Shown in pieces: positions 1-64,000 of a stretch of 64,000 bases of DNA (positions are counted from its first letter, which is position 1; each line of letters starts with the position of its first letter). The stretch lies in NCBI GenBank assembly GCA_965223335.1, contig OZ244991.1, positions 320,001 through 384,000 of the forward strand. Direction: 5' to 3'. A program made the translations under genes and the position numbers. The notes beneath the pieces are model-generated. The model saw nothing but the letters and a program-made list of their open reading frames with translations. It had not been told where the DNA came from and ran no database searches. Source of the stretch: Thermodesulfobacteriota bacterium. Lineage in GTDB: Bacteria; Desulfobacterota_D; UBA1144; Nemesobacterales; UBA2774.

Positions 1-3000
1 CTACGGCCTCGCTATAGGTCTTAAGACCCGACTCTACTTCCCAAGTCTCTACAAACTTCGTTACAACATCATCAAGTGTTTTTTCTATGTTCGGTTTAGT
101 CTCGTGTTTCAAAGACTTTACCTTCTCGTCTATATACGCGAGCAACCCTACACTGTCTAGCCACTCGTAAGCGGCCTCGTACTCGAGGTCCGATATTTTA
201 TAGAGCATATGCCCGTTTATATCGTCTATGCCCTTGTCATAGAACCTGCGTAGGATACCCAAGTAGCAGTTCTTGTACCCGGGCACTTTAATATCGGTAG
301 CACCCAGAATAAATGGGTGGTCACGCTCGTCACCACGACCGTCTAGTAAAGTAGCAGCCTCGGCATCAGTCCTGGCAACGATTATCCCCGGCACCTCCAT
401 TATATCCAGTTGGAAACGCGCGGCGTTAAGCCTTTTAATCTGCTCATCCACTGGCACAAGCACCTTACCACCCTGGTGACCACATTTCTTGGTACCGGGT
501 TTCTGATCCTCTATGTGATAGCCCGTAACTCCCACCTCTACAAACCTGCGTATCAGGTTTCTCACATGGGCATCACCACCATGACCTGTGTCGGCATCGG
601 CTATGATAAACGGCCTGTAATCCACCTTGGGTGTTTCTTTGCGCTCCTTCTCTGTCATTCTTGACCGTGCAAACTGCTGGTTTTTATCGGCTGTTAAGAG
701 CGCCCTGACCAGCACCGCAGCCTCGTCAGGCACCTGGCTTAGCGGATAACTTGCCAGGTCAGGCCCCTGATCCTCAGTTACCGAACCCTTAGCCGAGGTT
801 GCCCAGCCCCCGAGATATATACCTTCGATTCCCATCTGCTTCATCATGATTACCTGTCCGGGGGAGTAGGGTCCGAATGTCGTAATCTGTTCTTTTTTGT
901 TGAAAAGTTCTCTAAGCCTGCTATAAAATGCGCGTGCCGCATTCTTAGCAATCGAGTAGTCTCTGTGGATCGTACCCCTTTGTTCCACTACCTGTCGCGC
1001 GGAATAGAGGCGCTTTATGCCATTAAACCTGGGGCTGGCAAACCACTTTTTGGTATCTATTATGTCATCGGCAAATTGATCTTGTTCCGTTCCATCTGTG
1101 GCTTCACTAATTACAGACAGCGCTGTAGAAGATACAAAATCCAGATTTTCCGTAATCCTAGTTCCGTCTTTTTTAAACGCGTCCATATACAGGTGTATGC
1201 GTTCTTTGGCTTTTTCAATATCATGGTTATTAAGGTTGATGTTGAGCAGATCTATATACCACGGCACCTTAACGTCATCCAGTACATATGTTTCTACTAT
1301 CTCCCTTGCTATCGGGACCGTTGTACCCTTGGAGTCGTCATGTACGTCTTTGTCCTTCGCTTTTAGCAGTTTTACAAACTCCTCTGCAAGAAGTCTCTCA
1401 AAAATCTCCACTGTAAACACACTACCTGCCTTAAGCCCTGTCTCAGCATCAGGTTCGTTAATCTTTGCTTTTTTATGAATCCATTCCCACAAGATACTTA
1501 GCCTGATCTCCCCTGTGGCCATATCCTCCATTAGGTAGAGAATATCGTCATTGCCAAAGAAATCGGCTGGTTTAAGAGCTGCTGCCTGGAATCCCTGTCC
1601 AAACGCGTTACCGTACTGAAGCCCTACACTTATCAGGTTCCTCGCTCCTCTAATTGTCCTTGGGGCTTTCTCCAGAAGGGTAAGGCCGTCTGCGTCTTTT
1701 TTGGTGTAGGAAAGGCGCGGGAATTTTCTGCCCAATTGGTTGTCATCCCCTTTCTTTTCCCACACAGGCCTAATAATATGTACCATCTTCCAGTGTGCTA
1801 CCCATTTCCCGCTTGCACCCTCCTTCTGCTCGCGGACTGCACCGGCCACAGCCTTTTTCATGCCACTCTCAACACCCTCTGGTGATCCCACTGGGATATT
1901 GGGCTCCATCCCACCCTGCCAAAGGGCAAAGTTGCCGTTAACATCGGGAGTGTTTACGGCTCTGCGCACACGGTCCTCATAAATTCTCATATATCCGTAG
2001 GTCATTGTAATAGATTCGATATTGGGATTGATAAATTTCTTATCCCATGCCATAGCATCGGAAACACTGTTTATATAGTCCCACCTGCCTGTGTTAAACC
2101 CGACGAAATGCTTGCCGAGCACAGCACGTATCTCCATCAGCTGGAAAGTAGCCTCGAGCTGCTCGATCAATACATAGACCTTGATGGTGCCGATAGGCAA
2201 TCCCAAAAACTCCTCGAGTGCCGACATTATATCGTTCCAGAGTGCCGCCTCTTCAGCTGTCTGGATCTTGGGTAAATAGAGCACTATAGAAGAGCCTGAT
2301 TTCTGTAATTTCTTATAGTTATTAACTACATAAAGTGCCAGGTCTACAATTGATGCCGACAGTGCCACACCGTTTTGGTCTCGTACATGACGGTCGTCCA
2401 GGTGAAGACCCCTAGCGCGGAATATCTTGGTAGTGAAATCGAGCTGTTTTTTCCAATTCCTAATAATCTTATGACCGAAGAATCCCTCGGCCCATTTGTT
2501 CATCTCCTTGGCAACCTGGTTGGCAACCTTCAAGAACAGCGGGTCTTTATCAATAGCGAGTTTTAGGTTGCGCTGGTTATCGAGTGACATTGATGTGATC
2601 TGCCCCAGAGCATCCTCACCGTCAAACATCCACCCATCAGCACCCGACAATAGCGCATAGGCTACGTTTCTTATACTTTTATCTGTAGGGGAGTTGGGTT
2701 TTGCTGCGGGTCCTGTTCCCTGTACCCACTGCCGCTTGAGGTCTTTTGGGATCTCCCCACCCTCGAATTTCCCCTCTCTTGCATCCTTAACCTTGATGTT
2801 TGTACGAGGGATATACTCATTGGGGTCTAGGAACTCGATCCTCTGTTTGTTGCGAAACCTCTGTGACCTTCTCTCTATTCTTTTAGCCATCAGCATTTTC
2901 TGGTCGTCGTTAAATCTAGACAGATATGCCAGTGCGCTTAGTACTTCCGGTGTAAATACATCAGGATACTTTTTCTCAAGATCATCCCTGATCTCAAGCC

Positions 3001-3049
3001 TTCCTAACCCATATCTATTTTGAAAATTTATTTTGTGAACAGTGCCCAT
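1..3049 (-). CDS. aceB-aceA: Bifunctional malate synthase (N-terminal) - isocitrate lyase (C-terminal) fusion, 3' end outside window
   Basis: Hand translation from the ATG at 3049 (SD GGAG upstream) gives MS motifs [28 protein letters not shown]. The same frame reads through ~1400-900 without a stop into ICL with [21 protein letters not shown] (~510-460) and [10 protein letters not shown]. Missing from the ORF track, consistent with no stop inside the window. Confidence 0.93.
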
Positions 3050-3323
3050 AACTCCCGTTTCTCCTTCTTCATGTGTTTGAAATGAGCTCTTAACAGAGCT
3101 TTAAAATAAGGTCTATCATTATAATATGAGACAGAACAAAATCAACTAAATGTATTAATTTGTATTGATTTCTTAATATTCATCACTTAAATCGAGTGTT
3201 CCCGCAGACCAAGCAACTAATTTTAATCGCCAAATTAGAAGATGGGAGTTTAACTAGAAAACCTATTACGAAAATCTAAGGAATCAATTATGGGGAGAGG
3301 CGGTTTATGAATGTTTAGATATA

Positions 3324-4127
3324 TCAGGCAATACCGTTTTTTATAGCAAATTTCACAAGGTCTACCAGGTTATGAATATCAAGTTTACGCATGATATTAG
3401 AGCGGTGTGTCTCAACTGTTTTAATGCTTATAGTAAGCTCCTCGGCAATTACTCTATTGCTTTTGCCGTTTACGATCCGGCTCAATATACTCTTTTCATT
3501 GTTGGTAAGCGTATCGTATTTGGATGTGTCTTGTTCGAGTGATCCTATTACGTTTTCCGGGCTCTTATAAAAGGGGCTATCAAATATCCTGTTTTGTTTA
3601 ATTATCTTTGGATGAGTCTCGAATATATCCAGCAAATCTAGAGAGCTTATTTTCGGTGCCTCGTACTGACTCATTACTATCAACGGTTTTTCATTGCAAG
3701 CTTTGTTAAGCAGGGCGTTTTTCCTAAGCTTTTCACTACCTGCAAATATGGGAGATAATCCCTTATGCAACATCAAAATCCTAAGCAACCCACTTTGTTT
3801 CCCGAGTACCTTCTCTACCTTATTATTAATAAAATCAATAAAAGCATCGGCGTCGCGAGTATTATCTGACTTGTCACTTATCAAGATTCTTTCGAAACAC
3901 TTTTGCTGACTTGAGCTTTTTAGGTTTACGCCACCACTCTCCAAGCGCTCTATGAACTGGTCCGGGATCACACGGTCAGAGACATATAGACAGTGCTGCT
4001 TTTTCTTTAGCCCGTGCAAAACAAACTGAGCCCCCACTTCCTCGCATTCCGAATCGTTAAAATACAGGTGTGCCAGATGCTCTGATTCGTGCATAGACTG
4101 CATATGTAAAAAGATAGAGTTGCTCAT
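3324..4127 (-). CDS. MEDS (DcmR-type sensory) domain + LuxR-type HTH transcriptional regulator
   Basis: N-term HLAHLYFNDSE...FVLHGLKKKQHCLYV and MSQYE...IFETHP..I.....SPFY resemble MEDS; C-term LTNNEKSIL..IVNGKSNRVIAEELTISIKTVETHRSNIMRKL is a LuxR HTH. Confidence 0.85.
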   Translation of the reverse strand: MSNSIFLHMQSMHESEHLAHLYFNDSECEEVGAQFVLHGLKKKQHCLYVSDRVIPDQFIERLESGGVNLKSSSQQKCFERILISDKSDNTRDADAFIDFINNKVEKVLGKQSGLLRILMLHKGLSPIFAGSEKLRKNALLNKACNEKPLIVMSQYEAPKISSLDLLDIFETHPKIIKQNRIFDSPFYKSPENVIGSLEQDTSKYDTLTNNEKSILSRIVNGKSNRVIAEELTISIKTVETHRSNIMRKLDIHNLVDLVKFAIKNGIA

Positions 4128-4138
4128 ATCCGTAGGTT

Positions 4139-4681
4139 TTAAAACTCCTCGATAATCTCTTTTATGATACTCGCCGCATTTTTAATCACATTTATCTTGC
4201 GTATCGTCTCTTGCGAGTGTTTCTCAGTGCCCTCCTCAAGCAGTAGTTCCGTGCTCCCTATGATTGTAGCAAGTGCGTTTTCGGTATCCGAAATAAGCTT
4301 TCGCTCAATTTCGTTTTTATACAGAGCGATCTCGATACTTGTGGAGAGGTCTTTCTCCTCAAAAGGCTTTAGTATATAGCCGTAGGGTTTTGTTTTCTTT
4401 GCACGGGTAAGCACCTCGGGGTTAGAATAAGCCGTGAGATAAAGCACAGGGATGTTGAACATGGATTTAATCTCGCCCGCGGCCGTTACCCCATCCATCT
4501 TACCCCCAAGCATTATGTCCATAAGTACAAGGTCGGGTTTATGTTCCCGGGCCTTCTCAACAGCAGCCTCACCTGTGGAAACTATAATGGGCTTTTTGTA
4601 ACCAAGCCCCAAAAGCGTGTCCTCAAGGTCCCTGGCTACTATCAATTCGTCTTCTACTATTAAAATAAGCACGTCCGACAC
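4139..4681 (-). CDS. Response regulator receiver with C-terminal degenerate HisKA-like helical hairpin
   Basis: ILIVEDE, LVLMDIML, LTAY, YILKPF receiver motifs; no DNA-binding domain. Confidence 0.9.
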   Translation of the reverse strand: MSDVLILIVEDELIVARDLEDTLLGLGYKKPIIVSTGEAAVEKAREHKPDLVLMDIMLGGKMDGVTAAGEIKSMFNIPVLYLTAYSNPEVLTRAKKTKPYGYILKPFEEKDLSTSIEIALYKNEIERKLISDTENALATIIGSTELLLEEGTEKHSQETIRKINVIKNAASIIKEIIEEF

Positions 4682-4704
4682 TCTATTTTCTCCTAACTCC
4701 CATT

Positions 4705-6213
4705 TTATCGGGGGAATGTAATTTCAAAACAGGTTTTTTCACCCGTCTCCATTTTTACTTCCCCACCCAGCTGCGCAGTAAGGTCGGCAACCAGTCGTAA
4801 ACCCAGTGTTTCTGAGTTCTCAAGGTCAATATTCTTGACAAAAGATTTACCGTCATTGCCAATCCTCAAACAAAAGGCTGTCTCATCCCTTTCAAACTCT
4901 ATATTTATGTTCCCTTCCCCACCCTCTGGGAAACCGTGCTGGATGGCATTCGACACAATTTCGTTAATCAATAATGCGCATGGTATAGCAGAGTTGATAT
5001 CCAAAAGCACTCCCTCGGATCTGATGTGCAGACTTATATTGTCTGACAAGGGTGAGTATGACCTAATTAGGTCACGGGCCATTTTCTTTATATAGTGCGA
5101 GAAATCAATCCTCGACATGTCTTCCGAGCGATAGAGCAGTTCGTGGAGCATGGCTATGGACTTAATCCTGTTTTGAATATCCTCGCACATCTGGTTAACC
5201 TCGGGGTTACTCATCTTTCTCGACTGCAACTTAAGCAGACTCATTACGATCTGTAAATTATTTTTTACCCTGTGATGCACCTCTCGGAGCAACACCTCTT
5301 TCTCTTTTAGCGACGCAGTTGTCTTCTCTTCGGCCCTCTTACGCTCCGAGACCTCATGCATAAGCATGGCATTGGATTTCACAAGCTCCACGGTACGTGC
5401 GTACACGCGTTCCTCCAGCTCCTCTCTAGCCTCCTGGAGTTCGGCCTGCGACTTCTTGATGGCCTCGGTCTGCCTTACATTGCTAAGCGCAACCTCGATC
5501 TGCTGTACTGCAAGCTCAACGAGATCCACGTCGACCTCACTAAATGCGTATTTCTCGTGTGACTGTATTTGGATACAGCCTTCGACCATGCTCTTGCTAA
5601 ACAAGGGGACCGATATGTAACTCTTTACCCCTATAGTTTTCTCCAGGTTCTCCGAAGACGGGTCAAGGTCTGTGTCGGGCACACTCCGTGCGGCGCCCTC
5701 GTTGATCGTTAACCATGCCGAGCCTTCGGGGTATGGCAGTCTATTTAGCTTGCTGATCTCGGTTTCTTCGTACCCGTAGCTACCTTTTAGCAAGAGATCA
5801 TTGTGGTGTCTGAGATAGATTAATATCTTCTCGGCGTTAGACATATATTTGCTTATGGTTTCGACAGAGTTAATAAAAACACTCTGTAATTGGCTTGAGG
5901 AATGCACGCTCTTTGCAATCGCTCGTATAATTTCCCCATAATCTCTATTTGTATCTCCCTTTAGGGGTTTTGTCTTGGTTTTATGCCCCACCGGTTCACC
6001 CTGAGTACTCTGAAGCTCATCAATCAACATCTCTCTCTCATGGATCATGTCCTCGAGCTTTTTGCATTTTTTCTCTAATTCCTCGTATTTGGAAAAGAGA
6101 TCTTCATTCGTGTCGTCTACAGAGACCGACCCGGTGCTCGATTCCACATTTAACCCCTTTTCTTTTCTACTCATATGATCCATTTTATAAGAGCTTTGTG
6201 TTTTTAATGACAT
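4705..6213 (-). CDS. Soluble GAF-domain sensor histidine kinase (HisKA_2 family)
   Basis: GAF ([15 protein letters not shown]...FSEVDVDL), [12 protein letters not shown]-box, [13 protein letters not shown]-box, DGKS, LGLRLV; no TM helix. Confidence 0.92.
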
Positions 6214-6545
6214 TTAATTCCAAACCATATCTCGGTTCTTAACCACTTAGTCCCTTAGCTTGCATAATCAATAATTGAGCAACGAATATATATATTTAAT
6301 ATGTTGTAATAAAGACTTTATTTCAACATGGATAATTATAACTCCATTGCGGTATTAAAGTTATAGATTGAGAGCAATCAGAAACATACAATTCTTATAC
6401 AGAGTAACCCGCAATTAAATCGGGTGATACCCCAGTGCTGCTTTAATACAATATTTATTACTGATGGATGAGCCCGGGGATCTATAACATCTAGTAGAGG
6501 GGCACAATAAGCAATAATCGTTTGCTCATCATTTGTGGATAAAGA

Positions 6546-6581
6546 AAAGGCATGATGGATTAAAATATCCATCATGCCTTT
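6546..6581. terminator. Strong intrinsic terminator hairpin downstream of the beta-barrel gene
   Basis: Perfect 15-bp stem AAAGGCATGATGGAT / ATCCATCATGCCTTT, 6-nt loop, A/T-rich flanks on both sides. Confidence 0.85.
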
Positions 6582-6614
6582 ATTTTTATATTCGGATTTT
6601 AAATACTCTTAATA

Positions 6615-7277
6615 CTAGAACCTAAATCCTAGTCTACCACCGTATGTTCCAAAGGAACCGTTGGTTCTATCTACCCAGTTGTAGCGGCCTTCTACACCTA
6701 CAAATACCTTGTGAGTGATATTGAAATCAACTCCGCCACCGATATGTAGACCAAGCTCGGCATTACCCTGTCCTGAGGGGAACCCGTTACGCTGTAACTC
6801 ACCTGGCTGTGGAGCAATACCTCCTACGTTGTTACCAGGATGACTCTCGTTAAGAAATATGTTGAATCCAGGCCCGCCCACTAGATAAGGCTGTACAATC
6901 TTATGGGCTTCGATCTTATACTTGAGTCCCAGCAATATTGTTACCGTATCCAGGTTTACACTGGTCTGAGTCGGGAGTGCTCCCGGTACCAAGGCATTGG
7001 CAGTAGGCTGAAACGTTACCTTGTCGTCTGTGCTACCCCAACCGATACTTACAAGACCCATTACTTTACCAGGCCCCACCGGCTTAAATAGCGGTATACC
7101 TAACTCACCTGACATATAGAATCCTGTACCTGTTTTAAAAGGTCCGGTCTGCGCACCGACTGTCACTGCAAATTCGCCTCCAATAAGACCCTCCTCAGCT
7201 TTTGCGGTACTAAATGCAACTAACATAGCTACTGCAAAAACAACAGTAGCTATATACCTCGGGCTGTTTTTAAGCAT
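6615..7277 (-). CDS. Small outer-membrane beta-barrel protein (OmpW/OmpA-barrel-like)
   Basis: Signal peptide (..AFSTAKA/EE), alternating amphipathic strands (QPYLVGGPG, GGGVDFNI, VGVEGRYNW), C-terminal GRLGFRF; SD AAGGAGG. Confidence 0.85.
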   Translation of the reverse strand: MLKNSPRYIATVVFAVAMLVAFSTAKAEEGLIGGEFAVTVGAQTGPFKTGTGFYMSGELGIPLFKPVGPGKVMGLVSIGWGSTDDKVTFQPTANALVPGALPTQTSVNLDTVTILLGLKYKIEAHKIVQPYLVGGPGFNIFLNESHPGNNVGGIAPQPGELQRNGFPSGQGNAELGLHIGGGVDFNITHKVFVGVEGRYNWVDRTNGSFGTYGGRLGFRF

Positions 7278-7317
7278 ATGCTTAAACCTCCTTCATTTTT
7301 TATAGGGTTAATTAGAG

Positions 7318-7332
7318 GCAAGCTGAATGCCA
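7318..7332 (-). promoter_or_regulatory. Sigma-54 (-24/-12) promoter of the beta-barrel gene
   Basis: Minus strand TGGCATTCAGCTTGC = TGGCAY-N5-TTGC (GG-N10-GC), about 40 nt before the ATG; IHF-like TATCAG-N4-TTA at 7352-7364. Confidence 0.8.
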
Positions 7333-7395
7333 TTTGAGATATATTATTTAATATCAGGGAGTTAGCGAAGAAAATATTAGAAATCACAAAGAAAT

Positions 7396-7424
7396 AACAA
7401 CAAATATTGTCATAAAATACGACA
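7396..7424. promoter_or_regulatory. Putative upstream activator sequence, copy 1
   Basis: AACAACAAATATTGTCATAAAATACGACA; contains TGTC-N9-GACA palindrome; 24/29 identical to 11326-11354. Confidence 0.65.
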
Positions 7425-7635
7425 CCAGACATAAAACAGGTTAATTTTCGTCCGAAACCTGTTGCAAACACTGTGATTAATGACGTAACTACCTGCAAAA
7501 GTATTGCTATAGATTATCAAATTAGGGACTACAGATTATAGCTTTGGGTTAGTGAGTTGGAATTAGAGATCACAGCTAAAACCAAATATTTAGGTGGTAT
7601 GGATTAATAAAACCGCTGCAGTGATTAACACAGTT

Positions 7636-8262
7636 CTATCTCTCTCTTAGATCCAGGTTATTAATCCTAAATCCTACTTCACTGCTATCCAGAAAATTGT
7701 TTACTGCATCTACAAAGGTCTCAAGCACACCGATACCTAGACTCGCACTCGATGTAAAAAATGGGAACTGTATGCCTAATTTCTCATTCAAAAACGAAGT
7801 GATATCAACTGGTATATGCCCTACCAAATCGTGCTTGTTATACTGGATCACTAAAGGATAATTCCTCATTGAGTTGCAGCAATGCTTCAAGAGAATGTCC
7901 TCTAAATCATGAAAGGCTTCTACATTCTCCTCAAGCTTCTCGGGCCTAAGATCGATTACGAACACGACTGCGTCTGCATCGGACAATACCTGCTCTCTGA
8001 TCTGTCTATAGGTTTCCTGCCCCGGGACTGAATACACCGACACTTTTAAAAGATTCTTACCTTTGGTAAAAACCTTTTTAGAGATGTGGTCGAAGAACAC
8101 AGTGCGTTCCCCCTCTTTGGTTAAAAACCCAGTGTCTATAGCCCATTTCTTGGCAAGCTCACGGACGTTTGTAGTTTTACCAACCTCGGGTGCCCCAGTA
8201 TACACCAGTTTCATATTATAAAATTTTTTGCTTCCTACCTTATGTACTTGCATTATAATCAC
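7636..8262 (-). CDS. mglA: MglA-family small GTPase
   Basis: KLVYTGAPEVGKTTN (G1), ERTVFFD (G2 with intrinsic Arg), SVPGQ (G3), QYNKHD (G4), SSASLGIGVLET (G5). Confidence 0.88.
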   Translation of the reverse strand: MIIMQVHKVGSKKFYNMKLVYTGAPEVGKTTNVRELAKKWAIDTGFLTKEGERTVFFDHISKKVFTKGKNLLKVSVYSVPGQETYRQIREQVLSDADAVVFVIDLRPEKLEENVEAFHDLEDILLKHCCNSMRNYPLVIQYNKHDLVGHIPVDITSFLNEKLGIQFPFFTSSASLGIGVLETFVDAVNNFLDSSEVGFRINNLDLRER

Positions 8263-8282
8263 CTATGTTCAGCGATGCATAT

Positions 8283-8780
8283 TCATCCCGTCTGTAGAAT
8301 ACTCTCCTTATTTGTATTAATGTCCGTAGGCATACGATATAAGTAACAGATGACAGCAATACCGATCAACCCCATCGTAATTTGACCTATTATCATCGGG
8401 ATAAAGAATATTATTGATGTACTCATCGTAACCGTGATCAAAGCAATTGCATACAACTTTGTATTCTTAGGAATTACACCGTGTTTTCTCCAGTTGTGTA
8501 TATATGATCCGAAAATACGGTTTGTCATTAGCCAAACATAAAATCTGCGGGACGACCGCGCCCAGCACGCAGCCGTGAGCAACAAAAACGGAGTTGTGGG
8601 CAATATCGGCAAGAAAATTCCCAATAGACCTAATGCTAAACTCAGCATCCCACCGATTTGGAGCAGGACCCTGGTTACACCGCATTTTGCAAGCGCAACC
8701 TCTGCTTCGTAACACACTTGATTATCCTGGCTCTCCGCCTGTTGTGTAGTAACATCAATCAACCGCATTGTCTCTTGCAT
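8283..8780 (-). CDS. ybaN: YbaN / DUF454 family membrane protein
   Basis: LGLLGIFLPILPTTPFLLLTAACWARSSRRFYVWL...FGSYIHNW; overlaps the upstream gene by 22 nt. Confidence 0.9.
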   Translation of the reverse strand: MQETMRLIDVTTQQAESQDNQVCYEAEVALAKCGVTRVLLQIGGMLSLALGLLGIFLPILPTTPFLLLTAACWARSSRRFYVWLMTNRIFGSYIHNWRKHGVIPKNTKLYAIALITVTMSTSIIFFIPMIIGQITMGLIGIAVICYLYRMPTDINTNKESILQTG

Positions 8781-9742
8781 TCTCCAGTATGTGTATGTGA
8801 GAGCGTCCTTGCTTTCTTCAGAACCATTGCAAGATTAGCATCACACGGGACCAGCATACAGAGCACCGTACGCTCATCATTTCTCTGACGAATATATATA
8901 TAGATATATGATTCCGTGATACACACCATTTCTTTGAAATAATGTTCCTTCGATACAACACCGTGTGCTCTTTTCCATATTCTCTCAATCTCAGAAACTT
9001 TTTCACCCTCGAATAGGCCTATTGCAGCGCTTGTGATCACGTTAATTACCTCTACCGGGAGTTCTTGGCTAATCTTGACCGACAATAGATCAGAACTATC
9101 CAGATTAATCAAACCGCAAGCTATAACCCCAGGCACATCGTTAATACAATTTTCTACTATCGGATAAGGACTAGTACTTACAAGTGGAATAGTTTTGGAT
9201 TGAGCAAGCTCGGGTGATTCGTTGAGAGTTTGTTCGGTGCGTGACTCAACTACCACGGGCGTTTCGTTTGTAGTATTTATACCGCTGTTTTGTTTAATAA
9301 AATCTTCGTAGTGATATACGAATTTTTCCTGCGCATTAGTCTGGATGTAGCTCCTGTTGCGGCTTCGAATCTCTACTATTGCTTCTTTGGGGGTCCTACC
9401 CATAGACACGAGTGTACATGCCAGTATGGTTCCGGTGCGTCCGAGTCCCGCTTTACAGTGTACGAGCACAGGGACTCCGCAGTTTAGGTTTTTTACAATC
9501 TCGCTGCAAATCTTCTCAGCATTCCTGGGTGTTGGAATACTCATATCGCGTATTGGAAAATGCCTGACATCAAACCCATTATCCAAGTATAGCGGATCAA
9601 TTGGATCCTCAGTTAGAGTGACAATCAATTTTATTCCAATAGAGTCCAGGAACTCTATATCGTTCTCATGCACATCTATGAGACCTGGTCTCCCTGATCC
9701 GGCTAACTTTTTAGGTAGTATCCATTTGAATCCAGTAATCAT
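8759..9742 (-). CDS. Dual-specificity (Cys-based) protein phosphatase fused to a C-terminal Roadblock/LC7-like domain
   Basis: FKWILPKKLAGSGRPG, HFPIRD, catalytic HCKAGLGRTG (CX5R); C-terminal ~130 aa align by eye with the 10781-11176 protein. Confidence 0.88.
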   Translation of the reverse strand: MITGFKWILPKKLAGSGRPGLIDVHENDIEFLDSIGIKLIVTLTEDPIDPLYLDNGFDVRHFPIRDMSIPTPRNAEKICSEIVKNLNCGVPVLVHCKAGLGRTGTILACTLVSMGRTPKEAIVEIRSRNRSYIQTNAQEKFVYHYEDFIKQNSGINTTNETPVVVESRTEQTLNESPELAQSKTIPLVSTSPYPIVENCINDVPGVIACGLINLDSSDLLSVKISQELPVEVINVITSAAIGLFEGEKVSEIERIWKRAHGVVSKEHYFKEMVCITESYIYIYIRQRNDERTVLCMLVPCDANLAMVLKKARTLSHTHTGECKRQCG

Positions 9743-9768
9743 ATCGTTGTCCTTCGTCTATTTTATGC

Positions 9769-10563
9769 TCACGAACCCATTCTCACATAATACTTTGCTC
9801 TGGGGTGTGAGGGATTAGTAAAGAATTTATCGGCACTTGCAGCTTCGATTATCTCTCCATCTACTATAAGAACAACAAAGTCAGCTACTGATTTGCTAAA
9901 CTCAAGATTGTGCGTTGATAAAATAATAGTTTTTTTACCTCGAATATCGTTTAATTTCGTTATTATCCACTCCATATGCTCTTCCCAAAGATTAGTATCG
10001 GGTTCATCGAGAACGAGATAGGAAGATCTATTACTAACCGCAATTGTAAATAACGCTAATCTCTTCACATACTCCGGTAGCAACTCTAACGGTGTCTCGA
10101 GATCCGTTAAAGTTAAAAGAATCCGAGCCGCTTCCGGAACACACGTCCATGTGCGCTTGATTTTTTGTTTTATGTCACGTGTAGTGGGCCAACTTCTACT
10201 AAACAAATGATAAAGCGAAGCTTTTCCTAAATTATGTTTTTGAGTTAAGTATGATGGCTTACTATTTGGTAAAACTAGCATTCCCTTTCTAAACAGTTTA
10301 TTGTTATCGTCATTGCTTTTTTCACATTCGATTTTTTTCTTATTATTATTTTCACGAAAATGGCAATCTTCGATTTCACAGTCTACAGCATCACATTGCC
10401 CGGCTAGTACTTTGAGCAAAGTGCTTTTACCGGCTTTACACAGACCCATCAAAACCGTTGTTTTCTTTTCGGGGAAATCAAATGAGAGGTCCTCAAATAT
10501 ATCGAATTGTCCATAACCAATTTTCACGTTACGTGCTGTTATCATTGTATTATTCCATCCCAT
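9769..10563 (-). CDS. Orphan ABC-type ATPase with degenerate signature motif
   Basis: Walker A GLCKAGKS, Walker B/D-loop LVLDEPDTNL, H-switch LSTHN, C-term FFTNP; LSGGQ position reads LPEYV; no permease nearby. Confidence 0.8.
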   Translation of the reverse strand: MGWNNTMITARNVKIGYGQFDIFEDLSFDFPEKKTTVLMGLCKAGKSTLLKVLAGQCDAVDCEIEDCHFRENNNKKKIECEKSNDDNNKLFRKGMLVLPNSKPSYLTQKHNLGKASLYHLFSRSWPTTRDIKQKIKRTWTCVPEAARILLTLTDLETPLELLPEYVKRLALFTIAVSNRSSYLVLDEPDTNLWEEHMEWIITKLNDIRGKKTIILSTHNLEFSKSVADFVVLIVDGEIIEAASADKFFTNPSHPRAKYYVRMGS

Positions 10564-10631
10564 TCGTCATATATCTTATATGCAACATCCCTATTCCAAT
10601 TCTGCCCATTCCCCAGATCAGGCATTATCAG

Positions 10632-10745
10632 TTCTCTTAATTCCAGTAAAAATGTTTTGTATTTAGGGCATTAAACCTTCTCAGCAACGCCGAGAATGAT
10701 GTGATTTAATGCCCGTGTAGTCAATTTACTGGTTAGCTAAGAGAA
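10632..10745. repeat. Nested inverted repeats (long imperfect hairpin) inside the operon
   Basis: TTCTCTTA/TAAGAGAA, CCAGTAAA/TTTACTGG, GGGCATTAAA/TTTAATGCCC, TTCTC/GAGAA, all concentric. Confidence 0.75.
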
Positions 10746-10780
10746 ACAACAAAAAAACTATAGCTAACACATCATAGGCA

Positions 10781-11176
10781 CTAAATAGTTTCGCTTGTGG
10801 CTATAGCCTTAGCCTTAGCCAATACCATACCTACGTTTGCATCTGCACTACATACAACACACATCACAGCTCTATCATTAGAATCCAAACGAGAAAAGTA
10901 ATGCAATAGATGCTGTGAAAACACTATTATTTGATTGAAATAGTGTTCGTTTCCTTTCACACCTCTTGCCTTCTTGAAAATGTTCTCGATACTCACAACA
11001 TTCTCGCCCTCATAGAGGTCCTTTGTGGCTGGTGCAAGAAGATCAACTACCTCTTGCGGGTGGCTGTCTACAGTCTTGATACCAAAAAGAATTCCAGTAT
11101 CCAAATCGACTACACCTGCAGCTACAGCCTTAGGTACGTCTTTCATACAGCTCTCAATGATCGTATCTACACTCAT
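10781..11176 (-). CDS. Standalone Roadblock/LC7 (MglB-like) domain protein
   Basis: Start moved to the ATG at 11176 (SD AAGGAGGT); MSVDTIIESCMKDVPKAVAAGVVDLDTGIL...ANVGMVLAKAK fits the roadblock helix/strand pattern. Confidence 0.78.
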   Translation of the reverse strand: MSVDTIIESCMKDVPKAVAAGVVDLDTGILFGIKTVDSHPQEVVDLLAPATKDLYEGENVVSIENIFKKARGVKGNEHYFNQIIVFSQHLLHYFSRLDSNDRAVMCVVCSADANVGMVLAKAKAIATSETI

Positions 11177-11217
11177 AGATAGATACCTCCTTAAAATTTT
11201 ATTCAACATTATATCAA

Positions 11218-11232
11218 GCAACATCCATGCCA
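11218..11232 (-). promoter_or_regulatory. Sigma-54 (-24/-12) promoter of the roadblock/GTPase operon
   Basis: Minus strand TGGCATGGATGTTGC = TGGCAY-N5-TTGC, about 41 nt before the ATG at 11176. Confidence 0.8.
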
Positions 11233-11325
11233 TCACTTGACTGTATGTAACCAATTATAATCATTGAATATAATCAATATGAGAAACTACAAAACAACAA
11301 GTTGTGAACCAATTTGGTAATGCTC

Positions 11326-11354
11326 AACGACAAAAATTGTCATACGATAAGACA
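11326..11354. promoter_or_regulatory. Putative upstream activator sequence, copy 2
   Basis: AACGACAAAAATTGTCATACGATAAGACA; TGTC-N9-GACA; 24/29 identical to 7396-7424. Confidence 0.65.
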
Positions 11355-11598
11355 TGACAATGAAGTATGTGAAAGTTTTAATATTGGTGAACTGCAGCAC
11401 TTGACGCAACACCTCAACATCATTGATTAATACTTGATATAGAGTGATAGAATTATGTCTTACAAGAAAGTGTCAGAATTTGCAACATGTAAGACGCGCC
11501 CGTAACTTTACCTCAGCACAACCTCAACCTAGAGCAAATTTCTTTTTTCAATGATATAATATATGCGTATTCTATTAATAGCATAGGAGATGCTTAGA

Positions 11599-12069
11599 AT
11601 GTCTAACCTAAATAAAATACTTTCGGACCATTTCTGTTTCAAAGGGCTTCATGATGCAGATCTACAAAACATAATCTCCAGAGCCTCGGAAGTACGGTTT
11701 TCGGAAGGTGATTTCATATTCAGCGAAGACGATGTCGCCGACCGATTCTATATTATATTAGAGGGCAGAGTAGCCCTTGAGACCAAGCTAGCACCCGATA
11801 GAGACCCCATTACAATTCAAACACTAGGCGCAAACGATGTACTGGGTTGGGCATGGCTCTTTCCGCCACATACGGCACACTTCGATGCAAGAGCGCTCGA
11901 CGATACCCGTGCAATCTCACTCGATGGCGATTACATCCGCAATATGTGCGAGGAAAATCATGACCTCGGCTATGAGCTCTTTAAGCGCTTCACGAAGGTG
12001 ATGCAGCAAAGGCTCCATGCTGTTAAGCTTCAAAATCCCGATATGTATGTAGTGAAATCTAAACCATAG
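11599..12069 (+). CDS. Cyclic-nucleotide-binding (cNMP/Crp-like) domain protein without HTH
   Basis: FSEGDFIFSEDDVADRFYIILEGRV, DVLGWAWLFPP, FDARA; the ATG at 11599 fits SD AGGAG better than 11590. Confidence 0.88.
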   Translation: MSNLNKILSDHFCFKGLHDADLQNIISRASEVRFSEGDFIFSEDDVADRFYIILEGRVALETKLAPDRDPITIQTLGANDVLGWAWLFPPHTAHFDARALDDTRAISLDGDYIRNMCEENHDLGYELFKRFTKVMQQRLHAVKLQNPDMYVVKSKP

Positions 12070-12145
12070 ACTACACATACCGCCAATACCTGACGCCATC
12101 TGGTTAAGAGATACTATCCATATCAAATGGTGCAAGGGGTAATAC

Positions 12146-12565
12146 CTATGATATATGTGCGCTTACCTCATTCTTAATCCTATTGTAGACGGCACTAAGC
12201 CCATAAATGCGCCTTGTCCCCAGTTTTTGAGCCAACCCCAACTCATCTAAGAGCGTTTCGGGGGCCTCAAGTACATCTGTAGGGCTAGAGCCGCCAAACG
12301 CATCCACAAGCAAAGACACAAATCCCCTCACAGCGGGTGACTCCCTAGGCACTTGGGCATGTAGCTCCACCACTCCATCTGTGACATCCACCCACAGATA
12401 TACAGGTGTCTCACATTCCCGGACTCGCTTGGTCTCATCGGTTGGAAGGTCTTTTAATACGGGGGGTAGATCGGGAAGATTGTCCGAGTAGTCTAGCAAC
12501 ATAGCCATGGTCTCCTCGGGATCAGCATCCCGGAATATCTCTATGATATCGTCTAGTTTACTCAT
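12146..12565 (-). CDS. sufE: SufE-family sulfur acceptor
   Basis: RVRECETPVYLW, SPAVRGFVSLL, LGL...LGTRR..GL. Confidence 0.9.
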   Translation of the reverse strand: MSKLDDIIEIFRDADPEETMAMLLDYSDNLPDLPPVLKDLPTDETKRVRECETPVYLWVDVTDGVVELHAQVPRESPAVRGFVSLLVDAFGGSSPTDVLEAPETLLDELGLAQKLGTRRIYGLSAVYNRIKNEVSAHIS

Positions 12566-12782
12566 GAGCCTCTTTTTGAGCCCTGCACAATTTGTTCTCT
12601 AAGGGATTATAGTATTAATAGAGCTCAAAATAGCAATATGTTTGTTATTTCGCTAATAAATTCATATTTTTGGTATTTTAAAGCCTTAAACAGCAAATTA
12701 TGCCTTCTTTTGCTTACTATTTTATGTTATCATAGTAAGTAGTGTAGGTGGGATACGTACACTCCGTTTAACAATTTAGGGG

Positions 12783-13256
12783 GTGAGATTATCCATGTTG
12801 GAAGATCTAAAGGTAAGAGACCTTATAGGCATAAGAGACAGAATATTCTTTGTGGAAGCAGAGGATAATGCTGACGTAGCGGCATTAAAACTAAGGAACT
12901 TTAACGTAAGGACCATAGGTGTTATGCACGAAGGTCAAATTGTGGGTGTTGTGGGTCAATCGGATTTTTCCACAAAAATCGTATCCGTTGGAAAGAACCC
13001 CTTGGACGTAAAAGTAAAAGATATCATGAGTACTAAACTGCATACAGTCTCGTTGGATTCTTCGTTTATAGAGTGTCTGGACCTAATGGACTCGCATAAT
13101 ATATCTCACCTGTTTATATTAGATGAAGACGGTGATTATCACGGGATGTTGTCGTGGAGAGACCTACAGCAAAGACTAGTAAAGGAACTCAAATACCAAC
13201 TCAAGATGGCGCAGGAATATGCATTTGGGCCACACATAAACGAAATGAGCAGTTAG
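12783..13256 (+). CDS. Tandem CBS-domain protein
   Basis: IVGVVGQSDF, VKVKDIMS, LDLMDSHNISHLFI, GMLSWRDL. Confidence 0.88.
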   Translation: MRLSMLEDLKVRDLIGIRDRIFFVEAEDNADVAALKLRNFNVRTIGVMHEGQIVGVVGQSDFSTKIVSVGKNPLDVKVKDIMSTKLHTVSLDSSFIECLDLMDSHNISHLFILDEDGDYHGMLSWRDLQQRLVKELKYQLKMAQEYAFGPHINEMSS

Positions 13257-13280
13257 ACCTCGGTTAAAAGGGAACTCACA

Positions 13281-13493
13281 TTGACAGACACAGAATCAAC
13301 GGAATCAAAAGAAGCAAAACCCACCGAGAGCACCCAAGTTAAAAAAGGTTTAATGGAGCGGCGTCGGAGTTTCGCTCAATCGAGTGTACCAAATGCTCAT
13401 AGGGGTTATAGCAAGAAAACCCCTGTGATAATGCTTATAATCTATGCGGCTTTTTTCGTCATAAGCATTATTCTGGCAAAGCTCACAGCCTGA
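13281..13493 (+). CDS. Small hypothetical protein with C-terminal TM helix
   Basis: TTG start with GGGA upstream; single hydrophobic C-terminal segment. Confidence 0.55.
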   Translation: MTDTESTESKEAKPTESTQVKKGLMERRRSFAQSSVPNAHRGYSKKTPVIMLIIYAAFFVISIILAKLTA

Positions 13494-13547
13494 TTAATAA
13501 TTTCAGTAGTCCCCTGCCTAACTCACGAAGAAGTTGTACGCAAACTA

Positions 13548-14219
13548 CTAAAACTCTCTATCGAAAGAGGGTACTAGGATTAGGACATCTCTCGGCACAA
13601 CACAAGGCGATTCGTTTGTACACCTTCCGTCGAACTCACCTATTACTAAGCTATCTTTACCGAACTCAACCCCAATCTGGGGCATGCTTAGACAAGGGCC
13701 GTTAAAAAACTGAGTGTTCGAAACCACCTCATTATTATTGCAGGGATTTGTGACCACCCCTCCGCTCTCAAATATTTGAGAATTGTTTTTCTCGCATTCG
13801 TTAAGTCTGATATCGGTCATGTGGCCTCCGGGGTTTATACGCACACTGAGGTCCGCATACCTTGGAGTACACACAAACTCAAAAGGCGAGAGGTCATCGG
13901 TCTGGGGAATGGGGGGCTCTTTGCCCAAGTCCGTGGATAATGAAGCATCCACAACATCTATATCGTATAACTCTCCGTCCAAGATCATAGTACCCCCGCC
14001 ACTTACAGATCCGTCTTCACGCGAGGCAAGTATGTTGATTGCTAGCACTATATCCAGGTTCTCCCCGATCCCGTTTGCATTGAAATCAGGGAGGTTTGCG
14101 GGGCTACCACCGTCACTATCAGCATCACTACCGCCACCACCACAACCGTAAGTGTAGAGGCCGGGCCCGATTATAAAGCAGATTATCAACATAAACCTAG
14201 CGATAGTATCCCAACGCAT
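13548..14219 (-). CDS. Hypothetical exported protein / putative lipoprotein
   Basis: Hydrophobic N-term, then YGC-GGGGSD; several Cys in the mature part. Confidence 0.65.
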   Translation of the reverse strand: MRWDTIARFMLIICFIIGPGLYTYGCGGGGSDADSDGGSPANLPDFNANGIGENLDIVLAINILASREDGSVSGGGTMILDGELYDIDVVDASLSTDLGKEPPIPQTDDLSPFEFVCTPRYADLSVRINPGGHMTDIRLNECEKNNSQIFESGGVVTNPCNNNEVVSNTQFFNGPCLSMPQIGVEFGKDSLVIGEFDGRCTNESPCVVPRDVLILVPSFDREF

Positions 14220-14303
14220 CTCTCTAGAATATGTTACGCATATCGAGTCGGATTTCTATATAGTATGGGGAAAAGAGTCGCTATTATGACCTGCCGCTTA
14301 AAG

Positions 14304-16124
14304 TCATGCCTGCTCCGAGAGCTCGTCGACCAGTGCAATTAACTGTTGACCGGGCTGTGGTTTAATGTTCTTATCCGAAGAGATCACCACAAGTTCTCTG
14401 TCCTCTTTCACTATAAAGAGTGGGATCGCGCTGTCTTTATACAACGCGAGGAATGAGTCGTAATCGAACTCATCTGTAAGCAGTGTCTTTTTAAGCACGG
14501 CACCTTCATCAAAACGATTTTCCAAATAAGAGTATGTAGCCTCAGTGTTAAACAACAGCCGTCCCCTCAGGTGTTTGGGGATGCTCTCTTCGCTCGTGGT
14601 CTTAAATTTAGACTGCTTGGGCAGCTGATAAACCCCGGCTCTGCCGAATATATCCAAGAAGTGCAATGCCGAGAGCGAGTTGATTTCGTCGTTTGATGTG
14701 AGTGCCATGAGCCTTCCCACTCCGCTAAACTCTATCTCGTCCATTACCTCTTCCGAGAGCACATTACCGAAATATGCCCTAAGACCCATCTGTCGCGATG
14801 ACGACACATTTGACCAGTTTGAATCCAGCATAAGCACCTCACAACCGCTGTCCTGCAACATCTTGCCGATACCCCTGGCCCATGAGTGTGCACCGACTAT
14901 AAGTATCCCCTGGGGGTTGGGTGATGCCAATCCTAAGAGCTTGGCCACAGGGGCTGCTGTTAATCCATATAGCGCCACGGTGCCCGTAATAACCAGAAAC
15001 GTCATAGGCACTATAACCTGTGCATTAGCATAGTCTGCCTCCACAAGTCTAAGCGCAAACACAGACGACACCGCGGCTGCAACTATCCCACGAGGTGCCA
15101 TCCAAGATAAAAACAGCTTTTCTTTAAGCGCCGTCCCATTTCTAAGACTCGAAATAAACACAGACGCTGGTCTTACTATGAGCACCAGTATAAGGAGGAA
15201 AATAATGCTTTTTAGAGTGATTACCCCGTAGATATCCTCAAGGTTAAGCCCCGATGCGAGTATTATGAAAAGACTCGAGATAAGTAAAACCCTAAGGTTC
15301 TCTTTGAACTCTATTATGTGCTTTACGCTCACTACTTTTTGGTTGGCTAGTATGATACCCATCAATGTAACAGCCAATAACCCGCACTCCGTTTGGAAGT
15401 AATTAGATATGGTAAACACCGCTACAACCACCATTAGGGATACGGGGTTTTGTAAAAAATCAGGCACCCAATGGTATCTAAGCACAAGGATTAAGAGCTG
15501 TGCCCCGAGAAATCCTGTAGCCCCGCCTATGGCAATGGATTTGATAACAATAAAGATCGTATGCCTGGTCGCCTCCCCTAGACCCCCTGCCAAAATGGCC
15601 TCAAACACAAGTAGTGCCAGGATGGCCCCGATAGGATCAATTACAATCCCCTCCCACTTAATCACAGACCCCACCCTGCCACTGGGTCTAACGTGTCTAA
15701 GAAGTGGAATCACCACTGTGGGCCCAGTCACAACGAGTACAGCACCGAGTAGCGTTGATAGGCGGAGGTCTAATCCCAACACGAAATAGCTAGCAATTGT
15801 TGTAAAAACCCACGAGACCACCACCCCTATACTCACAAGGTTCCTGACAATTACCCCCACCTCTTTTAGTTCCGAGAATTTAAGACTTAGCCCGCCCTCA
15901 AACAATATTATCGCCACAGACACAGAAACTATCGGCAGCAGCAGATTACCGAAAAGATCAACAGGCTTTATCCATCCCATAAAAGGCCCCGCTATGAAGC
16001 CCCCTATAAGCAGCAGCAGTATTGCAGGCAGCCCAAGACGCCATGCCAACCACTGAGCCCCGATTCCAAGTCCTATAATAAGCGCTAGTCCTATTAGATA
16101 AGTCTCAGCCAACGATCCCTCCAA
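14304..16124 (-). CDS. CPA1 (NhaP-type) cation:proton antiporter with C-terminal TrkA-N/RCK domain
   Basis: IILFEGG, VTGPTVV, WEGIVIDPIG, MAPRGIVAAA; C-term ILIVGAH...LMLDSN. Confidence 0.92.
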   Translation of the reverse strand: MEGSLAETYLIGLALIIGLGIGAQWLAWRLGLPAILLLLIGGFIAGPFMGWIKPVDLFGNLLLPIVSVSVAIILFEGGLSLKFSELKEVGVIVRNLVSIGVVVSWVFTTIASYFVLGLDLRLSTLLGAVLVVTGPTVVIPLLRHVRPSGRVGSVIKWEGIVIDPIGAILALLVFEAILAGGLGEATRHTIFIVIKSIAIGGATGFLGAQLLILVLRYHWVPDFLQNPVSLMVVVAVFTISNYFQTECGLLAVTLMGIILANQKVVSVKHIIEFKENLRVLLISSLFIILASGLNLEDIYGVITLKSIIFLLILVLIVRPASVFISSLRNGTALKEKLFLSWMAPRGIVAAAVSSVFALRLVEADYANAQVIVPMTFLVITGTVALYGLTAAPVAKLLGLASPNPQGILIVGAHSWARGIGKMLQDSGCEVLMLDSNWSNVSSSRQMGLRAYFGNVLSEEVMDEIEFSGVGRLMALTSNDEINSLSALHFLDIFGRAGVYQLPKQSKFKTTSEESIPKHLRGRLLFNTEATYSYLENRFDEGAVLKKTLLTDEFDYDSFLALYKDSAIPLFIVKEDRELVVISSDKNIKPQPGQQLIALVDELSEQA

Positions 16125-16306
16125 ACACTCGGTTCGAGCTATTCACAAATACAATAGTAAATGATCTAAGATGTAAGGTGCGACCCAGAGGTTAACCTTA
16201 AACTCTTAATTTTATCGCATATACTATATAAGATTTGAGGTTTCTATACTAGAGAATATAATCTCTCGTTGAGATTAACAATAACCAAAAAGGCAAGGAT
16301 TGTCTC

Positions 16307-17623
16307 GTGACAGAGCAATATACTCACCACGTGGTTATAATCGGGGGCGGTTTCGGGGGCCTATATGCCGCAAAGAAACTGTCACACCCCTCAATCAAAG
16401 TAACTCTAATAGACAAACGCAATTTTCACCTGTTTCAACCACTTCTCTATCAAGTAGCAGCGGGGTGGCTCTCACCCGGTGACATCGCCTCACCCCTCAG
16501 ATCGGTCTTAAACGGCTACAAGAACATATATGTCATAAAGGCAGAGGCACGAGACATCTTGCCCCGTGAGAAAAAGATCATGCTACGCGACGGCGAGTTG
16601 AGTTACGACAGTCTAATCGTGGCCACAGGCTCTACACACCATTACTTCGGCAACGACCAGTGGTCCGCATACGCACCGGGATTAAAAACCGTGGAGGACG
16701 CCCTTACAATTCGCAGAAACATACTTCTCTCATTCGAAGCAGCCGAGAGAGAGCCCGACCCACTTAAACAGATGTCGTGGATGACTTTCATTATAGTGGG
16801 TGCCGGGCCCTCGGGAGTCGAGATGGCCGGCACTATAGGCGAGTTGGCAACCACCACGCTTAGGGGTGATTTTAGAAATATCAATACCACAAGCGCTCGC
16901 ATTATACTAATAGAGGGCCAAGACCGTGTGCTTCCCACATATCCCCCCGACCTATCCGACGAGGCGCTCAAATCACTCAACCACCTAGGCGTTGAGATCC
17001 GTCTAAACACTATGGTCACAAATATTTCCCAATATAGGATCACCGTTGTTGAGAGCGGGGTTGAGGACTATATATCCTCTCGCACCGTGCTATGGACTGC
17101 GGGGGTTAAAGCCTCTGGTATGGGGAGGGTACTGGGTAAGGCCACAGGCTCGGAACTGGACAGTGTGGGAAGGGTGGTGGTGTCCGAGAATCTCACGGTC
17201 CCGGGCGAGCCCGATATATTTGTGATCGGTGATCTGGCACACTCACCAGATAAAAACGGTAACCCATTGCCCGGGGTAGCACCCGTGGCTATGCAGCAGG
17301 GCCTATATGTCGCAGAGCTTATCAAAAAACGGTTAGAGGGTAAAGAATCAGAACCCTTTGTCTACAAAGACAAGGGCAGTCTGTCTGTGATCGGCAGGAA
17401 CAAGGCCGTGGCCGACTTAGGCGGATATCACCTATCCGGCTTTCTGGCATGGGTTATGTGGGTTTTTATTCACATTAGATATTTAATAGAATTCGACAAC
17501 CAGTTAATAGTTCTCTTTAGGTGGGGTTGGAACTACTTCACCAGGCGAAGAGGTGCAAGACTCATAACAGGGGACGATTTCTTCCCGCTCATAAACGATA
17601 AAAAACCCGATAAAAACCCATAA
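16307..17623 (+). CDS. ndh: Type II NADH:quinone oxidoreductase (NDH-2)
   Basis: GGGFGG, FQPLLYQVA, GAGPSGVEMAG, IFVIGD, PGVAPVAMQQG, YKDKG. Confidence 0.95.
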   Translation: MTEQYTHHVVIIGGGFGGLYAAKKLSHPSIKVTLIDKRNFHLFQPLLYQVAAGWLSPGDIASPLRSVLNGYKNIYVIKAEARDILPREKKIMLRDGELSYDSLIVATGSTHHYFGNDQWSAYAPGLKTVEDALTIRRNILLSFEAAEREPDPLKQMSWMTFIIVGAGPSGVEMAGTIGELATTTLRGDFRNINTTSARIILIEGQDRVLPTYPPDLSDEALKSLNHLGVEIRLNTMVTNISQYRITVVESGVEDYISSRTVLWTAGVKASGMGRVLGKATGSELDSVGRVVVSENLTVPGEPDIFVIGDLAHSPDKNGNPLPGVAPVAMQQGLYVAELIKKRLEGKESEPFVYKDKGSLSVIGRNKAVADLGGYHLSGFLAWVMWVFIHIRYLIEFDNQLIVLFRWGWNYFTRRRGARLITGDDFFPLINDKKPDKNP

Positions 17624-17700
17624 CTCACATAGCAGCCACCGATTAGTTTTAGATTCGAGACATATTCCATCTGTATTATTTATACAACAAATTTTATATC

Positions 17701-17772
17701 TTGCATTAAATACTTAAAGCATGATATAATGTTTTTCCGTGAGGGAGAAATGCATTAAATCACATTAATGCA
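17701..17772 (+). promoter_or_regulatory. Sigma-70-like promoter and palindrome upstream of the PilZ gene
   Basis: TTGCAT-N18-TATAAT with extended TG; TGCATTAA-N6-TTAATGCA abutting the SD; TGCATTAAAT repeated at 17702 and 17751. Confidence 0.55.
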
Positions 17773-17784
17773 AAGGAGAGTGGC

Positions 17785-18225
17785 ATGGCATCAATTTATA
17801 AACAGCAGTTACCTATCCAGGATAGCACTTATTCAGATGAGGATCATAACTCGGGAATTGATCATGATAACAATAGGTACTCTATACGAGTTGAGTTTGA
17901 GAAGAGGATAAAATTTGGTTTTCCCCGTGCCAATATATCGGGATTTACGTTCGACCTTTCCCTAAACGGGGTAGGAATCAACTCCTATAGATCACTCCCG
18001 CCGGGCTCAATTATACTGATGAACATATACACAGGCGACCAAACCCACAGCCTCGAGGGCGAAATCATGTGGGTCCAGAAGGTAAAGCCGGGGGCTTTTA
18101 TTCAAATGGGTGTAAAGTTCTTGAGCCGGACCGATAAAATCAGCCAAATCTATGAAAGAGAACTACTCATGACGCTCACCGATTTACACAATGAAGAGGA
18201 TGAGTTATACCCACAAGCATCATAG
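17785..18225 (+). CDS. PilZ-domain (c-di-GMP receptor) protein
   Basis: RYSIR (RxxxR) and DLSLNG (DxSxxG), GEIMW, MGVKF. Confidence 0.85.
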   Translation: MASIYKQQLPIQDSTYSDEDHNSGIDHDNNRYSIRVEFEKRIKFGFPRANISGFTFDLSLNGVGINSYRSLPPGSIILMNIYTGDQTHSLEGEIMWVQKVKPGAFIQMGVKFLSRTDKISQIYERELLMTLTDLHNEEDELYPQAS

Positions 18226-18340
18226 TTCCTAGCCAAGTCCACACACAGCTCTTACATACATTCCGAAGCCGACCGCACTGATCTTGAATGTTGACATAAT
18301 CATTTGATCTCGGTACTTTATATGTTGAGGGAGAATAGAA

Positions 18341-18586
18341 ATGTTTAATTTCGGTGCAACCGAGCTTATTATAATCTTGATTATAGTGCTTTTGATTTTT
18401 GGCCCGAGCCGGCTAGGCGACATAGGCTCTTCACTCGGTAAGGGGATCAAAGGTTTTAGGAAATCCATAAAAGATGATGAGATAGATGTAACCCCCGAGA
18501 AACAGGATACAAAGAAAGTAGAAAACAACGAATTCAGCTCACCCAGAAACTCTCTAGACAAAGAAGAATCCAAACATAGCCAATAA
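18341..18586 (+). CDS. tatA: Twin-arginine translocase TatA
   Basis: ELIIILIIVLLIFGPSRL..IG.SLGKGIKGFRK. Confidence 0.93.
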   Translation: MFNFGATELIIILIIVLLIFGPSRLGDIGSSLGKGIKGFRKSIKDDEIDVTPEKQDTKKVENNEFSSPRNSLDKEESKHSQ

Positions 18587-18697
18587 CCAACTGCTAAAGC
18601 TTTTGAGTCCATCTACATTCGAGTAGTATAGATTTATATATTGTCCGAGAAAAATTATATTTGCTGCTCTATCACACGCTGTTTGCAAAAGGACTAG

Positions 18698-19138
18698 ATG
18701 GATAGTAAATCCATAGATTACCTGCTCAACTCAATAATTGCGGTTTGCGCCTTAATTATAGTTATGACCGCCATGTTGGGGCTTTTTAACCCAGTTACCA
18801 TTCTTCTTTTGGTACTCGGAATATACTTGCTCTTATGGTCTGCGTGGACCATGACTTACGGCAAATTCAGAATTTCAGAGGATATCTCACGAAAAACAAG
18901 GCTCATGGCAAAGGGCCCCTATAGATACATACGTAACCCTATCTATTCGAGCCTAATACTAATTACGCTATCGCTCATACTCACAGATCTGAATACACTG
19001 AGGGTTGTGGTGTGGTTAATAATGGTGGGTGTAACTATGCTAAGTATAGACAGAACCGAAAAAAGGCTAGCCAAGGAGCTCTCGGACTACTCTCTTTATA
19101 AACAAAGAACCAAACGCATTATCCCTTATATATACTAA
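18698..19138 (+). CDS. Isoprenylcysteine/phospholipid methyltransferase (ICMT/PEMT) family membrane protein
   Basis: LMAKGPYRYIRNPIYS, EKRL....SDYSLYKQRTKRIIP. Confidence 0.85.
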   Translation: MDSKSIDYLLNSIIAVCALIIVMTAMLGLFNPVTILLLVLGIYLLLWSAWTMTYGKFRISEDISRKTRLMAKGPYRYIRNPIYSSLILITLSLILTDLNTLRVVVWLIMVGVTMLSIDRTEKRLAKELSDYSLYKQRTKRIIPYIY

Positions 19139-19139
19139 A

Positions 19140-20432
19140 TCAGCTCTCCCACACACCCATGTGCGGGTCCTGAAACGGGCATTTACCCAAAGTGATATGC
19201 TCCTCGAACTCGGACCTGAAGTTCTTTACGATGGACTCAACAGGCATAGCACACCCGTCGGCAAGGGCACAGATCGTAGTACCCCGCATCTGTGAACAGG
19301 CATCAAGCAATGTGTCTATGTGGTTCATCCTGCCCCTCCCGTGCTCTATGTCCGTTAGCATCTTCTCTAACCACCACGTGCCTTCTCTGCATTGAACACA
19401 CTGCCCACAGGACTCATCCCTGTAAAAATGCGCCAGGTTCTGTGCCACTCGCACCATGCAGGTCGTCTCATCCATCACCGTCACCCCTGCAGTGCCCAGC
19501 ATAGATCCGAGTCCAGATAGTGTGTCGAAATCCATTGATATGTCGAGTTGATCCACGGTGAGTAGTGGTGCCGATGACCCGCCCGGTGACACTGCCTTCA
19601 CAGCCCTACCTCCGGGGATCCCTCCCCCGTATTCATATATAAGCTCGCGAAGAGTAATGCCCAGCGGGAGTTCGTATAAGCCCGGTTTATTTATATCGCC
19701 GCAGAGGCCGAATATTTTTGTACCGGTATTTTTAGGAATTCCAATCGAGGAAAACCACTCGGCCCCCCTGTTTAGGATATGGGGCACACACGCTAGCGTC
19801 TCTACGTTGTTTACAATCGTAGGGCAGCCAAACAATCCCACTTGCGCAGGGAATGGCGGCTTGGGACGGGGCTGGCCGTTTTTACCCTCTATCGATTCTA
19901 TTAACCCTGTCTCTTCCCCGCATATATAAGCCCCGGCACCCCTAAACAACACAATATCCAGATCAAACCCCGAGTCCAAGATATTTGTACCCAGGTAGCC
20001 CCTTTGGTGAGCTTCGTCTATGGCTTGATTTATGATTTTAGCACCGTAGGGCATCTCGCCCCTTATATATATGTATGCTTTATGGGAATTGAGCGCATAA
20101 CAGGCAATGGCAATGCCCTCGAGCATTTGATGGGGATCTCGTTCCAGGATCTCTTTGTCCTTAAAACTCCCGGGCTCACTCTCGTCTGCGTTACAACAAA
20201 GGTATATGGGTTTTTTAGAGTCCCTTTGAATAAACCCCCACTTAACTCCAGTGGGAAACCCCGCACCCCCACGCCCCCTGAGGCCCGACTGCTTAATAAT
20301 CTCTATAATATTCTGGGGGTCCATCCCAAGTGCTTTGCGATAAGCTATATATCCCCCTGCGGACAAATAAGAATCTATAGTCTCTGAGTTCTCTCTGTCC
20401 AGGTAGTTTCGAATGATTCTGGTCTCTGGCAT
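19140..20432 (-). CDS. nuoF: NADH:quinone oxidoreductase subunit F (standalone)
   Basis: GLRGRGGAGFPTG, CNADESEPG, GAGAYICGEET, ESCGQCVQCREG, TICAL. Confidence 0.95.
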   Translation of the reverse strand: MPETRIIRNYLDRENSETIDSYLSAGGYIAYRKALGMDPQNIIEIIKQSGLRGRGGAGFPTGVKWGFIQRDSKKPIYLCCNADESEPGSFKDKEILERDPHQMLEGIAIACYALNSHKAYIYIRGEMPYGAKIINQAIDEAHQRGYLGTNILDSGFDLDIVLFRGAGAYICGEETGLIESIEGKNGQPRPKPPFPAQVGLFGCPTIVNNVETLACVPHILNRGAEWFSSIGIPKNTGTKIFGLCGDINKPGLYELPLGITLRELIYEYGGGIPGGRAVKAVSPGGSSAPLLTVDQLDISMDFDTLSGLGSMLGTAGVTVMDETTCMVRVAQNLAHFYRDESCGQCVQCREGTWWLEKMLTDIEHGRGRMNHIDTLLDACSQMRGTTICALADGCAMPVESIVKNFRSEFEEHITLGKCPFQDPHMGVWES

Positions 20433-20647
20433 CTAAGCAGTAATCCCCTATGTTATTAGTTATATCTTGGGGCAATATTGTAAATGGATAACAAACCTGT
20501 TGGCAAGTACAGAGGAGAAAAAACTATAATTAACTCGTAGAAGGTAAATGTTGATTAGCGAAAAATCGATTGACAATAAATATTCTGATGATAGGTTTTC
20601 TTAACGCTCCTGTATAATCAGGTGCTCTACAAGGTTTGAGAGATAGG

Positions 20648-21838
20648 ATGACAGAGCTAACAGATGTGATGATTATTGGGGGCGGGCCGAGCGGATTACA
20701 CACTGCCAAGCTACTTTCCGAAAAAGGCGTCCGAGTAACCCTCTTCGACAAAGACAGTGAAATAGGTAAAGAGGTTGTGTGCTCGGGTGTTGTGAGCAAA
20801 GAGGCCTTTAGCAGGTACGACCTTCCTCAAAACGCCATACTGGGAGCACTACAGTCAGCTGAGCTCAATTCCCCTAGCAGCATTAATATCGAATATCATC
20901 ATCCCGAACAAGCCGTAGTTGTAGTGGATAGACATAAGTTCGATGCCACTCTCTCAGACTATGCCTCCGCATCAGGGGCAGAGATCAGGACAGGGAGCAG
21001 GGTATCGAGGTTAAATCTATGCAATGATTATGTCGAAGCGACTGTTACCCAGAACAGCATCCAATCAGCTATTAGAGCAAAAATAGCTGTTATAGCAACA
21101 GGTGTGAGTTTTAACCTTCAGAGCTCACTTGGTCTCGGCAGGCCCGAGAAAATCCTAAAAGGCATTCAAATTGAGGTAAAAGCCCCTCAAATAGATAAGT
21201 TACGTATTCACTGGGGCAGTAACGTATCGGACGGTTTTTTCGGCTGGGCGATCCCCATTGCCGAAGGCAGGACCCGTGTGGGTGTCATGACTGACGGCAA
21301 TCCCACAAAGGGGCTACGCAATCTACTCTCCACGATCGGCGACTATACCAATATTTGTACGGATCTGGGCAAAGTGAAGCGTCGGGGGATTGCGTTCGGA
21401 ACAATAAATAAGAGTTTCAGTGACCGTGTTGTTGTAGTGGGTGAGGCTGCAGGACTTGTAAAGACAACGACAGGGGGTGGAATATACTATGGTCTCATAA
21501 GTGGCGAGATGGCTGCGGACACAATTTATATGGCGCTACAAAACGGTGATACCAGTGCAAAAACACTATCCAACTATGAAAAAATGTGGAAAAAGAGTAT
21601 TGGCAACGAGATAAGCTTCGGTAAATACTTCCACAGGTTCTACTCAAAATTAGGTGATGATTCCGTAGATGCGCTATTTGAGGCCGCCGAAAAAGATAAA
21701 TTGCTGTCCTTCATCGCAGAGCAAGGTAGTTTCGATTGGCACAAAAACGCCGTAATAAGAATCCTGCAAAGCCCTAACATAAGAAAGGTACTGCTCTGGG
21801 ACACCCTGCTCGGTGCTCGAAAAAGAGTATCAATCTAA
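20648..21838 (+). CDS. Geranylgeranyl reductase family FAD oxidoreductase
   Basis: GGGPSG, VCSG, VDRHKFD, FGWAIP, GEAAGLVKTTTGGGIYY. Confidence 0.88.
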   Translation: MTELTDVMIIGGGPSGLHTAKLLSEKGVRVTLFDKDSEIGKEVVCSGVVSKEAFSRYDLPQNAILGALQSAELNSPSSINIEYHHPEQAVVVVDRHKFDATLSDYASASGAEIRTGSRVSRLNLCNDYVEATVTQNSIQSAIRAKIAVIATGVSFNLQSSLGLGRPEKILKGIQIEVKAPQIDKLRIHWGSNVSDGFFGWAIPIAEGRTRVGVMTDGNPTKGLRNLLSTIGDYTNICTDLGKVKRRGIAFGTINKSFSDRVVVVGEAAGLVKTTTGGGIYYGLISGEMAADTIYMALQNGDTSAKTLSNYEKMWKKSIGNEISFGKYFHRFYSKLGDDSVDALFEAAEKDKLLSFIAEQGSFDWHKNAVIRILQSPNIRKVLLWDTLLGARKRVSI

Positions 21839-23040
21839 TCCGCCCGCTTTTCCCCCACCAACAGATCGACAGAGTATTTCGCAAACGACATCGATGATGT
21901 AAACGCGGGGGAAATCGCGTTTAGAATATGCACTGAGTTTGCATCCTTAATCAGCACAAAATCCATAACTAAGCTCTTTTGGGACCAGTTGACCAACTGT
22001 GGGCGGATACCTACTTTGTCAGACGGTACGAGGTCTGTGGGCCTAAGGTCTCGTATCATGGTACTCGCCTCGTCATAAAAAAAGCGGGAGAGATATTTTT
22101 TCAGTTCCCCCGCGGCTGACCTGCGAAAGGCTCCATTGCTAAGGAACAGCACGCACTGGCGGGATAATATTGAAAGCGACTCCACAGACAGGTCCTCAAG
22201 CCACCTATATTCCTCACGCCCATAGGCAGGCATCGCCGTGGGACCGGCAAAAACCCTTCCATCCACCCCGCGCGTAAAATGAACACCCAAAAACGGATTC
22301 TCCAAATCTGGTACCGGGTATATGTTGCCCTTGACCAAATAGGACCTGGCTTGATTAAGCTCCTTATATGTACCTTTAATCGGCAATACCCTATACTCCC
22401 GCCCTACTCTGAACGAGCCGGCCACCCTGTCGGCAAAAGTACCCGCAGCATTTACAAACCAATCAAACTCTATTTCACCCTCTGTGGTACGGGCTACCCT
22501 TCTGGCTTTGAGGCCCATAAACGAGCAGCCGAACATAAACCTTACACACCCCGTGCATTCCAGATCCTCAACTATAGACTGCAAAACAAGCTTTGGGTCG
22601 ATGACAGAAGTGTCGGGTGAGTAGAGAGCTTTCTCATGTGTGATAGCATGAGGTTCAATCTCCCCGAGCTCTTTTTCATCCACCACACTACACCTGGCAC
22701 CCGCTCCGAGGGCTCGGTCTCTGAGTTCGTATAAATTTGGCAGTCTACCCTCATCCGTAACCACTATTACCTTACCCCTGTTCTCAAGGGGAAGGCCTTT
22801 ATCTCTGCAATAATCCGTGAGCATTCGGTTTCCTTCAACACAAAATCTTGCTTTAAAACTGTCGGGACTATAATAGATGCCGGCGTGGAGCACACCGCTG
22901 TTTCGCCCGCTCGCATGCATACCCGTGCGAGACTCTTTATCAATTATGACTATATTCTCGAAACCTCGGAGAACTAGCTCTCGGGCCGTAGTCAAACCCG
23001 TGATCCCTGCTCCAACGATGAGCACTTCGGTGCCTATCAT
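21835..23040 (-). CDS. lhgO: L-2-hydroxyglutarate oxidase
   Basis: GAGITG, HASGRNSGVLHAGIYY, IYPVPD...PFLGVHFT, GIRPQ, HILNAISPAFTSS. Confidence 0.9.
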   Translation of the reverse strand: MIGTEVLIVGAGITGLTTARELVLRGFENIVIIDKESRTGMHASGRNSGVLHAGIYYSPDSFKARFCVEGNRMLTDYCRDKGLPLENRGKVIVVTDEGRLPNLYELRDRALGAGARCSVVDEKELGEIEPHAITHEKALYSPDTSVIDPKLVLQSIVEDLECTGCVRFMFGCSFMGLKARRVARTTEGEIEFDWFVNAAGTFADRVAGSFRVGREYRVLPIKGTYKELNQARSYLVKGNIYPVPDLENPFLGVHFTRGVDGRVFAGPTAMPAYGREEYRWLEDLSVESLSILSRQCVLFLSNGAFRRSAAGELKKYLSRFFYDEASTMIRDLRPTDLVPSDKVGIRPQLVNWSQKSLVMDFVLIKDANSVHILNAISPAFTSSMSFAKYSVDLLVGEKRAD

Positions 23041-23080
23041 ATTTTTCTATCCACTCCGAGTACCCAAATAATTATCTGGG

Positions 23081-23971
23081 TTAAAATCTTTTGAGCCACT
23101 CGGTTATGGTGCTGATGGCTACTTGTGGATTTTCCATACAGTCGTGTTTGGCGTCGGGAATAAATATGAGCTCCGAATCGCTATTTCCCGATTCTTTTAG
23201 GATCGCCAACAGTGCCTCGGGCTCCTCCCCACTTACCAGATGATCGTTCTCACCGTGTATAAACAGCACAGGCACATCCAGATCCGGGATAATCTCGTTG
23301 GTCTTTGCTTTGTTCGCCTCGGGGCTACGCATGAACCACCACGTCCTATAGGTAAACATCTCTGCATCCGCAGGGTTAAAAGTCGGGCCCCATGCACGGT
23401 ATGTTATGAACACACGGTCGTTTCGGGGGTCGGAGGGATCGGGTTTTAACACCTTCTGCGCAATCTCGTATATATGGTCGTATGACGGTATGCTGTTCCA
23501 TTTGGCCAGACGGTTTCTGTGGGATAATGGCAGGGAGTAGGAGCAACCCTCGAGTATCATCCCTTTTACCCTCGGGTTATGTCTATCTGTTGCATAATAA
23601 ATACTCTGGTTCCCACCCAAGCTCCACCCGAGTATAAATATATTGCTAAAACCCTCCTCACATAGATAATCCACGGCGGCTTCAATATCGAATATAGATT
23701 CGTCGAATATTCCCTCGCCCAGGATCTGACCCATAAACCCCATGCGAGTATTTATGCTAAGCGAGCTAAACCCATTGTCCACAAGTGCATTAGGCACCAG
23801 CCTGGGTGTACCCCTGGCCAGGAAGTGCCCCAGCACCCCGTGCACCAAGAGCACCACAGGGGTACGGTAGAGATCGTCCTCGCTTTGGAACTCCCCAGCA
23901 ACAAACAGTCCATTAATCTGAAATCCGTCTTTGGTATTAAAAGAAACAAGCTTGCGCTGTCTGGGAACCAT
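23081..23971 (-). CDS. Alpha/beta hydrolase (paralog B)
   Basis: VHG, GWSLG nucleophile elbow, HGENDHLV, AKH. Confidence 0.88.
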   Translation of the reverse strand: MVPRQRKLVSFNTKDGFQINGLFVAGEFQSEDDLYRTPVVLLVHGVLGHFLARGTPRLVPNALVDNGFSSLSINTRMGFMGQILGEGIFDESIFDIEAAVDYLCEEGFSNIFILGWSLGGNQSIYYATDRHNPRVKGMILEGCSYSLPLSHRNRLAKWNSIPSYDHIYEIAQKVLKPDPSDPRNDRVFITYRAWGPTFNPADAEMFTYRTWWFMRSPEANKAKTNEIIPDLDVPVLFIHGENDHLVSGEEPEALLAILKESGNSDSELIFIPDAKHDCMENPQVAISTITEWLKRF

Positions 23972-23986
23972 AGATTCTACCTGTGA

Positions 23987-24880
23987 TTAGTCTTTGAACC
24001 TTCTGTCCAGCCATCGAACGATAATATCTCCAAGCTCATCTTCCTTGCCGTCAAACTTGTGCCCCGCATTCACATAGAATGCCGATACGTCGTCGTTGCC
24101 CGTGGCCAGAGCCAGCTGAGCAAGATCATGTGTCTCCTGCGGGTCGACAACCTCGTCGTACCAACCCTGTATAAGCAAAATCGGCACACTTATTTTATCA
24201 ATGCGTTTATAGGCCATTGCGGCCTCGGCCTCAGGTCCTGCGAGGAACCACCATGTTTTGTAGGTATAGATCTCGGTGTGCTCGGGCTCATATGTGTCGC
24301 CGCGTGCCTTGTAAACCAGGATTGTGCGGTCTTCCTTAGAGCTGTAAGGGTCGGGTTTAAGTATCTCCTTGGCTTCCTCTAGGACCTCGTCGTAGCTGGG
24401 CTCACTGCCCCAGCGGTTCCAACGCCGTCGGATAGAGTCGGGCATGGAATAGGGCGTGGCAAGCGATATAATGCCGCTTAGCTTAGAGCCCTCTTCCCTT
24501 GCAAGCTCAGAGGAAGCGTATCTAAGCACAATGCTTGTGCCCAGGCTATAGCCCGATAGGATAATTTTTTCGTAACCCAGTTCCCCCAGGTACTCGACAA
24601 CCCGGTGTATTTGGGGAATGGTATCGTCGAGCAGCCCATACCCAAAGAACAAGCCAAAGTTAGCCATCCGTGTATTTATTGCCAGCGACGAGTAGCCCGA
24701 CTCTGCCAGTATGGGGGGCAGAAAACGTTGGCTGCCGTCAAGAAAGTTGCCCAAAAACCCGTGCACATGGATTACTATCGGGCCGGTGTAATCAACCCCC
24801 TTCTCCCCAGGGTCCTGGTGGTAAAACAATCCGTCAATCTTACTTTGTTTGAAGGGTATCGATACTAGTTCCTGCTCCAT
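23987..24880 (-). CDS. Alpha/beta hydrolase (paralog A)
   Basis: VHG, GYSLG, QGWYDEVV, AGH. Confidence 0.88.
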   Translation of the reverse strand: MEQELVSIPFKQSKIDGLFYHQDPGEKGVDYTGPIVIHVHGFLGNFLDGSQRFLPPILAESGYSSLAINTRMANFGLFFGYGLLDDTIPQIHRVVEYLGELGYEKIILSGYSLGTSIVLRYASSELAREEGSKLSGIISLATPYSMPDSIRRRWNRWGSEPSYDEVLEEAKEILKPDPYSSKEDRTILVYKARGDTYEPEHTEIYTYKTWWFLAGPEAEAAMAYKRIDKISVPILLIQGWYDEVVDPQETHDLAQLALATGNDDVSAFYVNAGHKFDGKEDELGDIIVRWLDRRFKD

Positions 24881-25103
24881 ATATACGTTAACTCCATCTA
24901 AATGGACAATTTAGCTACCTGTTCTGACGAGGTTTTTGTAAAAGCCGGTTATCTCCCTCCCCCGCCAATATCATATCTGAGAAATCAGTGTTGAAACAGG
25001 CTAATACAGTATGATAGGGTTTGCAATATTACGCTAATCTATCCAAGTGAAACCAACACTTATGAACGCTCTGTTAGATTAACGGTTTCAGATTGACTCC
25101 ATT

Positions 25104-25325
25104 TTAACAAAGCAAATCCAATAACTTTTCTTTATCCTCTGTTACAAGTTGGTCAGCAAAAGCCTTTGCATCCTGCCACGATGCGCATTGACCCAGCAAT
25201 ACCGACCTGCCCGACTTAGCCCCGAGAGCTTTTATCTCTTTTGAGACCGAGCTCCATATAATTTGCCAATTCTCATCCGATACCCCTCTTATCCAACCGA
25301 ATGGAAAGGTACCTACCTTATCCAA
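25104..25325 (-). CDS. Small hypothetical protein
   Basis: TTG start with SD AAGGAG; protein-like composition; fills the gap between co-directional genes. Confidence 0.65.
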   Translation of the reverse strand: MDKVGTFPFGWIRGVSDENWQIIWSSVSKEIKALGAKSGRSVLLGQCASWQDAKAFADQLVTEDKEKLLDLLC

Positions 25326-25379
25326 TTATCACTAACTCCTTTTATTGCTTTGAATAGGTATAAAACGGTTTCTAAAAAC

Positions 25380-26099
25380 TCAATAGACCTCTTTTACAAT
25401 CTCCTTTGATCCCGAGGTGTTTACAAACACAGCCTCAACAAACCCACAGTCCTTAATCCGCCTCATTCCTGTGAGGCCCTCGGCATCGTTTTCCAAAAGC
25501 GGTTTGATAAACGTACTCTCCGATGCGCAAAACTCACATGTGAACACCACAATCTCGTCCAACTCCCCCCTGGTGCTTACCGTAATATTCCTCTGCTCCT
25601 CTTCGTACTGTGCATTCCAGTCACTCACACACTCGAGCCTGTTTGGGTCAGGGAATACACTCGGCACGGGGACAACTATCGTTTGTATCCCCCTGGCCCC
25701 CTTGAACTCCGCTTGCACAAACCCACATTTATGTAGACGCTCAAGCCCCGTTAGCCCCCTGTACTCAGTGTGTAAAAATGGTTTAACATAATGATCCTCA
25801 AGGCTGCAGTCCGGGCAAGTAAACACCACTATTTCATCGAATTGACCTTTTGTCGTTACATTAATCTGTGCGTTTTCGCTTTTATAGATACTGTTCCATA
25901 GATCTGCACAGTAAATGCGTTGGGGGTTGGGTCCAATCTGGGGGCCGAGGTCCTCAACCTCCACTGCCACCTCTTCGGTTACAGTCTCTTCCGGGTCTTC
26001 CCCGTTTGCAAAGCTATAGGTGCTAAGCACTGCAAATTGAATAGGAAGAAACAGCGAGAGTAAAAAAATATAATATCTCATTATGGTTACCATCCTCAT
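25380..26099 (-). CDS. Exported protein with two tandem Cys-containing ~90-aa repeats
   Basis: Signal peptide; repeat P.P.R..C...WN...V.T.G..DEIVVFTCxxC.....KP......GLTG..R...CGFV.A.F twice. Confidence 0.8.
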   Translation of the reverse strand: MRMVTIMRYYIFLLSLFLPIQFAVLSTYSFANGEDPEETVTEEVAVEVEDLGPQIGPNPQRIYCADLWNSIYKSENAQINVTTKGQFDEIVVFTCPDCSLEDHYVKPFLHTEYRGLTGLERLHKCGFVQAEFKGARGIQTIVVPVPSVFPDPNRLECVSDWNAQYEEEQRNITVSTRGELDEIVVFTCEFCASESTFIKPLLENDAEGLTGMRRIKDCGFVEAVFVNTSGSKEIVKEVY

Positions 26100-26183
26100 T
26101 TTTTTTATAATTCTACTACATTTTGTGATTATGGAAAAGTAGATTAAGTGCTGAGATCGAAAAATTTAGTAACAGGTGCCTTA

Positions 26184-27401
26184 TTATTTAGTAAAACTTG
26201 TGGATATGGTCTTTACACCTGGATTGGCTTTGGTGGATTTTTGCTGTATGCGCTCTATTCGTCTATTCACCATTTCTCTTCTTTCAGGTGCCATCTGGCG
26301 TAGGTTAACGTAATTGATCACAGCCTCATACCACTGGCCCAACCTCTCATAGCACTCGCCGAGCGATTGATAAGCCTGCTTCATAACCTTGTTGGGAGGT
26401 GGGGGGGAATGGGATATTAACGCTTCGTTTGTTTTAATAGAAGCATTGCAATCGCCCAATCTCTGATATCTAAGCGCTGTCTGAAGTCGTTCGTTATATT
26501 TGTCCATCCTGTATGACGACCTGTTAGCAGAGATTGAGCTTGGGGTATTAGAAGTAGCAGATATCGGCTCTACCAGAGATGTACCAGCCCCGGCTGCAAA
26601 CCCAGAGGATTTCATAAAACGTCGGGGGCTTTGTCTCGCCAGCGATACTTTGGAGAGCCTGGGTTCTTGGGCCCCGACCGAGGGTTCATGTGCACTGTTT
26701 AACAGATCCGAGGAAGCAACCTCTTTAGGACTATCCGCAAGATTATCAGCCGTGACCTGTTCTTTTTTTGAGCTCTTTGCAGCCATCATGGCAGGGGCCG
26801 CTTTCCTGCTTTTAATCTCAGCTACCGGTAGGCTCTCGGGCAAGGGTTCCTCTTGATCTGTAAATAGTTCGTTATTGTCTTTTGTCCGAGCAGTCATCGC
26901 ACTAACATCATCGACAGCAGCGGGTTTAGCGGGCGCTTTCTCGACTGTTACCTTGTTTTCTTCCACTAGTTCAGCTTGCAAAGCCCCTTCCGGCATGTCA
27001 TCTGATTTGCTGTTAATACCAGCTGTTACTCTTCCAGAGAACTCATTGCTGTTTATAGAAATATCATCTCCATAATGAACCCAGACAGAGAGTGCGATGA
27101 TCGAGCCCATAGCCGGGACTAGAATCGGGGAGTAAAACCATTTTTTCCAAAACGATGGGTCTTTTTCGCTATTTAACTCTTGTTTTGCGGTTTTTAGCAG
27201 TCCTGAGACTAAGTGGTTTGATGGGGTTGTGTGGGGCTCGTCATTTACAACATTTTTAATCTGTATATATTGCGAATACTGCACTGAACACTCGGGACAG
27301 GTATCCAGGTGGCGAGTGATCAAGTCGGTATCGTTTTTATCCAACTCACCGTATATGTAGTCCATTAACAGATCGTTACATGTCTCGCAATTCATATTCA
27401 C
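26184..27401 (-). CDS. Zinc-finger (zf-HC2) anti-sigma factor with TM helix, low-complexity linker and C-terminal TPR
   Basis: MNCE...YIYGEL...HLDTCPEC; TM ILVPAMGSIIALSVWV; C-term AYQSLGECYERLGQWYEA. Confidence 0.88.
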   Translation of the reverse strand: MNMNCETCNDLLMDYIYGELDKNDTDLITRHLDTCPECSVQYSQYIQIKNVVNDEPHTTPSNHLVSGLLKTAKQELNSEKDPSFWKKWFYSPILVPAMGSIIALSVWVHYGDDISINSNEFSGRVTAGINSKSDDMPEGALQAELVEENKVTVEKAPAKPAAVDDVSAMTARTKDNNELFTDQEEPLPESLPVAEIKSRKAAPAMMAAKSSKKEQVTADNLADSPKEVASSDLLNSAHEPSVGAQEPRLSKVSLARQSPRRFMKSSGFAAGAGTSLVEPISATSNTPSSISANRSSYRMDKYNERLQTALRYQRLGDCNASIKTNEALISHSPPPPNKVMKQAYQSLGECYERLGQWYEAVINYVNLRQMAPERREMVNRRIERIQQKSTKANPGVKTISTSFTK

Positions 27402-27403
27402 AT

Positions 27404-28039
27404 TTACACCCCTTTTGCTCCCTCTTGTTGCTCGAAGTAACCCGATTCCTCAAACGACTGCCTTAGCTGCTGAAACGCATACCTAAGGCGGCTCTTAACT
27501 GTACCGAGCGGAGCTTCCGTAATTTCTGCAATCTCGTGAAACGACAGCCCTTGTACTTCTCTTAATAAAAACACTTCTCTAAACTCCTCACGCAGTGCCT
27601 GTATCCCGTTGTCTATTAGCACCCGAAGCTCTATATCATAAGCCTTGTCCTCGGGGGTTTTCTCTTGGCTGCGGACTATCTCAAGCACCACAGCCCCTTC
27701 GCTGTCCTGCCCCTTAAAGGGTGCGTCCAGTGAGTCATGCCTTCTATAACTCTCGGATCTAAGGAAATCTATACAGTGGTTTCTAGCAATACTGTATAGC
27801 CATGTAGAAAACTGATGGTTAGGATTGTATTTATTGCGGCGTTCAATAATTTTAAGAAAGATCTCTTGCAATAGGTCCTCGGCCTGCGGTTTATTTGTGC
27901 CGACCATCTTCATGATAAATCTGAGCACTCCACCTTTGTAACGGTCCAAAAGCAGATCAAAACCCCGCGCATCGCCGTTTTGAAACCTTTCCATTGCTTC
28001 TTCGTCTGTAAGTACTTTATTCTGTCTTAAGCGAAACAC
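27404..28039 (-). CDS. ECF RNA polymerase sigma factor
   Basis: AEDLLQEIFL, FSTWLYSIARNHCID, REVFLLR...GLSFHEIAEI..APLGTVKSRL. Confidence 0.95.
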   Translation of the reverse strand: MFRLRQNKVLTDEEAMERFQNGDARGFDLLLDRYKGGVLRFIMKMVGTNKPQAEDLLQEIFLKIIERRNKYNPNHQFSTWLYSIARNHCIDFLRSESYRRHDSLDAPFKGQDSEGAVVLEIVRSQEKTPEDKAYDIELRVLIDNGIQALREEFREVFLLREVQGLSFHEIAEITEAPLGTVKSRLRYAFQQLRQSFEESGYFEQQEGAKGV

Positions 28040-28294
28040 AGGGCTCCTCTATCTACACCTTCATATATATTGATACGAACGAACTCAAAAAAAGCTCTAA
28101 ATCCTACTAAGCACTAGTTAAATAATATAACCCAATATATCAAAATTCATAAAGCAAATCCAATCACAGATGTCACCGGATCACCGCGTAAATCACAGCT
28201 TGTGCTTTAAAACCCTCAATTGAGAGTTTATCAAAAAAGAATGTAGCAATCGCATACTGAGTCCGCGTATACTACATTAGTACCGGGGATAACT

Positions 28295-28975
28295 ATGTGC
28301 GGCAGATACACACAGACCATAGACATCGAGAAACTACAGCTCCGTTTCGGATTCGAGTTCTTTATGGAAGAGATTGATTCCATACCTAGGTACAACATTG
28401 CCCCCACACAACTTGCACCCGTTGTTGTCCACAACGAAATACGGCTGCTCAAGATGTTTAGATGGGGTCTCGTTCCCTACTGGGCCAAGGACATGAAAAT
28501 CGGAAGCAAGCTTATAAATGCCAGGGCCGAGACTATCACAGAAAAGCCCAGTTTTAAAAAGCCGTTTAAAAACAAACGCTGCCTTGTTGTAACAGACGGA
28601 TTTTATGAATGGAAAAAATCCGCCGACAAAAAAACCAAGTCACCTTACAGGTTCACACTAATAAGCCAAGAACCATTCGCATTCGCCGGGCTTTGGGACA
28701 GCTGGAAATCACCAGAAGGTGATGAGATAGAGTCGTTTACAATTATCACCACATCCGCTAACGAGCTCATGCTTCCGATACATCACCGCATGCCTGTAAT
28801 CTTAAATCAGAAAGACGAAGAGAAATGGATAGACCCCAATTACAAAGATACCGACAAACTGATTGCTCTACTAAAACCATATGATTCAGATCTAATGAGT
28901 GCGTACCCGGTCTCGACAATAGTAAACTCCCCTAACAACGACAGTGCCGAATGCATCGAACCCGCTGGTGAATGA
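28295..28975 (+). CDS. SOS response-associated peptidase (SRAP; YedK/HMCES family, abasic-site crosslinking)
   Basis: N-terminal MCGRY, YNIAPTQ, WGLVP.W, INARAET, GFYEW, HHRMPVIL. Confidence 0.95.
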   Translation: MCGRYTQTIDIEKLQLRFGFEFFMEEIDSIPRYNIAPTQLAPVVVHNEIRLLKMFRWGLVPYWAKDMKIGSKLINARAETITEKPSFKKPFKNKRCLVVTDGFYEWKKSADKKTKSPYRFTLISQEPFAFAGLWDSWKSPEGDEIESFTIITTSANELMLPIHHRMPVILNQKDEEKWIDPNYKDTDKLIALLKPYDSDLMSAYPVSTIVNSPNNDSAECIEPAGE

Positions 28976-29047
28976 AAATAGAAAAAATTCATACCTATGG
29001 CATAATTAAGACTCCGAAATTTTGGACTTAAAGGAGGACCACTAATT

Positions 29048-30454
29048 ATGGCCAAAAAAGGTTTTAGGACCGAATCCGATTCCATGGGCGAGATGCAAGT
29101 CCCCACGCACGCATATTACGGCGCACAGACAGCACGTGCAATCGAGAATTTCCCAATAAGCGGCATTCGCAAACACAGTCTGTTAGTACAGGCACTCGGC
29201 ATGATCAAACTCTCTGCGGCCGAGTCCAATATGGAACTGGGCTTGCTTAGCAAAAAACTAGGTAGAGCTATAGTAAAAGCAGCCCAAGAGGTCATAGACG
29301 GCAAGCTTGACGACCACTTTGTACTCGATGTGTTCCAGACAGGGTCGGGCACATCTACCAACATGAATACCAATGAGGTAATAGCGAACAGAGCAAATGA
29401 GATACTGGGTGCTAAAAAGGGCGATAAGTCGAGTGTACACCCCAATGACCACGTCAATATGGGACAATCGAGTAACGACGTATATCCCACAGCACTCCAT
29501 GTCTCTGCGGTATTGGCAATAAACTCCAACCTGCTCCCCGCTCTTAAGAAACTGGAACGTACACTCAGATCCAAGGCTAAACAGTTCGATAAGATTGTAA
29601 AAATAGGACGCACACACCTACAAGACGCTACGCCTATCAGATTAGGCCAGGAATTTAGCGGCTACGAAAGCATGATTAGCCATGGTATTAGGCGCGTAAA
29701 CAACGCCAAGGTAGAGCTGGCGGAACTGGCGATAGGCGGCACAGCAGTAGGCACGGGGATTAATACACACCCCAGGTTCTCAAGGCTCGTATGCTCTAAA
29801 CTGAGTAAACTGGCTGGTGCAAAATTTAGGGAGGCTGAAAACCACTTTGAGGCCCAGGGCTCTAAAGACGCAGTTGTCGAAACCAGCGGGTCACTTAAAA
29901 CACTCGCGGTAAGCCTCATGAAGATCGCAAACGATCTTCGTTGGCTCGGTAGTGGTCCTCGCTGCGGGATAGGGGAGATTCATATCCCCCCTGTACAGCC
30001 AGGCTCATCAATTATGCCGGGTAAGGTAAACCCGGTTATACCCGAGGCCGTTTGCCAGGTTGCCGCACAGGTAATGGGCAATGACCTCACTATCACGATC
30101 GGGGGCCAGATGGGCAACTTTGAGCTAAACGTCATGATGCCAGTAAAGGGCCACAACCTGCTGCAGTCCATAGACCTCTTGGCCCGTGCTTCAGATGTAT
30201 TCGCCGATAAATGCATAAAGGGCATTAAAGCCGATAAAAAGCGCTGCAATGAACTGATCGAACAGAGCCTTGCCATGTGCACAAGCCTTGCACCCGTTAT
30301 CGGCTACGATAACGCTGCCAGCATAGCAAAAGAGGCCTATGCCACCGGAAAAACCGTAAGGGAAGTAGCCCTAGAAAACAAAGTGCTGTCTGCGGACAAG
30401 CTAAATGAGCTGCTAGACCCATGGTCAATGACAGAACCCGGGACAAAAAGCTAA
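29048..30454 (+). CDS. fumC: Class II fumarate hydratase
   Basis: QTGSGTSTNMN, GQSSND, GRTHLQDA, GSSIMPGKVNP. Confidence 0.96.
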   Translation: MAKKGFRTESDSMGEMQVPTHAYYGAQTARAIENFPISGIRKHSLLVQALGMIKLSAAESNMELGLLSKKLGRAIVKAAQEVIDGKLDDHFVLDVFQTGSGTSTNMNTNEVIANRANEILGAKKGDKSSVHPNDHVNMGQSSNDVYPTALHVSAVLAINSNLLPALKKLERTLRSKAKQFDKIVKIGRTHLQDATPIRLGQEFSGYESMISHGIRRVNNAKVELAELAIGGTAVGTGINTHPRFSRLVCSKLSKLAGAKFREAENHFEAQGSKDAVVETSGSLKTLAVSLMKIANDLRWLGSGPRCGIGEIHIPPVQPGSSIMPGKVNPVIPEAVCQVAAQVMGNDLTITIGGQMGNFELNVMMPVKGHNLLQSIDLLARASDVFADKCIKGIKADKKRCNELIEQSLAMCTSLAPVIGYDNAASIAKEAYATGKTVREVALENKVLSADKLNELLDPWSMTEPGTKS

Positions 30455-30484
30455 GGAGCTATGTTGGGTACAAGGCACCACGAG

Positions 30485-31195
30485 CTAAGATAAAAAACAC
30501 TCAAAGGCTTTTGAGACTAAGTCCTTCCCCCCAGTGGGGATAATGTCCCTGTGCGCCAAGAGCACGCGGTCGAAGTCGAGTGATAAGACCTTTTTTGCAG
30601 ACTCACGCGCTTTTGCTTTGTCCCTTAGAAAAACGTATCGGTCGATCCACGGTACTCTGGGCGGGCCGTATAACCCGAAGATTCGGGTAAATAATTTTAG
30701 TCCTCGTGGTAGCTCTTTTGGAAAATTAAATAACAGGTCTGTAAGCATGAGAGTCCTGCTCTCGGGGTGAAAAAACACCGTCTCGTTTAACTTGGGCATA
30801 CCCCCGAATACAAAATTTTCCAACTCTCCCTGAGTTCCGAATTGTGTGTCGTCCCCAAGCTCGCCGTCAAAGGTCAAATCCATTCTTTTCTTTGAGAGCC
30901 CCGGAGCACCCCATAGCTCGGCCTTGGGGTAAACATCGCACAATTGCGCTAAATAGAGATGATGAAATGTATTGGGTCCAACTATAAATTTTACTTCTCC
31001 TAAAGAATCCACCTCAGCTCTGAGCTTATCATTTAGACTAATGGGAGAGATCAAAACAAGCTCTTTCCCTCCAATCCTAATAACATTCATACGCGTCCCT
31101 AAATCGAATCCCATAAACTTGTGTGAGACACTCACAGTCCAGATGTTATCGGCAAGTTGAATTAAAGATAGCAGTTTTGAGCTCTGATTGTTCAT
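30485..31195 (-). CDS. DUF4336 family (metallo-beta-lactamase-like fold) protein
   Basis: GTRMNVIR, ISPI, GEVKFIVGPNTFHHLY, ETVFFHPESRTLMLTDLLFN, FDRVLLAH. Confidence 0.85.
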   Translation of the reverse strand: MNNQSSKLLSLIQLADNIWTVSVSHKFMGFDLGTRMNVIRIGGKELVLISPISLNDKLRAEVDSLGEVKFIVGPNTFHHLYLAQLCDVYPKAELWGAPGLSKKRMDLTFDGELGDDTQFGTQGELENFVFGGMPKLNETVFFHPESRTLMLTDLLFNFPKELPRGLKLFTRIFGLYGPPRVPWIDRYVFLRDKAKARESAKKVLSLDFDRVLLAHRDIIPTGGKDLVSKAFECFLS

Positions 31196-31422
31196 ACACG
31201 AATAGTATAAATGTTCTTTTCTTAATCACTAACTTGAGCTTATATTAACCAATAACAAGCTTACACCCACTTTATTGTGCATCTGCCTGCATTATTTTTA
31301 TCGCACAATCTTAACTTCCCGCAAACGCATGATAATTTTTTGTGCAATTGCGAAGAAAAACCCTTGACAACCCCATATGCAACCATTATATTATAGATAA
31401 ATCAGAAACTTGCTAGGAGGTC

Positions 31423-31848
31423 ATGAAAATGGCAACTGCAACAAAAAGCACTACAAAAACAAAAGATTTCACGGAGCCGCTAAAAGAGTTTTCCGGTCTA
31501 TTTAAAGAAAATTACAAAAACGGACTGGACTTCACTTTTTCGGTGCTAGAGCAGAACATCAAAGCTGTCAACGCACAAGTTGATCAGTGGTTTGAGCTCG
31601 AGAAGGACTACTTCAACACACTCGACGGTTACTACAAGGATCTTCCCAGGGAGCTGCCCTTTGTAAACGGCAACATTAAACCAGCTAAAGAACAGCTGGA
31701 CCGTCTGGTTGCTCTTAGGAAAGATCAGGTAGAAAACTTTAAGACCATGTCCGAGAAGGTCCTGAAAGAGACACGCTCATACGCAGAAGAGAACACTGAC
31801 AAGGCATTCTCGATCTTCGAAGACTACTTAAACACACTCAAGATATAA
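31423..31848 (+). CDS. Helical phasin-like protein
   Basis: Small amphipathic all-helical protein; SD AGGAGG; TTGACA promoter; TGC/GCA-rich motifs upstream; own terminator. Confidence 0.55.
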   Translation: MKMATATKSTTKTKDFTEPLKEFSGLFKENYKNGLDFTFSVLEQNIKAVNAQVDQWFELEKDYFNTLDGYYKDLPRELPFVNGNIKPAKEQLDRLVALRKDQVENFKTMSEKVLKETRSYAEENTDKAFSIFEDYLNTLKI

Positions 31849-31880
31849 GACCAGCTGATTTCGTAAATACCTCATTCGTT

Positions 31881-31926
31881 ACCCACATCCGATGACTGGC
31901 ATCGTCGGATGTGGGTTTCATTTTTT
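31881..31926 (+). terminator. Intrinsic terminator
   Basis: ACCCACATCCGATGA / TCGTCGGATGTGGGT stem followed by TTCATTTTTT. Confidence 0.85.
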
Positions 31927-32033
31927 ACTGCTCTACGAATTATCACAACCAATTACCGGATTGCATTTAACCGTCTAGCTATATACTATTTATCCTTAGT
32001 CACGTCTATCGAATTGAACGGAGGGCTCTTTGG

Positions 32034-32306
32034 ATGAGTACACTGTCTAAGCTTATACTACTGGCTTTATTTATCGTATGCGGTTGCAGCTATGCAAAAA
32101 GTGGTAAGGAGATCGGTATCGACTCACCGCTAAAAGAATCGAGAACCAAACAATCTCTGAGCAAGGCCCGCCAGGATGTTGAAGAATCCCGCAGGGACTA
32201 TGATAAGTGTATGAGCCGATACTCCCAAGACGAAACAAAGTGTCAAACCGAAAAAAAGCGGTATGACGAAGACGTAGAGACCTACACATCACTCCAAGCA
32301 AAGTAG
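32034..32306 (+). CDS. Small lipoprotein
   Basis: Lipobox-like IVCGC; helical coiled-coil with a Cys pair. Confidence 0.7.
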   Translation: MSTLSKLILLALFIVCGCSYAKSGKEIGIDSPLKESRTKQSLSKARQDVEESRRDYDKCMSRYSQDETKCQTEKKRYDEDVETYTSLQAK

Positions 32307-32371
32307 ACCCACGAGAGACAATTCTAGATTTCGTTTATCTATGTAGAAATTTGGGTTAAAAGCCGTAAGGG

Positions 32372-32791
32372 TTATCCGGCAAGTCCGGGAATAACACCCA
32401 GTTGCTGGAGCAAAGTAAGCCTGTCCCAGTTAATCCACACCTCGACAATCTTACCCTCGGCAAACCTATATATTGATGTGCCGGTTACTGAGACCTGCCT
32501 GTTGGTAGGGGGTATCCCCATAAACGTACCCTTATGCGTGAAACGAGTTATCCACCTTGTGGCAACCTTGTCATCCTCAGCTATCTGATCTTCGATGGTG
32601 GTGTAATGGTCGGTAAACGAAGTAGAATACGACTTTACCAGCTCACGATACTCGTCTCGTGTAAACGAGTTCTGTCCGATATGCACCACACAGTCCTCAG
32701 TACAGATCTCATCGGCAATAGCCAGGTTCTGCTTGTTCTGCATTTCGTTGATGTAAACATATGACATCACTTTATTTTCATCAACCGACAT
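32372..32791 (-). CDS. SnoaL-like ester cyclase (NTF2 fold)
   Basis: EDQIAEDDKVATRW, THKGTFMGIPPT, GKIVEVW..WD.L.LLQQLG. Confidence 0.9.
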   Translation of the reverse strand: MSVDENKVMSYVYINEMQNKQNLAIADEICTEDCVVHIGQNSFTRDEYRELVKSYSTSFTDHYTTIEDQIAEDDKVATRWITRFTHKGTFMGIPPTNRQVSVTGTSIYRFAEGKIVEVWINWDRLTLLQQLGVIPGLAG

Positions 32792-32990
32792 CTAATTCTC
32801 CTCTTGCATACACGCTCGGGGTTAGGTTATATAATAAAGTGTTTCACAGATTTTAATCTTGTCAACATAGATGATGTAATTCTAAAGCTTTTCAATGTAA
32901 TAATCTGTACACATTGCATTATCCGAACATAGATTTATTTCAATTGGAGTCGGATAAACAGCCGAGCATAATTACTACCGGAGGAACCAA

Positions 32991-33284
32991 ATGGCCAAAT
33001 ACATAATGCTTAGCGTGCTAACAGACGAGGGCAGAAAAACCGTAAAAATGAGACCCGAAAGAATTAAAGAGGTAAACACAGAGCTTGAAAAAATGGGTGT
33101 TAAGGTGCTAACTCAGTACGCTGTGCTCGGTCCCTACGACTTTGTGAATATCGTGGAAGCCCCCGACAACGAGACCATTACCAGGGTATCTACAGAGCTT
33201 GGCTCCAGAGGCACATTACAACTTATGACGCTTGCTGCCATACCAGTGGACGAATTCGAAAAGAAACTCTCCGACCCCGAGTAA
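32991..33284 (+). CDS. GYD-domain protein
   Basis: LTDEGRK, YAVLGPYDFVNIVEAPDNE, TLAA. Confidence 0.88.
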   Translation: MAKYIMLSVLTDEGRKTVKMRPERIKEVNTELEKMGVKVLTQYAVLGPYDFVNIVEAPDNETITRVSTELGSRGTLQLMTLAAIPVDEFEKKLSDPE

Positions 33285-33323
33285 ATGAACCTTTCCCACT
33301 TAACAAGTTTTGCTTGACGCCAT

Positions 33324-34862
33324 TTAGTAACGCATCTGAATGTCGAACAACAAGCTATAGTCCGCAATATCCTTTGCGGGCCCATGTACAGGGATTTGTA
33401 CCGCAACCCCGGGGCTGTACTTATTGCCGAACCTTATTCCCGGCGCTATATACAGGTCTGTCTTATCAAAGGTATCTGCTGTGGGAAACGTATAGCCGTC
33501 GAACTCAAAAAACACTGTAGGTGAAATCACTTCGATCGGCACACTAACGCCTACGGCAGAGGAATAATTCAATTTAAGCTCGAAATCATTGCTCTCCAGA
33601 TTCTTTGCGTTGAATATGAAGTCGGAACTCACACTGCCCTGAAGACTGAAAGCCCCCTTCCATAGTGCAGCGGATAGATAGGGAGAAGCACTAAAAGCCT
33701 GGTACAGGTAATCGGGAACATTCTTGCGGTATTTCACGACCTGCTGCAAACGGTCTTGGCTATCTGTAAATGACGTAGGGGTATAAAGATCTAAGCCCCC
33801 TGTAAAAAGAAAGTTTCTCGATTTTGCTAATATATGCTTGGCCCCTAACACTATGTTTCCGAGTTCATAACCGTCCCGTACCCTGATATCGCCGTCATCC
33901 ACATTGTTTATACCACCGTATGGTATACGCAGATAGAATGAAAATAACTGGCTTTTATCAGGGAACTCGATTCTGATCGGATAGAGAATAAACTCACCGT
34001 TTAAGCCCTCTTTAAGTACCTGTATCTCAAACTGTATCCCAATCCTGCCAAGCGGCATGGCAGGTTCGAAGAATAGCGGATATGCTAGGTCTATCCCCTT
34101 ACCCTTGCTCGGGCTTATTGTAAACGGGCCCTGGAACTCAAACGATCCCGACACAGGGTTTATGAGACCGAATTTTCTGTCCTTGGTGTAGATCCTAGAG
34201 GTATTGGCCAAATAAGCGGCAAACACAGCCAGTTGGTTATCCTGCTCTATAAGCCAGTCCGACAGTTTCTCGAAACCGTAGCCAAGCGGCACACCCACAA
34301 GTGGGGTAGAGATCAGGTCCTGGGCCGAGGGTCTAATCGCCGGGCCTTCAATTGCGTATTCGAAAAGCGTGCTTTGGATAGCAGAACCGAGCGCCGATGC
34401 CCAAAAACTATGCCCCCTTGCCCTGTAGTACTGATACGAGACCATCCCGAAAAACGGGTGGAGCACCCAGTTGGTAAACCACGCGTCACCGTCCTCCCAC
34501 ACAGGTCCATCGGTAATATTATCCCACCATTTTGAGAACGAGGAATCAAAAATCTTGACGTTTTTGTCCCTAACATAATAGAGCCTAACCGCCCATGAGG
34601 CACCGTAGTATATCGCGGTGTCCTTCATGTAGGCACCGAAACCCGGGGGTTTTAGGTCATCTATGTCCGGAGACTCAGCTTTGGGGACTTCCGATGCTTG
34701 ATTCTCGTCTACCGAATGCTGCTCGGGATCATAAAACACATACCTGTCCAAGGGATCGGCCGACACGTTGCCGGTATTACAAACTGTAAAGAGGATAAAA
34801 GCCGATAAGATGTATAAAGCTACTCTCAGCACCGATACTTTCTCCGCCGCAATTCGAAACAC
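33324..34862 (-). CDS. DUF3943-domain protein with C-terminal beta-barrel-like region (paralog B)
   Basis: DGDAWFTNWVLHP..G...YRARG...LFEY..E...PSAQDL..TP..G; C-term amphipathic strands ending FDIQMRY. Confidence 0.75.
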   Translation of the reverse strand: MFRIAAEKVSVLRVALYILSAFILFTVCNTGNVSADPLDRYVFYDPEQHSVDENQASEVPKAESPDIDDLKPPGFGAYMKDTAIYYGASWAVRLYYVRDKNVKIFDSSFSKWWDNITDGPVWEDGDAWFTNWVLHPFFGMVSYQYYRARGHSFWASALGSAIQSTLFEYAIEGPAIRPSAQDLISTPLVGVPLGYGFEKLSDWLIEQDNQLAVFAAYLANTSRIYTKDRKFGLINPVSGSFEFQGPFTISPSKGKGIDLAYPLFFEPAMPLGRIGIQFEIQVLKEGLNGEFILYPIRIEFPDKSQLFSFYLRIPYGGINNVDDGDIRVRDGYELGNIVLGAKHILAKSRNFLFTGGLDLYTPTSFTDSQDRLQQVVKYRKNVPDYLYQAFSASPYLSAALWKGAFSLQGSVSSDFIFNAKNLESNDFELKLNYSSAVGVSVPIEVISPTVFFEFDGYTFPTADTFDKTDLYIAPGIRFGNKYSPGVAVQIPVHGPAKDIADYSLLFDIQMRY

Positions 34863-35018
34863 AGTTTAGTTCTGAGGGATTTATTTAAGGTATCCTCCGA
34901 AATTACTACCTCCCCCCTCAAAACCAAATTCTAACCACAATTCGTCTAAAATGAAAGTTTAATAACTATAATTGTCTGTGTCTTTCATTGGTTATAAAGG
35001 CGGCATTAAACCCACTGG

Positions 35019-36602
35019 CTAAAACCTGAGCTGAAAATCAAATAGGTAGCTTATGCGAGCTACATCGGTTGAGGGACCCGACATTGGGAGCTGGACCGCA
35101 AATCCTGGGCTGTACTTTTTCCAGAGCCTAATACCGGATGTAAAGAAGTAATCGTTTTTCCCGAATGTGTCTGCAGTTAGCTGCGAATAACCGTTAAACT
35201 CGGCAAACAGAACAGGTGATGTAGGTATGGGGATATTGGCACCCACAGCAGCATGGTATTTAAGTCTAAACTCAAAGTTGTTGCCCTCTAGGTTCCTTGC
35301 GTTAAATACCCAGTCAGTCCCCACATTGGCCTGTAAGCTAAGGAAATTCTTCCACACAGCCCCCGACAGATAAGGGCTAAACGTAGTCGCACCCTTTAGG
35401 TGCAGGGGATAATTCCTCCTAAACAATATTACGGTCTGAAGCCTATCGATGTTGTCTTTATACGCAGTGGGTAATATCAGATCGGTCCCCGCAGTTAATA
35501 CAAAGTTACGCGACTTTGCAAGCATGTGCTTGCCACCGATCAGCAAGTTGGCAAACTCAAAACCGTCATTTATGACCTCTTCCCCTATAACCACACTGTT
35601 TACACCAGCCTGTTGAATCTGAACATATAGTCCCCAGAGAGTGTTCTTAGACGGCAGGTCGACACGTACAGAGTAAAAAATAAACTCACCATGATCTAGA
35701 GACCGCTTTAGGTTAACTACCTCAAGGTCTGCAGTTGCCCTCCCAATAGGGATTGGCTCTTCAAAGAACAGAGGATATGAGAGCATTATCGCCTCGGATT
35801 TATTGGGTGTGAAATCAATCGGGCCGCTTATCGACATAAAACTCTTGGCAAGCGGGTTATAAACCCCGAACTGCCTGTCCTTAATAAAGTTACGCATCGG
35901 GTTTACAATATGGCCCGCAATCTTTGCCGGCACAAAATCTGTCTCGACCAGCCAGTCAGAGGCCTCATAAAACACAAACCCCATAGGTGCACCTATGAGT
36001 GGTGTGAATATAAGGTCTTTCATCGACGGGGTCTCCACTATGCCCTCTACCGTGTACTCAAACAAAGTGCTCATTAGAACAGAGCCCAGAGCCGAAACCC
36101 ACTCGTCATGCCCGAGGGTCCGGTACCACAGGTAGTACTGTGCGCCTATAATTGGATGCACCACGAAATTTGTGAAAGTTGAGTCCCCATCATCCCATTC
36201 GGGCCACTTTGTAATATTGTCCCACCAATCAGATAACGATGTATTGAATATCCTGCTGTTTTTGTTCCTGACATAAAAGAACCTCACAGCCCATAACCCT
36301 AGATACCCAGCCCCTGTGTCGCGCAAAAATTCCTTTGTGCCGAGTGACTGCTTCGCAGCCTCCGAGAGTTCCGTATTATCGTTGCTATTATTTGTTAGCT
36401 CCGAGGCAAGCGAATACCGCGAATGCGAGTATTCCAGCAGATCATCCACCGTAATGTCATTGGCTGCAAATGCCACGCATTCCGATACCAATAGAAATAG
36501 TATTGCCAATATTAGAGAAATAGACCTCACTCTACTCTCCTGCGTAAATAGAGATATATTATATAAACAATTTAGATCAAATTGGGGATGAAGGATACAC
36601 AA
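35019..36602 (-). CDS. DUF3943-domain protein with C-terminal beta-barrel-like region (paralog A); true start may be further downstream
   Basis: DDGDSTFTNFVVHP..G..YY...R..G...LFEY..E...PSMKDL..TP..G; ends FDFQLRF. Confidence 0.75.
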   Translation of the reverse strand: MCILHPQFDLNCLYNISLFTQESRVRSISLILAILFLLVSECVAFAANDITVDDLLEYSHSRYSLASELTNNSNDNTELSEAAKQSLGTKEFLRDTGAGYLGLWAVRFFYVRNKNSRIFNTSLSDWWDNITKWPEWDDGDSTFTNFVVHPIIGAQYYLWYRTLGHDEWVSALGSVLMSTLFEYTVEGIVETPSMKDLIFTPLIGAPMGFVFYEASDWLVETDFVPAKIAGHIVNPMRNFIKDRQFGVYNPLAKSFMSISGPIDFTPNKSEAIMLSYPLFFEEPIPIGRATADLEVVNLKRSLDHGEFIFYSVRVDLPSKNTLWGLYVQIQQAGVNSVVIGEEVINDGFEFANLLIGGKHMLAKSRNFVLTAGTDLILPTAYKDNIDRLQTVILFRRNYPLHLKGATTFSPYLSGAVWKNFLSLQANVGTDWVFNARNLEGNNFEFRLKYHAAVGANIPIPTSPVLFAEFNGYSQLTADTFGKNDYFFTSGIRLWKKYSPGFAVQLPMSGPSTDVARISYLFDFQLRF

Positions 36603-36624
36603 AAAGCATCTTATTTAAAGAGTA

Positions 36625-37782
36625 TTACTTAATACCAAGCAATCTCTTAGCCCTAGCTTCCCACGTATACCTCCTAGCATCCTCCCCTGCTTTCTTTCCT
36701 ACCTCCTCAGCTAACGTACTGTTGTTTATTGCCGATTCCACTCCCTCAGCAAATGCCTCGCTACTATCGGGTTCAACAACTATTGCGTTCTCCCCGTCGG
36801 TCAAGATCTCCAATACAGACGGGATCCCGGTAGCCACTATCGGGCGAGCTGCCGCCATATACTCAAATAACTTTATAGGGGACGTAAAATCCGTTGCCCT
36901 GGTCCCGTCTTTAATAGTCATCTGTGATGTGTAGGGCATTACAAGCACATCAGCTGCACTTAAATATGTCGGCACGTCCGCATGCGGCACAAAACCGATG
37001 AACCAAACATTATTAAGCCCCTTTGAGTCCACTAAGCGTGTGTACCTGTCGATGTCCGTATCCAGCCCCCCGACTATAACAAACAGTGCCTGGGGCAGTC
37101 GTGATGCAGTATCGATTATCAGCTCTATCCCCCTACCTGCGTAGATGTTGCCCGAGTAACACACAATTGTTTTGTCTTGGGGCAAGCCGACTCTATTCCT
37201 TGCATCGGTTTTAGGCGGCAGTTCGGTGTAGGCTTCGAGATCTACTCCGTTTGGAGCTACCATGAGTTTATCTTCGCTTAGTCCCTCATTCACATAAATT
37301 TGTCCAAGCCCCTTTGAGTTTGTGCTGAACCTCACGAGGTGCTCCGAGTCTTTAAACGCCCTAAACATAAAACTTGCCCCTTTAACCAGGGGATGATGAG
37401 CATCGTAAACTGTAGGTATGTTGAAATACATAGTTGATAAATATGTATAAACAATATTTCTTGTAATTACCAAATCAAATTTTTGCCTGTTCCTCTTAGT
37501 ATATATCGAGCATGTAATACCGTGGTATATATTCCTCAGTGATGCGTTATCGAAATAGCGGAACTTAACTATCTCAAAATCCTGCCCGACCCCATAGTAC
37601 TCGTAAATATCTATATCACTCTGCTTATACGGGATCAACAGTGTTACCTCAATCCCCATTCGGCTCATTGCACTGCACATTTTCATTATATGCACAGCAC
37701 TGGCCCCTTTGGTAAAAAGTGGGGGACTTCCAACATAAAACACTCTTTTAATCTGAGTCATCATAACAGGATTTTGTCTCAC
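36625..37782 (-). CDS. Glycosyltransferase family 4 (GT-B)
   Basis: APNGVD, YSGNIYAGRG, GFVPH..VP.YLSAADVLVMP, SPIKLFEYMAAARPIV. Confidence 0.92.
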   Translation of the reverse strand: MRQNPVMMTQIKRVFYVGSPPLFTKGASAVHIMKMCSAMSRMGIEVTLLIPYKQSDIDIYEYYGVGQDFEIVKFRYFDNASLRNIYHGITCSIYTKRNRQKFDLVITRNIVYTYLSTMYFNIPTVYDAHHPLVKGASFMFRAFKDSEHLVRFSTNSKGLGQIYVNEGLSEDKLMVAPNGVDLEAYTELPPKTDARNRVGLPQDKTIVCYSGNIYAGRGIELIIDTASRLPQALFVIVGGLDTDIDRYTRLVDSKGLNNVWFIGFVPHADVPTYLSAADVLVMPYTSQMTIKDGTRATDFTSPIKLFEYMAAARPIVATGIPSVLEILTDGENAIVVEPDSSEAFAEGVESAINNSTLAEEVGKKAGEDARRYTWEARAKRLLGIK

Positions 37783-37915
37783 ACCGACCAGCTACCATAA
37801 TATACTGCATTCGAAAAAATTAGTATTCGAAATATATTATTGGATAGTTATACATAGTAAAATAAATTCGCGCACTATATACTAATTGCACTAAATCAAG
37901 TGTCCGGATTTATCA

Positions 37916-39184
37916 ATGAAAATACGATCGATAAGAGGGTTCCACGATATCCTACCTGAAAGCACTGGGAAGTGGCGGAGGATAGAGGACATCGCCAGCT
38001 CTACATTTGAGCTATACGGCTATAATGAGATCCGTATCCCCGTGCTCGAGCACACAGAGCTCTTTGCAAGGAGCATCGGGGGCACGACCGATATAGTCGA
38101 GAAAGAGATGTACACGTTTGAGGACCGTGACGGCTCTTCGCTTACACTTCGCCCCGAGGGCACAGCCGGGGTCGTAAGGTCATATATCGAACACTCAATA
38201 TACGCTAAACAGCCGCTCTCAAAGCTATATTACTCGGGGATGATGTTTAGGCACGAGAGACCGCAAAAAGGCCGCTTCAGGGGGTTTTATCAAATCGGGG
38301 CAGAGCTATTGGGAACCGACGAGGCCGAGGCCGATGCAGAGATGATAGATATGCTCTGGGCTCTCTTTAAACGCATAGGGCTTGATAGCTCTATTAAAAT
38401 TGAGATCAACTCGATCGGCGACGAAAACTGCAGGCCAAAATATAAACAGTTGCTAGTGGACTATTTCCGCTCACAGATATCCGGTCTGTGCGAGGACTGT
38501 GTTAAACGACTCGATACCAATCCGCTCCGTATACTGGATTGCAAAAAACCCGGGTGCCGAGAGGTTGCCCAGGATGCACCTTCGATGCTCGACTCTCTAT
38601 GCAACGAGTGCAGCTCTCATTTCGGTACGTTAAAATCATCACTGGATCTGCTCAAGATCCCCTACAGCATTAATCCGAAAATTGTTCGGGGACTCGATTA
38701 CTACACAAAAACTGTCTTTGAGCTCACCACCGATAAGCTCGGGTCCCAAAACGCAGTCGCTGCCGGGGGCAGATATGACCTGTTGGTAGAGGAGATGGGA
38801 GGACCCCCCACACCAGCAGTAGGGTTTGCAATGGGCATAGAGCGGCTGGTTTTGCTCCACGATACCGTCACCGCCGGTGACCCCGTTCAAGGGATTCAGG
38901 TGTTTATTGCCCACCATGGACCGAGCGCGAAACTAAAAGCCCTCGAACTGGCTAATAAGCTTAGGACCGAGGGTGTATCCACCGATATTGACTACGAAAG
39001 CAAGAGCCTAAAGAGCCAATTGAAAAGGGCCAACAAACTCAACGCAGATTTTTGTTTCATATTGGGCGAGGACGAGATAACAAACTCAACAGTCACGGTA
39101 AGGGATATGAAAAACAGCGAGGAGGAACAAATAGGACTCGAAGAAGTTCTGGAAAATCTTTCGCGTTATAGGTCTGGTGGATAA
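37916..39184 (+). CDS. hisS: Histidyl-tRNA synthetase
   Basis: LRPEGTA, FRHERPQKGRFRGFYQIGAE, VRGLDYY, AGGRYD, GFAMGIER. Confidence 0.98.
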   Translation: MKIRSIRGFHDILPESTGKWRRIEDIASSTFELYGYNEIRIPVLEHTELFARSIGGTTDIVEKEMYTFEDRDGSSLTLRPEGTAGVVRSYIEHSIYAKQPLSKLYYSGMMFRHERPQKGRFRGFYQIGAELLGTDEAEADAEMIDMLWALFKRIGLDSSIKIEINSIGDENCRPKYKQLLVDYFRSQISGLCEDCVKRLDTNPLRILDCKKPGCREVAQDAPSMLDSLCNECSSHFGTLKSSLDLLKIPYSINPKIVRGLDYYTKTVFELTTDKLGSQNAVAAGGRYDLLVEEMGGPPTPAVGFAMGIERLVLLHDTVTAGDPVQGIQVFIAHHGPSAKLKALELANKLRTEGVSTDIDYESKSLKSQLKRANKLNADFCFILGEDEITNSTVTVRDMKNSEEEQIGLEEVLENLSRYRSGG

Positions 39185-39197
39185 TCACTCGGGCGCA

Positions 39198-39716
39198 CTA
39201 TTTGGGCTTGTTCACAACCTTATAGTCCTCAATGAACAGGTCAACAAGCTCGCCCAAGGCCTTGCCCACACACTCGTTTAAAACCTCGGGGCTACAGGAA
39301 AACAGCTTGCCCACACTCCACGTAGAGCCCGTGGTGGATATACTCTCGCCCAGTTTTGTCCCCATTATTACTATGGCCCGGTTAAGGTCTATATCTATGT
39401 ACACAGCGTAGTAATTCTCAGACTCCGATTTACTCGCAATCACCTTTATGTACAGGTAAGAACCCCCAAATACATTAAACCACTTCCTCTCCTCGAGCAC
39501 ATTAATATCGGCGTCGCGCAGTCTGTTTTCGACAAATTGCCTTAGCCCCTCTTTGCTAAGCCCGTCTGCAGAGGCTGAGTCAGAGATCTCTTCCAGTATC
39601 ACCGCGGTTCCCGTAACCCCCCTAAGCGTAGCACTGCTCGGGAGTGGGTATGCCAGCTTCGCACACAGACCAAAAACAAACAAGCTCATCAGTAGCATTG
39701 AGAACAGTTTTATCAT
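39198..39716 (-). CDS. Exported hypothetical protein
   Basis: Signal peptide; alpha/beta pattern; no recognised motif. Confidence 0.7.
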   Translation of the reverse strand: MIKLFSMLLMSLFVFGLCAKLAYPLPSSATLRGVTGTAVILEEISDSASADGLSKEGLRQFVENRLRDADINVLEERKWFNVFGGSYLYIKVIASKSESENYYAVYIDIDLNRAIVIMGTKLGESISTTGSTWSVGKLFSCSPEVLNECVGKALGELVDLFIEDYKVVNKPK

Positions 39717-39853
39717 AGCTAGAGTTCTCCGAATATGTATTCAATATGCCTTATATATCCCATAATATAAACGGCAAATTGTCTTATATGAGAATTTTTA
39801 TATTTATTAGCTCGACTTTTTTGGGGAAGGAGGGTTATGGAGCTTACTCAATG

Positions 39854-42800
39854 TTACTTCTTTCGCGAGAAATCATGGAGTAGGTTTAGGTTTGTGGTTA
39901 CGAGGTCGTGTACATCGGGAAAATCCTTTTTCGTAAAAACCTTAAGCGCCTCGTTATAAGCCTCGATCGCTTTTTCGCAATTCCCAGCCTTGTTTTGAAT
40001 CTCTGCAAGTGTGGTATATGCCCCACCTATGTTGTTTTGGGTAGTCGCGTACTGCATGGGGTATTGCTCTATTGTGTAGATAATAAGTGCTGTTTCGTAG
40101 GCCTTAATCGCTTTTTTACAGTTCCTAGCCTTATCCTCCGATTCGGCCAAGGTCCTATAAACCACACCTAAGTTGTTCTGTGTACCCGCAAATTGAATCG
40201 GAAACTGTTGAATGGAGCGCACCTTGAGTGCTTCCTCGTATGATTTTATGGCCTTTTTGCAGTTTGCAGTCTTCTCCTCTACATCGGCAAGGGTCCTAAA
40301 TGCTGTGCCCAGGTTGTTTTGTGTCGAGCCGTACTGTACCGGGTATTCATCCTTGTTATACACCCTAAGTGATTCGTTATAGGCTTTTATAGCCCTTTTA
40401 CAGTTCTTGCCCTTATCCAGGGCTTCGGCAAGGGTCCTGTAAATGACCCCAATGTTGTTCTGCGTGGCAGCATACTCAACCGGGTATTCGTTTACGGTGT
40501 AGAATTTGAGTGTTTGTTCATAAGCCTTTATGGACCTCTTGCAATTGTTCTCGGTATCCTCATACTCAGCAAGGCTCTTATAGAGTGCTCCAAGGTAATC
40601 CTGAATAGTAGCATACTCGTCTGGGTAACTCTGGAGGCTGTAATAATTTGTGCATAACTCATATGCCTCACACGCTTTTTTACAGTTTGCTATTCGGTCC
40701 TCCCATTCTGCAAGCGCCCTGTATATATGGCCTATGTTCCTGTTAATAAGCCCGTAGTCTGCGAGCGAGGTCTCGGGGGTATAGACCTTCAATGCGTCTG
40801 TGTACTCAGAGATGGCATTATGATAGTTCTCTTTTACCTGCTCGCCGTTCTCGGCAAGTTTACCGTATGCTATTCCGGTATATTTTTTTATCTCTCCATA
40901 CTCCAGCGGGTTCGTGCTTCTTTTATAAATTTTAAGCGACTCACGATACGCATTCGTGGCCCTGATATAGTTGGCAATCTCTCCCTCGACTTCTGCAATA
41001 ATGCTCGAGGCAAGCCCCACATTCTTTTGCACGGCACCGTATTCTGCGGGGAATTTATCAGGATCGAAAACTTGGAGCGTCAGCATATAAGAGGTCACAG
41101 CCTCTTTATAATGTGTGATCTCTCCCTCAATCTCAGCAAGTGTGATTAAGATGTCGCCAATATTTTTTTGAATTACACCGAACACAAACGGCGATTTGCC
41201 GACTGAGTAAATCTTTAGCGATTCGGTGTAGCAATCGATCGCCTTTCTCATTTTCTTAATGTCGCTATCGGTCTTGGAATACATATGATACGTATAGCCC
41301 AGGTTACGATATACCAACCCGTACTGTGTAGGGTAGTCGGCTCTATTATAGACCTTTAACGACTCCTCATAGGATTTGATCGATTTCCTAAAAGCATTGG
41401 GTTTGGCCCCTTCCTCTGCGATCTTTCGGTATGAATTTGCAATCTTATAATGTGCGTCTGCAAATTCTTCGGGCGAGGTCTCAACATCGAGTGATTTGAG
41501 CGCATTTTCGTGGAACTGAATAGCTTCTTTGGGATCCGCAAACTCCTCTGACTCCGCTTGATCGGGCATCTCGGCACTATCGCGCACAGCCTGTTCGGTT
41601 GTTTTCTCTACTGTAATGGTCTTTGTGTCTGAAGCAGCTTTTTTCCTCCTCCGCTCTTTTACCTCTTTTAATTCCACAACTTCTGCAATCTCTTCTTTTT
41701 TTGTTTCCGTTTCTTTTTTGTCGGGTGAAGGGATTTTTGCGGCACGTAAAGATGCTACGGCTTCTTTGGCTTTGTTGTAGACCGACTCGGCATCGTTGTG
41801 CAAATCAGGGCTGTCCTTTTTGTTATAAACCAATAGCGCCTGCCGAGAGGCCTTGAGTACATTGTTGTAGAGTGTCGGGCTTTGATCGAGTTCGGCTAAT
41901 TGAAGGTAGAGGTTTGAGAGTTTGTACTGCACAAATCCATAATCTTCAGGTGAGTTATCTAATGTATAGAATTCCAGTGCTTGCTCGTAGGAACTGATGG
42001 CTTTTTGAATATTATTTTTGGAACTCTCTGTTTTCAGGAGCTCAGTATAGGCAGTGCCTAGGTTCTTATGGGCACACGCAAACTCCTCTGGGCTATCCTC
42101 GAGGTTATATCTCTCGGCGGCTTTCTCATAGAATACTATATCATTGCCTTCCTCAGACAACACATTTTCCAAGACAATAGGTTCTTCCTCATTCTTGACT
42201 TCTTCTGCACGTAACTGCTCGAGGACCTCGTTTGAGTTCGTTATCCACTCGCGAACTTTTGCCAGTGTATCCTTGTCGGTAATTACTTTTTCCGCTTCCT
42301 CAAATGCATCGAGAGCCTTGGTGTGGTTCTCCTCCTTTTTATCCTCATCCGTGATTGAGCAGAGTGCTATCCCCAGCATAAGTTTTGTCAGTGCATACTC
42401 TTGTTCATCCTTTTGGTCCTTATAGTGCTTGAGTGCCGAGTTATAGTACTCAACGGCCTCATTGTACTTGGAGTGATCTTTATCGCTTGAGGCCTGTGCG
42501 CTGTAGGCATCGCCAAGGCGCTTTGAGATCGATGCGAACCTAAGCGGCATAACTTTTGGGTCTAGTAGTTCCAGTGTTTCTTTTAAAATAGCGAGCTCTT
42601 TATCCGGGTCTTTATGGGCCGTTTCAGAGATTAATACGAATCTTTCTATGATTTGATCATAAAGCTCAGGGGCATGTTTCTCTAGATTGTGGGTGTTGTA
42701 AGCACCAAGTGCATCACGCACATGGCCAAGAGCTGCCTCGTTATCGTTTGAGTCCTGCGAGCTTTCGGAAAGTCCTAAATAAGCCACTGTGAGCTTTTTA

Positions 42801-45800
42801 GATACCGAGTCGTAGGGCTCGGGCTCTTTGTCATGGTCTAGGTTTTGAAGCACGCTATTGTAATATTCCACGGCCTCGATCAGGTTCGAAGACCTGTCCT
42901 TGCTATCGGTATGATTTACGAGTGTATCGGCTAATCTAAGCTCTAGCCCCCCATAAATCTTAGCCATTGTGCTTTTATCACAAAGAGTTAAAAGTACTTT
43001 ATAGATCCCGATCTCTTTAACCCTGTCTTTGTGCTCAACTGAAGAAATCGCATCGCTAAAATCACTTAGATCTTGATCAATCCCCATTTTTTCGGGATCT
43101 AGCCCGGCTGATGCAAATGCTTGATATGCATTGTTAAAGGCTTTAACAGAGTTTATTAAATCCTTGGGCTCACCCTTCTGCTTAGCACAAAGTGCATGTG
43201 CCCGCCCAAGCCTACTTTGAGTAAGACCAAAATCCCCGGGGTTGTGGTCTTCCGTAACATACCCGCTAACGCTTTCGAGATACCTAACGGCATCGGCAGC
43301 TTTGTTGTCTCTCAGACACTGCTCTGCCACACGCATATGCAGGTTTCCCAGATTCGTTTTGATACTATCAATATCATCAGCAGCTTCGGCTTCGAGAACC
43401 TTATTGTAGTATCCAACAGCACTCGTAAAGTTGTCGTGTTCACCACTCGTTTCGAATAACTCTTTTTGAATATCCCCTAGTCGCGTGCAAAGTGCGCTAT
43501 GCTCAACCGCCATCTGAGACTCATCCGTAATCTCGAGCACACTCTCCAAGAGATCAGTTGAATGCTCTCCTGCTTCTATCTCTTTCTCTAAAACGGTTTT
43601 AACAAGACTCTTTATGCCTTCGATTACCTCTTGATATTTCTCTGGCTCGTTTTCTTCACTGTACACACTTAGTGAATTCTTATACGCTTCAATTTCGTTT
43701 GTTATGTAATCGGATTTAGTATTTAGCTCATTTAGCAACCCGTAACTATGAGCGATCTGTTTTTGTATCTGGGCGTACTGCTCGGGGTATTTTTCCTGTG
43801 TATAGAGGTTTAGTGCCTCGCCTAATGCATCGATACCCCCGGTTAATTTGTCTATATCCTTTGCGGACTCCCCTTCCGATAACAACAGTTCCCCTATTAT
43901 TTTCGTTATCTCTGCATAGTCCTCGGGGTGATCACTCGAATTATAGAACTCGAGTGCGTCCCGATACCTTGATACTGCTGAGTCTAGGGACTCATCCCGA
44001 CCGAGTTGGGCAGCAGCTTCAACATAAAGATCCCCCACCACACGGTTCACATTTCCCAGCGTTTGCTCTTTGGTGTCTTTAGCCTTGGCTGCGGTGGCTG
44101 CCTCATAGAACTGAATGGCACTTAGGTAATCATCTTTATTCCCTGACTCCCTGGCAAGATCGGTGTATAGGGAACCGAGCTTGATTTGCACCGATTCCAG
44201 GTTCTCGCACATAGCATCCACATCAAATTTTTCCAAGATCTGTTTGTAAAGCAAAACCAGATCATCACTCTCAAGTTCAAGCCCGTTTAACAATTCCACT
44301 ACCCGTTTTAGTGCAAACGAGATATTCTCCAATCCAACTTCATTTTTATCCGCCTCATATGCCACAAGCGCACCGTGGTATGCGTTTAGCGCGTCTGATA
44401 TGTGGCTCTTATCCTTAGTTCCTTTGGCTTGGTTGGAGTAAGAGTCCCCAAGGGCCTCTTGAATAGATGCGTAGTTGTCCGGGTGATTGTCTCTATCAAA
44501 TATCTCAAGGGCCCTAACAAGATACTCCCTGCCCTGTTCGTATGCATCTTTTTCGACATGGCTTATCCCCGCTTCCAGCAAGGCGTTGCCGAGGCTCTTC
44601 TGAGACTCAGTATGCTCTGCACTATCCAAATCCTTAGCACTTAAATCCCGCGCCTTTTCATAATGCTCCACAGCCCGCTCACTGTTACTCGCGAACTCCT
44701 CTTGTCGTGATAGCGTAATATAGGCGTTGCCCATCCGCAGATGAATACCGGCATGCTCTAGGGGTTGATCACTATCAGCGTAATAATCGAGGCAGTCCGT
44801 AAAATTCTCGAGCGCTAATTTATATCTTTCTACATCATTTTCCTTCTCGGCAATTAATGCATAGATAGAGCCGATCTCTTTTTTAAGCAGTGCATATTCA
44901 TCAGGATAATCGTCCTTTCCGTAAACTTTAAGGGCTTCCTCGTAGGCCTCTATGGCCATTGTACTGTTTTCCACTAAGCCCTTCTCGTCCTCAAACAATC
45001 GGTACACGTCACCCAGCTTCTTTAGCGTTGCCGCATACTCAACCGGGGAGTGCTCAATATCGTAGCTCTTTAGTGCTTTTTCATAGAAGCTAATCGCTTG
45101 GTAGGGATCGCTTAACTCTGTTTCCCCAACCAGTTCATAGCTCTTAGCCAAGAGTTTCTGCAATTCCATGTGCCCTGCGGGGTATTTATCTTCGGTAAAC
45201 ACACCTAGTGATTCCTCAAGATACTGGGCAACTTGAGTGAGATTAACATCTTGCTCTCGATCCTCATACAATTCCAGATACGCATAACCTAAACCCATAT
45301 TGATAAACCCATAATTAAGAGGCGAGGCATCTTTATCGCATTGCTCCAAAGCGGCTTTTAGCTCTGATATTGCCGCCTCATAGCTATGAGTCTTATGTTC
45401 GTGCTCAGCTATGGATAGATAAGCAATGCCAAGATTCTGCTTTAGCTGCATCCGTGTTGCTTTCAGAGTGTCCTTGGGTTGGGAGCTATCTAACTCTTTA
45501 TACAGATTAAGAGCTTCTTTGTAACCCTCGGACTCTTGAGTGCACCAAGCACGCATCAGATGCGTAGAAGCAATATCCATTTCAATCGAACTCTGTTTAG
45601 ACTCCGCAGCGACCTCGGAATAGATCTCTTTTGCATCACTGAGTGCAGTCAAAGAGGTTTTGAAACCCTCCTCTGACGAACACTCTGTTGCAGCGCTTCG
45701 TGTATCGAGCCCGATATTTCTATTTAATAACGCTTCTCGGTACCTATATCCCTCGGCACTGTAAACATCCAAAGAAGATTTGTAGTAATCCAGAGACTTA

Positions 45801-48800
45801 TTAATCCCCTCACTCTCATGGCCGTCTGATAATGATGAGTTCACTACACCGAGGCTATTTTGCGCCCGGGCCCGATCAAGCTCGAACCCCTTATCCTCGT
45901 ATATATCGAGACTCTGTTCCAGCATCCCATGTGCTTCCTCGAGATGTTCGGTAGAACTCTCGAGCACAGATAAACCATGTTTTGAGATTGCGAGGTTTGA
46001 CAAAATGTCGGCTCTCAGCAATTCGTCGTTACCGCTTTTCACGCTGTTTAGTGCTTGGCTAAGCAGTTGATCAGCCAACTGTGTATCCTTAGAGGACGCT
46101 TCTATGGACGATAGGAAATTATGAGCTGCACCCAAATTACTCTTTACCGTAGCGCACTTACGTGGATAGCCCTCTATCTCGGGAGTATCTAGAACTTCGT
46201 TTAGAATCTCTATGGACTTTTTACAGTTTTTTACACTGTCCTCGCAATCGGCCAGTGTTAGGTATGCGGCACCCAGGTTATTACGAATCTTTAGATGGTT
46301 AATCACACTATCACCAGAGTCATACTCCCTAAGGGCCCTCTCGTAGGCCTGAATGGCCTTTCTACTGTTCTTTGCCCTATCCGTTTTTTCGGCCAATGAC
46401 CTGTAGATATTGCCCAGATTGTTTAGTATCAGAGCCGAGTATTTTTCGTTGCCCTCTCCATCCAATACTCTAAGAGCATCCTCATATGAGGCCTCGGCCA
46501 TATCTATTGACTTGGTCTCTTTAGAGATTCTTGCAATGTATGAGTAATTTAGGCCCAGTTTGCACTTAAGCTCCCCGTAATCCTCGGGAAAATCGCTCTC
46601 GGTAGAGATCTCGAGCGCGGATAAATAGTAGTCAATCGATTTCTCAAACTGCTCCAAATCCAGTTTGTATATACCCAGATTTCTATAGATATCGCCTAAA
46701 TTACTGCAGATCATTGCGTATTGGAGAGGATAATCACCAAAAGTATAAAATTTGAGAGCGTTCTCATAGCATTCAATAGCGTCATCAAAATTCCCAGATT
46801 CGCTTTGAGCACGGTAAAGCTTTTGTAAAGCAAGGCCCATGTTGAATTGGATCATGCCAAATTTATCAGGGTAGTCCTCCGAGACATAAACCCTAATTGC
46901 CTCTTTATATGAATCTATAGCTTTACTCGAGTTGTGGGCCTCATCCTCAACATCCGCAAGTGTGCTGTATGCAACACCCAGATTGTTATGGGTCATTGCA
47001 TAATCCAATGGTGCCTCCTCTATGTTCCTTATCTTAAGGGATTCTTCATAAGCCTTAATAGCCCTCTTTGAGTTCTCCGCAGCACCGTGTAGTTCGGCAA
47101 GCGTGCTGTAAGCGTTGCCCAAATTGTTGTAGGTAGTCGAGTATTCTTGGGGATATTTGCCAAGGGTATATATCTCTAAAGCCTCACGATAACACCCAAT
47201 GGCCTTAGTGCAATTAGCGCTATCGTTCTCAATCTGAGCCAGCATGTCATATGCGGCACCCATATTATTTAGGAGAGATGCATATTCAGCGGTCGATTTA
47301 TTTTTCTTATAGTAGTTGTATGCAGTGGTATATGATTTGATAGCGTCCACACAATTTGCACCCTCACCCTCATACTCGGCTAAAGTCCTGTAGGCATCGC
47401 CAAGCAGTTTTGACACAAATGCGTACTGCTCTTTATTTTTAAGAGCCTTGTACTGATGCATCGCCTTTTTGTAGGAATCGATTGCTTGCGAGATGTTACT
47501 TGCAATGGGTCCGTTGTGTTCAAGCAAGAGGTAAATATCACCTAAGGTTCTTAGTAGCCCTGCACTCTCTTCTTTTTCATCCAAAGCATTAAAAACATCT
47601 AAAGCGCTGTTTAGCACCTCGATTGACTCTATTAGCTGATTCTCTCCCCCGGTGTCTTGTTCACGCGAGAGTTTAAACTGTGCAATCCCCAAGTCTCTGG
47701 TTATGGTTGCAAAATCCAATGGATAGTTGTCTTTGTTAAAATAAGTTAGAGCATCACTAAAGTCTTCAAGTGCAGTCTTTGCGTAATCATTATTTGGTTC
47801 CGCCTCTACAAGTGAGATGTGCACATTGCCTTTATTTCTTTTGATGTCTGCGCATTCGTACGGATTATTACCGGTGATATAAAACTCCAGAGCACTATCG
47901 TATGCCGCGAGCGCATTGTTGTAGTTCTCAACCGGGTTCTCTGCCAACGCCAGCGTTGTAAACGATAGGGCTAGGTTTTGGTTTATTATTGCGTTTATCA
48001 TAGGGTCTAAGTCACTGGACAATGCGGATTTGTAGTAAGTAATAGCTTTTTTACAGTTCCTAGTTCTATTGCGGTCAAAGCCTTGTATGGTGTGAGCAAG
48101 ACCCAAATTGTTATTTATATGAGTGTGAATTGCGGGGAATTGTTCTTTTGTAAAATAGCCTAGTGCATTCTCGTAATGCTCAATTGCAATATCACAGTTT
48201 TCACTCCTGGAACTATACGCAGCCAAAAGCACATAGAGATCAGCAATATTGCGTCTCGTATTAGACACTACGTCCTCGGCGTGGTCTTCGTTCTCTATAA
48301 TTCTCGTGAGCAGCCCTAATGCTTTACGATACAATTTAATTCTTTGCTCGGCACTACAGTCTTCTTCTTTCGCAAGTTCTCTATAGAGATAGCCCAAAAA
48401 ACTGTTTATTTGCCAAGGCATATCGCTTTTAATTCTGCTCTCTATGCCCTTTAGCCTTTTTACTATCTTATCCAGCTGATCTACGTTAAAACCTTTTTCA
48501 TCAAAGTAGATCTCGGACAGTTCGAATGCCAAGTCGCTGGATTGATTGGTCTTATTCTTGTTTATATTCTTAACCGTTGATAAAGCGTCAACCAGATAGA
48601 CCTCGATGGTATGGCGTATATATTTAGGCAAATAATGGGATATACGCTCGTATGGGCTACCCTGTTCGCTTGATCTAAGGTCGCTATCGACAGTGATTGT
48701 TGGGAAGCTGTCGGTCTGGGTTAAGTTAGAGATAAAGGTTTTTGTTAAACCGGTATCATCACTTTGTTGCGTATGCGATTCGTCTGAGCTAAGAGCCGTT

Positions 48801-49132
48801 TTTTCATCCTGAATAGTAAGTACGGATGTGTTGTTGCCCCTAAGAAAACCGTACTCATATAAAAGTGCCGGGCTATAACCGTCTAGCACCAAAATCCCCA
48901 AAGCCGTGTCGGTCGCAAGTTTTTCAAACCGCTCCCTAAATTGACTGGGGCTAGTATTTTTTTCGGTTATGGATTCAACCTTAAACCCATACGACGACAG
49001 GACATCTCTAAGAGGGTTTACAATTTCATTTACATACTCTACGTCGCTATGGTCGGGGTGTACGATAAGGCAGGGAATCTCGCCTTGAGTAATCAGCTTG
49101 TTTATTGCATTTAGACTTCGGTTCGCTTTCAT
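39854..49132 (-). CDS. Giant (3092 aa) tetratricopeptide-repeat protein with N-terminal TIR/nucleoside-deoxyribosyltransferase-like domain
   Basis: Dozens of ~47-aa repeats YAxTQNNLGxAYxxLA...NCKKAIxAYEEALKVYT...YP; N-term CLIVHP...LRDVLSSYGF...LGILVLDGYSPALLYEYGFLRGNNTSVLTI; no signal peptide. Confidence 0.9.
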   Translation of the reverse strand: MKANRSLNAINKLITQGEIPCLIVHPDHSDVEYVNEIVNPLRDVLSSYGFKVESITEKNTSPSQFRERFEKLATDTALGILVLDGYSPALLYEYGFLRGNNTSVLTIQDEKTALSSDESHTQQSDDTGLTKTFISNLTQTDSFPTITVDSDLRSSEQGSPYERISHYLPKYIRHTIEVYLVDALSTVKNINKNKTNQSSDLAFELSEIYFDEKGFNVDQLDKIVKRLKGIESRIKSDMPWQINSFLGYLYRELAKEEDCSAEQRIKLYRKALGLLTRIIENEDHAEDVVSNTRRNIADLYVLLAAYSSRSENCDIAIEHYENALGYFTKEQFPAIHTHINNNLGLAHTIQGFDRNRTRNCKKAITYYKSALSSDLDPMINAIINQNLALSFTTLALAENPVENYNNALAAYDSALEFYITGNNPYECADIKRNKGNVHISLVEAEPNNDYAKTALEDFSDALTYFNKDNYPLDFATITRDLGIAQFKLSREQDTGGENQLIESIEVLNSALDVFNALDEKEESAGLLRTLGDIYLLLEHNGPIASNISQAIDSYKKAMHQYKALKNKEQYAFVSKLLGDAYRTLAEYEGEGANCVDAIKSYTTAYNYYKKNKSTAEYASLLNNMGAAYDMLAQIENDSANCTKAIGCYREALEIYTLGKYPQEYSTTYNNLGNAYSTLAELHGAAENSKRAIKAYEESLKIRNIEEAPLDYAMTHNNLGVAYSTLADVEDEAHNSSKAIDSYKEAIRVYVSEDYPDKFGMIQFNMGLALQKLYRAQSESGNFDDAIECYENALKFYTFGDYPLQYAMICSNLGDIYRNLGIYKLDLEQFEKSIDYYLSALEISTESDFPEDYGELKCKLGLNYSYIARISKETKSIDMAEASYEDALRVLDGEGNEKYSALILNNLGNIYRSLAEKTDRAKNSRKAIQAYERALREYDSGDSVINHLKIRNNLGAAYLTLADCEDSVKNCKKSIEILNEVLDTPEIEGYPRKCATVKSNLGAAHNFLSSIEASSKDTQLADQLLSQALNSVKSGNDELLRADILSNLAISKHGLSVLESSTEHLEEAHGMLEQSLDIYEDKGFELDRARAQNSLGVVNSSLSDGHESEGINKSLDYYKSSLDVYSAEGYRYREALLNRNIGLDTRSAATECSSEEGFKTSLTALSDAKEIYSEVAAESKQSSIEMDIASTHLMRAWCTQESEGYKEALNLYKELDSSQPKDTLKATRMQLKQNLGIAYLSIAEHEHKTHSYEAAISELKAALEQCDKDASPLNYGFINMGLGYAYLELYEDREQDVNLTQVAQYLEESLGVFTEDKYPAGHMELQKLLAKSYELVGETELSDPYQAISFYEKALKSYDIEHSPVEYAATLKKLGDVYRLFEDEKGLVENSTMAIEAYEEALKVYGKDDYPDEYALLKKEIGSIYALIAEKENDVERYKLALENFTDCLDYYADSDQPLEHAGIHLRMGNAYITLSRQEEFASNSERAVEHYEKARDLSAKDLDSAEHTESQKSLGNALLEAGISHVEKDAYEQGREYLVRALEIFDRDNHPDNYASIQEALGDSYSNQAKGTKDKSHISDALNAYHGALVAYEADKNEVGLENISFALKRVVELLNGLELESDDLVLLYKQILEKFDVDAMCENLESVQIKLGSLYTDLARESGNKDDYLSAIQFYEAATAAKAKDTKEQTLGNVNRVVGDLYVEAAAQLGRDESLDSAVSRYRDALEFYNSSDHPEDYAEITKIIGELLLSEGESAKDIDKLTGGIDALGEALNLYTQEKYPEQYAQIQKQIAHSYGLLNELNTKSDYITNEIEAYKNSLSVYSEENEPEKYQEVIEGIKSLVKTVLEKEIEAGEHSTDLLESVLEITDESQMAVEHSALCTRLGDIQKELFETSGEHDNFTSAVGYYNKVLEAEAADDIDSIKTNLGNLHMRVAEQCLRDNKAADAVRYLESVSGYVTEDHNPGDFGLTQSRLGRAHALCAKQKGEPKDLINSVKAFNNAYQAFASAGLDPEKMGIDQDLSDFSDAISSVEHKDRVKEIGIYKVLLTLCDKSTMAKIYGGLELRLADTLVNHTDSKDRSSNLIEAVEYYNSVLQNLDHDKEPEPYDSVSKKLTVAYLGLSESSQDSNDNEAALGHVRDALGAYNTHNLEKHAPELYDQIIERFVLISETAHKDPDKELAILKETLELLDPKVMPLRFASISKRLGDAYSAQASSDKDHSKYNEAVEYYNSALKHYKDQKDEQEYALTKLMLGIALCSITDEDKKEENHTKALDAFEEAEKVITDKDTLAKVREWITNSNEVLEQLRAEEVKNEEEPIVLENVLSEEGNDIVFYEKAAERYNLEDSPEEFACAHKNLGTAYTELLKTESSKNNIQKAISSYEQALEFYTLDNSPEDYGFVQYKLSNLYLQLAELDQSPTLYNNVLKASRQALLVYNKKDSPDLHNDAESVYNKAKEAVASLRAAKIPSPDKKETETKKEEIAEVVELKEVKERRRKKAASDTKTITVEKTTEQAVRDSAEMPDQAESEEFADPKEAIQFHENALKSLDVETSPEEFADAHYKIANSYRKIAEEGAKPNAFRKSIKSYEESLKVYNRADYPTQYGLVYRNLGYTYHMYSKTDSDIKKMRKAIDCYTESLKIYSVGKSPFVFGVIQKNIGDILITLAEIEGEITHYKEAVTSYMLTLQVFDPDKFPAEYGAVQKNVGLASSIIAEVEGEIANYIRATNAYRESLKIYKRSTNPLEYGEIKKYTGIAYGKLAENGEQVKENYHNAISEYTDALKVYTPETSLADYGLINRNIGHIYRALAEWEDRIANCKKACEAYELCTNYYSLQSYPDEYATIQDYLGALYKSLAEYEDTENNCKRSIKAYEQTLKFYTVNEYPVEYAATQNNIGVIYRTLAEALDKGKNCKRAIKAYNESLRVYNKDEYPVQYGSTQNNLGTAFRTLADVEEKTANCKKAIKSYEEALKVRSIQQFPIQFAGTQNNLGVVYRTLAESEDKARNCKKAIKAYETALIIYTIEQYPMQYATTQNNIGGAYTTLAEIQNKAGNCEKAIEAYNEALKVFTKKDFPDVHDLVTTNLNLLHDFSRKK

Positions 49133-49287
49133 TTATCTGATTATATAGCGCAAAACAATTTCCATTCAACTATTAATTATACACAGGGGGTGGCAATACA
49201 AAATTAAAGAATTACTAATTTTTACAGCTAGTTACACGGCACGAAGAGAACAAATATCAGGGGTAGTTTGGAACATAAAACTACATA

Positions 49288-49320
49288 GAAGCGGGGTTAT
49301 GAGTATCCGAATCCCGCTTC
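49288..49320 (-). terminator. Riboswitch expression-platform hairpin (putative terminator)
   Basis: GAAGCGGG / CCCGCTTC stem overlapping the aptamer 3' P1 strand, followed on minus by UAUGUAGUUUUAU (imperfect U tract). Confidence 0.6.
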
Positions 49321-49415
49321 GGCAACCCAGCCGCCGACTAGTGCTTATCCAAGCACCTTAGGCCTGTGGTTTTGCGTCCCATCTTTTCAGATGGTTTGCC
49401 CCTTCGTTCCGGGAC
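49311..49415 (-). ncRNA. Cyclic di-GMP-I (GEMM-I) riboswitch
   Basis: Minus strand GGGGCAAA-CCAUCU-GAAA-AGAUGG-GACGCAAA-ACCACAGGCCUAAG-GUGCUU/AAGCAC-...GGCGGCUGGGUUGCCGA matches the c-di-GMP-I core (GNRA P2, GACGCAAA junction, CCUAAG receptor). Confidence 0.93.
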
Positions 49416-49434
49416 CACCAACTCCCTTATACAA

Positions 49435-49463
49435 ACCTTATAGCTAGTTTCTATTTGTGTCAA
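49435..49463 (-). promoter_or_regulatory. Sigma-70 promoter driving the riboswitch leader
   Basis: Minus strand TTGACA-N17-TAAGGT, about 20 nt upstream of the aptamer. Confidence 0.7.
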
Positions 49464-49574
49464 TACAACCTACCTGCAACATTAAAAAAACTACCCCCTG
49501 ACCCCGGTCGGTCGGTTGCAATTCCCAGCTGGAAAGATCGGTTTATTCAATACGCACCGAACATTACGATTAAA

Positions 49575-50012
49575 TCAAACACCATCGACTTTTTTAAAGC
49601 ACTTACTACAGAACTCGCTGCCGCTAACAATCTGGTTGCCGCACTCACACGTGCCCATTATTTCAGGTTTGGAAAGGGCTTTTAATCTCCCAAGCGCTTT
49701 TTGGGCATCCTGGTGTACAAGCTCGAGTTCCTCTCTGCATCTGTCGATCTCTTCATATATCTGCTCGATCTCCTTACATTTCTCCATTACACCGTCTTCG
49801 TTTATCTTGCCCTTATACTTGTACATCTTATAGACCAAATTCCCGACGGCCTCGGTACTTGTCCTTCTGCGTTTAGATAGGCTACGTATCCGGTTTTTTA
49901 TTCTTATCACCCCATACGCCTCTTTAGACCTTATATTTACAATCCTCAACCCCCTCCCAATACCTACCTTTATTTTGTCCAGTATCTCATTCGGTTCGTT
50001 TATATCTGTCAT
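49575..50012 (-). CDS. Coiled-coil protein with C-terminal zinc ribbon
   Basis: Helical basic N-term; CECG....GSEFCSKC; SD GAGGA. Confidence 0.8.
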   Translation of the reverse strand: MTDINEPNEILDKIKVGIGRGLRIVNIRSKEAYGVIRIKNRIRSLSKRRRTSTEAVGNLVYKMYKYKGKINEDGVMEKCKEIEQIYEEIDRCREELELVHQDAQKALGRLKALSKPEIMGTCECGNQIVSGSEFCSKCFKKVDGV

Positions 50013-50322
50013 ATCCTCATCCTCTGTACCGAAAAACCAAGGTGTGCGGTCTATATCAAATAAGATACTTGAACAGACTCAAAGTGGAATACTGGGTTAT
50101 GAAAATAAGGTGAATTCCACAGCCCGGCACCACAGCTTAATAACCAGTACAAAATTATGATTAATTAATTGACTAGATCACAAGATCGGATATTTTGTAT
50201 ATATACCAAGGTAAAATCTTCTGTGTAAATGTTAGAGACAAATAAATTAATTTCAGGGTAATCTCTATACCCAGCCGAAGAAAAACCAATACAAATCCAC
50301 ACTCAAAACCGGAGAACATAGA

Positions 50323-52746
50323 ATGTTTATAGAGATAAAACGAATGAGGGAATATAACGCACCGCAGTTTTTTCTATATATAATTGTAGCTGTACTGCTT
50401 GTTTCTGGGTTTGCATACCCAAACCAGGCACTTGCTGATGACGAGTACGAAATCAGTAGACTATTTGCAGCAACTGAGGACCCCGACCCCAAAGTACGCG
50501 CCAAAGCACTCCAGCAGATCTCGAAATTAGACGCCCAAGAGCATATACCCGCGCTCATAGAACTTTTGAACAATAACGATGAAATATATACCATAAACAA
50601 TGTCTTGGGTGCTCTGGGATCAATGGGCAAAGCCTCGGAGGCACAGGTCCCTATAATTGCAAAGTACTTAACACACGAGGATAAACGTACCAGGAGTACC
50701 GCACTACAGGCGCTTGGACAAATAGGCCGACTGAGCAACAAACAAGCCGCCCCGCTTATAGCACTGCTTAAAGACCCCAATGTTGCAATAAGGATGGCCG
50801 CTTCGAGACAGATAGGTTCCAACCCCGATATTTTTAAGCAGCACTTACCCAAGATAGTAAAATTGCTAGGCGACGAGAACCCCGATATAAAAACGGCAGC
50901 ACTAGTTGCATTAGGACAGCTAGGCACCGTATCGTCGGGCTATAAATCCAAGATTGCAAAACTCACACAAGACGAAAACCCCACGGTCCGTTCAAGTGCG
51001 GCTGTGGCACTGGCCGCTATCGGAAACCTTTCTGAGAGCCAGCTCGATACAATTGTACAACTCACCAACGACAAGGAGAGTTCGGTTAAGGTCCAGGCCA
51101 TCAATTCACTTGGGATACTAGGGAAAGAAGCCTCGGCCCAGGCACCAATCGTAATAAGCAACCTTAAGGACAGCAGGAAAAAAGTGCGTTTCGCCGCTAC
51201 CGATGCGTTGGGAAAGATTGCGAAACAAGACCCTGAGGTCACTAAATCCGTTGCTAAACTCCTCACAAACCAAAACTACTCAACCCGAGCATTGGGTCTG
51301 ATAGCACTCAGTGATGTGGGTGAATCGGCAGGGGCTTACGCCGGGGACGTTGCCAAGAACCTTAAGGACCCCAATATGATAGTCCGTACCTCAGCCCTAT
51401 CTGTACTATCCAGTATCGGGGAGCAGGGTTATGAGTACGCGCCCGATGTGGCAGCGCTACTGGAATCAGAAAATACAAACTTGGCAAAAATCGCTTTGAG
51501 CACATTAATAAACATGAAAGGTCCAGCTGGTGATTATGCCTCCAACTACTCAGCCCTCTTAACCACACACGACAAACTGCTCAGACTAAACGCCGCCATT
51601 GCTTTGGCCAGCATAGGGGACAAAGCAATCCCGGAAATCCCCAATATAGTAGAGTTATTGAAAAACCGCGAGATAAAATTTAGAAAAATGGCCTCTTACA
51701 CCTTGGGGCGTATGGGTGAGCACGCTTCTAGTGCTGGGCCAATAATCGCAGAGCTACTCAGCGATCCTAACCCCGTGATTCGCTCCTCGGCACTCGATGC
51801 ACTCGGTAAAATGGGTAAACACGCCACAGATCAAGTCCCGTCCATCACCCCGCTTCTAGACGATCCCGATAGAGACGTTCGAGCCGATGCGGCGCTAGCA
51901 CTAGGTCTCATAGGCTCGCTAACCGATGCACAAATCGACTCCATTGCCAATCTTCTTAATGATAAAGAGAGGGTTGTGCGTGCGAATGCAGCCGAGGCAC
52001 TGGGCAACCTAAACAAGTCGGCATCGGGCCATGCCCAAGAAGTAGCGGCACTGCTTAATGACCCCTACCCCCTTGCCAACACAAATGCCGCAAGGACACT
52101 TGGGAGTATAGGTATTGCCGACCCCGAGATAACAAACGCTCTAGGTCAATTCATTAAATCAAAATCAAACGACTCCGTAACTTACAGAGAAGCGCTCAAC
52201 GCTGCGCTCGAGTCCCTCAGCTCTCTCGGCAACAGTGCAAATGAGCAGTCAAAGATAATTGCATCTGTGCTCTATGACCCTGAAGCGGTCATACACCCTC
52301 AAGCAAGACTCACACTACAAGACATTGCCCCCCTAGACGATGACACAGTGCTCATGATACTGGGACTCACACACAAATACCCCCCGCAAACTGCCGATAT
52401 TAGAGTGCTTGCGTACAAGATTGCAGGTGATGACCCCGACACTCTTATTCTCATCAAATGGCTTGGCAGCAGCAAAAACGAGGCTACCGCAGAACTTGCG
52501 AAAGATGAAAGAATAAAAATCATTGAGGTTCTGTCTGCAAAGCTACCTAATAGTGTAATGACCAAAGAACTAAGAGACGAAACCGCCGCTAGAATCTCGA
52601 GCCTGATTGAAACCGGCACGGCGAAATGGGCAGCCGAGGACATCGAAACAGTAGAGTCCGCAGAAACACTCCTTAGGCAGAACGGATACGTAGAGCTGGC
52701 CGATAAAGCTGCTGTTACAATTGAGAGCGTGACTAAAAACAATTAG
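50323..52746 (+). CDS. Exported HEAT-repeat (PBS lyase-like) protein
   Basis: Signal peptide (..NQALA); many LL.D.N..VR..AA.ALG..G repeats. Confidence 0.9.
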   Translation: MFIEIKRMREYNAPQFFLYIIVAVLLVSGFAYPNQALADDEYEISRLFAATEDPDPKVRAKALQQISKLDAQEHIPALIELLNNNDEIYTINNVLGALGSMGKASEAQVPIIAKYLTHEDKRTRSTALQALGQIGRLSNKQAAPLIALLKDPNVAIRMAASRQIGSNPDIFKQHLPKIVKLLGDENPDIKTAALVALGQLGTVSSGYKSKIAKLTQDENPTVRSSAAVALAAIGNLSESQLDTIVQLTNDKESSVKVQAINSLGILGKEASAQAPIVISNLKDSRKKVRFAATDALGKIAKQDPEVTKSVAKLLTNQNYSTRALGLIALSDVGESAGAYAGDVAKNLKDPNMIVRTSALSVLSSIGEQGYEYAPDVAALLESENTNLAKIALSTLINMKGPAGDYASNYSALLTTHDKLLRLNAAIALASIGDKAIPEIPNIVELLKNREIKFRKMASYTLGRMGEHASSAGPIIAELLSDPNPVIRSSALDALGKMGKHATDQVPSITPLLDDPDRDVRADAALALGLIGSLTDAQIDSIANLLNDKERVVRANAAEALGNLNKSASGHAQEVAALLNDPYPLANTNAARTLGSIGIADPEITNALGQFIKSKSNDSVTYREALNAALESLSSLGNSANEQSKIIASVLYDPEAVIHPQARLTLQDIAPLDDDTVLMILGLTHKYPPQTADIRVLAYKIAGDDPDTLILIKWLGSSKNEATAELAKDERIKIIEVLSAKLPNSVMTKELRDETAARISSLIETGTAKWAAEDIETVESAETLLRQNGYVELADKAAVTIESVTKNN

Positions 52747-52805
52747 TATCGCCCCTAATTTCCCAAACAGACTTACTACCAGGTATCATTACCCGGTCAA
52801 TCAAT

Positions 52806-52836
52806 TAGAGCCCCGAGACGACTAATCCGGGCTCTA
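52806..52836 (+). terminator. Hairpin, possible terminator
   Basis: TAGAGCCC...GGGCTCTA stem after the HEAT gene; weak U tract. Confidence 0.45.
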
Positions 52837-52882
52837 TATCTTAATTTGCCCTTAATCGACACATTAATATTTAGGTAACAAT

Positions 52883-54145
52883 ATGCAGGAAAGAAAAACT
52901 TTTTACGGATGGTATATAGTTGCAGCATCACTGTTTTTAATCATGCTCGACGGTATGCTGCTATATTCGTTCGGGGTTTTCCTGCCCTATCTAAATGACG
53001 ACTTCGGTATGTCTCGTGGAGTGGGGTCGTCTCTGTTCTCATTCAGATCACTAGTGCTTGCGTTCTCTCTCACACTCGCGGGTAAGCTCGTAGATAAATA
53101 CGACCCGAGGGCGGTTATATTCGGCGGTGGGCTAATAACCGCTTTTGGCATGTTCATGTCGGGCTATGCAACCACGGTGTGGGAACTCTATCTATACTAC
53201 GGATTTGTAGTAGGACTCGGCGACGGTGTCCTATACATAACATGTGTAGCTATTGTAAGCAGGTGGTTTGTAAAAAGAAGGGCATTTGCAATCGGAATTG
53301 TAACCACAGGTGTACCGCTTAGCGGGTTGATTACAAATCCGCTTACAGCTTGGCTCATAAACGATTTCGGATTTAGAAACGCTCTTTTTATCATAGCCGG
53401 GATAGTGCTTCTGGTAAGTTTAAACGCATTTGTACTCAGGGGATACCCGCACGAAAAGAACCTTAAACCCTACGGGGCTTCAGATGATGATGACCTTCAT
53501 ACCGACGAGAGCGGTGTCAAGGTTAAAACCCGTGACTGGACTTTCACCGAAGCGATACGCTCCTCGAGCTTTTGGGTCCTCTATTCTATGTACCTGCTCA
53601 GTTTTATAACATTTATTATTGTTGTGACACAGTTTTATAATTTCGAGATAGACGTAGGAATATCTGCACTGGCCGCTGCAGGCCCGCCCGCAGCCATAGG
53701 AATAGGAAGCATCATAGGACGTGTGGTACTCTCGGGGCTATTAACTGAGATGATTGATAGCCGAAAAGTGCTATTCATCTGCTATATATTCCAAGGGAGT
53801 TCAATCCTCTTGCTGCTTACCCTCGATCAAATATGGGCTTTTTATATATTCGGTATCATGTTCGGGTTTTTCTATAGCGGCTGTGTTCCCATATTCCCCA
53901 ATCTATTGGGCCAGTACTTTGGCCTTGCCGCTTTAGGTACAATATATGGATTCTTCGGCACATCATACTCCATATCCGCCATATCGGGTCCAATTATTGC
54001 CGGTACTATTCACGACATAACAGGCAGTTACAACTATGCATTCATATTCGCGATGGTCTGCTGCTATCTGGCGGCCGCAGCTAGTTTTTTTGTGAAAGCC
54101 CCCAGGAAAAAAGCCCTAATAGAAACAGAACCCACATACTCATAA
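52883..54145 (+). CDS. MFS transporter (monocarboxylate/OFA-like)
   Basis: FYGWYIV, YSFGVF, GKLVDKYDPR, RWFVKRRAFAIGI, G.IHDITGSY; about 12 TM. Confidence 0.92.
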   Translation: MQERKTFYGWYIVAASLFLIMLDGMLLYSFGVFLPYLNDDFGMSRGVGSSLFSFRSLVLAFSLTLAGKLVDKYDPRAVIFGGGLITAFGMFMSGYATTVWELYLYYGFVVGLGDGVLYITCVAIVSRWFVKRRAFAIGIVTTGVPLSGLITNPLTAWLINDFGFRNALFIIAGIVLLVSLNAFVLRGYPHEKNLKPYGASDDDDLHTDESGVKVKTRDWTFTEAIRSSSFWVLYSMYLLSFITFIIVVTQFYNFEIDVGISALAAAGPPAAIGIGSIIGRVVLSGLLTEMIDSRKVLFICYIFQGSSILLLLTLDQIWAFYIFGIMFGFFYSGCVPIFPNLLGQYFGLAALGTIYGFFGTSYSISAISGPIIAGTIHDITGSYNYAFIFAMVCCYLAAAASFFVKAPRKKALIETEPTYS

Positions 54146-54213
54146 AATTACTTAGAGGATATAACTAAGTTGTGTTTAGGCTTGTTTAATAAGTCCTGTA
54201 AAATTAAATAGCA

Positions 54214-55680
54214 ATGCCAACCCATTCAACTGAACTCGAAAACCTATTAAGACACATACTAAAAGAATCCTACCATGACCACGGGGGTCTGGTACTTAAA
54301 ACCGATTATAAATCCATTTTTGAATCCGCACCCGAATACTCCGATCCAAGCACCTTCATCTCATTTAGCGCTAGCGACTCGGGGCCCACGGATGCTCCGG
54401 CGAATTCAGCCCAGAGACTTTACCGAAACCTCATATCCGATCTCTACCTCGATAGCGGGACATCAAATTATCAAGACGAACTAAAATCTTACGAGACCAG
54501 CGAGAGTTATTCCATCGACCAACGCCGGATAACGTTTCGCCAATCTACTGAGGCAATTAAGGAGAGCCCCAAAAAAAACAGCAGACAAGAGATTGAAAAC
54601 TATCGTGAGCAAACACATAACAAATGGAATCGGATCAAGACAAAATGGTTAGAAGCCCTATACAAACGACTAGACGACATAGGGCTAGGCGGTAGAAACC
54701 CCTACTTTGAAATGAAGACCGGGTTAAATCTCGATCAACTCCGAGCTAGTGCCTCGAGCTTTCTTAATCAGACCGAGTATGTGTATAAAGACCTGCTAAG
54801 ATGGTTCCTCAAGAAAAAATTGGGGTTGGATATAAAGAGTGCCAAGAACCACGACCTCATTTGCCTGCTAAATTCATTTGAACTAGAAGGCCAATTCCCC
54901 AATACTAGAGCCGCTGCTTTCATCGCAAAATTCTTAGACCCGCTTTTTATCGACTCAGAAAACATAACTATTGACGATGCCAAGAGGTCCAACAAAATCC
55001 CAAAACCCGTTTCATTTCCACTGGACCCGCCTTCTCAGATCATCATGAGTATCTATCCCCAAAATGGTATCGAGTTCTACGAATCGCTTCTAAGCTCGCT
55101 TGGAACCTCTCTATGCTACTCATTTGCGAACAAAGATTATGCCTATCTAAATAGGGTGCTTAGAGACGGTCTTGTTCTGTCCACAATTGGTGAACTACTC
55201 CAAGACCTAGCGTACAAACCCCTTTGGCTTAAGAAATATATGCACCTCGACCTACAAAAGGACTTTAAGAACTTCCTCTACCTAAGAAAGCTTGCCCGAG
55301 TGCGCAGCACAGCAGGTCACCTGCTGTACGAACTAACGCTTAATAGCGACATTGACCCCGACAGCTCCGCCCGATACGTAGAAATGATGGGACAGGCAAC
55401 CCTCTGCCAATGCAACGAATTCGATTACCTGATTGAGATAGATAAGGATATCGCCCCTGCATACAAATTCGCAGGAATGCAGCTCTCGGCAGTGATGCAC
55501 AAGGTGCTCAAGGAATCATTTGATGAGCAGTGGTGGCGCACACCGGAAGCAGGCACCTACCTCAAGAATATATGGGACAAGGGTGGGGATTACGGCATCT
55601 CAGATCTACTTGATGCATTGGATATAGATCGCCCCAAAATAGACCCCGTCGTTAACACCTTCGAAGAGGTGCTGGGATAA
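54214..55680 (+). CDS. M3-oligopeptidase-like protein lacking HEXXH
   Basis: ITIDDAKRSNKIPKPVSFPLDPP..I, LKESFDEQWWR.PEAG.YL..IW..G resemble M3-type peptidases; expected HExxH reads SSLGT. Confidence 0.6.
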   Translation: MPTHSTELENLLRHILKESYHDHGGLVLKTDYKSIFESAPEYSDPSTFISFSASDSGPTDAPANSAQRLYRNLISDLYLDSGTSNYQDELKSYETSESYSIDQRRITFRQSTEAIKESPKKNSRQEIENYREQTHNKWNRIKTKWLEALYKRLDDIGLGGRNPYFEMKTGLNLDQLRASASSFLNQTEYVYKDLLRWFLKKKLGLDIKSAKNHDLICLLNSFELEGQFPNTRAAAFIAKFLDPLFIDSENITIDDAKRSNKIPKPVSFPLDPPSQIIMSIYPQNGIEFYESLLSSLGTSLCYSFANKDYAYLNRVLRDGLVLSTIGELLQDLAYKPLWLKKYMHLDLQKDFKNFLYLRKLARVRSTAGHLLYELTLNSDIDPDSSARYVEMMGQATLCQCNEFDYLIEIDKDIAPAYKFAGMQLSAVMHKVLKESFDEQWWRTPEAGTYLKNIWDKGGDYGISDLLDALDIDRPKIDPVVNTFEEVLG

Positions 55681-55715
55681 AGATTGCATTGCCCCTAAGA
55701 CTTCATCTGTAAGTT

Positions 55716-56711
55716 CTAAGGGTTTAGAATCACCTTGCCGAACTGTGTTTTATCCTCTAGCATCTTCTGTGCTGCTATAGCCTCGGATAGAGGGAATTTC
55801 TTATCGATCACAGGCTTTATGTTGCCGAGAGATACCAAGTTAATGACATTTACCAGGTTGCTGCGGGGTGCGTTAAACACAGTTACTCCAAGCACCGATA
55901 TATCCCGCATTATTACCGGGCCGAAATTAAAGGTGGTCTGTCCACCCCCAACGACACCGACCAAAAGCAATCGGCCCCCTCCGCAGAGGGACTTGAGGTT
56001 ATTATCCCAATGTGCTGCCCCAACCAGATCAAATATTACATCAACGCCTCTTTTGTCAGTAATGTTTTTGACCTCTTCGGCAAAGTCAGCGGTTTTATAG
56101 TTTATTGTATAGTCAGCCCCAATAGCCTTTACCTTCTCTAATTTTTCATCGCTTCCTGCCGTAGCAATCACCGTGGCACCACCCTCTTTAGCCACCTGTA
56201 CCGCAGCACTGCCCGTCCCGCTGCCCGCAGCATGCACCAAGACAGTCTCACCCTTCTCTAACCCGCCCCTATTAAAGAGCCCGTACCAGGCAGTCACATA
56301 ACCTACTGGCAACACCGCCGCATCATCAAACGACAGGTCATCCGGGATGGGAACAACATTACTGGAAGGCACTGCCACGTACTCTGCAAACCCCCCATAG
56401 AGGTTGACCCCTACTACCTGAAACCCTTTACCGACCCTTATCGTGGGGTCTATCAATACCCTTGTACCCTCTTTTAGGTCCTGGACATTCTTGCCGACCG
56501 CAGCTACCTCACCCGCAATATCTATCCCGCCTATATGCGGCAGGTCCACCGGCCTTGGCGACTTCCCCGACCGCAGCCTTAGATCCAAGTGGTTAAGCGC
56601 CACTGCCCTAACACGGACCAATGCTTCATCGTCACCGATCTCTGGATCCGGCACATCTTCGAATTTCAATACATCTACATCACCGACTTCATGATAACGG
56701 ATCGCTTTCAT
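55716..56711 (-). CDS. Medium-chain dehydrogenase/reductase (quinone oxidoreductase-like)
   Basis: MKAIRY, ALNHLD, PHIGGID.AG, VLVHAAGSGTG, GKVIL; ATG at 56711 with SD AGGAGG. Confidence 0.92.
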   Translation of the reverse strand: MKAIRYHEVGDVDVLKFEDVPDPEIGDDEALVRVRAVALNHLDLRLRSGKSPRPVDLPHIGGIDIAGEVAAVGKNVQDLKEGTRVLIDPTIRVGKGFQVVGVNLYGGFAEYVAVPSSNVVPIPDDLSFDDAAVLPVGYVTAWYGLFNRGGLEKGETVLVHAAGSGTGSAAVQVAKEGGATVIATAGSDEKLEKVKAIGADYTINYKTADFAEEVKNITDKRGVDVIFDLVGAAHWDNNLKSLCGGGRLLLVGVVGGGQTTFNFGPVIMRDISVLGVTVFNAPRSNLVNVINLVSLGNIKPVIDKKFPLSEAIAAQKMLEDKTQFGKVILNP

Positions 56712-56820
56712 AACCCACTGCCTCCTGGTCAAAATTGGTATGAATCCACACTATTTTACACAGTTTTCAATAAGTTGGACAATTGAAGACACCCCTATCC
56801 TATGATACCTTTTCTTTGTT

Positions 56821-57084
56821 ATGTTTGGCGTAGGCACAACAGAGATTGCTATCATATTACTAATAGCACTTTTGGTACTGGGGCCCAAAGAGATCCCCAA
56901 AATCGCACGTACACTCGGGCGGGGGCTTAGGGAAATCGAGAGGGCAAAGGACGAACTAAAAGAGAGCATCGAGTTCGATATTGAAGAGGATAACAAAAAA
57001 GAGGTAAAAGAGCCCGAGTCCGCACAACCCAAAGACACAAACCACACTAAATACGAAGACAACCTGGATGAACTCACAAAGTGA
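56821..57084 (+). CDS. TatA/TatB family protein (TatB-like)
   Basis: MFGVGTTEI..ILLIALLVLGPKEIPKIARTLGR. Confidence 0.88.
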   Translation: MFGVGTTEIAIILLIALLVLGPKEIPKIARTLGRGLREIERAKDELKESIEFDIEEDNKKEVKEPESAQPKDTNHTKYEDNLDELTK

Positions 57085-57119
57085 GTTCAACTAAAAATTA
57101 GATATATAGTACTATCCGT

Positions 57120-58958
57120 TCAAAATGCCTGGCCGATACTTATGAAGAACTGCACTCTTCTAATTCCCGGCTCCGGGTTAAGCGCATAACCGACATCGAA
57201 GCGCACAGGCCCTATTATCGTATCGTACCGCAGCCCTGCCCCAGGTGCATACTTTAAATTGTTGAATTGAAAGTCCCACTCCTTGGTAAACACGTTACCG
57301 TAATCCAAAAACGCCACACCCCCGAAGTCCCCGTAAATAGGGAACCTAACCTCAAAACTGCCCACAAATAGCGTATTACCACCTAGGGGATCGTTATTTT
57401 GATCGAGCGGCCCTAGTTTTTGAAACGGGAAGCCCCTCATGCTGGTGCTACCCCCTGCAAAAAACCGCTTGAATATAGGAATGTCTAGGGTGCCGGTGGA
57501 CCCGAAAGGCTGAATCACACCAGTAGTAAGCCGTTTGGCAAACACCACGTTGTAGAGCTTCTTATAACCCCTAAGCTCTATGGTCCCTTTCAGGTAATTC
57601 ACATCCGAGGCCAATGCGGTAAATGACGATTCCAACCCCGTAGACACAACACTACCTCGTGTGGGGTTGAGCAAGCTGTCTGTGGTGTCGCGCTCAAGGC
57701 CAAAGTTAAAGAACGTTAAGAAAAAGTTCTCTCTACTTTGCTCCTCAGGAGTCCTGGATGCACTGTTTTCCACTTTTGAAAACTGGATATTGAAAGAGCC
57801 GAAAGAGCTGTAGTATTTTTTAAAATCCTTACTGAATCTACCAGAACTGAGAAAGCTTTGACCTGTAAAACTAGGCACGTCATCACGCTGAAAATTAAGG
57901 CTTGCGGACAACTCCGAGTCCCTACCCCACACAAAGGGCTGGAATATGGCGGCCTCGACCCTCTGTGTAATAAACGAGAACTTCCCCGACAGTTCAAACC
58001 TCCTACCGTCTCCAAAAAAATTCCTCTGTGTCCATATGATCTGTCCCCTCAGTTTATCCTCTGTACCAAATCCACCCCCTACTTTGATACTGCCCAGCTT
58101 GCGCTCTTTTACCGATATGATGATATTGGCAATATTTTCCTCGTCCTCATATTCGGTATCAATTACAACAGATCTAAATAGCCCCAACTGAAATATCTTA
58201 GCCTGAGTCTCGTTTACCTTCTCTGCGGAGTAACTCTCACCCTTTTTATATGTAGCCTCGCGGTTTACAATATATGCCTTAACCCTCTTGTTGCCTCTAA
58301 TCTTGGTAACACCGAAATTGTACGATTCACCCGGTTCGACATTAAATTTAACTTTTGCCCATTTCTCGCGTCGGTTTACAAGGGCTTCACCTTTAATATC
58401 CGATTTTGGGTAGCCGTCGTTGGCCAAGACCTCGGACATTACATTCTTGGTCTGCTGATATGCATTGGGAGAAAAAACCTTGCCCTCCTTAAGTGGTATT
58501 GCCGATCGAATCTCCTTTTGAATCTCTTTGTCCAGAGCTCGAATTCCCAGGTTGAGTTTAGTAAGCTCTATAGGCTCTCCTTCATCGATATCTATCTCGA
58601 TCTTCACCCTGGTTTTATCTTTGTTGTATTCAAGCTTATAGGTGACTTGCGCATCGTAGTACCCATTGTTTGCGTAGAGCCGCTTAATACGCACCAGGTC
58701 GTCTTTTAAAATCTCCTCGTCGAATTCGGGTTTTTTTGCCCAGGGTTTTATAGAGGGGAAATCGGTGCCAATACTCTCCTGAATATCCTCTTTCGTTACC
58801 GCTTCTCCGCCTTTGATCTTAAGCTTGGATATCCTGACCGAAGGGATTTGATCCTCTGCTGTTTCTTGGTTTTCCTGCGACAACAAGCTCTTGGGGAGCA
58901 GGAAAAAAGCAAACAACATTATGATAATGACTATAAATTTAGAGTTAGCGTTAATCAT
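57120..58958 (-). CDS. Omp85 family outer-membrane assembly protein (about 3 POTRA, TamA/BamA-like)
   Basis: POTRA motifs (LYANNGYYDA, GN..V...I.RE), RFFAGG.TSMRGF, GPVRFDVGY, ISIGQAF. Confidence 0.92.
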   Translation of the reverse strand: MINANSKFIVIIIMLFAFFLLPKSLLSQENQETAEDQIPSVRISKLKIKGGEAVTKEDIQESIGTDFPSIKPWAKKPEFDEEILKDDLVRIKRLYANNGYYDAQVTYKLEYNKDKTRVKIEIDIDEGEPIELTKLNLGIRALDKEIQKEIRSAIPLKEGKVFSPNAYQQTKNVMSEVLANDGYPKSDIKGEALVNRREKWAKVKFNVEPGESYNFGVTKIRGNKRVKAYIVNREATYKKGESYSAEKVNETQAKIFQLGLFRSVVIDTEYEDEENIANIIISVKERKLGSIKVGGGFGTEDKLRGQIIWTQRNFFGDGRRFELSGKFSFITQRVEAAIFQPFVWGRDSELSASLNFQRDDVPSFTGQSFLSSGRFSKDFKKYYSSFGSFNIQFSKVENSASRTPEEQSRENFFLTFFNFGLERDTTDSLLNPTRGSVVSTGLESSFTALASDVNYLKGTIELRGYKKLYNVVFAKRLTTGVIQPFGSTGTLDIPIFKRFFAGGSTSMRGFPFQKLGPLDQNNDPLGGNTLFVGSFEVRFPIYGDFGGVAFLDYGNVFTKEWDFQFNNLKYAPGAGLRYDTIIGPVRFDVGYALNPEPGIRRVQFFISIGQAF

Positions 58959-59193
58959 GTAACGAACTAGAATAGTAAGTGTGAAGTATACTACTTGAAG
59001 TAGATTGAACTTTTATTATGCTCAGCTTGCTTTAATATGCAAGTAAAACTTTCTTAAGCCTACATTTAATAACTATTTTATTCACAAAACAATCGCACCG
59101 ACCCGCTTGACAATCACGTATCCATGTCTTTATACTCACTTTTGCAAATAACATAAATCCCATATGCATTAACGAATAGCACCACCCATAACT

Positions 59194-60132
59194 ATGGAAA
59201 AGTTAGGCGGCATATTCAACCCAAGTTCTTCTGAGATGGAAGCGATGGCTGCTCTAACCAACTACACCATATTCATCACAGCCGCTATTTTACTAATAAT
59301 AGTCGTAGCCCTTGTATATATCATAATTCGTTTCAGGCATACTTCCGGCGATAATACAGAGCCGTATCAAGATTTCGGCAGTCTCAAACTGGAAATCACA
59401 TGGACTGTCATACCCATAATTATAGTTGCGGCACTGTTTTTTCTGACCGTAAAAACGATGCATGCCGTAGACCCTCCGACCAGGGGCAAGGAGCCCGACC
59501 TGGTGGTCATAGGTCACCAGTGGTGGTGGGAGCTCTACTACCCCAAATCGGGTGTTTTGACCGCAAACGAAGTACACATCCCCGCGGGCAAGAAGCTTTT
59601 GGTCCGCCTCGAATCCATAGACGTTATTCACGATTTCTGGATACCGGAACTGGCCCGCAAAATCGACCTCGTTCCCGGCCATCCCAATCACATATGGATT
59701 GAAGCGTCCGAGCCCGGTGTGTACTTGGGTGCGTGTGCCGAGTTCTGTGGCACACAACACGCCAACATGCGCATAAAAGTAATTGCTCAAACCCAAGAAG
59801 AATTTGATACATGGGAAAAAGAGGAACTAAAAGTACCGCCCTCCCCCTCATCGGGCGAAGCACAGCTAGGCGCAGAACTGTTCCAGAGCAAGGCATGTAT
59901 GAACTGCCATACAATACTCGGTACCGGAGCATCCGCCAGGGTGGGCCCCAGCCTCACCCACCTAGCCAATAGAACAACCATAGGTGCCGGAGTGCTAAGT
60001 TATTCACCCGAGAACCTGGCAAAATGGCTTCTTAACCCGGAGGCCTATAAACCGGGGTCACTAATGCCCAACATGAAACTCACCGAAGCAGAAGTAAAAG
60101 CACTAGTAGCTTATTTAGGAGGGCTTAAATGA
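59194..60132 (+). CDS. ctaC: Cytochrome c oxidase subunit II with fused cytochrome c (caa3 type)
   Basis: GHQWWW, DVIHDFW, CAEFCGTQHANM (CuA), CMNCH heme c, KPGSLMP. Confidence 0.96.
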   Translation: MEKLGGIFNPSSSEMEAMAALTNYTIFITAAILLIIVVALVYIIIRFRHTSGDNTEPYQDFGSLKLEITWTVIPIIIVAALFFLTVKTMHAVDPPTRGKEPDLVVIGHQWWWELYYPKSGVLTANEVHIPAGKKLLVRLESIDVIHDFWIPELARKIDLVPGHPNHIWIEASEPGVYLGACAEFCGTQHANMRIKVIAQTQEEFDTWEKEELKVPPSPSSGEAQLGAELFQSKACMNCHTILGTGASARVGPSLTHLANRTTIGAGVLSYSPENLAKWLLNPEAYKPGSLMPNMKLTEAEVKALVAYLGGLK

Positions 60133-61799
60133 GCAGCAGGTTGCCCTATGTGCCTGAAAACACTGAATCGTTACCACGGTTGAGCACAAACGAGGGGATG
60201 CTTAGCTGGGTCGGTTCAATAGACCACAAACAGATAGGTATTATGTACCTGATCTGCACGCTATTTTACTTTGTAGTCGGGGGTCTCGAGGCCCTAGTCA
60301 TAAGGCTACAGCTCGCAAGCCCGGGTAACGAGCTCATCTCACCCGAGCTCTATAACCAGCTTTTCACCATGCATGGCACCACCATGGTGTTCCTTGTAGT
60401 GATGCCGTTTCTGATAGGGGTGGGAGTCTATCTGGTACCGCTTATGATCGGTGCGCGCGATATGGCGTTTCCAAGGCTAAATGCACTCAGCTTTTGGCTG
60501 TTCGCATTCGGGGGCATACTTTTGTATTACAGCTTTTTCACTCAGAGCGGGCCATCGGAGGTAGGGTGGTTCGCATATGCTCCTCTAAGTGAAAAACCGT
60601 TCTCGCTTAATAAGGGGCCCACTTACTGGGTGCTCGGCATATTGGCCACAGGCATAGGCTCTGTAGCCTCGGGACTAAACAACATTGTAACCATACTCAC
60701 CATGCGCACACCCGGGATGACCATGCGCAGACTCCCTCTATTTGTGTGGATGATACTGGTTACATCTTTTTTGCTTATTTTTGTACTACCGATTATAACA
60801 TCCGCATTTGCAATGATGCTGCTCGACAGGCTCTTGGGTGCAACGTTCTTTACCCCTGCCCATGGGGGCTCAGCTATACTCTGGCAGCATTTTTTCTGGG
60901 GATTCGGGCACCCTGAAGTCTACATACTTATTTTGCCGGCATTCGGAATAATTTCAGAAGTTGTACCAGTGTTTTCGCGTAAACCCATTTACGGTTACGA
61001 GTTCGTTGCCGGCTCCACTGTGGCCATCGGGCTACTGAGCCTGGGTGTATGGGCGCATCACATGTTTGCAGTGGGTCTCGGGAACATTGCCAATGCATAT
61101 TTTTCTATAGCCAGCATGCTCATCGCAGTCCCCACCGGGATCAAGGTGTTAAACTGGGTGGCCACGATGTGGGGGGGTAAGATCCGTTTCGCAACACCTA
61201 TGCTCTTTGCCACAGCATTCATAATCGAGTTTGTTGTAGGGGGATTGACCGGAGTAGCCATTGCCTCGGTACCCATCGACTGGGTAGTTACCGACAGCTA
61301 TTTTATTGTGGCACACTTCCACTATGCGCTATTCGGCGGCTCTATGTTTGCTATATTTGCGGGTGTGTACTACTGGTTCCCTAAATTTTCCGGGCGTATG
61401 TTGTCGGAATCACTGGGGAAATGGCATTTTTGGCTCACAGTAATAGGCTTTAACCTCACTTTTTTCATACAGCATTTCCTGGGTCTTATGGGTATGCCGA
61501 GGCGCACATACACATACCCTGACCTGCCGTACTGGGGCTCTATGAATTTGGTTTCGACCATAGGTGCCGTGTTACTGGGTGTATCGGTCTTGGTCTTCAT
61601 TTGGAATATCATAGTCAGCCTTCGTAACGGCAAGAGAGCTCCTGATAACCCTTGGGACGCATGGACGCTCGAGTGGGCAGCATCGTGCCCGCCAAAAGTA
61701 GAGAACTTCGATCTGGTACCGCCTGTGCGCGGGCGCCGCCCGTTATGGGACCTTGCACACCCGGATATGCCTGACGAGCCGGGAGCAGAGACAGTATAG
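60129..61799 (+). CDS. ctaD: Cytochrome c oxidase subunit I (type A1)
   Basis: DHKQIG, FTMHGT, GHPEVY, WAHHM, AHFHY, MPRR. Confidence 0.98.
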   Translation: MSSRLPYVPENTESLPRLSTNEGMLSWVGSIDHKQIGIMYLICTLFYFVVGGLEALVIRLQLASPGNELISPELYNQLFTMHGTTMVFLVVMPFLIGVGVYLVPLMIGARDMAFPRLNALSFWLFAFGGILLYYSFFTQSGPSEVGWFAYAPLSEKPFSLNKGPTYWVLGILATGIGSVASGLNNIVTILTMRTPGMTMRRLPLFVWMILVTSFLLIFVLPIITSAFAMMLLDRLLGATFFTPAHGGSAILWQHFFWGFGHPEVYILILPAFGIISEVVPVFSRKPIYGYEFVAGSTVAIGLLSLGVWAHHMFAVGLGNIANAYFSIASMLIAVPTGIKVLNWVATMWGGKIRFATPMLFATAFIIEFVVGGLTGVAIASVPIDWVVTDSYFIVAHFHYALFGGSMFAIFAGVYYWFPKFSGRMLSESLGKWHFWLTVIGFNLTFFIQHFLGLMGMPRRTYTYPDLPYWGSMNLVSTIGAVLLGVSVLVFIWNIIVSLRNGKRAPDNPWDAWTLEWAASCPPKVENFDLVPPVRGRRPLWDLAHPDMPDEPGAETV

Positions 61800-61810
61800 G
61801 TGATATAAAT

Positions 61811-62362
61811 ATGGCTAATAACAAAATGGCAATCAGTTTCTTTATAGCTTCCGAGTCAATATTCTTTCTGATGCTAATCCTAGCATATGTAAATTTCCAT
61901 GGCACAGTCACCGACGGCCCCACCGCAGCTACGAGCCTTGACCCTATAAAAACAGGGATATTCAGCCTATTTTTACTCGCAAGCAGTTTTACAATATGGC
62001 TAGCCGGCAAGAGCCTTGCGGCCAAAAACCATTTTATGCTAAAGGTCTGGATACTGCTTACCATAATACTGGGTGCCACATTCATATACGGACAGGGTAG
62101 TGAGTGGGCTGGGCTCATAGAAAAAAACATTACGATAAGCACAAACGTATTCGGATCTACGTTTTTTACGCTCACTGGGTTTCACGGACTCCATGTGTGT
62201 ATCGGGCTTATAATGCTCTCAATACTCCTTGGGCTTGCGCTATGGGGTGATTTTAAGGGCCCCAGGTCAGATGCCGTAGAGTGTGTGTCGATCTACTGGC
62301 ACTTTGTAGATGGGGTATGGATAGTGGTATTTTCGGTTATTTATCTTTGGGCTTTTTTATAG
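61811..62362 (+). CDS. ctaE: Cytochrome c oxidase subunit III (short form)
   Basis: FIASE..FF, LTGFHGLHV, YWHFVD.VW. Confidence 0.95.
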   Translation: MANNKMAISFFIASESIFFLMLILAYVNFHGTVTDGPTAATSLDPIKTGIFSLFLLASSFTIWLAGKSLAAKNHFMLKVWILLTIILGATFIYGQGSEWAGLIEKNITISTNVFGSTFFTLTGFHGLHVCIGLIMLSILLGLALWGDFKGPRSDAVECVSIYWHFVDGVWIVVFSVIYLWAFL

Positions 62363-62379
62363 CAACGAGGGGTTAAGAC

Positions 62380-63225
62380 ATGAACTACTTTGAGATATTC
62401 ACAAGCACTTGGAACCTGGAACCATGGGTGTTAGTAAGCAGTCTAGTACTTGTACTATTCTATGCTTACGTATCGGGGTTTAGATCTACACGAAGAACAG
62501 TGCTATATCTCGTTGGTGTCGCACTCTTCGTATTGGCTCTATGCTCCCCACTGGATTACTTTGGCAGGTACTATCTGTTCAGCGCTCATATGGTAGGGCA
62601 TATGATACTGCTGCTTATAGTGCCGTTATTTCTGCTCTGGGGTCTAAGTGATGAAGATGCCGTGCGTCTCTACAGAATAAGAGCAGTAAAGAATATTGTA
62701 AAACCGCTTAGCAACCCCATCTTGTGTTGGTTCTTGGGCATAGGGGCAATGTGGGTATGGCACATGCCCGCTATACACAATGCTGTCTTGGCCAATATTA
62801 AACTATATATATTCCAACAGCTTAGTTTTTTGGTGATCGGCATTCTATTTTGGCTGCCAGTGTTCTCGCCGTTTACACAGCACCGCATCTCGACACTCGG
62901 GTCCACGTTATACCTTGCAAGCGCGTGTTTGGGCTGTACGGTGCTTGGTATATTGATCACCTTTGCCGGGGCCGGGCTATACACCTTTTATATAAACCCT
63001 GTGGACACACTCGGGATTCTGCCGTTTTTACGCAACGACCTATGCCTAACAGTGGGAGCTGACCAACAGATCGGGGGGCTTATGATGTGGGTACCGGGAT
63101 GCCTTATCTACCTGGCTGCAAGCATGGTAATACTGGCCCGGTGGTACAGCACACCCGAAAGTTACGAGTCCAAAAACCCATACTTAATAAAGGATAAGGA
63201 GATATATAACGTTGAGTACAGGTAG
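62380..63225 (+). CDS. ctaG: caa3-type oxidase assembly factor CtaG
   Basis: LFSAHMVGHMIL, WVWHMP, FWLPV, DQQIGGLMMWVPG. Confidence 0.92.
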   Translation: MNYFEIFTSTWNLEPWVLVSSLVLVLFYAYVSGFRSTRRTVLYLVGVALFVLALCSPLDYFGRYYLFSAHMVGHMILLLIVPLFLLWGLSDEDAVRLYRIRAVKNIVKPLSNPILCWFLGIGAMWVWHMPAIHNAVLANIKLYIFQQLSFLVIGILFWLPVFSPFTQHRISTLGSTLYLASACLGCTVLGILITFAGAGLYTFYINPVDTLGILPFLRNDLCLTVGADQQIGGLMMWVPGCLIYLAASMVILARWYSTPESYESKNPYLIKDKEIYNVEYR

Positions 63226-63508
63226 CGAGTTCCAGACACCAGGAGCACAAGGTGTACCGCACCATAGCGGAACCGATATACCCCCCGGATGGCACACACC
63301 AAAACCCGAGAGGCTTCCGCGCCCGGCCTATTGGCCAGCAATTATGGCGCTTGGGATTACGTTTATGCTCTGGAGCCTGGCCGTGGGGTTCAACGAGGTT
63401 GTAAGCACTATTATTATTCTTTTTTTAGTCGGTCTTAGTTTATTTGCAGTGGCCCTTGTGGGTTGGATAGGAGACCTAAGAGATGAGCGAAGAGACCAAA
63501 ACGAATGA
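63212..63508 (+). CDS. Small 2-TM protein, probable oxidase accessory subunit (subunit IV/CtaF-like)
   Basis: LPRPAYWPAIMALG...TM..TM..GWI; overlaps both neighbours. Confidence 0.65.
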   Translation: MSTGSEFQTPGAQGVPHHSGTDIPPGWHTPKPERLPRPAYWPAIMALGITFMLWSLAVGFNEVVSTIIILFLVGLSLFAVALVGWIGDLRDERRDQNE

Positions 63509-63989
63509 GTGCAGCCGTAGAGAGTTTTTTACACACCTAAGCATTGCTCTAGGCAGCATTGCCGGGGTGCTTGTGGCCATACCGGTTGTGGGCTCGATAT
63601 TAGCACCTGTGGTAAAAAAACCCAAGCCGATATGGAGACCTGTGGGTGGGATCGACAGCTTTAAAGTAGGAGAAACGGTAAAGGTAACGTTTGTGGATGC
63701 ATCCCCGCTGCCCTGGGCAGGGGTCACAGCTGAATCAGCGGCATGGCTAAGACGTGTGGACGAAGATAATTTCACCGCGTTCTCTGTAAACTGCGCACAC
63801 TTGGGCTGCCCTGTGAGGTGGGTTGCGGGAGCGCAGCTTTTTATGTGCCCCTGCCACGGCGGTGTTTACTATTCAGACGGTTCTGTGGCTGCCGGACCAC
63901 CGCCCCGAGGGCTTTATAAATACCCTGTAAGGGTATTGCAGGGAGAGGTCGAGATCTTAACAAGCCCGGTCCCTATCACTACTGTATAA
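63483..63989 (+). CDS. qcrA: Rieske [2Fe-2S] subunit of a cytochrome bc complex
   Basis: Tat motif SRREFF, TM anchor, CAHLGC and CPCHGG, GPPPR.L. Confidence 0.92.
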   Translation: MSEETKTNECSRREFFTHLSIALGSIAGVLVAIPVVGSILAPVVKKPKPIWRPVGGIDSFKVGETVKVTFVDASPLPWAGVTAESAAWLRRVDEDNFTAFSVNCAHLGCPVRWVAGAQLFMCPCHGGVYYSDGSVAAGPPPRGLYKYPVRVLQGEVEILTSPVPITTV

Positions 63990-64000
63990 AAGGTTGCATC

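Follow-up and report, generated by a model that had tools for sequence, protein, structure and literature searches.

In the MglA-MglB polarity switches of Myxococcus xanthus and Thermus thermophilus (PDB 3t12, 6h5b, 6izw), an MglA-type GTPase is encoded near Roadblock-fold proteins. In Ragulator/LAMTOR-Rag (PDB 6ehr, 5y3a), Roadblock heterodimers form a docking platform through which a phospho-signalling enzyme is coupled to a GTPase's nucleotide state. The Group 3 MglA systems of beta- and gamma-Proteobacteria and the actinobacterial conservons CvnA-D are conserved operons in which a small GTPase gene is accompanied by a signalling partner and by one or two genes for Roadblock homologues (Wuichet and Sogaard-Andersen 2014, PMC4316618). 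Passages and three supplementary files of that paper make no mention of an ABC ATPase or a phosphatase in Group 3 or conservon neighbourhoods.

We analysed a block of five genes in a 64,000-nucleotide stretch of a Thermodesulfobacteriota genome (the window). An earlier note had proposed that these genes form an undescribed signalling system, in which an MglA-type GTPase is coupled to a phosphatase and a permease-less ABC ATPase and YbaN serves as a possible membrane anchor. The block resembles the MglA-MglB loci in carrying an MglA-type GTPase gene near Roadblock-fold proteins, and the conserved operons described in PMC4316618 in joining a small GTPase, Roadblocks and a signalling partner. Three of its five genes (Roadblock, ABC ATPase and Cys phosphatase) are part of a widespread, unstudied bacterial module.

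Gene content of the block

The ORF coordinates confirm five co-directional genes on the minus strand (Table 1). The ABC ATPase gene lies 217 nt from the Rbl131 gene, a gap that could hold a separate promoter; consensus scans gave promoter matches at chance level. The last four genes had been described as about 25 nt or less apart or overlapping, in agreement with the 26 nt between the ATPase and phosphatase::Roadblock genes, the 22-nt overlap between the end of the latter and the start of the YbaN gene, and the 20 nt between the YbaN and GTPase genes. The AT-richness reported for the block is real and moderate in size: its GC content is 40.5%, compared with a genome value of 46.6%, and same-size windows of the main contig have equal or lower GC in only 3.8% of cases. 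Four of the five gene annotations stand as written.

Table 1. Genes and protein domains of the block (window coordinates)
Feature	Position	Strand	Remarks
Rbl131 gene	10781..11176	(-)	131 aa from first ATG; open frame 10781-11254 up to TTG at 11254
ABC-type ATPase gene	9769..10563	(-)	264 aa
Phosphatase::Roadblock gene	8759..9742	(-)	327 aa
Cys-based dual-specificity/PTP phosphatase domain	9287..9742	(-)	residues 1-152 of 327; limits from structure model
Second Roadblock-fold domain	8795..9163	(-)	residues 194-316 of the 327-aa protein
DUF454/YbaN gene	8283..8780	(-)	165 aa
MglA-like small GTPase gene	7636..8262	(-)	208 aa

The 131-aa protein (Rbl131) has no match in Pfam, NCBIfam or PDB sequences. 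Its AF2 model (pLDDT 94.6) has the topology alpha-beta-beta-alpha-alpha-beta-beta-beta-alpha, and the top Foldseek matches are the Streptomyces Roadblock/LC7 protein 3kye and MglB (3t12_B, 6hjm), with E of about 1e-7 and probability 1.00; the fold matches also include MglC and LAMTOR chains. An hhalign comparison with the canonical Robl_LC7 neighbours of related loci gave 94.5% probability (E 8e-8). Model, fold search and profile alignment thus concur with the Roadblock fold that had been read from the sequence. Rbl131 is predicted to be a free-standing Roadblock/LC7-fold protein whose subfamily is highly conserved, lacks a Pfam model and has 364 cluster representatives at E<=1e-3. It superposes on MglB (TM ~0.68), with which it also shares a C-terminal helix following the last strand; unlike MglB, the Roadblocks of the window belong to a separate, PF03259-negative subfamily in which helix 2 is split and longer.

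The phosphatase domain matches PF22785 (82 bits) and PF22784 (70.5 bits), and among PDB entries it is closest to 25xa_A (E 2e-25) and DUSP23 (E 4e-16), with weaker matches to PTEN and phytase-like families; some of the related DSP folds act on lipids or nucleotides. The phosphatase loop H95-C96-KAGLG-R102-T and D66 are intact, in columns that are invariant across the family, and by these motifs the protein appears to be a catalytically intact HCx5R Cys-based enzyme. Residues 155-187, between the phosphatase and Roadblock domains, are a disordered linker in the structure model. The C-terminal domain is 36% identical to Rbl131 (E 3e-28), is found by the Rbl131-family profile at 1.4e-30 (hmmsearch), and has the same order of secondary structure elements in its model; it is a paralogue of Rbl131. 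The same phosphatase::Roadblock fusion occurs elsewhere (P0002-P0005, P0124), and three other loci (L090-L092) have the unfused counterpart of the arrangement in the window, Roadblock-ABC-phosphatase-Roadblock, with the second Roadblock as a separate gene.

The ATPase scores 31.6 bits against ABC_tran PF00005 (cut-off 25), and in the PDB it is related to YbiT, EttA and PstB (E 4e-11 to 2e-9). With PstB of the PstSCAB phosphate importer (PDB 9k3s/9k3x; TIGR00972, the best NCBIfam model) it shares Walker A (G40-K46-S-T), Q108, Walker B (D186-E187), H218 and a C-terminal FFxxP...F.R.G motif that is conserved in the ATPase family. Unlike PstB, it lies far under the equivalog cut-off (73.8 bits versus 343), and the signature LSGGQ, here L161-L-P-E-Y, is lost family-wide (67 members); it is fused to or beside a phosphatase instead of PstA, PstC and PstS genes. 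No Pst, Pho or permease genes were found near the block, and the permease-less state claimed for the ATPase stands. On its motifs, the protein would be a soluble, transporter-less ABC type resembling PstB.

The GTPase scores 46.4 bits against Ras (PF00071), and its best solved relatives are MglA structures (3t12, 6hjh, 6h17; E ~2e-20 to 5e-20). As noted earlier, the full set of five G motifs is present together with the intrinsic Arg, as read in the sequence and alignments: G23xxxxGKT30, R53-T54, V79-P80-G81-Q82, N142-K-H-D145 and A173. The Arg beside the G2 Thr and the PGQ G3 motif are shared with MglA, and R53-T54, VPGQ82 and NKHD145 assign the protein to the Group-1 MglA type by motif, not to Group 2 or to the Group 3 described in PMC4316618. 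The YbaN protein matches PF04304 (DUF454) at 128.9 bits.

A Roadblock, ABC ATPase and phosphatase triad recurs across phyla

We examined the 80 best-scoring of at least 415 genome loci, with the phosphatase as query and naive ORF calling. Roadblock, ABC ATPase and Cys-phosphatase genes occurred together in 72 of these 80 loci (51/53 where full flanks were available). Judged by record titles, the loci span at least nine phyla: Planctomycetota, Pseudomonadota, Myxococcota, Acidobacteriota, Bacteroidota, Gemmatimonadota, Cyanobacteriota, Actinomycetota and Nitrospirota. The Rbl131-type and ABC genes were adjacent or one gene apart in 72/80. Among metagenome loci the triad was seen in 19 of 34, the remainder being mostly short or cut contigs. 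The gene set is beyond chance, because its core recurs in this way in other genomes.

Fusions tie the components together further. ABC::phosphatase fusions, for which a neighbourhood search had been suggested, were found in large numbers and account for most of the 120 homologues listed. MglA-like GTPase::Roadblock fusions (P0121, P0122, L018, L096) include the closest Rbl131 homologues (P0121 and P0122, 60% identity) and so tie the Rbl131-type family to a GTPase switch. The Roadblock domain is also fused to Ser/Thr kinases (P0127, P0128, P0154) and to REC-PATAN (P0248, P0258). Recurrent partners of the module are REC-PATAN, Ser/Thr and ABC1 kinases, Fer2-globin, EAL and Group-3-type GTPase sets.

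Proteobacterial loci have the order 352-aa unknown protein, small GTPase, ABC::phosphatase, Rbl131-type protein, canonical Robl_LC7, and fit the Group 3 set as described in PMC4316618 except for the ABC::phosphatase. By the same description, the window differs from Group 3 and conservon loci, having no 352-aa protein, CvnA-type kinase or DUF742. Its own variant (Roadblock, ABC, phosphatase::Roadblock, DUF454 protein, Group-1-type MglA-like GTPase) was found at no other locus examined, and the full-text literature searched contained no description of the triad module. The claims of an undescribed signalling-type system, of a Roadblock fold and of fusions survive this comparison, and the absence of a characterised counterpart holds for that literature; the five genes as a conserved unit do not survive, since what is conserved is the triad.

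The GTPase and YbaN are variable neighbours

A small GTPase was present in 31/80 loci and absent within ~8 kb in the other 49; hence the module can do without a GTPase gene next to it. In this respect it differs from MglA-MglB, as it does in having one Roadblock fused to a phosphatase, in the ABC ATPase as obligate partner, and in the lack of RomR, Frz or pilus/gliding genes near the block. The genome has three further MglA-like GTPases, which share a second locus that has no Roadblock gene. In a quick tree, these group with the GTPase of the block in a clade of their own (SH-aLRT 98), and do not fall within the well-supported clade formed by 28 module-associated GTPases (SH-aLRT 99). In this genome, the coupling of the GTPase switch to the phosphatase and ATPase proposed earlier is supported by the operon spacing and not by the tree or the locus counts. 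No PF03259 Roadblock was found in the genome, and a profile search found two Rbl131-type domains, both within the block; the Roadblock serving the four GTPases, if any, is thus one of these two.

YbaN/DUF454 genes occurred near the module in 1/80 genome and 1/34 metagenome loci, on the opposite strand both times. YbaN is an inner-membrane protein inside the operon and not a conserved module member; comparison lends nothing to its suggested role as anchor, and it is probably a lineage-specific passenger.

The block is foreign to its phylum and was acquired from outside it: the Rbl131 type and the GTPase each occur in a single genome out of 120 from the phylum and YbaN in two, GC is low, and the cNMP-SufE-CBS-CPA synteny kept in 6/6 relatives ends at the start of the block.

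A Roadblock-platform phosphatase switch as the proposed function

We propose, with a probability of about 0.55, that the block came in by horizontal transfer as a copy of a widespread cytoplasmic signalling module and works as a Roadblock-platform phosphatase switch. The module and the Ras-like GTPase beside it probably form a cytoplasmic switch. Free Rbl131 and the phosphatase-tethered Roadblock domain would pair up, as in MglB2, MglB/MglC or LAMTOR pairs; two Roadblock units per GTPase would fit the 2:1 MglB:MglA complex. This dimer would dock a nucleotide switch, here the adjacent GTPase in its GTP form, and might also be its GAP in a genome without canonical MglB. Docking would bring or release the phosphatase, with the ABC ATPase as an ATP-dependent clamp or dimeriser gating its activity. 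The output would be the removal of phosphate from proteins that Ser/Thr(/Tyr) kinases have phosphorylated; in other genomes, such kinases are fused to the same Roadblock domain or adjoin the module. The likeness to Ragulator/LAMTOR-Rag is one of logic and fold only: that eukaryotic system is anchored to the lysosome, has a kinase (mTORC1) and not a phosphatase as its output, and lacks an ABC ATPase.

It is possible, though rather unlikely, that the triad acts by itself, with the Roadblock pair regulating the ABC ATPase and the latter gating the phosphatase; an ATP switch would then replace the GTP switch of MglA/MglB, and the GTPase and YbaN would be operon neighbours without a module role. 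The many loci without a small GTPase, the close Rbl131/ABC spacing, the position of this GTPase in the tree and the view that Roadblock proteins regulate NTPases in general (Koonin and Aravind 2000, cited in PMC4316618) all favour this, and the loss of LSGGQ fits an ATPase that is no longer a standard ATP-sandwich transporter motor. However, no Roadblock::ABC fusion was seen among the architectures checked, whereas GTPase::Roadblock fusions occur; module-associated GTPases form a coherent clade, and the GTPase of the window begins 20 nt past the preceding gene.

A horizontally acquired conflict or defence island, an NTPase-plus-effector system in which an attack by phage or otherwise would set the phosphatase free as a toxic effector, seems improbable. 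Defence systems often include ABC-type ATPases, the block is foreign and AT-richer, the top Pfam model bears the name 'polymorphic toxin system DSP-PTPase', and a Uabimicrobium homologue is labelled 'putative toxin' by NCBI. The ATPase weakly matches mad3, AriA, PtuA and GajA, but only over generic P-loop and Walker B stretches; the other four proteins match no PADLOC model, we saw no nuclease, protease, immunity gene or secretion/Rhs context, and the recurrent partners are signalling proteins.

Also improbable is a role in phosphate or small-molecule metabolism, perhaps at the membrane through YbaN, in which a phosphorylated metabolite or lipid, not a protein, would be the target of the PstB-derived ATPase and the phosphatase. 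Among named ABC families PstB scores best, its C-terminal motif is kept, and DSP folds include lipid/inositol-phosphate phosphatases (with weak PF14566 and PTEN matches here), but the PstB score, the gene neighbourhood and the inconstancy of YbaN argue against it, the most similar phosphatases of solved structure (DUSP23, archaeal/bacterial PTPs) act on proteins, and the kinase::Roadblock fusions point to protein phosphorylation.

The five-gene block and its two Roadblock domains

The block comprises five minus-strand genes (see table; a double colon denotes fusion in one protein, a hyphen separate neighbouring genes, and Rbl a domain of the Rbl131 type). Intergenic spacing, in gene order from Rbl131, is 217 nt (10564-10780, between the Rbl131 and ATPase genes), 26 nt, a 22-nt overlap and 20 nt. 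The GC content of the block is 40.5%, versus 46.6% for the genome; values this low or lower occur in only 3.8% of main-contig windows of the same size. The five ORFs, their spacing and the low GC therefore agree with the earlier note, which had described five co-directional minus-strand genes in an AT-richer block; the AT bias is moderate. Scans for promoter-like and terminator-like sites stayed near expectation, with 16 (13.6 expected) and 2 (2.8 expected), respectively.

Genes of the block and neighbouring features (window positions)
Feature	Position	Strand	Remarks
Rbl131	10781-11176	minus	131 aa from first ATG; frame open to TTG at 11254
ABC-type ATPase	9769-10563	minus	264 aa
Phosphatase::Rbl	8759-9742	minus	327 aa
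DUF454/YbaN	8283-8780	minus	165 aa
MglA-like GTPase	7636-8262	minus	208 aa
OMP beta-barrel	6615-7277		
GAF-HisKA_2 kinase (HWE/HisKA_2)	4705-6213		
cNMP-binding - SufE - CBS-pair - cation/proton antiporter	11590-16124		

By sequence, Rbl131 had no match in Pfam (E ≤ 0.01), NCBIfam or PDB, and no Pfam family matched the C-terminal domain of the phosphatase. An AF2 model of Rbl131 built from a 54-sequence alignment (pLDDT 94.6) has the topology alpha-beta-beta-alpha-alpha-beta-beta-beta-alpha. Its top PDB matches in Foldseek were the Streptomyces Roadblock/LC7 domain 3kye and MglB (3t12_B, 6hjm, 1j3w), followed by MglC (7ct3), Asgard Roadblocks and LAMTOR chains; E-values for 3kye, 3t12_B, 6hjm, 7ct3 and LAMTOR ranged from 8e-8 to 3e-5, with probability 1.00 and TM 0.6-0.7. 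In a profile-profile comparison, Rbl131 matched 13 canonical Robl_LC7 proteins of related loci with 94.5% probability (E 8e-8). The closest ESM Atlas clusters to Rbl131 are nameless, and the closest named ones are Robl_LC7 and DUF2173, with scores below 0.9. The Pfam model PF03259 (Robl_LC7) had zero matches in a six-frame search of the 95%-complete genome. Rbl131 is thus negative for PF03259 but matches Robl_LC7 at the profile level, which makes it a remote homologue outside the Pfam model.

Rbl131 has a paralogue in the last third of the phosphatase protein (36% identity, E 3e-28; family profile E 1.4e-30). When the full-length protein is modelled (mean pLDDT 73.6), residues 155-187 form a disordered linker, and the C-terminal domain after it has the topology of Rbl131. 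The models and comparisons confirm both domains as predicted Roadblock/LC7 folds of a separate subfamily beyond the reach of the Pfam model. The fold matches, the paralogy and the shared topology mean that two earlier calls stand, namely that the 131-aa protein is a Roadblock and that the phosphatase is fused to one. These two are the only Rbl131-type domains in the genome, and both lie inside the block.

A signature-less ABC ATPase and a Cys-based phosphatase

The ATPase matches PF00005 with 31.6 bits (cut-off 25). Its highest-scoring named NCBIfam model is PstB (TIGR00972), an equivalog model with a cut-off of 343.2 bits, of which it reaches 73.8. Among 67 family members, G40xxxxGKST48, Q108, D186-E187 and H218 are kept in at least 90%, and a PstB-like C-terminal FFxxP...F.R.G motif is also conserved. 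The LSGGQ signature is replaced by LLPEY (residues 161-165) in the window's protein, and at this site the 67 family members keep only a Leu and one downstream Arg. We found no permease or substrate-binding genes among the neighbours of the ATPase gene. With Walker A, Q-loop, Walker B and His kept, the signature lost and no permease nearby, the ATPase likely binds and hydrolyses ATP without serving as an ordinary transporter motor. A low-complexity insert (CDAVDCEIEDCHFRENNNKKKIECEKSNDDNNK) at residues ~55-93, after Walker A and before the Q-loop, is rich in Cys, Asp, Asn and Lys; it has no counterpart in the family consensus, and its four Cys could bind a metal.

The phosphatase domain matches PF22785 (82 bits) and PF22784 (70.5 bits; cut-offs 27). 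Its HCx5R(S/T) P-loop, H95-C96-K-A-G-L-G-R102-T103, and the general acid D66 are invariant in 11 aligned homologues. Among solved structures the closest are 25xa (E 2e-25), described as a 162-aa "dual specificity phosphatase family protein", and human DUSP23. The structure 25xa matches residues 1-146 far better than DUSP23 does, and its 162-aa length is that of the stand-alone phosphatases in split-type modules, so a member of the module may already have a solved structure. A second DSP-type phosphatase is encoded elsewhere in the same genome (G000:C1:511268-511705), with 30% identity to the window's domain (tblastn E 1e-18).

The Roadblock-ATPase-phosphatase triad recurs across phyla

We scanned one genome per species and mapped the window's proteins by phmmer onto all ORFs of the loci found. 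The Roadblock family has 364 cluster representatives (50% identity clusters) at E ≤ 1e-3. The scan returned at least 415 genome loci, which extends the reach of the module to at least nine phyla and hundreds of species; the best 80 loci were examined. Rbl, ABC ATPase and phosphatase occur together in 72 of these 80, and in 51 of the 53 with full flanks, as either Rbl-ABC-Phos or ABC::Phos-Rbl. The eight loci lacking the triad comprise three short contigs (4-7 kb), two cut at contig ends (~11 kb) and the three weakest matches, two of them Latescibacterota with full flanks and one a Thermomicrobiales locus of ~11 kb. Carriers, by record titles, are Planctomycetota, Pseudomonadota (alpha, beta and gamma), Myxococcota, Acidobacteriota, Bacteroidota, Gemmatimonadota, Cyanobacteriota, Actinomycetota and Nitrospirota. 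Acidocella aromatica DSM 27026, Plesiocystis pacifica SIR-1, Ottowia sp. and Marinobacter are examples of carriers in culture. The triad is also present in 19 of the 34 best metagenome loci, the remainder being mostly cut contigs. The window fits this definition of the module: its Rbl131-type gene is adjacent, on one strand, to genes for the signature-less ABC ATPase and the HCx5R phosphatase.

Most phosphatase homologues are ~440 aa and carry an N-terminal ABC_tran domain; the ABC-phosphatase fusions that the earlier note had thought worth searching for are therefore the common form. Three loci (L090-L092) have the order 364-aa-type unknown - Rbl - ABC - Phos - Rbl, in which the window's arrangement appears without the fusion. 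Three Marinobacter loci (L025, L028 and L035) and L039 have two complete copies of the module ~7 kb or less apart in the same genome.

The suggestion that all five genes travel together held for the triad, but not for the other two: the small GTPase is present in 31 of the 80 loci (23 of the 53 with full flanks), and YbaN in one. The 165-aa protein is a DUF454/YbaN family member (PF04304, 128.9 bits versus a cut-off of 35.1) that scores 104.6 against the 163 set for the E. coli YbaN equivalog NF007818. Its single genome occurrence and the one among 34 metagenome loci are of the same locus type, with the gene on the other strand, so that YbaN does not belong to the module. On the same counts we rejected a membrane anchor role for YbaN as a conserved feature.

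Small GTPases and other partners of the Roadblock family

The window's GTPase matches Ras/Arf/Roc models, and its nearest solved relatives are the T. thermophilus and M. xanthus MglA proteins (E 2e-20 to 5e-20), then eukaryotic Rabs (1e-7 and weaker). Its motifs are G23xxxxGKT30, R53-T54, V79-P-G-Q82, N142-K-H-D145 and A173. R53-T54 aligns with the RT of both MglA proteins, in which the intrinsic Arg finger lies beside the G2 Thr. Group 1 MglA, as described in passages of Wuichet and Sogaard-Andersen 2014 (PMC4316618), is defined by an Arg adjoining the G2 Thr and by a TVPGQ-type G3 with no Asp and with the catalytic Gln. The G3 here is S78-V79-P80-G81-Q82, with Ser at the first place where Group 1 has Thr. 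A coupled canonical mglB is absent, as the 95%-complete genome has no PF03259 gene; the two non-canonical Roadblock domains lie two and four genes upstream.

A word-based homologue search with the GTPase, too insensitive for so divergent a protein, gave only itself and P0269, a canonical MglA-like protein. We used GTPases from the same genome and from the loci for comparison in place of database homologues. In a quick maximum-likelihood tree with P0269 as its only canonical MglA-like reference, one clade unites 28 module-associated G domains (SH-aLRT 99), and the window's GTPase forms a separate clade with three paralogues of its own genome (SH-aLRT 98); both clades and P0269 meet in one unordered fork. 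The three paralogues (40-46% identity) lie together at L087 (G000:C1:2380000-2398000), where GC is 46%, like the genome. Their neighbours are five ORFs of ~450 aa with no Pfam match, an EcKL-type kinase-like gene and two MarR-like regulators; no Roadblock gene was found at this locus.

Module-associated small GTPases are of two kinds: (i) an MglA-like G domain, usually N-terminal in a protein of 450-720 aa (19 loci), and (ii) a small GTPase of ~180 aa (15 loci), typically in proteobacterial sets. The latter sets have the order 352-aa unknown - GTPase - ABC::Phos - Rbl131 - canonical Robl_LC7 and resemble the Group 3 MglA sets described in passages of PMC4316618.

The two closest homologues of Rbl131 (60% identity) are the GTPase::Rbl fusions P0121 and P0122, and L018 and L096 hold such fusions too. 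The Rbl domain is also fused to Ser/Thr kinases (P0127, P0128 and P0154), to phosphatases and to REC-PATAN proteins. No other evidence speaks as strongly as these fusions for the Rbl131-type Roadblock working with MglA-like GTPases and with protein phosphorylation. The G3 motifs of P0121 and P0122 lack the catalytic Gln, with TPGL and IPSS instead of VPGQ, and P0121 has NWQD where NKxD is expected. Both proteins may be pseudo-GTPases that bind nucleotide and stay permanently tethered to their own Roadblock.

Other families recur beside the triad. A Fer2 (2Fe-2S)-globin fusion, often of ~525 aa, adjoins it in 20 of the 80 genome loci (for example L101:7502-9079, L004, L006 and L013), a ~364-aa family in 15, a ~256-aa family in 16, and ABC1-type kinases in 9. 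Together these neighbours suggest a redox or gas-sensing input; tblastn found none of the four families in the window's genome.

Proposed mechanism and comparison with known systems

From the domain content and the fusions we infer the following mechanism: (i) two Roadblock units would pair; (ii) the pair would dock a nucleotide switch and thereby position or gate the phosphatase; (iii) the ABC ATPase, phosphatase-fused in most lineages, would add an ATP-dependent clamp; and (iv) kinases bearing the same Roadblock domain would act as antagonists. Operon spacing makes the neighbouring MglA-like GTPase the obvious candidate for the client of the Roadblock pair in the window's own genome. In the main rival reading, the client would be the ATPase instead, and the GTPase and YbaN would be neighbours with no role in the switch. 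The ATPase accompanies Rbl and phosphatase in nearly all of the loci examined; on the other side stand the fusions of G domains to the Rbl domain. Readings of the block as a defence system, for which PADLOC gave generic ABC matches only, or as a metabolic one find little support.

A reading centred on the ATP switch, which we hold tentatively and at roughly one chance in four, is that an Rbl131-type Roadblock dimer regulates the ABC-type ATPase, that ATP-driven closure of the signature-less ABC domains gates the tethered protein phosphatase, and that MglA-like GTPases, Ser/Thr kinases and REC-PATAN proteins plug into the same platform via their own Roadblock domains. If true, this would be the first Roadblock/NTPase pairing in which an ATP switch takes the place of the Ras-like GTPase, and the module would represent a modular bacterial G-protein/ATP-switch/phosphatase network with a logic comparable to Ragulator-Rag-mTORC1.

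To our knowledge, small-GTPase/Roadblock switches are well understood in few bacteria only, in Myxococcus polarity and Streptomyces conservons. The module shares its Roadblock domain with Ser/Thr kinases, and the wiring proposed here, if true, would provide a direct bacterial bridge between nucleotide switches and Ser/Thr/Tyr phosphorylation, a new client class for the Roadblock family, and a small set of three soluble proteins that can easily be reconstituted.

The window's block is small-NTPase/Roadblock signalling in kind. Its closest systems are MglA/MglB, from which it differs in having no canonical MglB, Group 3 MglA sets and conservons; Ragulator-Rag is close to the module by logic. The block is not a conservon (CvnA-CvnD), because a CvnA-type histidine-kinase-like gene and a DUF742 (CvnC) gene are absent from the five genes. 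The HWE/HisKA_2 kinase gene nearby is set apart from the block by the OMP gene. Our full-text literature search found no description of a Roadblock/ABC ATPase/phosphatase module, that is, of a Roadblock-type switch tied to a transporter-less ABC ATPase and a Cys-phosphatase. Nor does the module appear in the searched passages and three of the four supplementary files of PMC4316618; the remaining file could list such neighbours.

Origin of the window's copy

Among 120 genomes of the phylum, the Rbl131 type and the GTPase are each found in the window's genome only, and YbaN in two. The four-gene stretch that begins with the cNMP-binding gene is syntenic in six of six relatives, and this synteny stops exactly at the start of the block. 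Together with the GC deficit, the phylum-wide rarity and the synteny break indicate that the block was acquired from outside the phylum. The copy of the module in the window is compact and recently transferred, and its phosphatase::Roadblock fusion makes the predicted contacts explicit. What it adds is this fusion, a Group-1-type small GTPase of a different clade, and evidence of transfer into a phylum otherwise without the module. On the other side of the block, the GAF-HisKA_2 kinase and OMP beta-barrel genes were not found in the relatives' 20-kb loci, and the rearranged or acquired segment may therefore reach beyond the five genes.

Follow-up and report, generated by a model that had tools for sequence, protein, structure and literature searches.

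A c-di-GMP-I riboswitch precedes a conserved family of giant TIR-like/TPR proteins

The locus and the giant protein

The window (the whole 64 kb stretch of DNA that was analysed) carries on its minus strand a c-di-GMP-I aptamer followed by a gene for a giant protein and one for a small exported protein (Table 1). The layout of the 3092-aa protein is an N-terminal alpha/beta domain, a helical linker and then 47-residue TPR-type repeats, with Pfam matches to TPR_12 (202.9 bits against a cut-off of 30.1) and TPR_10 (73.2 against 27.5). The repeat period was apparent in the self-identity of the sequence, which was 0.20 at a lag of 47 residues and 0.16 at a lag of 94. A simple pattern scan of the protein revealed no long hydrophobic stretch. 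The family to which it belongs comprised 133 cluster representatives at E ≤ 0.001 among 1.84 billion, and its members in the loci seen ranged from 877 to 3774 residues.

The model of residues 17–180 aligned best with MilB (4ohr; VIA-align Z 12.2) and the TIR domain of RPS4 (4c6t; Z 11.8), and TIR chains were numerous at Z 9–11, with twelve further TIR entries among the 50 matches listed. Flavodoxin-like chains reached Z 10.8 against the same model and, because flavodoxins and receiver domains score nearly alike, only the fold class is supported for this domain. The predicted fold resembles that of the TIR/deoxyribosyltransferase-like proteins (MilB, the RPS4 TIR, SARM1, ThsB and AbTir), but the domain differs from these in having neither a sequence-profile match nor a standout glutamate. 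It gave no Pfam or NCBIfam match, a scan of 11 family members yielded no TIR-type Pfam family at E ≤ 1, and in the N-terminal alignment no glutamate was invariant or stood out at the expected place. With an alignment this small and a relationship this distant, the domain may still belong to the TIR family. The invariant residues of this alignment were Y92, G95 and G99, and E70, in another helix, was nearly invariant. A protein atlas returned the TPR-S and CAP12-PCTIR_TIR clusters (scores 0.84–0.89), as leads only.

Upstream, the 145-aa gene marks a conserved gene order and lies outside the switch. The conserved exported protein on the other side had been missed in the earlier reading of this DNA; a protein of this kind (∼175 aa) is encoded directly downstream in all four riboswitch-carrying relatives examined. 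The 137-nt gap before this gene contained no terminator-like site on that strand, and it is probably co-transcribed with the giant gene. With the exported protein encoded on the strand of the giant gene, an envelope component is after all part of the probable operon.

Table 1. Features of the riboswitch locus, in window coordinates.
Feature	Position	Strand	Basis
Gene, 145-aa protein with C-terminal zinc-ribbon-like CxxC pair, upstream	49575..50012	-	conserved gene order
-35 hexamer TTGACA, riboswitch promoter	49458..49463	-	read from sequence
-10 hexamer TAAGGT, 17-nt spacer	49435..49440	-	read from sequence
Outer P1 5′ strand GGUCCCG	49410..49416	-	
c-di-GMP-I (GEMM-I) aptamer	49318..49410	-	RF01051, 72.4 bits
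G, Vc2 position-20 equivalent (first G of GGCAAAC)	49400	-	
A, position-47 equivalent (27 nt after G20, after GACGC)	49373	-	
C, position-92 equivalent (first C of CCGAA)	49322	-	placed by the structure line of the clan model
Outer P1 3′ strand CGGGAUU	49310..49316	-	
Terminator-like hairpin GAAGCGGG/CCCGCTTC (GAAGCGGG...CCCGCUUC)	49288..49320	-	-12.7 kcal/mol alone
U-rich interrupted tail UAUGUAGUUUUAUGUU	49272..49287	-	7 U in first 12 bases
Second small hairpin GUAGUUU...AAACUAC	49263..49284	-	folding
Promoter-like TTGAAT-N18-TATAAT, 7 nt before ATG	49140..49169	-	10/12 matches
Gene, 3092-aa cytoplasmic protein	39854..49132	-	ORF and Pfam
TIR/nucleoside-deoxyribosyltransferase-like alpha/beta domain, residues 17–180	48593..49084	-	AlphaFold model, pLDDT 71.6
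Gene, 172-aa exported protein with two invariant Cys, downstream	39198..39716	-	conserved downstream

The aptamer and its conservation

An earlier note on this DNA had claimed a c-di-GMP-I aptamer with G at position 20 and C at position 92, that is, of the c-di-GMP type and not the A20 type, and both claims were borne out by the covariance-model check and the bases found. The RF01051 match, on the minus strand at 49410..49318, scored 72.4 bits (E 2.9e-12), where the gathering score is 35; it spanned the whole model (positions 1–87 of 87) and was the sole Rfam match in the window. The Vc2 numbering of G20, A47 and C92 was taken from the 27-nt spacing, the structure line of the model and the sequence context of Vc2. 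Published work describes these three as the ligand-contacting bases (PMC5888326), a G20A change as shifting specificity towards cGAMP (PMC5888326, PMC6140456) and the GEMM-Ib cyclic AMP-GMP riboswitches of Geobacter as having A at position 20 (PMC6140456). The window aptamer shares its fold and Rfam family with GEMM-Ib but differs in having G20, as do the genome's other four aptamers and ten aligned relatives (15/15).

The resemblance to Vc2 of Vibrio cholerae, the type c-di-GMP-I riboswitch (RF01051), extends to the full-length model match, the closing P1 helix, the GNRA-capped first hairpin, the second hairpin, the G20/A47/C92 set with 27 nt between positions 20 and 47, and the placing of the aptamer in the 5′ leader on the strand of the gene. 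The P1 duplex formed by the 5′ and 3′ flanks (GGUCCCG/CGGGAUU plus CG/CG) was predicted at −17.0 kcal/mol. The window riboswitch differs from such systems in its target, which encodes a giant TIR-like/TPR protein of the cytoplasm where a gene for motility, adhesion or a secreted protein would be usual, in the long leader (185 nt between aptamer and start codon) and in the interrupted U-tract of its terminator-like hairpin. Judged by its bases, the canonical G20/A47/C92 set, the aptamer is predicted to be a genuine c-di-GMP-sensing RNA.

Of 101 genomes from the same order, 23 had matches to a profile of the N-terminal domain, at 25 places in all. An aptamer lay upstream of the gene at 18 of these places, with an exact TTGACA −35 sequence and a leader of 147–257 nt, and the 18 pairings cover families f1, f2 and f3. 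The other seven, five homologues from family f7 and two paralogues, had no aptamer even at E ≤ 1. Retention of the pairing at 18 of the 25 homologous places is a strong argument for cis control of the giant gene. P1 candidates were found in the relatives with differing sequences, for example AAUCCU/GGGAUU and AUCCU/AGGAU. In HisRS comparisons the nearest named matches were Nitrospirota MAGs, at only 52–53% identity.

G20, A47 and C92 were present in all 18 aptamers that precede the giant-gene family (the window and 17 relatives), and a GEMM-Ib cGAMP riboswitch was ruled out by G at position 20 in every one. The best Rfam score for 15 of the 17 related aptamers was given by c-di-GMP-I-GGC (RF03167), which belongs to the same clan as RF01051 and whose model covers P1 too. 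‘GGC’ presumably stands for positions 20/47/92, to go by the model consensus, GACGCGAA, which has G at position 47, whereas the window aptamer and each of its 17 relatives have A47, in GACGCA; a c-di-GMP-I-GGC identity of the relatives was ruled out on this base. All 18 aptamers have a canonical binding site, and the GGC label arises as an artefact of scoring; as a practical warning, the best-scoring Rfam name was wrong at the defining base in 15/15 of the relatives given it.

The leader and the mode of control

The riboswitch has a promoter of its own, TTGACA-N17-TAAGGT, as proposed earlier, and transcription would start near 49428. An exact TTGACA stood 47–67 nt upstream of the aptamer in 18/18 related leaders, in whose promoter strings a TAnnnT equivalent of the −10 sequence was visible; a simple promoter scan did not list the window promoter because its −10 matches at only three of six positions. 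The terminator-like hairpin beyond the aptamer has a stem of 8 pairs, 6 of them G-C, and its 5′ arm overlaps the P1 3′ strand CGGGATT (49316..49310), while the ATG (49132) of the TPR gene, the next on the strand, follows 155 nt after its end, both as the earlier note had read them. In its tail, UAUGUAGUUUUA, 7 of 12 bases are U but the run is interrupted. A terminator scan called nothing on the strand of the leader, but its loop limit of 3–8 excludes the hairpin at 49320..49288 anyway. The two post-aptamer hairpins together gave z = −3.37, with 2 of 200 shuffles folding as well. No ORF of at least 20 aa lay wholly within the 185-nt stretch from aptamer to ATG, and each of the six ORFs listed around the leader overlaps the aptamer, the promoter region or the gene start.

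The unconstrained energy minimum (−63.9 kcal/mol) contained the hairpin and lacked P1, compared with −51.3 kcal/mol when P1 was enforced, and folding thus predicts that the hairpin form is favoured over P1 in the absence of ligand. As P1 and the hairpin are mutually exclusive, an ON switch acting by anti-termination is the best reading of the window. In the mechanism that we infer, GAAGCGGG, just 3′ of C92, would pair without ligand with CCCGCUUC, giving a hairpin and U-rich tail that would end or stall transcription; bound c-di-GMP would stabilise P1, removing the 5′ arm of the hairpin, and polymerase would read on into the 9.3-kb gene. The ON switch had been suggested before, and the competition between hairpin and P1 on which it was based held up in the folding energies; the terminator fared less well, its tail being interrupted, and ON is the polarity that the competition suggests. 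We consider it probable, on balance, that a canonical riboswitch with its own sigma-70-type promoter controls in cis the giant gene and probably the exported-protein gene, most likely as an ON switch.

The expression platform differs between genera, and it is possible, if rather unlikely, that the riboswitch controls the gene without an intrinsic terminator, the hairpin deciding whether P1 forms and the output coming from Rho-dependent termination or RNA decay within the long leader, or from the start codon being masked at long range, with either polarity. Such control would fit the interrupted U-tract, the empty terminator scan and a leader of 147–257 nt in all 18 loci. It would also fit the 11 loci of g3/g4, where GACAU(G) in the post-aptamer stretch pairs with the (U)AUGUC of the start codon in an alifold consensus, suggesting translational control in those genera, and the 14 of 18 leaders in which the minimum-energy post-aptamer fold, read by eye, pairs CCGAAG with a downstream CUUC-type element; a U-rich tail follows in only about five of these. 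Against it, the window has no clear complement of the start region beside the aptamer, and an analogous hairpin in g6 (3/3 loci), with GGGAUU in its 5′ arm, is followed by UUUGCGUU, so that the hairpins of the window and g6 each precede U-rich stretches.

The earlier note had also suggested that the promoter-like pair near the ATG could give a leaderless transcript. The site exists and the window ATG has no Shine-Dalgarno-like sequence in −20..−4, and on these grounds a transcript independent of the riboswitch is possible. However, the region held 3 promoter-like sites against 2.1 ± 1.4 in shuffles, so this pair alone is not above chance, and in a leader as AT-rich as this one (GC 0.36) it is probably coincidental. 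No equivalent was found in 15 of the 17 related leaders, the two exceptions (L016 and L013, both 9/12) being AT-rich as well, and 13 of 18 leaders have a Shine-Dalgarno-like sequence. That the giant gene is transcribed mostly from this site, with the riboswitch RNA ending at the hairpin as a minor product, small RNA or c-di-GMP sponge, is therefore improbable, the more so as without cis control there would be little reason for the pairing to recur at 18 of 25 places. Both polarities are known in the c-di-GMP-I class and the predicted P1 3′ strand of L016 directly precedes a run of eight U, but an OFF switch, with ligand-stabilised P1 reducing expression, is most improbable in the window, where P1 and the hairpin exclude each other and P1 itself has no U-run after it.

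The giant protein as a c-di-GMP target

The usual targets of c-di-GMP-I riboswitches are motility, adhesion and secretion genes, with which the size and cytoplasmic location of the giant family are at odds. The genome encodes three GGDEF-domain proteins, and its other four c-di-GMP-I aptamers precede genes for a CBM96/beta-helix protein, a PilZ-aminotransferase fusion, a small protein without a Pfam match and an SLT/SPOR transglycosylase; the giant TPR protein is thus, as had been suspected, an unusual target even within its own genome. We are dealing with a known riboswitch class and a new conserved target family. Because the aptamer–gene pairing recurs in related bacteria, the giant protein appears to be a real, so far unstudied, target of c-di-GMP signalling. 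What is added is an order-wide conserved link from c-di-GMP to a rare unannotated protein family, for which it provides the first functional handle, and 18 natural leaders that combine one aptamer and one gene with varied expression platforms.

More tentatively, the giant TIR-like/TPR protein and its exported partner may constitute an undescribed c-di-GMP output module, vertically inherited in at least three families of the order, in which the giant protein would be a scaffold turned on for an envelope or sessility function and its N-terminal head would bind or process a nucleotide. If this is true, the scaffold, cytoplasmic and several thousand residues in length, would be made in response to rising c-di-GMP, and the TIR/deoxyribosyltransferase-like domain would be a nucleotide-binding or -processing head, beyond mere kinship of fold.

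The aptamer and its leader in the window

The Rfam covariance models gave a single match in the 64-kb window, to the full c-di-GMP-I model (RF01051; score 72.4 bits, gathering cut-off 35, E 2.9e-12), confirming the aptamer call of the earlier note. The order described there, namely promoter, aptamer, hairpin and giant open reading frame with 155 nt between the end of the hairpin and the ATG, was likewise borne out by the sequence. No open reading frame of at least 20 aa that might encode a leader peptide lies entirely inside the stretch from aptamer to ATG. Upstream of this promoter, the segment 49545..49478 was checked for a terminator of the preceding gene; it folds no better than its shuffles (z -0.13), and read-through from that gene is therefore possible.

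Features of the riboswitch locus and adjacent genes, in window coordinates
Feature	Position	Strand	Remarks
HEAT-repeat protein gene	50323-52746	+	807 aa; divergent from the locus
145-aa protein gene	49575-50012	-	upstream of the locus; conserved also in riboswitch-less family f7
Riboswitch promoter, -35 TTGACA	49463..49458	-	read from sequence; 17-nt spacer to -10
Riboswitch promoter, -10 TAAGGT	49440..49435	-	read from sequence
P1, 5' flank GGUCCCG	49416..49410	-
c-di-GMP-I aptamer	49410..49318	-	RF01051
Hairpin GAAGCGGG...CCCGCUUC	49320..49288	-	3' of aptamer; 5' arm 49320..49313
P1, 3' strand CGGGAUU	49316..49310	-
Tail UAUGUAGUUUUAUGUU		-	directly after hairpin; then second small hairpin, then AT-rich stretch
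Promoter-like TTGAAT-N18-TATAAT	49169..49140	-	promoter scan; ATG seven bases on
Giant gene	ATG 49132, end 39854	-	3092 codons, uninterrupted frame
172-aa protein gene	39198-39716	-	signal-peptide-like N-terminus, two invariant Cys

Position 20 was taken as the G that opens the invariant GGCAAAC and position 47 as the A standing 27 nt after it; the assignment to Vc2 numbers rests on such spacings and on the Vc2 context. On this numbering the window aptamer carries G at 49400 (position 20), A at 49373 (47) and C at 49322 (92), in agreement with the prediction of G20 and C92 and not A20. In the structure line of the model the first G of GGCAAAC has no partner, the GC after it pairs with its counterpart in GACGC, and the A after GACGC is again unpaired. 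PMC5888326 and PMC6140456 likewise give 27 nt for the spacing of G20 and A47 in Vc2 and of A14 and A41 in Gs1761, and describe G20 as pairing with one guanine of the ligand and C92 with the other, A47 as making its contact via the backbone, and the Vc2 mutant G20A as accepting cGAMP. Position 20 is G in all aptamers of the genome; an A20 type, considered for the aptamer at C1:1416597-1416686, was ruled out by its 27-nt spacing to A47 and by the model structure line. As an RNA, the window aptamer is an ordinary member of a well-described riboswitch class.

Competing folds and the promoter-like site near the ATG

P1, the closing helix of the aptamer, pairs the 5' flank with the CGGGAUU strand, plus CG/CG beside C92, and the energy of the flank duplex is -17.0 kcal/mol. 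The 5' arm of the hairpin shares bases with the 3' strand of P1, so that the two structures are mutually exclusive. By itself the hairpin folds at -12.7 kcal/mol; the unconstrained minimum of 49432..49255 (-63.9 kcal/mol) has the hairpin in and P1 out, and the same segment with P1 enforced reaches -51.3 kcal/mol, a value that excludes ligand or tertiary energy. For the 64 nt spanning both post-aptamer hairpins z was -3.37, with 2 of 200 shuffles folding as well. The ON switch proposed in the earlier note, working by exclusion between P1 and hairpin, agrees with the shared bases and fold energies, but a proper U-run is missing: the hairpin's tail has seven U in the first 12 bases, broken by A and G, and the terminator scan, whose loop limit of 3-8 would miss the 17-nt loop of this hairpin, listed none on this strand. 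The modelled architecture of aptamer, P1 and hairpin is that of an ON switch, and switching in the window is probably ON, as predicted from the folds.

The same note had cautioned that the promoter-like site could give the giant gene a leaderless, switch-independent transcript. Such a transcript is possible in the window's genome, as the site has 10 of 12 matches and stands seven bases before an ATG without a Shine-Dalgarno-like word at -20..-4 (the word is also missing from 4 of the 17 relatives, and is present in 13 of the 18 leaders). However, the scan of the region (leader GC 0.36) found 3 such sites where shuffles gave 2.1 +/- 1.4, and conservation lends the idea no support: a promoter-like pair near the ATG recurs only at L016 and L013, both with 9 of 12 matches and AT-rich leaders, and is lacking in the other 15 of the 17 related leaders.

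Conservation of the aptamer-gene pairing

The main new result is the conserved pairing of aptamer and giant gene. Searched by word index, the N-terminal 250 aa gave no protein match at E<=0.001, and a single giant-protein query against the genome contigs found no relative; with the first 300 residues, relatives of 20-32% identity were found in 12 of 40 related genomes. A profile of eleven N-termini (A2), run over 101 genomes of the order at E<=1e-8, gave 25 places in 23 genomes, the window's own counted; locus L017, which is without an aptamer, was weaker than this threshold (E 2.6e-5) and stands outside the count. When Rfam was run over the flanks of all 25 places, a c-di-GMP-I-clan aptamer was present upstream on the gene's strand at 18: the window (genus g1), all nine primary loci of genus g3, both loci of g4, all three of g6, both of family f2 and the single one of f3. 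At the other seven places, of which five are f7 loci and two are second paralogues of g3, even a permissive search at E<=1 found no aptamer. G20, A47 and C92 are found in all 18 aptamers, an exact TTGACA lies 47-67 nt upstream of every one, and leader length ranges from 147 to 257 nt. The 18 loci come from kin genomes and are not independent. Even so, the pairing spans three families and very different leader sequences, a pattern difficult to account for without control of the giant gene by the aptamer in cis.

The best-scoring family for 15 of the 17 related aptamers (L007-L012, L014, L015, L026, L030, L031, L033, L036, L042 and L043) was RF03167, the c-di-GMP-I-GGC variant model of the same Rfam clan. 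Its consensus reads GACGCGAA, with G in place of A47, whereas all 17 related aptamers read GACGCA, with A at this position, which makes them canonical at the binding site by sequence. On that reading the RF03167 label misclassifies the 15 canonical aptamers, and it probably outscores since the model also scores P1. The variant c-di-GMP-I-GGC goes without mention in the 224-RNA paper (PMC5737381).

The three g6 loci have a long hairpin, its 5' arm including GGGAUU, followed by UUUGCGUU, a design resembling that of the window. In the alifold consensus of the 11 g3 and g4 loci, (U)AUGUC at the start codon is the pairing partner of a post-aptamer GACAU(G), and GUUUGCC, the exact complement of the core GGCAAAC, occurs about 100 nt after the aptamer in seven of nine g3 leaders (L009, L010, L014, L015, L026, L030 and L031), with the variant GUUUGCA in the other two (L012 and L033). 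These features suggest translational or long-range control in the two genera, the g3 complementarities possibly serving as a long-range anti-aptamer or a start-codon mask. In g3 leaders, too, the post-aptamer GUCGGGACAUG is a near-repeat of the ribosome-binding/start region ACGGGAUAUGUC. CCGAAG pairs with a downstream CUUC-type element in the minimum-energy post-aptamer fold of 14 of the 18 leaders, as read by eye from the folds. What the platforms have in common is that the bases immediately 3' of C92 are competed for; the read-out may differ between genera. Separately, the f2 leaders (L016 of G038 and L036 of G054) measure 256-257 nt and have a GC of only 0.22-0.28; L016 has a run of eight U directly after the predicted P1 3' strand, so that P1 itself could there belong to a terminator, as in an OFF switch.

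The giant protein, its neighbours and other c-di-GMP elements

The giant protein matches TPR_12 (202.9 bits) as well as TPR_10 and SNAP-like profiles, with a repeat period of 47 residues. It is probably cytoplasmic, because a simple pattern scan found no long hydrophobic stretch and inspection of the N-terminus showed no signal peptide. The N-terminal domain had no Pfam or NCBIfam match above cut-off. Modelled with AlphaFold (pLDDT 71.6, pTM 0.70), residues 1-270 show an alpha/beta domain of five strands (residues 17-150) and, after it, helices. Among 48,161 representative chains, VIA-align matched the model to MilB (Z 12.2) and the RPS4 TIR (Z 11.8) and, at Z 9-11, to many more deoxyribosyltransferases and TIR domains; flavodoxin-like and receiver domains came only slightly lower. 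Foldseek against the PDB was less informative, with generic flavodoxin-like matches only (TM-scores reaching 0.39 when normalised by query length and 0.62 by target length). A protein atlas gave TPR-S and CAP12-PCTIR_TIR clusters, all scoring under 0.9 and to be read as leads only. In the alignment of the eleven N-termini Y92, G95 and G99 are invariant and no glutamate is. The domain thus appears TIR/deoxyribosyltransferase-like by fold class alone. The family is rare, as 133 representatives among 1.84 billion were found at E<=0.001 (81 at 1e-10, 23 at 1e-30). Full-looking homologous frames range from 877 to 3774 codons (for example 1399-1586 in g3/g4, 2820-2823 in g6, 3092 in the window, 3774 in f2), the repeat region being much expanded or contracted while the N-terminal domain and leader stayed.

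Gene order was compared in riboswitch-bearing genomes of f1 (G005, G012 and G022) and f2 (G038); a sixth stretch, on a short contig of G014, had no usable neighbouring open reading frames. The conserved order is a same-strand gene for a 120-150-aa protein, the riboswitch, the giant gene, a ~175-aa gene on the same strand 30-137 nt further on, hisS on the other strand and a GT4 glycosyltransferase; the upstream gene was not found beside the giant gene in G012, and the f7 locus examined (G047) kept it and not the downstream genes. Among named records, HisRS matches reach no more than 52-53% identity, to Nitrospirota MAGs, a weak pointer to the taxon. The 145-aa protein, without a Pfam or NCBIfam family above cut-off, carries RxxNIRSKEAY as its invariant N-terminal motif; its C-terminal end is zinc-ribbon-like (CxCG...CxxC) in the window and three of four aligned relatives, the G038 copy stopping short. 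The 172-aa protein has no Pfam or NCBIfam family, and its gene directly follows the giant gene in all four riboswitch-bearing relatives examined (32-49% identity). Because the 137-nt gap after the giant gene has no terminator-like site on the gene's strand, the unit under the switch probably includes this predicted exported protein. On the other side of the locus, the HEAT-repeat protein (HEAT_2, 224.9 bits) is a second large solenoid beside the giant TPR gene.

The genome encodes three GGDEF proteins and has five c-di-GMP-I aptamers (69.9-78.2 bits). The genes after the other four encode a CBM96/beta-helix protein, a PilZ-aminotransferase fusion, a 161-aa protein with no Pfam match and an SLT/SPOR lytic transglycosylase. 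The fusion, at locus L002, is a 935-aa protein with an N-terminal PilZ domain (48.8 bits) joined to a class I/II aminotransferase (123.1 bits), and is preceded by the aptamer G000:C1:1416597-1416686 (minus strand, 75.4 bits), so that a c-di-GMP riboswitch here stands before a fusion of c-di-GMP receptor and enzyme. Set beside these four genes, the giant cytoplasmic repeat protein is the odd one among the genome's aptamer targets, as the earlier note had expected of a giant solenoid. A search of a limited literature collection found no link between a c-di-GMP-I riboswitch and a TPR protein or this protein family. The giant-protein family is a conserved, unexpected target of a known riboswitch class.
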